Virus record (IMG/VR): IMGVR_UViG_2703718827_000011
Location: 1 to 5,241 of that record
DNA: 5,241 nucleotides
From: a virus
Lineage: Duplodnaviria > Heunggongvirae > Uroviricota > Caudoviricetes
Direction: 5' to 3' (one strand)
Shown here: one piece after another, positions 1-5,241 of the stretch
Position numbering within the stretch: the first letter of the stretch is position 1
Layout: every line of letters begins with the position of its first letter
The notes under the pieces: model-generated
Seen by the model: the letters and a program-made list of their open reading frames with translations, nothing else
Told to the model about the DNA's origin: nothing
Database searches by the model: none
Position numbers and translations under genes: made by a program

Positions 1-1194
1 ATGATCACCGACACAAAGCTCAGGAAGGCGCTCGGCAAGAAAAGAGATGATATCGAGATTATTTCTGATTCGCACGGGCTCAACGCCAGAATCAGCCAGG
101 CCGGAAAAATATCATTTTTCTATCGGTATCGCTGGGCCGGTAAAGCGGTAAAACTCAATGTTGGTGATTATCCTGCAATGAGTATCACCCAGGCAAGAGA
201 GCGTCGCCAACAATTCAGAAACTGGTTAACTGAGGGACTGGATCCGCGAGAGCAGGTGAAGCTGGATAAGCAGACCCGACAGGAAGCGATGTCCGTTGCC
301 GAAGCGTTCAATTACTGGATTGAAAGGCACTGTATCGCTAACGGGCTAGTTAAAGTCGATTACTATCGCCAGGTGTTTGAGAAACATATCGCCGAACCGA
401 TGAAGAATGTCAAAGTCGATAACACAGCGAAAATGCACTGGATCAACGTCTTCGATTCTATAGAAAGCAGGGTGATGGCTCATTACATGCTTTCGCTGTG
501 CAAACGGGCGTTTAGGTTCTGCGTTAACAGAAGTGTGATCGCCTCAAACCCACTCGAGGGATTACTGCCATCTGATGTCGGGCAAAAGCCTAAAAAGAGA
601 ACTCGCAGGATGGACGATGACGATCTGCGCAAAATCTATCAGTGGTTGAAAAGCCATATGTCGATAGAGTCCGTTTTCCTGGTGAAATTTATTATGCTTA
701 CCGGATGCCGTACGGCTGAGATTCGACTTAGTGAGAGATCATGGTTTCGATTGGATGATAATGAGTGGGTCGTGCCTGCGGGCAGTTATAAAACTCGGGT
801 ACATATTAGAAGGGGACTCTCAGACGCCGCCGTTAACCTGGTCAGAAATCACCTCAAGAAAATAAACACCAATCACCTGGTGACTTCACAACGTAAAATT
901 GATGGCGGGATCAAAGATTCGCCCGTTCATTCACCTGTGGCATCCAATTACGCCCGTTCTATTTGGAATGGAACAGGTATGGCAGAGTGGTCGCTTCATG
1001 ATATGAGGCGGACGATAGCCACAAATCTCTCTGAGTTAGGTTGCCCGCCGCACGTAATTGAAAAGCTGCTCGGGCATCAGATGGTGGGGGTTATGGCGCA
1101 TTACAACCTTCATGACTATATCGATGATCAGAAACACTGGCTCCGCGTTTGGCAGAGCCATCTTGAAGAGATCATCGGAGAGCCCTTCAGTTAA
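1..1194 (+). CDS. int: Tyrosine site-specific recombinase (phage integrase, P4/CP4-57-like with N-terminal arm-binding domain)
   Basis: 397-aa ORF starting with ATG at position 1 and ending TAA at 1192-1194. The N-terminus ([49 protein letters not shown]) matches the P4-type integrase arm-binding region from memory. The C-terminus carries the catalytic pattern [11 protein letters not shown] ... [18 protein letters not shown] (R, H-x-x-R, Y). The RBS cannot be seen because the window starts at the ATG. Confidence 0.9.
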
Positions 1195-1388
1195 TTTATC
1201 TTCTTTTTATCCTCCCACTCTTTGATTGACTCAGAGCGCCAGCGGTTAGGGTTGCCGGGCCAGTCAGGGGGTGGGAACGGGCATACGAAGCCCCGAGGCA
1301 TTGTGTCTGCACTTTGCCATGACCAAAGGGTTTTGCGTGAAATTTTGTAGCGACTGGTCAGGTCTGACGTTACCAAAATATCATCCAT
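1191..1388 (-). CDS. AlpA-family DNA-binding protein (phage excisionase / transcriptional regulator, winged-helix)
   Basis: 65 aa from ATG at 1388-1386, preceded by GGAGAG about 5 nt upstream. The ORF-track start at 1433 is a TTG extension. The pattern [16 protein letters not shown]...[30 protein letters not shown] resembles E. coli AlpA (..TIYDWL...FPK...GW.E.EIDEWL). It lies next to the integrase at the distal end of the leftward operon. Confidence 0.7.
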
Positions 1389-1429
1389 AGCTCTCTCCAG
1401 TTGCCCGTTCGGGCCATTCAAAATCTTTT

Positions 1430-1672
1430 TCAACCAACCTGCCCGGGCAGGGAGCGGAGACGGCGCATGCCGGTCATCGCTGTGGCCACGTAGCTCGCCT
1501 TTCGGTTCACCACCTCCACCCAGACTTTCACGCCTTCAACCTTCACCGTATAAGTCTCTTTCATCTTGCTTCGCCCATAGTCGCCATATGTTTGCAAGTG
1601 AGCCGCCAGCGCAACATCGCAAGCGCGGCGACCAATAGGTGATTGCTTACTGCGATTAATCAGCTTCATCAT
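1430..1672 (-). CDS. Hypothetical small phage protein (80 aa), function unknown
   Basis: ORF with ATG at 1672-1670 (tandem ATG ATG; the track's first codon is GTG at 1675). GGGAG sits 7 nt upstream. Stop TGA at 1432-1430, 41 nt before the AlpA-like ATG. Same strand and operon as exo and xis. No family recognised. Confidence 0.55.
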   Translation of the reverse strand: MMKLINRSKQSPIGRRACDVALAAHLQTYGDYGRSKMKETYTVKVEGVKVWVEVVNRKASYVATAMTGMRRLRSLPGQVG

Positions 1673-1777
1673 CACTGCACTCCCAAAGTGGCTACGACAT
1701 CACTCGCTGTTTCGCGGGTACTGCCTTTGCTGGATATAGCCCGGTGCGCCCTGGCCTGCGGTAAAATGGTGTGCGTT

Positions 1778-2395
1778 TCATGCTGCACGCTCTGTGATTT
1801 TCTGAATTTCCGATTCCAGATCTGCAAGGAAGCTCTTAACCTCAGATTCGATTTCGCGCGCCAGCTCTTCATCGAAATGAATCCGCTTCTTGAAATAGGC
1901 GAGGTCAGGCGGCAGGCGATCATCGAAACTAACGAAATCACACCATTTCCGCCCGGTGCACATCATCTGTGCATGCATTTGCAGCATGTACTGGCGCTTT
2001 GGCTCACCAGTTTTCAGCGTTTCAAGATGGGTCCAGGTGTTGGGGCATTTGATTTCGATAAGCCCGTCGTCGTTGACAAGTCCGTCCGGGCTGGCTGCGA
2101 ATCCGGGTATGGTTGGGTGATCGATGAGCCCAACTTCAGTGATTGCCGCATTGAACTCATTCAGCGCGTACATTTCGCGTGCCACTGGCTCAAGTTCAGT
2201 GCCGCGCATCATCGCGGCATTCGAAAACCCTTCCTCCAGCTTCCCGGTCAGCCGTTGGCAAATCAGCTCGGCCATGTAGTTCTGGCGGCTGGTGGAGTAG
2301 CCCGACTTAGTCCGGGCCATGACATCAGCCAGGCGACTGGCTGTGACCTTGCCGCAGCGCGCAGCAAACCATTCAGGGGTGCGTTGCTCTATCAT
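1778..2395 (-). CDS. exo: YqaJ / lambda Exo-type 5'-3' alkaline exonuclease (PD-(D/E)XK), recombination partner of Bet
   Basis: 205 aa. N-terminal RTPEWFAARCGKVTASRLADVMA is the YqaJ-domain signature. The catalytic core GFAASPDGLVNDDGLIEIKCP parallels lambda Exo SPDGLCSDGNGLELKCP. ATG at 2395-2393 overlaps the bet stop (ATGA), with GGAGG 4 nt upstream. Confidence 0.85.
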   Translation of the reverse strand: MIEQRTPEWFAARCGKVTASRLADVMARTKSGYSTSRQNYMAELICQRLTGKLEEGFSNAAMMRGTELEPVAREMYALNEFNAAITEVGLIDHPTIPGFAASPDGLVNDDGLIEIKCPNTWTHLETLKTGEPKRQYMLQMHAQMMCTGRKWCDFVSFDDRLPPDLAYFKKRIHFDEELAREIESEVKSFLADLESEIQKITERAA

Positions 2396-3138
2396 TCAGC
2401 CTCCGTCTCTGCGACATTGACAGGTTCGGCGTTGTCGACAGCAAGACTCATGTCATACATGCGTCGTTTCTCAACTGCGCCGATCACCTGTTTCTCTTCG
2501 GCGCTCAGCGCCACCCAGAACTCCTGATACTTAACGGTTCCAAGGCGCGCGGCGGACTCACCTTTTGCGATCAGTTCCGGGCGGCGGCTATCTGATTCAT
2601 GGCCCGCATGAACCTCTGCCGTTGTTCCTTCAATTACTCGCTCTGCCTCGTCCTGGTCGAAGATGCCAGCGAAACCAAAGGCCAGACGCGCGCACTGGAT
2701 CAGCGTCTTGTGGCGAAGCATGCGGGTAGGGTGGGACTGCCATGGCTGAGTGTTGCGTTTGCACTCTCCCATGTACTCGGTGACGATGGTCGGGTGCTTA
2801 CGGTCTTTGCGGTAAATCTTGCAGGTACACGCGCCTTCCTCCTTGTCGTAAGAGAATTCCATGCCGTCAAACTGAGGATGTTCGTTGATAATGCGAGCCC
2901 ATCCATCAACGCCGACGACCGGGACAATCCCGCCTTTATCTGGAAAGGCATAAATCTCTTTGGTCCATGGGTTCAGGCCGTACTGGTTGGCGACGATTAG
3001 CAGGGCTGTAAATTGCTCGTCCGTGACGTTGCCACCTTTGAACGCTGTATTCTTCAGCGTATTCATCAGGTCTGTACCGGCATCCATGCCGAGGCGTGCG
3101 GCCAGTTTCCCGGCCATGGTGGAAAGTGCAGTACTCAT
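2392..3138 (-). CDS. bet: Single-strand annealing protein, lambda Bet (Red-beta) homologue, RecT/Bet superfamily
   Basis: From ATG at 3138 the protein begins MSTALSTMAGKLAARLGMD and contains LLIVANQYGLNPWTKEIYAFPDKGGIVPVVGVDGW...QFDGMEF...CKIYRKDRKHP...PWQSHPTRMLRHKTLIQCARLAFGFAGI. These are near-identical in long stretches to lambda Bet as recalled. GAGGGA lies 7 nt upstream. The track start at 3153 is a TTG extension. Confidence 0.92.
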   Translation of the reverse strand: MSTALSTMAGKLAARLGMDAGTDLMNTLKNTAFKGGNVTDEQFTALLIVANQYGLNPWTKEIYAFPDKGGIVPVVGVDGWARIINEHPQFDGMEFSYDKEEGACTCKIYRKDRKHPTIVTEYMGECKRNTQPWQSHPTRMLRHKTLIQCARLAFGFAGIFDQDEAERVIEGTTAEVHAGHESDSRRPELIAKGESAARLGTVKYQEFWVALSAEEKQVIGAVEKRRMYDMSLAVDNAEPVNVAETEAE

Positions 3139-3156
3139 TGTTAAATCCCTCAAAAA

Positions 3157-3441
3157 TTAAAACGGGCAGCCGGTACGGTGTTCCCAGTCGTATTCCGCCT
3201 GGGCGTAAGCAACTGCCGAAATGAAATCGTTGTAGGCCTCGCCAGCTTTATCGCTGCGAAGCCCTTCGTATGGGCTGGAGTCTATCGGGATCGTGAAGTG
3301 GAAGAGGCCGGACGGCTCTTTAGGCATCATGTCGATGATTTTCTGCGCCCGGTCGTCGATCCACTTCTCTTTCTCGTCGGTGATCTGCTGCTCAGCCCAG
3401 CGCCGATCTTCGATGCGGTCGTAAGTGAGGTATGCGTTCAT
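3157..3441 (-). CDS. gam: Gam-like host-nuclease (RecBCD) inhibitor, short GamS-like form
   Basis: 94 aa starting MNAYLTYDRIEDRRWAEQQITDEKEK, against lambda GamS [28 protein letters not shown] as recalled. Similar length, and positioned immediately upstream of bet as in lambda. ATG at 3441, with TGAGG 5 nt upstream. Confidence 0.7.
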   Translation of the reverse strand: MNAYLTYDRIEDRRWAEQQITDEKEKWIDDRAQKIIDMMPKEPSGLFHFTIPIDSSPYEGLRSDKAGEAYNDFISAVAYAQAEYDWEHRTGCPF

Positions 3442-3448
3442 GGTTGCC

Positions 3449-4420
3449 TCAGTAATGAATTTTCGCGCAGGGGATCAGGTCATCTTTCAGAGCGGTAAGC
3501 ACTTCGATAGCCTGCTCGCGGGTTAAGCTGGTTTGGCTGGTGAGCGCGTTAACGATGTTGGTGCCGACCGTCTTGCGGTGCTTAACGTCAGCTTCACGCT
3601 TTGCCTGCTCATCGGCGAGGCGCTTCTCTTCGGCCAGGCGGGCATCTTCGGCCTGTTTGGCCTTCAGGCGCTCGGCTTCAACCGCCGCGGCTTTTTCGCG
3701 TTCCGCCCGGGCTTCCGCTTCCTGCTTCTCGCGAGCTGCACGCTGTTCCGCTTCGACGCGCTGGCGCTCCGCCAGTTCAGCGCGGGCTTTCTCTTCGGCT
3801 TCACGGCGCGCTGCGGCTTCAATCTCCGCTTTGTGCTTCGCTTCGGCATCGCGGCGGGCTTGTTCTGCCGCTTCCTGTTTCAGCCGATCATCACGTTCAC
3901 GCTGAGCCTGTTCCGCCAGACGGCGCTGCTCTTCGCGGTCACGGTCAAAATCCTTGTTCATCAGTAGAGCCATTTCGTGGTCCGCTTCGAACTTGGCAGC
4001 CAGCTCCTGATCGAACCTGATGTTCATCTCCAGCGCTTCGGCGTGCATCGCGTTCATGGCTTCTTCAGCCTTAATGCGTTCCTGCTCGGCTTCCCATTCG
4101 GTGAGTGGGCGGCGGGTCGCATCGCGCAGCTCGTCGCAGGCATCAACGAATCGCTTAATTTCGGCCTCAGCCGGACGCACAGCCTCTTTCAGGCGCTTCA
4201 GGTACTCACGGCCCGGCTTTTCGATTGCCGTCTTGCTGCGGGACACCTGCGCTGCCAGAGAGGCAACACGGTCACGGCCTTTCTTCGTGGACAGGTCCGG
4301 CACTTCGTTTACAGCCTGGCGGATTTGCTCAAGGTACGCGTCAAGGCCGCCCGCTACGTAAAGCACTGGGGCCTGTTCCGGCTTGATTTCGATGACAGTT
4401 AAGTCCGTTACTTCGCTCAT
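3449..4420 (-). CDS. Hypothetical protein with a long E/R/A/K-rich charged helical (single-alpha-helix / coiled-coil-like) central segment; function unknown
   Basis: 323-aa ORF with ATG at 4420 and AGGAG 5 nt upstream. Stop TGA at 3451-3449, 7 nt before the gam ATG, so it is co-transcribed. Three parts: an N-terminal region of about 140 aa, a central run of about 130 aa of almost pure E/R/A/K/Q (e.g. AEQARRDAEAKHKAEIEAAARREAEEKARAELAERQRVEAEQRAAREKQEAEARAEREK), and a C-terminal tail of about 40 aa (TVGTNIVNALTSQTSLTREQAIEVLTALKDDLIPCAKIHY). No family recognised. Confidence 0.8.
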   Translation of the reverse strand: MSEVTDLTVIEIKPEQAPVLYVAGGLDAYLEQIRQAVNEVPDLSTKKGRDRVASLAAQVSRSKTAIEKPGREYLKRLKEAVRPAEAEIKRFVDACDELRDATRRPLTEWEAEQERIKAEEAMNAMHAEALEMNIRFDQELAAKFEADHEMALLMNKDFDRDREEQRRLAEQAQRERDDRLKQEAAEQARRDAEAKHKAEIEAAARREAEEKARAELAERQRVEAEQRAAREKQEAEARAEREKAAAVEAERLKAKQAEDARLAEEKRLADEQAKREADVKHRKTVGTNIVNALTSQTSLTREQAIEVLTALKDDLIPCAKIHY

Positions 4421-4490
4421 GGTTTCTCCTGAAATTTGGATGTGCAGATCCCGCCCGCGTAATGCCAGGCCGATCGGTTGAATAGGGTGG

Positions 4491-4688
4491 TTACTGCTGC
4501 GCGATGGATTTCGCCGGGAACTCGCCGTTGCGGATGATGCTTTCTACCGGCCAGCACTCAGCTGACACTTTCTGCTCTGTAGCTGCCAGGCTGCATTCCT
4601 GCTGGCTGTCGTAAACGCCGAGAATGACATCCTGATAATCACCGTTGGTCATTGCCACGGTCAGGACGAGTGCGAATAAAGTTTCCAT
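4491..4688 (-). CDS. Hypothetical small protein (65 aa) with hydrophobic N-terminal segment; possibly a Kil-like host-interfering peptide
   Basis: ATG at 4688-4686 preceded by GGGAGGA about 11 nt upstream; stop TAA at 4493-4491. Sequence METLFALVLTVAMTNGDYQDVILGVYDSQQECSLAATEQKVSAECWPVESIIRNGEFPAKSIAQQ. The ORF-track version (to 4742) is a non-ATG extension. The Kil-like suggestion rests only on position and a loose N-terminal resemblance recalled from memory. Confidence 0.5.
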   Translation of the reverse strand: METLFALVLTVAMTNGDYQDVILGVYDSQQECSLAATEQKVSAECWPVESIIRNGEFPAKSIAQQ

Positions 4689-4936
4689 CAGTGAAGAGTC
4701 CTCCCGATGGCGACGGCGTAAAGGCGTTTTGCTTCTTCCCACGCCGGAGCATTGCGATGGAGTACCGCGAACGACGCGAGCCGTTGGGCCTCTCTGATCT
4801 GCTGCTGATTTACCATGATTACCTCTTAGCCTTATCGCGGCGAACGGAACGGTTAATACAAGACTTCTGCGCTAATGGGCGGTGGATGGCCGCCGGTTGT
4901 CATAACTAAGCCGCCTCGGTGAAGCGACTGAGGTAT

Positions 4937-4961
4937 GAAAAAAGCCGCTGGTTAGGCGGCT
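4937..4961 (-). terminator. Putative rho-independent terminator on the - strand (GC-rich 6-bp stem, 7-nt loop, followed by a U6 tract)
   Basis: The + strand reads AAAAAA-GCCGC-TGGTTAG-GCGGC-T. On the - strand transcript this is a stem-loop AGCCGC/GCGGCU followed directly by UUUUUU. A second imperfect hairpin (CCTCGGT...ACTGAGG, about 4912-4933) lies just downstream on the - strand. Confidence 0.4.
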
Positions 4962-5142
4962 ATTGATTGAAATTAAATGAGCGGGGAGATATTTGGCTTG
5001 CAGCCCTGCAAAATGCGCTATCAAGGAATTGATACTTATGTCGCCACACTCTGCCGCGCTGATCACCATGCTTTGCACAATCAGGTCGGCGCATCATGGT
5101 GAAATGAACCACTGTTTCGCTTGTAGCTTTAGGTTTACGCAT
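4960..5142 (-). CDS. Low-confidence small basic ORF (60 aa from first in-window ATG; frame stays open to the window edge, so the gene may start beyond 5241)
   Basis: ATG at 5142-5140 with GAGGG 7 nt upstream. Stop TAG at 4962-4960 lies inside the terminator stem. Product MRKPKATSETVVHFTMMRRPDCAKHGDQRGRVWRHKYQFLDSAFCRAASQISPRSFNFNQ is R/K/H-rich. Third-position GC is not elevated, so coding status is uncertain. Confidence 0.25.
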   Translation of the reverse strand: MRKPKATSETVVHFTMMRRPDCAKHGDQRGRVWRHKYQFLDSAFCRAASQISPRSFNFNQ

Positions 5143-5241
5143 GCTCTTACCCTCTGTCGTTACCCGCTGATGCGGGAGAAATGCTTTGTGGTGCAGCGCC
5201 GGGTGCTTATCTTCCGGTTGCCGTCGATGCAGCTGCAATTC

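Follow-up and report, generated by a model that had tools for sequence, protein, structure and literature searches.

Gene Content of the Analyzed Region

The window, i.e., the whole stretch of DNA that was analyzed, comprises 5241 nt (positions 1 to 5241 of the IMG/VR record IMGVR_UViG_2703718827_000011; Caudoviricetes). The following features were distinguished in it:

4426..4444, minus strand: 19-nt leader CACATCCAAATTTCAGGAG, which ends with the Shine-Dalgarno sequence of agt (read directly)
3449..4420, minus strand: agt homologue, complete CDS (323 aa plus stop codon; ATG at 4420, TGA at 3449)
3442..3448, minus strand: agt-gamL spacer GGCAACC, 7 nt (read directly)
3157..3441, minus strand: gamL, GamL-type host nuclease inhibitor, 94 aa (NCBIfam NF033500 phi80_GamL, 2.1e-45; PHROG 1050)
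2392..3153, minus strand: bet/RecT-family single-strand annealing protein, 253 aa (Pfam RecT, 4e-28; PHROG 252; TIGR01913)
1778..2395, minus strand: YqaJ/lambda-Exo-type exonuclease, 205 aa (Pfam YqaJ, 1e-25; TIGR03033)

According to the BLASTP analysis, the product of the first of these genes shares 260 of 323 residues (80%) with the phi80/Lula Agt protein PHI80_40 over the full length, with a single gap (E = 6e-154). The two proteins are nearly identical over aa 1–245, and tblastn gave an identity of 98.7% for aa 1–158. The profile of PHROG 1376 (annotated as of unknown function) additionally spans the whole protein, residues 1–323 being aligned with profile positions 1–362 of 362 (E = 2.6e-99). 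Judging by these similarities, the gene is a homologue of phi80/Lula agt and has already been named; the original prediction had regarded the protein as unrecognised and without a known family, a description that the two full-length matches overturn. The ORF is evidently a real gene and not a chance reading frame, as indicated by the many homologous clusters and by dN/dS values far below 1. The close homologues detected in E. coli are labelled "hypothetical protein" in RefSeq. Literature text searches returned no paper describing Agt, and GamL was found to be discussed only in Genome Res 2025.

The gene located 7 nt downstream of agt (ATG at 3441) encodes a RecBCD/SbcCD inhibitor of the GamL type and not a lambda-type Gam. 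The original prediction was correct in placing the gene directly upstream of gam with a 7-nt gap; the operon is the early-left one. The GamL of the window shows 52% identity with that of phi80 and is acidic (computed pI 4.6); in fold predictions of the Casjens group GamL is Gam-like. In the early-left operon of relatives, the corresponding part contains ral, kil and cIII. Lambdoid early-left gene order of this kind may reflect the modular layout of the genomes and not a common function.

Direct reading of the sequence revealed an AGGAG Shine-Dalgarno sequence 5 nt ahead of the agt ATG, and a GAGG Shine-Dalgarno-like sequence for gamL that overlaps the agt stop codon. The leader CACATCCAAATTTCAGGAG was found once per locus in the 132 fetched loci; it lies 8 nt ahead of the gamL ATG where agt is missing, and 6 nt ahead of the agt ATG otherwise. 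The 7-nt gap between the two genes is kept in 49/50 and 31/31 two-gene loci and also in phi80. Such spacing permits translational coupling, in agreement with the expectation that agt is expressed together with the anti-RecBCD gene. No sigma-70-like promoter was found between positions 3000 and 5241.

Architecture of the Agt Protein

The coding sequence was divided into four segments on the basis of alignments, composition and AlphaFold2 (AF2) modeling:

4061..4420, minus strand: conserved N-terminal part, aa 1–120 (alignment, dN/dS; pLDDT about 88–93)
3941..4060, minus strand: amphipathic continuation of helix 1, aa 121–160, with a low-confidence break at aa 154–161 (AF2; 31% hydrophobic residues)
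3590..3940, minus strand: ER/K/A-rich spacer of the single-alpha-helix type, aa 161–277 (composition, charge pairs, AF2)
3452..3589, minus strand: C-terminal module, aa 278–323, about 45 aa (alignment of 77 sequences; AF2)

The N-terminal part carries the family motif EVPDLxTxKGRxRIASLAAxVSxSKTAVEKPGRxYLxxLKE...PLTxWE. Residue K78 is invariant, and L26, D42, T45, G48, R49, S54, K63, G70, D96, L98, R103, P105 and E110 occur in at least 90% of the sequences. The dN/dS ratio of the N-terminal 120 codons is 0.00–0.03 at dS of 0.27–1.1, with agt copies from GamL-less loci included, so this part is under extreme purifying selection. The following segment (aa 121–160) can be aligned among the closer relatives only.

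The full AF2 model (mean pLDDT 88.8) is elongated and all-helical, with two long helices at residues 46–153 and 162–296; pLDDT falls below 50 over aa 156–162. The first helix, 108 residues long, is preceded by a short N-terminal element, and the second is continuous with pLDDT of 81–96. Most of the second helix is formed by a strongly charged sequence. Residues 161–285 (125 aa) consist of E, R, K and A by 75% and, with Q and D, by 90%; the share of alanine is 26%, that of hydrophobic residues 9%, and glycine and proline are absent. Oppositely charged i/i+3 and i/i+4 pairs occur at 0.46 per residue in this region vs. 0.30 ± 0.038 in 1000 shuffled sequences, and the best a/d occupancy of a heptad seam in the charged segment is 0.14. 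Taken together, composition, charge pairs and the modeled helix, which is not disordered, bear out the suggestion that the central segment resembles an ER/K single alpha-helix, with a predicted length of about 20 nm. In view of its alanine content, the segment may alternatively form an Ala-rich coiled coil. No tandem DNA repeats were found in the ER/K-coding region of agt. The length of the charged region varies throughout the family, and in-frame indels among close relatives lead to total lengths of 251–363 aa.

The C-terminal module has the consensus DxxHRxxINxxxxxxLxxxGxxExxAKxxxxAIAxGxxxxVxIxY, with the terminal Y present in at least 90% of the 77 sequences. Modeled alone, it is predicted to form a helix-loop-helix followed by an 11-residue tail (pLDDT 95.9). 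The module comes in discrete, interchangeable allelic types. The three-part layout recurs in the family representatives checked (280–420 aa, n = 100). The original prediction had placed a globular-looking domain on each side of the charged segment; in the model, the N-terminal flank, made of the short element and the 108-residue helix, is not globular, and the C-terminal "domain" comprises only about 45 aa. An adaptor or spacer role is compatible with the three-part architecture; that the protein bridges or sequesters a host complex, as the original prediction had it, is a hypothesis.

Family Size and Homology Searches

A phmmer search with residues 1–160 detected 4230 clusters (50% identity) at E ≤ 1e-3, of which 1236 reached E ≤ 1e-10. 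Members of the family are spread among phages of Enterobacteria, Pseudomonas, Vibrio and their relatives. Pfam, NCBIfam and PADLOC scans of Agt gave no match and no anti-defence signature. Scanning 85 relatives against Pfam and NCBIfam, even at E ≤ 5, revealed no consistent family, DUF1351 included. This domain, a candidate remote relative, was looked for by family scan; phage 80alpha, checked for a DUF1351 member, contained none.

PDB sequence and profile searches with Agt returned charged helices only, and when PDB was searched with the full model in Foldseek, no match had an E value lower than 3.5. Significant Foldseek matches in BFVD were all to unnamed proteins. No known domain was found fused to Agt in ten atypical or long relatives. 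When distant relatives were sought with a profile, mostly short proteins were retrieved, many of them flagged as partial and with uninformative names. Overall, the fold and profile searches produced no match that gives a functional clue to Agt, and no confident match to any characterised family of structural or housekeeping proteins, which the original prediction had named as the result that would count against it.

Several candidate assignments were considered, and most were rejected. Some records name relatives TolA or EnvC, but no TolA membrane anchor, TolA C-terminal domain or EnvC LytM domain was found in the query or in 85 relatives (Pfam/NCBIfam); the names "TolA" and "cell envelope biogenesis protein" occur only in records where the similarity is driven by the charged region. 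Homology with the anti-RecBCD types lambda Gam, GamL, Abc2 and Mu Gam was not detected in Agt with Pfam, PHROG and NCBIfam, GamL being the product of the neighbouring gene. An HU/IHF relationship of the C-terminal module, sought in the N-terminal helix-turn-helix-strand of HU, received an hhalign probability of 4% over 21 columns, with Foldseek matching 1hue at E = 3.5. For the same module, RuvA domain III or a UBA-like fold may be considered a candidate.

Genomic Contexts of Agt and GamL

Agt loci were sampled in three clades, comprising 68 phi80-like and 124 Sf6-like and Pseudomonas loci (192 in total); since the IMG/VR loci of a clade are close relatives of one another, the counts given below do not represent independent events. 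In all three clades, a member of the Agt family heads the phage recombination module. GamL is encoded in 51/68 phi80-like loci (missing from 17/68) and in 0/124 loci of the other two clades, and Sf6, Midgardsormr38 and phiAH14a likewise have a family member without GamL. In the opposite direction, agt is missing from 38 of the 68 GamL loci that are 95–100% identical to that of the window, as well as from the complete phages HK639 and ST11-VIM1phi8.1. The exact leader CACATCCAAATTTCAGGAG stands directly ahead of gamL in 28 of these 38 agt-less loci, and three more differ in the last base. The link between Agt and GamL is thus optional in both directions. As to the co-occurrence with gam, bet and exo that the original prediction proposed to check, an annealing-protein gene is nearby in 162/192 loci, and GamL was found in the phi80-like clade alone.

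The GenBank notes of phi80 describe agt as "anti-toxin for Gam / Mog (modifier of Gam)" and gamL as "toxic without Mog", which is the only functional claim found for any member of the Agt family. The published role of Agt is reportedly the relief of the toxicity, or unclonability, of gamL and not an anti-defence activity of its own, and the 2012 genome paper is reported to give agt a genetic phenotype. A dedicated antitoxin would explain the phi80 annotation more simply than an adaptor.

If the annotation is taken at face value, the main function of Agt in this phage would be that of a dedicated antitoxin, in direct contact with GamL and keeping it sequestered or partly masked. In support of this, agt and gamL are neighbours, and their 7-nt spacer is retained almost without exception wherever both occur. 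The acidic and Gam-like character of GamL also suggests that it could be bound by a protein surface whose usual contacts are nucleic acid or a host factor. The pairing is nevertheless not obligate, considering the agt-less GamL loci, HK639 and the GamL-less loci of the other clades. One GamL-less locus encodes an Agt that is 100% identical to that of phi80, and the N-terminal dN/dS stays at about 0.01–0.03 in loci of this kind. The C-terminal types of Agt and the types of GamL were found in all four combinations (29, 11, 6 and 4 loci), and a 37-kDa rod without a recognisable DNA-binding regulatory domain would be an atypical antitoxin. We consider this explanation rather unlikely.

The antidote effect may also operate in cis. 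Translation of the upstream agt would then lower the dose of GamL through coupling or re-initiation, and the job of the Agt protein itself would be unrelated, e.g., host takeover or anti-defence. The overlap of the gamL GAGG sequence with the agt stop codon and the short spacer agree with this mechanism, as does the position of gamL in agt-less loci, right behind the leader and the AGGAG that otherwise serve agt; the early-left part in question is the one that ral, kil and cIII occupy in relatives. However, many prophages and phage HK639 retain natural agt-less alleles in which gamL stands behind the AGGAG leader, so a high dose of GamL from this leader is apparently tolerable. The term "modifier" chosen by the phi80 annotators implies an effect of the protein, and the PADLOC scan gave Agt no anti-defence signature. 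An action in cis thus seems improbable.

The genes downstream of agt point to one more possibility, namely, that Agt assists the phage recombinase by binding the annealing protein or the exonuclease, and serves in their loading or as a scaffold. In the 162 loci counted above, the start of a recognised annealing-protein gene lies no more than 700 nt beyond the agt stop codon, and the gap is only 4–10 nt in the Pseudomonas clade. These annealing proteins, however, form four distinct clusters (Bet/RecT, phrog_2449, Erf and phrog_1097), whereas the N-terminal part of Agt is nearly invariant. In the covariation tests, the C-terminal type of Agt showed no correspondence with the annealing-protein cluster or with the GamL type. 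The modules linked to Agt contain an exonuclease in some cases and an SSB instead in others. Such an accessory role is very doubtful.

Possible Function of Agt

Since Agt and GamL can each occur without the other, Agt is read here as a protein adaptor whose function does not depend on GamL, the tempering of GamL being one of its effects and not the reason for the existence of the family. We give this reading of the gene a nearly even chance. The invariant N-terminal part would bind a conserved component other than GamL or the phage annealing protein, most likely a host factor of DNA-end processing or repair, or DNA itself. The C-terminal module would bind a second, more variable partner. GamL toxicity might be relieved, for example, if Agt kept the inhibition of RecBCD/SbcCD partial, which would fit the label "modifier of Gam".

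Extended to the whole family (about 4200 clusters at 50% identity), the adaptor reading implies an undescribed class of rod-shaped adaptors that head phage recombination modules. Their near-invariant N-terminus would be directed to a conserved component of host DNA repair or end processing, candidates being RecBCD, SbcCD or one of their partners, and the swappable C-terminus would provide a second specificity; the antidote effect on GamL would then be a side-effect. This generalization is plausible but tentative, and we hold it as somewhat short of probable.

The single gene is a re-discovery, and the interest of the result lies at the level of the family, which is very large, has no Pfam model and usually occurs without GamL. 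The comparative data show that the best-known role of Agt cannot hold for the family in general. Should a host repair factor be the target of the conserved N-terminal part, this would represent a new means by which phages tune RecBCD/SbcCD instead of blocking it. GamL/Agt pairs could be of use in recombineering when the toxicity of lambda Gam is too high, and the natural agt-less alleles are ready-made controls.

Comparison with Known Systems

Members of PHROG 1376, including Sf6 gp33 (annotated in its record as similar to D3 Orf53), have the same three-part architecture and likewise head the recombination module. These relatives differ in that they are not accompanied by GamL and show an N-terminal identity of 39–57%. 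Downstream of gp33, Sf6 encodes cIII, kil, Erf, SSB and Abc2; in phiAH14a, Erf and an exonuclease come directly after gp18.

The central segment resembles the ER/K single-alpha-helix domains of myosin VI and zuotin in its composition, in its enriched i/i+4 charge pairs, in its lack of a hydrophobic seam and in the predicted single long helix. In the PDB profile search, zuotin was matched with E = 0.02 and myosin VI weakly, with E = 0.25. This likeness is an analogy of form and not homology, and the monomeric state of the Agt helix is a prediction.

As in type II toxin-antitoxin systems, the genes of the phi80 pair are adjacent and perhaps translationally coupled, and the neighbour is annotated as neutralising a toxic product. 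In contrast to these systems, the GamL "toxin" is an inhibitor of host nucleases and not a growth-arrest enzyme, and the pairing of Agt with GamL is not obligate. No autoregulatory domain of the HTH, RHH or AbrB type was found in Agt or in 85 relatives with Pfam/NCBIfam, and the model consists of two long helices.

The closest known counterpart is Agt of phi80/Lula (JX871397; Rotman, Kouzminova, Plunkett, Kuzminov, J Bacteriol 2012), which is similar in length (322 aa vs. 323 aa in the window). In the coordinates of the fetched phi80 locus, agt occupies 4001–4969 and gamL starts at 4977, i.e., the 7-nt gap and the early-left position are the same. The differences concern the last ~40 residues of Agt, which belong to another allelic type, GamL, which has diverged to the 52% identity given above, and exo and bet, which are of other types. 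The int-xis arm is common to phi80 and the window, with 99.9% identity over window positions 1–1744.

Gene Organization of the Window

According to the ORF list and the Pfam and PHROG scans, the window represents a phi80-like early-left arm with the following features:

1–1194, plus strand: integrase gene
1191–1433, minus strand: excisionase gene
1430–1675, minus strand: DUF4060 gene
1778–2395, minus strand: YqaJ-type exonuclease gene (205 aa)
2392–3153, minus strand: Bet/RecT annealing-protein gene (253 aa)
3157–3441, minus strand: gamL (94 aa; NCBIfam NF033500)
3449–4420, minus strand: target ORF, agt homologue (323 aa)
4491–4742, minus strand: DUF1482 gene (PHROG 1092)
4943–4961: terminator-like GC hairpin followed by a T run, between the DUF1482 gene and the phrog_17199 ORF
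4960–5238, minus strand: phrog_17199 ORF

The Shine-Dalgarno sequence of agt, AGGAG, lies 5 nt ahead of its ATG. The exo and bet genes overlap by 4 nt (2392–2395), 3 nt (3154–3156) separate the gamL stop from the bet start, and 7 nt (GGCAACC) lie between the agt TGA and the gamL ATG. The four genes thus form a tightly packed unit, and agt-gamL-bet-exo may be translationally coupled. The DUF1482 gene and the phrog_17199 ORF, located 5′ of agt, are both small and conserved, with no known function. Several long ORFs (113–144 aa) run antisense to agt at 3533–4402 (plus strand). They fall in the region encoding the charged ER/K segment, where composition is strongly skewed (AT skew down to −0.6), and are taken to be by-products of repetitive GAA/GCN/CGN codon usage, not genes.

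Identification of the agt Homologue

The original prediction described the gene accurately: direct reading and composition statistics confirmed the 323-aa ORF, its E/R/A/K-rich charged segment and the 7-nt gap. Its interpretation was right in part, and the protein is not unrecognised, as had been proposed. A tblastn search of phage genomes matched phi80 (JX871397) with 98.7% identity over aa 1–158. The matched gene is annotated as "agt: anti-toxin for Gam" with the note "Mog (modifier of Gam)", and the next gene as [quoted passage not shown]. Over the full length, the target and phi80 Agt share 80% identity (BLASTP, E = 6e-154), being near-identical up to approximately residue 245 and then diverging, most of all in the last 40 residues. 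PHROG 1376 (unknown function) also covers the target end to end (2.6e-99). The target gene is an agt homologue, and the single gene was already known and named in 2012. The window is 99.9% identical to a prophage of E. coli ET245, in which RefSeq names gamL and labels the agt homologue "hypothetical protein".

The neighbouring gene, predicted to be gam, is indeed an anti-nuclease gene, of the GamL type and not of the lambda Gam type: its 94-aa product matches NF033500, "phi80_GamL" (2e-45). Identity with phi80 GamL is 52% overall; the first ~45 residues, which weakly match Pfam Gam, are almost identical, and the C-terminal half has strongly diverged. In J Bacteriol in 2012, Rotman and co-workers reportedly came upon gamL through a gap in the shotgun assembly, the gene being toxic to E. 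coli; it is reported to inhibit RecBCD and SbcCD, and the lysogens to be recD and sbcCD phenocopies. They are also reported to have located its antidote gene close by, agt, which apparently codes for a modifier protein. GamL is covered in a 2025 survey of lambdoid Rec modules, which predicts a Gam-like fold for it; Agt is unmentioned.

Agt Family and Protein Architecture

Scans of the target against Pfam, NCBIfam, PADLOC and PDB sequences gave no match. The family is large: a phmmer search of 1.84 billion cluster representatives with residues 1–160 returned 4,230 clusters at E ≤ 1e-3 and 1,236 at E ≤ 1e-10. Agt thus represents a very large phage family without a Pfam model.

Full-length family representatives share three parts. 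The conserved N-terminal part (~120 aa) contains the motif EVPDLxTxKGRxRIASLAAxVSxSKTAVEKPGRxYLxxLKE...PLTxWE and an invariant K78. The charged region varies greatly in length; in-frame changes within it give a total Agt length of 251 to 363 aa in close relatives. The conserved C-terminal module (DxxHRxxINxxxxxxLxxxGxxExxAKxxxxAIAxGxxxxVxIxY) ends at the C-terminus and occurs as discrete types. In the target, residues 161–285 lack G and P and are 75% E/R/K/A and 9% hydrophobic. Pairs of opposite charge at i/i+3 and i/i+4 reach 0.46 per residue versus 0.30 ± 0.04 in shuffles. AlphaFold2 (85-sequence alignment; mean pLDDT 88.8, pTM 0.35) confidently predicts a three-part helical architecture: short N-terminal helices, a helix at 46–153, a low-confidence break at 154–161, a ~20 nm helix at 162–296, a helix at 301–312 and an extended tail. 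The C-terminal module alone gave a pLDDT of 95.9.

No tandem DNA repeats were found in the ER/K-coding region. In two longer family members, P0205 and P0207 (435–451 aa), the central region is only partly ER/K and appears by eye to contain two or three copies of a ~60-aa helical segment (e.g., ...YSxxxxxIxxxLxxLxxxxPxxxxEEF...) with charged stretches between them; therefore, the "spacer" may have arisen from repeat units.

Among agt copies from loci lacking gamL, dN/dS was 0.00–0.03 in the first 120 codons (dS 0.27–1.1) and 0.16–0.29 in the ER/K region; one comparison with the window gene gave 0.06 for the latter.

Genomic Context of agt

Three IMG/VR clades were collected: phi80-like (80 loci), Sf6-like (80) and Pseudomonas phiAH14a-like (59). 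Downstream genes were clustered, the main clusters were named with PHROGs, and counts were restricted to loci with at least 3 kb downstream (68, 78 and 46, respectively). A recognised gene for a single-strand annealing protein begins less than 700 nt past the Agt stop in 59/68 phi80-like loci, in 70 of the 78 Sf6-like loci, where cIII, kil and an Arf-like gene intervene, and in 33/46 Pseudomonas loci, where it lies directly next, 4–10 nt away. In these clades the Agt family heads recombination modules. This placement would suit a recombinase accessory factor; the annealing proteins belong to four distinct clusters (Bet/RecT, phrog_2449, Erf and phrog_1097), the Agt C-terminal type is independent of the cluster, and we give such a role little credence.

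GamL is encoded in 51/68 phi80-like loci, whereas none of the 124 counted Sf6-like and Pseudomonas loci encodes it. Three isolated phages agree with this pattern and carry the family without GamL: Sf6 (gp33), Erwinia Midgardsormr38 (gp52) and Pseudomonas phiAH14a (gp18). In phi80-like loci lacking gamL, agt is followed by a phrog_7311 gene, Arf, an Erf or Erf-like gene and SSB. One such locus, L033, has an agt 100% identical to that of phi80, yet lacks gamL. The phrog_7311 ORF (65 aa, MNITCECVDMRT...; e.g., in L017, L020, L033, L043 and L046) begins 8 nt after agt and takes the place of gamL, with no known function; the Arf-like gene behind it encodes 52 aa, and the Erf or Erf-like gene that comes next encodes an annealing protein.

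Both GamL C-terminal types circulate in free combination with both Agt C-terminal types. All four combinations occur (29, 11, 6 and 4 loci), the Agt type being independent of the type of GamL. A dedicated antitoxin that binds GamL would agree with the phi80 annotation; given these combinations and the loci with agt alone, we consider it unlikely.

gamL Loci without agt

The reverse comparison used 68 loci with GamL 95–100% identical to that of the window and with 1.1 kb or more upstream of the gene. An Agt-family gene lies 5′ of gamL in 30 of them, with a 7-nt gap every time; none was found upstream of gamL in the other 38. Two complete phages, HK639 (GamL 93.6% identical; putative pL-to-gamL stretch visible) and Klebsiella ST11-VIM1phi8.1 (cI-to-gamL stretch visible), also have gamL with no agt upstream. 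The Agt–GamL association is optional in both directions. The constant gap would be compatible with a cis effect, in which translational coupling sets the GamL dosage; the natural agt-less alleles fit it poorly, and it seems improbable.

In the window, agt is preceded by a 19-nt leader, CACATCCAAATTTCAGGAG (4426–4444, minus strand), with the core motif CCAAATTTCAGGAG, that ends in the agt Shine-Dalgarno sequence. In 28/38 agt-less loci gamL stands behind the exact CCAAATTTCAGGAG motif, as agt does in the window, and in three more the motif is altered in the last base only. The full 19-mer occurs once per locus in 132 fetched loci (e.g., at 2975–2993 in L241, L247, L253, L261 and L303), and the start codon that follows is that of agt, 6 nt on, or that of gamL, 8 nt on; in HK639 it directly precedes gamL. 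Therefore, agt is a ~979-bp cassette that slots in ahead of gamL, behind the leader common to both arrangements, and alleles lacking agt are frequent in nature. The leader acts like a lambdoid "boundary sequence", marking a clean agt presence/absence polymorphism.

Possible Function and Comparison with Known Phages

The reading we tentatively prefer, at somewhat less than even probability, is that Agt has a broader activity directed at a conserved target, relief of GamL toxicity being one effect of it. The near-invariant N-terminal part would bind this target, neither GamL nor the annealing protein; candidates are DNA and a host factor for repair or DNA-end processing. The ER/K helix would be a spacer tolerant of length changes, and the C-terminal module would confer a second, exchangeable specificity. 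The toxicity relief annotated for phi80 could then reflect, for example, RecBCD/SbcCD inhibition being held partial.

In Sf6, the annotated tL2A terminator lies 5′ of gp33, in a place equivalent to the window hairpin at 4943–4961. Since bases 1–1744 are 99.9% identical to phi80, the window derives from a mosaic relative of this phage; this phi80-like part comprises int, xis and the DUF4060 gene, and the similarity ends near position 1744, the mosaic junction (1–1744 versus 1745–5241). Past the junction, phi80 carries a damL pseudogene, an extra ORF, a 226-aa Exo and a 305-aa RecT, whereas the window encodes the 205-aa YqaJ-type exonuclease and the 253-aa Bet. The agt-gamL gap is 7 nt in phi80, as in the window.

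Follow-up and report, generated by a model that had tools for sequence, protein, structure and literature searches.

The 65-aa protein encoded on the minus strand at positions 4491 to 4688 of the window, the whole 5,241-nucleotide stretch of viral DNA analysed here, is almost certainly a member of the DUF1482/YdfD family, judging from its sequence. The protein matched the Pfam family PF07358 (DUF1482) over the complete profile (positions 1-57 of 57) with an E-value of 2.5e-24 and 85.3 bits, the curated cut-off of this family being 25 bits, and in PHROGs it was assigned to phrog_1092 (E 1.2e-28). BLASTP aligned it end to end with YdfD of E. coli K-12 at 44% identity (27/61, E 2e-18), and K-12 YdfD itself matched both PF07358 (E 3.9e-26) and phrog_1092. 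When phage genomes were searched by tblastn, matches were found beside genes annotated as "Division inhibition protein dicB" and under "YdfD" annotations. The protein is an ordinary addition to a known, little-studied family and is already annotated as DUF1482.

The family, which carries the label "unknown function" in Pfam, PHROGs and PGAP, is narrow. An exhaustive profile search of 1.84 billion representative proteins returned 70 DUF1482 clusters at E<=0.001. Locus searches with the family members P0069 and P0060 gave 0 and 1 loci, respectively. DUF1482 was not mentioned by name in the literature searched, and NCBIfam held no model for the 65-aa protein, for YdfD or for the two neighbouring products, orf42 and the 323-aa protein (Table 1). 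In an alignment of 32 diverse family members (alignment A2), C32 and C45 were the only invariant columns, while L7, V8 and G16 were conserved in at least 90% of the sequences. As is characteristic of the family, the protein is a single domain (about 55-70 aa in the family) with a hydrophobic N-terminal strand and two Cys residues, and its gene lies in a lambdoid early operon, with an overlapping small gene upstream and recombination genes downstream. One clade of DUF1482 proteins carries four Cys residues (MFALVLFVCYLDGGCEDIVVD...). It was seen in IMG/VR contigs (L181-L260, positions 1-273), nearly always at the end of the prophage contig, and where upstream DNA was present (L198, L243) no small upstream ORF overlapped the gene. 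The two additional Cys residues fall in the hairpin turn and where strand 1 ends, which may point to a metal site or a further disulfide bond in certain clades.

The window corresponds to the left arm of a lambdoid prophage, in which all the genes listed in Table 1 except the integrase gene are read leftward from the minus strand. The window shares about 99% identity with a prophage that adjoins kch in E. coli ET245. The int, xis and DUF4060 genes (window 1-1744) are 99.9% identical to those of phage phi80, which has no close match to the recombination and DUF1482 region of the window; a likeness to phi80 limited to window 1-1744 is typical lambdoid mosaicism. The recombination genes were found to differ among loci that have the orf42-DUF1482 cassette in common. 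At the opposite end, positions 4963-5241 contain two long ORFs that overlap on opposite strands. The one on the minus strand stops directly at the terminator and has a 60-aa core matching phrog_17199 (E 2.4e-24), and the plus-strand ORF from 5038 is extended by PGAP in EF7-18-51 to an 'ECs_2282 family putative zinc-binding protein'. The coding-strand test of this region had a single homologous locus with zero variation.

Table 1. Features of the window, with strand and supporting matches.
Feature	Position	Strand	Remark
Integrase	1-1194	+	99.9% identity to phi80 integrase
Excisionase	1433-1191	-	
DUF4060 protein	1675-1430	-	
YqaJ-type exonuclease	2395-1778	-	
RecT	3138-2392	-	
GamL	3441-3157	-	
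323-aa highly charged, Ala/Glu/Arg-rich protein, possibly coiled-coil	3449..4420	-	phrog_1376 (E 2.6e-99)
65-aa DUF1482/YdfD-family protein (almost certain member)	4491..4688	-	PF07358, phrog_1092
Shine-Dalgarno GGGAGGA of the 65-aa gene	4699..4705	-	Read from sequence; within the orf42 coding sequence
orf42, 42-aa helical-hairpin microprotein (predicted)	4688..4816	-	Conserved
Shine-Dalgarno AAGAGGT of orf42	4821..4827	-	4 nt before ATG 4816-4814
Intrinsic-terminator-like hairpin AGCCGCC-TAACC-AGCGGCT then TTTTTT	4937..4961	-	Terminator scan

The reading frame of the 65-aa protein runs from the ATG at 4688-4686 to the TAA at 4493-4491 of the minus strand and encodes METLFALVLTVAMTNGDYQDVILGVYDSQQECSLAATEQKVSAECWPVESIIRNGEFPAKSIAQQ, in which a hydrophobic LFALVLTVAM stretch is followed by a polar tail with C32 and C45. 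The initial annotation had described exactly such a frame, with this N-terminus and a Cys-containing tail, and had assigned to it a strong Shine-Dalgarno sequence; all of these were present, the ribosome-binding element being GGGAGGA at 4705-4699, with strong complementarity and a rather long spacing of 10 nt from the ATG. The 82 homologous loci comprised 55 distinct DNA versions, and the variable sites at codon positions 1/2/3 numbered 15/12/46. An identical 65-aa protein, WP_021571179.1, is listed by PGAP for several E. coli genomes under the name "DUF1482 family protein". The full-length match to PF07358, the excess of third-position variation and the PGAP annotation thus identify it as a real, conserved gene under purifying selection and not a chance reading frame. 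A longer reading of 83 aa from a GTG at 4742 was rejected: the homologues all begin at the ATG, and the added region is the orf42 coding sequence in another frame. The gene appears to be common, since a search with the 600-nt stretch 4400-5000 gave matches to some part of it in 2277 of the 5426 complete E. coli genomes, for the most part at 90-95% identity.

The 65-aa gene had been regarded as the first translated gene of the leftward operon. This did not hold, for orf42 (4816..4688), equipped with its own AAGAGGT, precedes it and overlaps its start. The 42-aa product of orf42 has the sequence MVNQQQIREAQRLASFAVLHRNAPAWEEAKRLYAVAIGRTLH, and its TGA stop codon at 4690-4688 is fused with the ATG of the downstream gene as TGATG. 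In all 77 close loci orf42 was directly upstream of the DUF1482 gene, and DUF1482 was conversely present in 80/80 loci found with orf42 as the query, many of which are contigs already counted. Even where orf42 homologues were down to 71-79% identity, in Rac-like and GamL-type contexts, DUF1482 was still the gene directly downstream. The 43 DNA versions of orf42 encode only 8 protein versions, and its variable sites by codon position (2/6/25) show stronger purifying selection than those of the 65-aa gene (15/12/46). Given the few protein versions, this variation pattern, the presence in 77/77 loci and the Shine-Dalgarno sequence of its own, orf42 is a real gene. PGAP leaves it unannotated in the near-identical prophages of E. 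coli ET245 and EF7-18-51. AlphaFold modelled the product as a two-helix hairpin (helices 2-19 and 23-36, pLDDT 90.5); it matched no family in Pfam or NCBIfam, and BLASTP gave no alignment with KilR, Kil or DicB. The TGATG overlap suggests translational coupling, and the two proteins are probably made together.

Another proposal had been a two-gene module formed with the 323-aa protein. Downstream of DUF1482, a homologue of the 323-aa protein was found in 50 of the 77 close loci (52-100% identity), GamL followed directly in 20, and something else was found in the other 7. In E. coli KL53 only a truncated piece of the 323-aa gene is left, with orf42 and DUF1482 intact. Missing from 27/77 loci, while orf42 is missing from none, this gene is an optional insertion separating DUF1482 from GamL and no obligate partner, and the proposed module is not supported. 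Neither Pfam nor NCBIfam had a family matching its product.

As a rule, the homology shared by the loci ends near 4380-4440 and, in the other direction, near 4900-4966; hence, the travelling unit consists of the leader, orf42 and DUF1482. The terminator-like hairpin, about 125 nt before the start of orf42, coincides with the upstream boundary of this conserved module or lies inside it; in 51/87 loci the homology to the window continues to at least position 4940, entering or crossing the hairpin, before it is lost. The stretch from the terminator to orf42 showed no sigma-70-like promoter. Complete prophages have a gene for a LexA/cI-type repressor farther upstream, also on this strand. The cassette would therefore seem to be expressed in the delayed-early phase, and only when transcripts from the leftward early promoter get past the terminator. 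The kil, cIII and gam genes of lambda are likewise delayed-early and read once transcription passes a terminator. Within the leader (4817-4936), further GC-rich hairpins such as GGCGG-CCATCCA-CCGCC were observed, which match no Rfam family. In the Rfam scan of 4300-5241 no match exceeded the gathering score; those to Fluoride, Trp-leader and frameshift-site models were far below threshold. The Fluoride riboswitch match (4491-4553, plus strand; 19.4 bits, gathering score 34, E 0.01), which is antisense to the 3' end of the 65-aa coding sequence, is most likely due to chance.

YdfD (b1576), the lysis protein of the Qin cryptic prophage of E. coli K-12, is the studied homologue. Lu et al. (2022) reported that expression of the 63-aa YdfD lyses E. 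coli (PMC8835842), and an independent report confirmed that it is toxic (PMC9782134). According to a 2023 study, it is the sole product of the dicBF operon to have been characterised besides DicB and DicF (PMC10448788). Pull-down, size-exclusion, ITC (Kd 18 uM) and FRET experiments indicated that YdfD binds IspG, an enzyme of the MEP pathway, a link that comes from a single laboratory, with a weak Kd and tagged proteins and without an enzyme assay (PMC8835842). The lysis was relieved by overexpression of ispG or by HMBPP; the binding was carried by the N-terminal part of YdfD (residues 1-28), and killing was abolished by the loss of even one terminal residue or by L63A (PMC8835842). YdfD was purified as soluble fusions, and of the two conserved Cys residues described in it, mutants still bound IspG (PMC8835842). 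According to the same paper, dicB and ydfD belong to one operon and partially overlap, and the division inhibitors DicB and SulA prevent the lysis by YdfD, for which Masuda et al. (2016) is cited there (PMC8835842).

The two proteins have much in common. Besides Pfam and PHROG family, full-length identity and size (63 vs 65 aa), they share the FxLVLTV hydrophobic N-terminus, both invariant Cys residues and a QEC..AATEQK....C.PV core. Both genes lie in a lambdoid early operon under repressor control, with a start codon that overlaps the end of the small gene before it and with recombination or exonuclease genes downstream. However, the upstream partner of YdfD is DicB, whereas that of the 65-aa protein is a 42-aa predicted helical hairpin unrelated to DicB, and the downstream genes encode the 323-aa protein, GamL, RecT and a YqaJ-type exonuclease in the window and a RecE-type protein in the case of YdfD. 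Of the 28 residues in the IspG-binding N-terminal part of YdfD, 10 are identical in the 65-aa protein. The N-terminus of the latter is less hydrophobic than that of YdfD (best 19-residue Kyte-Doolittle window 1.04 vs 2.0), and thus its localisation may differ. The C-terminal tail differs as well (RNGEFPAKSIAQQ vs HQDNIEIPAGL in YdfD); considering the sensitivity of YdfD to changes at its terminal residues, the killing activity may not carry over.

Taken as a whole, the explanation that we find reasonably probable is that the 65-aa protein is an early-left protein of the YdfD family, acting as a host-directed inhibitor of toxic or lysis type and coupled to orf42. It would be made early after prophage induction from the pL-type operon of Enterobacteriaceae lambdoid prophages, in which its gene is positioned between the immunity region and the recombination genes. 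The transcript has to pass the intrinsic terminator about 125 nt upstream, and orf42 and the 65-aa protein are probably made together. As a small acidic soluble domain, the protein would bind and inhibit a host protein, by analogy with YdfD, for which inhibition of IspG would starve the cell of precursors for isoprenoids and undecaprenyl phosphate. Strong expression would result in toxicity and cell-division-dependent lysis; DicB, encoded by the adjacent upstream gene, suppresses the lysis by YdfD through its block of division, and orf42 may moderate the activity equivalently here. On the analogy with YdfD, the chance that the 65-aa protein is toxic or lytic upon overexpression is slightly better than even, and IspG is a tentative candidate for its host target.

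The main rival to this explanation is that the protein is a diverged DUF1482 member with a natural role other than lysis or IspG inhibition, non-toxic at natural levels, for instance inhibition of another host protein, anti-defence, or modulation of the adjacent recombination system. The 44% identity to YdfD and the different C-terminal tail leave room for such a change. Directly downstream of the gene there are always genes for recombination or for a host-nuclease inhibitor (GamL/RecT/exonuclease in the window, RecE elsewhere), and small early-left proteins such as Gam, Kil, cIII and Ral of lambda typically bind varied host targets. Moreover, a lysis protein made early would be counter-productive for the phage, and lysis may hence be an overexpression artefact instead of the natural role. 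Against this rival, the conserved core, with the Cys pair and the AATEQK motif, is common to the 65-aa protein and YdfD, and the sole experimental data on the family indicate toxicity and lysis (PMC8835842, PMC9782134). We consider the rival rather less probable than the inhibitor reading.

A second rival holds that the protein is a membrane-inserted small toxin or a single-gene lysis protein, with an N-terminal anchor or signal and a periplasmic disulfide between the Cys pair. The hydrophobic N-terminal stretch and the invariance of the Cys pair agree with this, as do the distant members P0067, P0069 and P0106, whose hydrophobic N-termini are longer and preceded by K/R. K-12 YdfD, with a best window of 2.0, exceeds the usual threshold of 1.6 for a 19-residue Kyte-Doolittle window, and Masuda et al. 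in 2016 are said to have proposed its membrane association. Hydropathy and charge, applied to the transmembrane and signal-peptide question of the initial annotation, nevertheless spoke against it for the 65-aa protein. Its uncharged run extends over just 12 residues (3-14), beyond which come N15, D17, Q19 and D20; the highest window score is 1.04, compared with 2.8 for phiX174 E and 3.1 for HokD, the net charge is -6, and the N-terminus reads M-E-T. The protein has neither a hydrophobic segment of about 18-20 residues nor a signal peptide with a basic n-region, and few parts of the family are as well conserved as the hydrophobic N-terminus, which would not be expected of a signal peptide that is cleaved off.

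The predicted fold points the same way. AlphaFold, run with 25 homologues, gave a beta-beta-alpha-beta model (strands 4-12, 18-26 and 44-48; helix 29-38) with a pLDDT of 83 for the whole chain and of about 90 for residues 1-50, in which residues 4-26 form a beta-hairpin; no convincingly similar structure was found among solved or predicted viral structures. On this model the hydrophobic N-terminus most likely provides the core strand in a small acidic domain that is soluble, and its second hydrophobic face may serve in dimerisation or target binding. Since soluble YdfD fusions, including Cys mutants, bind a cytoplasmic enzyme (PMC8835842), the homologue too argues against a membrane toxin, which we regard as improbable.

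The known single-gene lysis proteins (phiX174 E/MraY, Qbeta A2/MurA and phage M LysM/MurJ) have no homology to the 65-aa protein, and phiX174 E, unlike it, possesses a true transmembrane helix. If the YdfD-IspG model holds, they would share a logic, in which a small phage protein blocks one cell-wall-precursor enzyme and thereby leads to growth- or division-dependent lysis, a comparison drawn for YdfD in PMC8835842. E, A2 and LysM are, however, dedicated lysis genes of small ssDNA or ssRNA phages, whereas the 65-aa gene lies in the early operon of a tailed temperate phage. Tailed temperate phages normally carry a separate holin/endolysin lysis cassette elsewhere in the genome, and the window shows none.

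Kinship to Kil or KilR (FtsZ inhibitors) or to cIII (an FtsH inhibitor), which the initial annotation had raised from the position of the gene and from a loose T-L-x-A...G-D pattern, is very improbable, because no BLASTP alignment at E<=100 was obtained with any of lambda Kil, KilR, cIII and DicB. The gene does occupy the kil/cIII slot upstream of gam, bet and exo, and the lambda Kil N-terminus given in the initial annotation was accurate. The Pfam scan at E<=0.1 returned DUF1482 alone, without any Kil or cIII family, and the families differ: PF07358/phrog_1092 for the 65-aa protein against PF06301 (72 bits) for lambda Kil and phrog_294 for KilR, DicB being PF05358. Pairwise BLASTP with YdaG, YdfB and YdfC found nothing either. 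Kil and cIII are predicted to be helical, unlike the fold predicted for the 65-aa protein with its beta strands. The lysis by YdfD requires ongoing division and is blocked by division inhibitors, the opposite of a Kil-type effect (PMC8835842). What stands of the original idea is that the kil/cIII slot of a lambdoid early-left operon holds a small protein with a characterised homologue, YdfD, that is toxic to the host (PMC8835842). Lambda Kil and Rac KilR resemble it in belonging to the same early-left operon region and, as its family membership suggests, probably in being host-directed and toxic when overexpressed; they differ in sequence, family and predicted fold.

Overlap with a small upstream gene is not confined to orf42. 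The stop codon of a small upstream ORF overlapped the DUF1482 start in 174 of the 179 DUF1482 loci with upstream DNA and abutted it in 2 more, counts that are dominated by the query clades and amount to four or five independent cases. The partner was orf42 (42 aa) in 84 loci, plus the 2 that abut, DicB (62 aa) in 82, a phrog_3722 protein (66-72 aa) in 6 Rac-like prophages that also have YdaE and RecE, and a "DFARxPARxQAVR" protein (37-43 aa) in 2. Four of the five clades sampled thus show the overlap with mutually unrelated partners, and the four-Cys clade at prophage-contig edges is without an overlapping partner. The other family members are found between the overlapping small gene and RecE/exonuclease genes, downstream of a repressor. 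The phrog_3722 partner (...RTGAAWLVSF.Y....YWHEPQGNLRHIRRPYA...NLVPAGTH; about 3798-4001 in L009-L013 and 2301-2501 in L094) occurs in Rac-like prophages of Enterobacter, Citrobacter, Klebsiella and others, with the same CAC-TGA-TG junction to DUF1482 and with a YdaE-like zinc protein and RecE next. Its position had suggested KilR for the 67-aa Rac-like partner; there was no similarity, and the protein belongs to phrog_3722.

Gene overlaps are common in phage early operons, and the overlap alone is therefore no proof of a functional pair. A moderating role for orf42 and the other partners is nonetheless reasonable because DicB is known to suppress the lysis by YdfD. Extended to the family, DUF1482 might be the constant half of a two-gene cassette, in which orf42 and the other partners would be independently recruited division inhibitors or antidotes restraining a conserved envelope-precursor toxin while the prophage is in its early development. 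We consider this generalisation doubtful at present. If it is true, orf42 would be the functional Kil analogue that the initial annotation had sought in the 65-aa protein.

Taken alone, the identification of the 65-aa protein changes little, as the gene is already annotated as DUF1482 and the family has a characterised toxic member; it places the clade of the 65-aa protein in a family reported to inhibit the MEP pathway (IspG). The most interesting by-product is the conserved, unannotated orf42 together with the recurring arrangement of a variable small gene and DUF1482: the analysis reveals a strongly conserved 42-aa gene, apparently translationally coupled to its neighbour, that PGAP missed. 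The coupling of unrelated upstream genes to DUF1482 offers a testable hypothesis, namely that such genes may be new phage division inhibitors or antidotes.

What the first reader, a model, noticed from the sequence alone, without database searches (positions are those of the whole stretch)
4900..4965. Tandem hairpins with a U-tract: terminator between an upstream basic ORF and the Red operon (N/tL1-like layout?)
On the - strand a GC-rich stem-loop followed by UUUUUU sits exactly at the stop codon of a small basic ORF (5142-4960), with a second hairpin immediately after. Transcription entering from the right would have to read through this terminator to reach gam-bet-exo. Otherwise a separate promoter must lie between about 4936 and 4689. 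A small arginine-rich protein followed by a terminator ahead of the recombination genes is the lambda N-tL1 arrangement. That would imply antitermination-dependent expression of the operon.
Basis: partly seen in the sequence, partly recalled or inferred. Interest (0 to 1): 0.45.

Follow-up and report, generated by a model that had tools for sequence, protein, structure and literature searches.

The report
Prophage early-left operon tL1 terminator
This is an ordinary transcription stop signal after the first, swappable gene of a phi80/HK639-like prophage's early-left operon, and polymerase most likely passes it with help from an upstream antiterminator RNA (put), not from the small basic protein.

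Summary
On the minus strand a 6-bp GC-rich hairpin (4961-4943) with a T6 run overlaps the TAG stop of a 60-aa basic ORF (5142-4960). A second hairpin (4937-4901) follows directly.

The first hairpin matches the feature annotated tL1A, just after gene N, in phage phi80; it differs only by one extra T. The ribosome-binding site, start codon and downstream sequence are shared with phi80, but the coding body is not.

In the related loci examined, this slot holds at least 29 unrelated small proteins. Nearly all are followed by a hairpin plus T-run. The slot gene also assorts independently of the leader type, so the basic ORF is cargo, not a cognate N.

Every locus that shares the window's unique 99 nt upstream of the ORF carries an HK639/HK022-type putL antiterminator RNA just downstream of pL. 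By that proxy, putL lies about 0.45 kb beyond the right edge.

So the layout is tL1-like and read-through is probably antitermination-dependent, but RNA-mediated.

The second hairpin is a separate, strongly covarying RNA structure. It also occurs in lambda upstream of cIII, and its function is unresolved.

Overall the terminator is ordinary and already annotated elsewhere.

The parts
4938..4961 (-). H1: intrinsic (Rho-independent type) terminator. The stem is AGCCGC/GCGGCU, the loop is CUAACCA, and a T6 run follows. It is the homologue of phi80 tL1A. Its first two bases are the AG of the TAG stop codon.
   Evidence: The pattern scan lists it. It folds at -9.6 kcal/mol with z = -4.2. It matches phi80 tL1A with one extra T in the run. 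Hairpin plus T-run alleles occupy the same position in 59 of 113 loci.
4901..4937 (-). H2: a conserved RNA hairpin. It has a basal stem CAUA/UAUG, a variable middle stem, and a conserved apical YUC-NNN-GAG. It is not a canonical terminator in this allele because it lacks a U-run.
   Evidence: It folds at -15.1 kcal/mol with z = -4.4. In 50 distinct variants, 98.5% of cells are paired and 7 pairs show compensatory change. The covariation score is 0.348, against 0.124 in shuffles (0 of 500 reach it) and at most 0.061 when the partners are slid. Covariance-model hits and sequence reading place homologues in lambda, HK022 and HK140.
4878..4894 (-). H3: the small hairpin GGCGG-CCAUCCA-CCGCC, followed by a C-rich spacer.
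   Evidence: It folds at -8.6 kcal/mol, which is not significant alone (z = -1.35). It was used as the exact search anchor, so its invariance carries no information. A Salmonella phage variant keeps the pairing through G-C to G-U. The spacing from the AUG to H3 varies by non-multiples of 3, so it is not conserved as coding sequence.
4862..4872 (-). The conserved motif GCGCAGAAGUC, downstream of H3.
   Evidence: It is present in most related loci and falls in all three reading frames relative to the upstream AUG.
4960..5142 (-). A 60-aa basic ORF (pI 10.9) that fills the N/nun slot. It is best read as variable cargo. Coding is likely but unproven.
   Evidence: It matches phrog_17199 over the full length (E = 8e-25). 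It uses the same SD and ATG as 29 unrelated cargo families. Only near-identical copies exist. Across all copies there are 2 synonymous and 4 non-synonymous changes.
5143..5188 (-). The conserved 5' flank of the slot. It contains the small hairpin CCCGC-AUCA-GCGGG (5176-5163) and the SD GAGGG (5154-5150), 7 nt before the ATG.
   Evidence: It is shared with phi80, HK639, CobraSix, KO-TP1 and BHUENT6, and occurs in 57 of 113 loci. The fold alone is not significant.
5190..5241 (-). A remnant of the pL leader, of the kind called a boundary sequence.
   Evidence: It matches the nutL-to-N leader of HK140 at 92% and the feature annotated 'bsq5; boundary sequence' in CUS-3.
1778..4816 (-). The downstream genes that depend on read-through. 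They are a 42-aa ORF (4816-4688), DUF1482 (4688-4491), a 323-aa Agt/Mog-like protein (4420-3449), GamL (3441-3157), Bet/RecT (3153-2392) and Exo (2395-1778).
   Evidence: The ORF list, Pfam and PHROG matches, and annotation of near-identical prophages and of phi80 support these assignments.

Best explanation
H1 (4961-4938, minus strand) is the tL1-type intrinsic terminator. It closes the first, exchangeable gene cassette of the early-left (pL) operon of a phi80/HK639-like lambdoid prophage.

Transcription starts at pL, about 0.9 kb to the right and outside the window. It crosses the cargo ORF and meets H1. Unmodified RNA polymerase would release there, keeping kil-like, gam, bet, exo and xis genes silent.

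Polymerase that has transcribed the putL RNA, inferred to lie about 430-555 nt beyond the right edge, becomes termination-resistant, as in HK022 and HK639. It then reads through H1 into the recombination genes.

The 60-aa basic ORF is cargo of the slot, not the antiterminator. H2 is a separate, structurally constrained RNA hairpin of the pL transcript. H2 and the H3 motif that follows it are conserved across lambdoid phages, with or without a slot gene. Their role is not established; candidates are processing or stability, pausing, or Rho loading.

What is shown: the hairpin anatomy, the homology to annotated phi80 tL1A, the cassette architecture, the covariation of H2, and the presence of put in every locus sharing the window's flank.

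What is inferred: that H1 terminates, that put is present in this genome, and that put-modified polymerase reads through.
For: Anatomy and homology of H1:
- H1 has a GC stem and a T6 run overlapping the stop codon.
- It matches phi80 'tL1A; rho-independent leftward transcription terminator', with an identical hairpin and one extra T in the run.
- The 46 nt upstream of the ATG and about 100 nt downstream are also shared with phi80.
- HK639 and HK022 carry a different hairpin allele, ACCCGC..GCGGGU plus a T-run, at the same place. The HK639 record annotates it as a terminator.

Selection for the terminator form:
- There are 12 stem/loop alleles, all with perfect stems plus a T-run.
- They are tightly linked to the presence of a slot gene: slot with terminator 40, slot without terminator 2, no slot and no terminator 32, no slot with terminator 8.

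Position in the operon:
- H1 is the only terminator-like site on this strand between pL and the recombination genes in the proxy L001.
- pL and its operators are identified by alignment to the annotated phi80 pL.

Evidence for put:
- The stretch of L001 that corresponds to the HK639 feature 'putL-like antiterminator RNA' aligns to it without a mismatch except for 2-3 differences at its 3' end.
- It shares the two-stem fold of HK022 putL, with a covarying lower stem II.
- The window's 99 nt upstream of the ORF are 98-99/99 identical to L001, L004, L134, L137, L138, L144, L145 and L147, and all of these carry put.
- Two further copies of the ORF, L143 and L148, sit in different upstream contexts in which neither put nor the phi80-type leader was detected within the 1.2 kb held.

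Evidence that the ORF is cargo:
- The slot holds 29 unrelated families.
- The cargo assorts independently of the leader type.

No internal promoter:
- No promoter-like site is found between 4936 and 4689.
Against: - No transcript data exist, so termination at H1 and read-through are not demonstrated for this sequence.
- The putL element is outside the window and is inferred from other genomes. One locus with the same ORF sits behind a phi80-type leader instead (L066/L136, the same contig).
- The 1985 phi80 record (M11919) places its 't-L1' feature at 1408-1777. That fragment starts at the CCGG just before H3 and excludes H1 and H2. The experimentally mapped phi80 tL1 may therefore lie downstream, and the 'tL1A' label may be a prediction.
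- H1 has a short stem and a 7-nt loop, so it may be only a partial terminator.
- The promoter scan is insensitive: it also missed pL and pR in L001. A weak internal promoter therefore cannot be excluded.
Confidence: 0.72

Rival explanations
1. The basic ORF product is an N-like, arginine-rich antiterminator that binds a nut site on the pL transcript and lets polymerase pass H1.
For: - The ORF sits exactly where phi80 annotates N, with the same SD, ATG and terminator.
- It is strongly basic, with pI 10.9.
- One locus places the same ORF behind a phi80-type 'nutL' leader (L066/L136, the same contig).
Against: - It matches no N, Nun or other antiterminator family in Pfam, PHROGs or NCBIfam. Its PHROG has unknown function.
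- The slot holds 29 unrelated families, and 30 of 47 proteins are acidic.
- Cargo and leader assort independently. The phi80 'N' occurs behind a put leader, and the phi80-type leader occurs in front of at least 20 unrelated first genes. That pattern is incompatible with a cognate N/nut pair.
- The window's own flank goes with put.
- There is no contiguous arginine-rich helix motif like those of lambda, P22 or phi21 N. This rests on reading the sequence and on my own knowledge of those proteins.
Confidence: 0.06
2. The recombination operon has its own promoter downstream of the hairpins (between 4936 and 4689), and H1 simply insulates it from upstream transcription. No antitermination is involved.
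For: - Terminator-then-promoter insulation is common.
- The promoter scan used here is insensitive: it missed pL and pR in L001.
Against: - No sigma-70-like site is found there.
- The same H2-H3-GCGCAGAAGUC block lies inside the transcribed leader, about 190 nt downstream of pL, in prophages with no slot gene and no H1.
- It carries a covarying RNA structure. That argues it is transcribed RNA, not a promoter.
- In lambdoid phages these genes are classically pL-dependent (established knowledge).
Confidence: 0.07
3. The main role of H1 is to form the 3' end of a stable RNA, rather than to gate the operon. That RNA could be an Hfq-binding sRNA or a stabilised cargo mRNA. This is what was reported for lambda tL2a, which is the 3' end of the sRNA LPR1/PreS.
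For: - A GC hairpin with a U6 tail is the typical Hfq-sRNA 3' end.
- A precedent exists in the same operon of lambda (bioRxiv 10.1101/2024.10.31.621285).
- In HK022 and HK140 the tL2a/PreS terminator sits immediately before the H2 homologue, in the same relative position as H1 here.
Against: - The sequence upstream of H1 is the hypervariable cargo, so no conserved seed or sRNA body exists.
- No Rfam family matches.
- This role would not exclude termination or antitermination gating.
Confidence: 0.1
4. H1 and the flanks are mainly recombination 'boundary sequences' that allow cassette exchange between phages, and H1 has little terminator function.
For: - The mosaic junctions fall exactly at the conserved flanks.
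- Part of the upstream flank is annotated as a boundary sequence in CUS-3.
- The hairpin supplies stop codons in two frames.
Against: - Twelve different hairpin alleles all keep a perfect GC stem plus a T-run. That is selection for terminator form, not for a fixed recombination sequence.
- The two roles are compatible.
Confidence: 0.05

Closest known systems
Phage phi80 N - tL1A/tL1B region (GenBank JX871397 and M11919)
   Same: - The terminator hairpin is identical, apart from T5 versus T6 in the run.
- The 46 nt upstream of the start codon, including SD and ATG, are shared.
- The H2-H3 block downstream is shared.
- The initial transcribed sequence after pL is the same in the proxy loci.
- The downstream gene set is the same: Agt/Mog, GamL, recombinase, Exo, Xis, Int.
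- int-xis is 99.9% identical to phi80.
   Different: - The coding body is unrelated: 60 aa basic here against the 98-aa phi80 'N'.
- The leader in the proxy loci carries put instead of the phi80 boxA/'nutL core'.
- The sequence where phi80 annotates tL1B is not conserved here.
HK022 / HK639 put-RNA antitermination (pL - putL - nun or HK639_44 - terminator)
   Same: - The putL element of the proxy loci aligns to the HK639 putL feature with only 2-3 differences at its 3' end.
- It has the two-stem architecture of HK022 putL.
- A variable first gene is followed directly by an intrinsic-type terminator.
- In HK639 the same H2-H3 block follows.
   Different: - put lies outside the window and is inferred.
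- The terminator allele differs: AGCCGC.. here against ACCCGC.. in HK022 and HK639.
- The cargo differs: Nun in HK022 and a 149-aa membrane-like protein in HK639.
- A reverse-oriented zinc-ribbon gene sits between putL and the slot in the proxies.
Lambda pL - nutL - N - tL1
   Same: - An early-left operon in which the first gene is followed by a terminator.
- That terminator must be overridden by processive antitermination to express gam-bet-exo-xis-int.
   Different: - There is no lambda-type N.
- No boxA/boxB is seen in the proxies.
- The antiterminator is RNA rather than protein.
- The slot gene is not required by the model.
Lambda tL2a / sRNA LPR1 (PreS) and the hairpin upstream of cIII
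   Same: - It is an internal pL-operon terminator followed, in HK022 and HK140, immediately by the H2 homologue CAUACC..GUUAUG.
- In lambda, H2 sits directly 5' of the cIII SD.
   Different: - H1 is not homologous to tL2a, and no conserved sRNA body precedes it.
- Lambda's H2 has a U5 run after its inner stem, which the window's H2 lacks.
- Lambda has no H3.
Morons and boundary sequences of lambdoid phages (Hendrix/Clark concepts; the 'bsq' features in the CUS-3 record)
   Same: - A small accessory gene with its own terminator is inserted between conserved junction sequences.
- At least 29 alternative cargos occupy one site.
   Different: - No cassette-specific promoter is evident.
- The translation start signals are supplied by the conserved flank rather than by the cargo.

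Membership tests
Intrinsic (Rho-independent) terminator | A GC-rich stem-loop immediately followed by a U-rich tract on the transcribed strand. | tested here: met
   The stem has 6 bp, 5 of them G-C, followed by a T6 run. It folds at -9.6 kcal/mol, and 0 of 200 shuffles fold as well.
Intrinsic (Rho-independent) terminator | It lies at the 3' end of a transcription unit or gene, in the direction of transcription. | tested here: met
   It overlaps the TAG of the 60-aa ORF. It occupies the same place relative to 29 other cargo families.
Intrinsic (Rho-independent) terminator | It releases RNA polymerase without Rho, in vitro or in vivo. | not testable with these tools
   Only annotation in phi80 (tL1A) and in HK639 (a terminator at the equivalent site) is available. 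The older phi80 record maps 't-L1' downstream of H1.
phi80 tL1A homologue | Sequence identity and the same flanking context as the annotated phi80 feature. | tested here: met
   The window reads TAGCCGCCTAACCAGCGGCTTTTT(T)CATACC, which matches phi80 apart from one extra T. Both upstream and downstream flanks align.
Lambda-type N/nut protein antitermination | The first pL gene encodes a protein of a recognised N family, or one with an arginine-rich RNA-binding motif. | tested here: not met
   There is no hit to any N or Nun family in Pfam, PHROGs or NCBIfam. The only match is phrog_17199, of unknown function.
Lambda-type N/nut protein antitermination | A cognate nut site (boxA plus a boxB hairpin) lies between pL and the gene and co-varies with the N allele. 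| tested here: not met
   Loci sharing the window's flank carry put, not nut. Cargo and leader type assort independently across loci. This was tested on proxy loci, not on the window itself.
Lambda-type N/nut protein antitermination | A terminator (tL1) follows directly after the gene. | tested here: met
   H1 overlaps the stop codon.
put-RNA (HK022/HK639) antitermination | A put element with two stem-loops lies just downstream of pL and is similar in sequence to HK022 or HK639 put. | tested here: inconclusive
   The feature is met in all 8 loci whose 99 nt upstream of the ORF match the window 98-99/99 (L001, L004, L134, L137, L138, L144, L145, L147). Their put sequence aligns to the HK639 putL feature with only 2-3 differences at its 3' end, and the two-stem fold is shared with HK022. 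The element lies outside the 5241-nt window, so its presence in this genome is inferred.
put-RNA (HK022/HK639) antitermination | Read-through depends on put in cis and on the zinc-binding domain of RNA polymerase beta'. | not testable with these tools
   This needs genetics or in vitro transcription. The properties of HK022 put are taken from PMC9378689.
Structured cis-RNA element (H2) | Base pairs are maintained by compensatory substitutions across homologues. | tested here: met
   In 50 distinct variants, 98.5% of cells are paired. Seven pairs and 100 cells show double changes. The covariation score is 0.348, against 0.124 in shuffles (0 of 500 reach it) and at most 0.061 when slid.
Any Rfam family (including known phage or EHEC sRNAs) | A covariance-model match at or near the gathering score. 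| tested here: not met
   No hit reaches the gathering score. The best chance hits score about 21 bits against thresholds of 41-70.

The most novel reading that the evidence does not exclude
The two hairpins are not one tandem terminator. H2, with the H3 motif after it, would be an uncharacterised, structurally constrained RNA module of lambdoid pL transcripts. The block matches DNA in about half of complete E. coli genomes and lies upstream of cIII in lambda. Its function would be distinct from termination: RNA processing or stability, translational control of the next gene, or Rho loading.

The 'N slot' of phi80-like phages would be a hypervariable accessory-gene cassette whose contents, possibly including phi80 'N' itself, are irrelevant to antitermination.
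Probability: 0.35. Interest if true: 0.55.

Novelty: already known. Interest (0 to 1): 0.25.

Why it matters
As a terminator, the finding matters little. It is the same element already annotated in phi80, in an arrangement known from lambda, HK022 and HK639.

Its practical value is for annotation:
- The 60-aa ORF should not be called N.
- Expression of the Red-like genes in this prophage family probably depends on an RNA antiterminator.
- PGAP's long opposite-strand 'ECs_2282' call over this region is an over-extension.

The by-products are more interesting. One insertion site holds at least 29 unrelated small proteins, which makes it a good place to look for exclusion or anti-defence genes. 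The widespread covarying hairpin H2 has no assigned function.

Tried and rejected
- Rfam was searched at gathering and at permissive thresholds on the window and on the proxy locus. Nothing credible turned up. The Trp-leader and frameshift-site hits are chance matches to the terminator stem.
- I tested whether the basic ORF is under purifying selection. Searches of 5.8 billion proteins, viral contigs, representative genomes and metagenomes found only near-identical copies. They carry 2 synonymous and 4 non-synonymous changes, which is too few to decide.
- I considered that the plus-strand 'ECs_2282' CDS called by PGAP disproves the minus-strand ORF. This is rejected, because the NCBIfam model covers only residues 118-173 of that 184-aa call, beyond the window.
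- I considered a leader peptide, MTTGGHPPP, starting at the AUG in the base of H2. This is rejected as a conserved frame, because the AUG-to-H3 spacing varies by non-multiples of 3 and GCGCAGAAGUC occurs in all three frames.
- I considered H1/H2 alternative pairing (AGCCGCC with GGCGGCU) as an attenuator. This is rejected: it is specific to this H2 allele, and the partner lies downstream of the terminator.
- I looked for a second copy of H2-H3 in the pR operon, as nutL/nutR or putL/putR would predict. None was found in phi80 or in the proxy loci.
- A first impression that the 80-nt block matched lambda near ea10 was wrong. Those hits are lambda-like hybrids. In lambda proper only H2 is present, upstream of cIII.
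- The primary papers on HK639 put (King 2011), the phi80 genome (Rotman 2012) and phi80 tL1 (1985) are not in the held library. Their content is used only through GenBank annotations.
- A text search for the H3 sequence found nothing.
Full report
WHAT IS IN THE SEQUENCE

All coordinates below are on the minus strand. A 60-codon ORF runs from ATG 5142 to TAG 4962-4960. The A and G of the stop codon are the first two bases of a hairpin, H1:
- 5' arm AGCCGC (4961-4956)
- loop CUAACCA (4955-4949)
- 3' arm GCGGCU (4948-4943)
- a run of six T (4943-4938)

The pattern scan lists H1 with 6 pairs, 5 of them G-C. Folded alone it gives -9.6 kcal/mol, and none of 200 shuffles folds as well.

A second hairpin, H2 (4937-4901, CAUACC...GUUAUG), follows directly. 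It gives -15.1 kcal/mol, and none of 200 shuffles folds as well.

A third, small hairpin, H3 (GGCGG-CCAUCCA-CCGCC, 4894-4878), follows after 6 nt. It is not significant on its own.

A single-sequence terminator scan is not significant by itself: 9 sites against 6.6 +/- 2.0 in shuffles. The argument rests on comparison with other loci.

CONTEXT

The window is the left arm of an E. coli lambdoid prophage.
- int and xis are 99.9% identical to phi80.
- On the minus strand lie Exo, Bet/RecT, GamL, a 323-aa Agt/Mog-like protein, DUF1482 and a 42-aa ORF.

No complete E. coli genome in the collection contains the whole window. Its right end, however, is 99.9-100% identical to prophages in strains EF7-18-51 (L001) and 53 (L004). 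These show what lies to the right:
- a small zinc-ribbon gene on the other strand
- pL with palindromic operators
- a LexA-like repressor with its own terminator
- cro-like and YdaT-like genes

Aligned to the annotated phi80 pL, L001 has -35 TTGCAC, a 17-nt spacer and -10 TAAATT. The first 45 transcribed nucleotides are the same as in phi80. H1 is the only terminator-like site on that strand between pL and the recombination genes.

HOMOLOGY TO PHI80 N-tL1

The phi80 record annotates N, then 'tL1A; rho-independent leftward transcription terminator', then 'tL1B; rho-dependent'. Compared with phi80, the window shares:
- the 46 nt before the start codon, including SD and ATG
- the stop codon plus hairpin, identical except T6 for T5
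- about 100 nt downstream

The coding body is unrelated: 60 aa against 98 aa.

THE SLOT IS A CARGO CASSETTE, NOT AN N LOCUS

I collected 120 viral contigs with the H3 motif and added annotated phages. The same 5' flank and a terminator bracket completely different genes:
- phi80 'N'
- a 51-aa protein (BHUENT6)
- a 212-aa Cys-rich protein (CobraSix)
- a 65-aa acidic protein (KO-TP1)
- a 149-aa protein (HK639_44)
- a lambda Ea10-like protein
- many others

Forty-seven distinct proteins fall into 29 families with no detectable similarity. Thirty of the 47 are acidic, and the window's protein is the most basic, with pI 10.9.

A perfect-stem hairpin plus T-run precedes CAUAC in 59 of 113 loci, in 12 stem/loop alleles. 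It is tightly linked to the presence of a slot gene: slot with terminator 40, slot without terminator 2, no slot and no terminator 32, no slot with terminator 8. Retention of the hairpin-plus-T-run form across different sequences is the best evidence here that H1 is selected as a terminator.

WHAT LETS POLYMERASE THROUGH

The HK639 record annotates a 'putL-like antiterminator RNA' just downstream of pL. L001 aligns to that feature without a mismatch except for 2-3 differences at its 3' end.

It shares the two-stem architecture of HK022 putL, with compensatory changes in the lower part of stem II. [quoted passage not shown]

The window ends before this element. Even so:
- Its 99 nt upstream of the ORF are 98-99/99 identical to eight loci (L001, L004, L134, L137, L138, L144, L145, L147), and all of them carry put.
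- A locus with the same ORF behind a phi80-type leader (L066/L136, the same contig) matches only 57/99.
- L146 shares the flank (97/99), but too little upstream sequence is held to see its leader.
- Two further copies, L143 and L148, sit in different upstream contexts where neither leader type was detected within the 1.2 kb held.

By this proxy, put should lie about 430-555 nt beyond the right edge.

Across all loci, cargo and leader assort independently:
- The basic ORF, the 145-aa family and the 149-aa family occur behind both put and phi80-type leaders.
- The phi80 'N' sits behind put in strain ET245.
- The phi80-type leader precedes at least 20 unrelated first genes.

A cognate N/nut pair would not behave this way.

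The basic ORF matches no N or Nun family. Its only hit is phrog_17199, of unknown function. Its coding status is plausible but unproven:
- It uses the shared SD and ATG, stays intact in every copy, and moves as a unit between contexts.
- Only near-identical copies exist, with 2 synonymous and 4 non-synonymous differences.
- PGAP's opposite-strand 184-aa 'ECs_2282' call is no obstacle. The family model covers only its last third, which lies outside the window.

THE SECOND HAIRPIN

H2 is not simply a second terminator.
- Fifty distinct variants keep the same architecture: a basal stem CAUA/UAUG, a 2-bp step, an 8-9-bp variable stem, and an apical YUC-NNN-GAG.
- 98.5% of cells are paired. Seven pairs and 100 cells carry double changes.
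- The covariation score is 0.348, against 0.124 in shuffles (0 of 500 reach it) and at most 0.061 when partners are slid.
- The invariance of H3 is by construction, because it was the search anchor.

The 80-nt H2-H3 block matches DNA in roughly half (about 2,500) of 5,426 complete E. coli genomes. In O157-type prophages it sits about 190 nt downstream of pL, with no slot gene and no H1, just before kil.

A covariance model finds one copy per phage, always in the pL operon. It also gives weaker hits that prove on inspection to be H2 homologues:
- in lambda, directly 5' of the cIII SD
- in HK022 and HK140, directly after the tL2a terminator

tL2a is the 3' end of the sRNA LPR1/PreS (bioRxiv 10.1101/2024.10.31.621285).

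In lambda the inner stem is followed by U5, so H2 there may be one of the tL2 sites. I could not verify this. The window's allele has no U-run.

The mini-ORF starting at the AUG in H2's base is not conserved as a frame. Nothing in Rfam matches. The function of H2 is therefore open. Processing or stability, pausing, translational control of the next gene, and Rho loading are all candidates. For the last, note that phi80's tL1B lies about 115-150 nt downstream of H3.

CAVEATS

- No transcript data were available.
- The 1985 phi80 record places 't-L1' on a fragment that begins at the CCGG just before H3, so it excludes H1 and H2. The experimentally defined phi80 tL1 may be the downstream Rho-dependent site, and 'tL1A' may be a prediction.
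- The primary papers could not be read.
- The promoter scan is insensitive.

VERDICT

The hairpin is a real, conserved tL1-type terminator that is already annotated in phi80. The operon layout and the need for antitermination are supported. The proposed role of the basic ORF is not: the likely antiterminator is a put RNA outside the window. The terminator is ordinary and known. The hypervariable slot and the covarying H2 hairpin are the parts worth following up.

Noticed in passing
window 4901-4937 (-); lambda J02459 33478-33521 (complement) = L003 2479-2522; L140 3531-3575; L132 5444-5488: The H2 hairpin has homologues in lambda itself, directly upstream of the cIII ribosome-binding site. It also has homologues in HK022 and HK140, directly after the tL2a/PreS terminator. 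In lambda the inner stem is followed by U5, so H2 may coincide with a mapped tL2 site.
   Followed up: partly
loci L005, L011, L032, L066, L113 and others: The first gene of the pL operon and the leader type (put versus phi80 'nutL') assort independently. The phi80 98-aa 'N' sits behind a put leader in E. coli ET245. The phi80-type leader precedes at least 20 unrelated first genes. This raises doubt about whether phi80 'N' is the cognate antiterminator of that leader.
   Followed up: partly
window 5143-5188 to 4938-4961 (-), and 57 related loci: One insertion slot holds at least 29 unrelated small protein families (51-222 aa). The conserved flank supplies the SD and ATG. The terminator hairpin supplies stop codons in two frames: TAG at its 5' base and TAA in its loop.
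   Followed up: yes
window 5038-5241 (+), continuing to L001 10193: PGAP annotates a 184-aa 'ECs_2282 family zinc-binding protein' on the plus strand, overlapping the basic ORF. The NCBIfam model matches only residues 118-173, so the start is over-extended. HK639's annotators instead call a 115-aa ORF on the opposite strand of the same DNA (HK639_45). Which strand codes there is unresolved.
   Followed up: partly
window 4862-4894 (-): H3 (GGCGGCCAUCCACCGCC) and the motif GCGCAGAAGUC are conserved at the nucleotide level. The distance from the upstream AUG changes by non-multiples of 3, and the motif falls in all three frames. They are therefore RNA or DNA signals, not a leader peptide (MTTGGHPPP).
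   Followed up: partly
window 5190-5241 (-): The last 52 nt of the window match, at about 92%, the nutL-to-N leader of N-type phages (HK140, mEp213). They also match the feature annotated 'bsq5; boundary sequence' in CUS-3.
   Followed up: partly
window 1138-1160 (-): A 9-bp hairpin just after xis, inside the 3' end of int, corresponds exactly to phi80's annotated 'putative leftward transcription terminator' (25961-25981). This is the likely end of the early-left operon.
   Followed up: partly
window 3449-4420 (-) and 3157-3441 (-): The 323-aa coiled-coil protein upstream of GamL occupies the position of phi80 Agt/Mog ('anti-toxin for Gam') and has its length. It matches phrog_1376 over the full length. 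The 'gam' here is the GamL type, not lambda Gam.
   Followed up: partly
L009 1432-3033 and 3100-3500 (E. coli O157:H7 prophage): In O157-type prophages a SIR2-family gene follows the repressor. The pL leader that precedes H2-H3 is a different conserved sequence (GGGGAGTGCGAGGGGTGAA...) and contains no slot gene and no terminator. Whether that leader is another antiterminator RNA was not examined.
   Followed up: no
L139 2180-2480 (Salmonella phage S9-5): In this P22-like phage two successive small genes each end in their own hairpin plus T-run before H2-H3. Several gene-plus-terminator units can therefore be stacked in this region.
   Followed up: no
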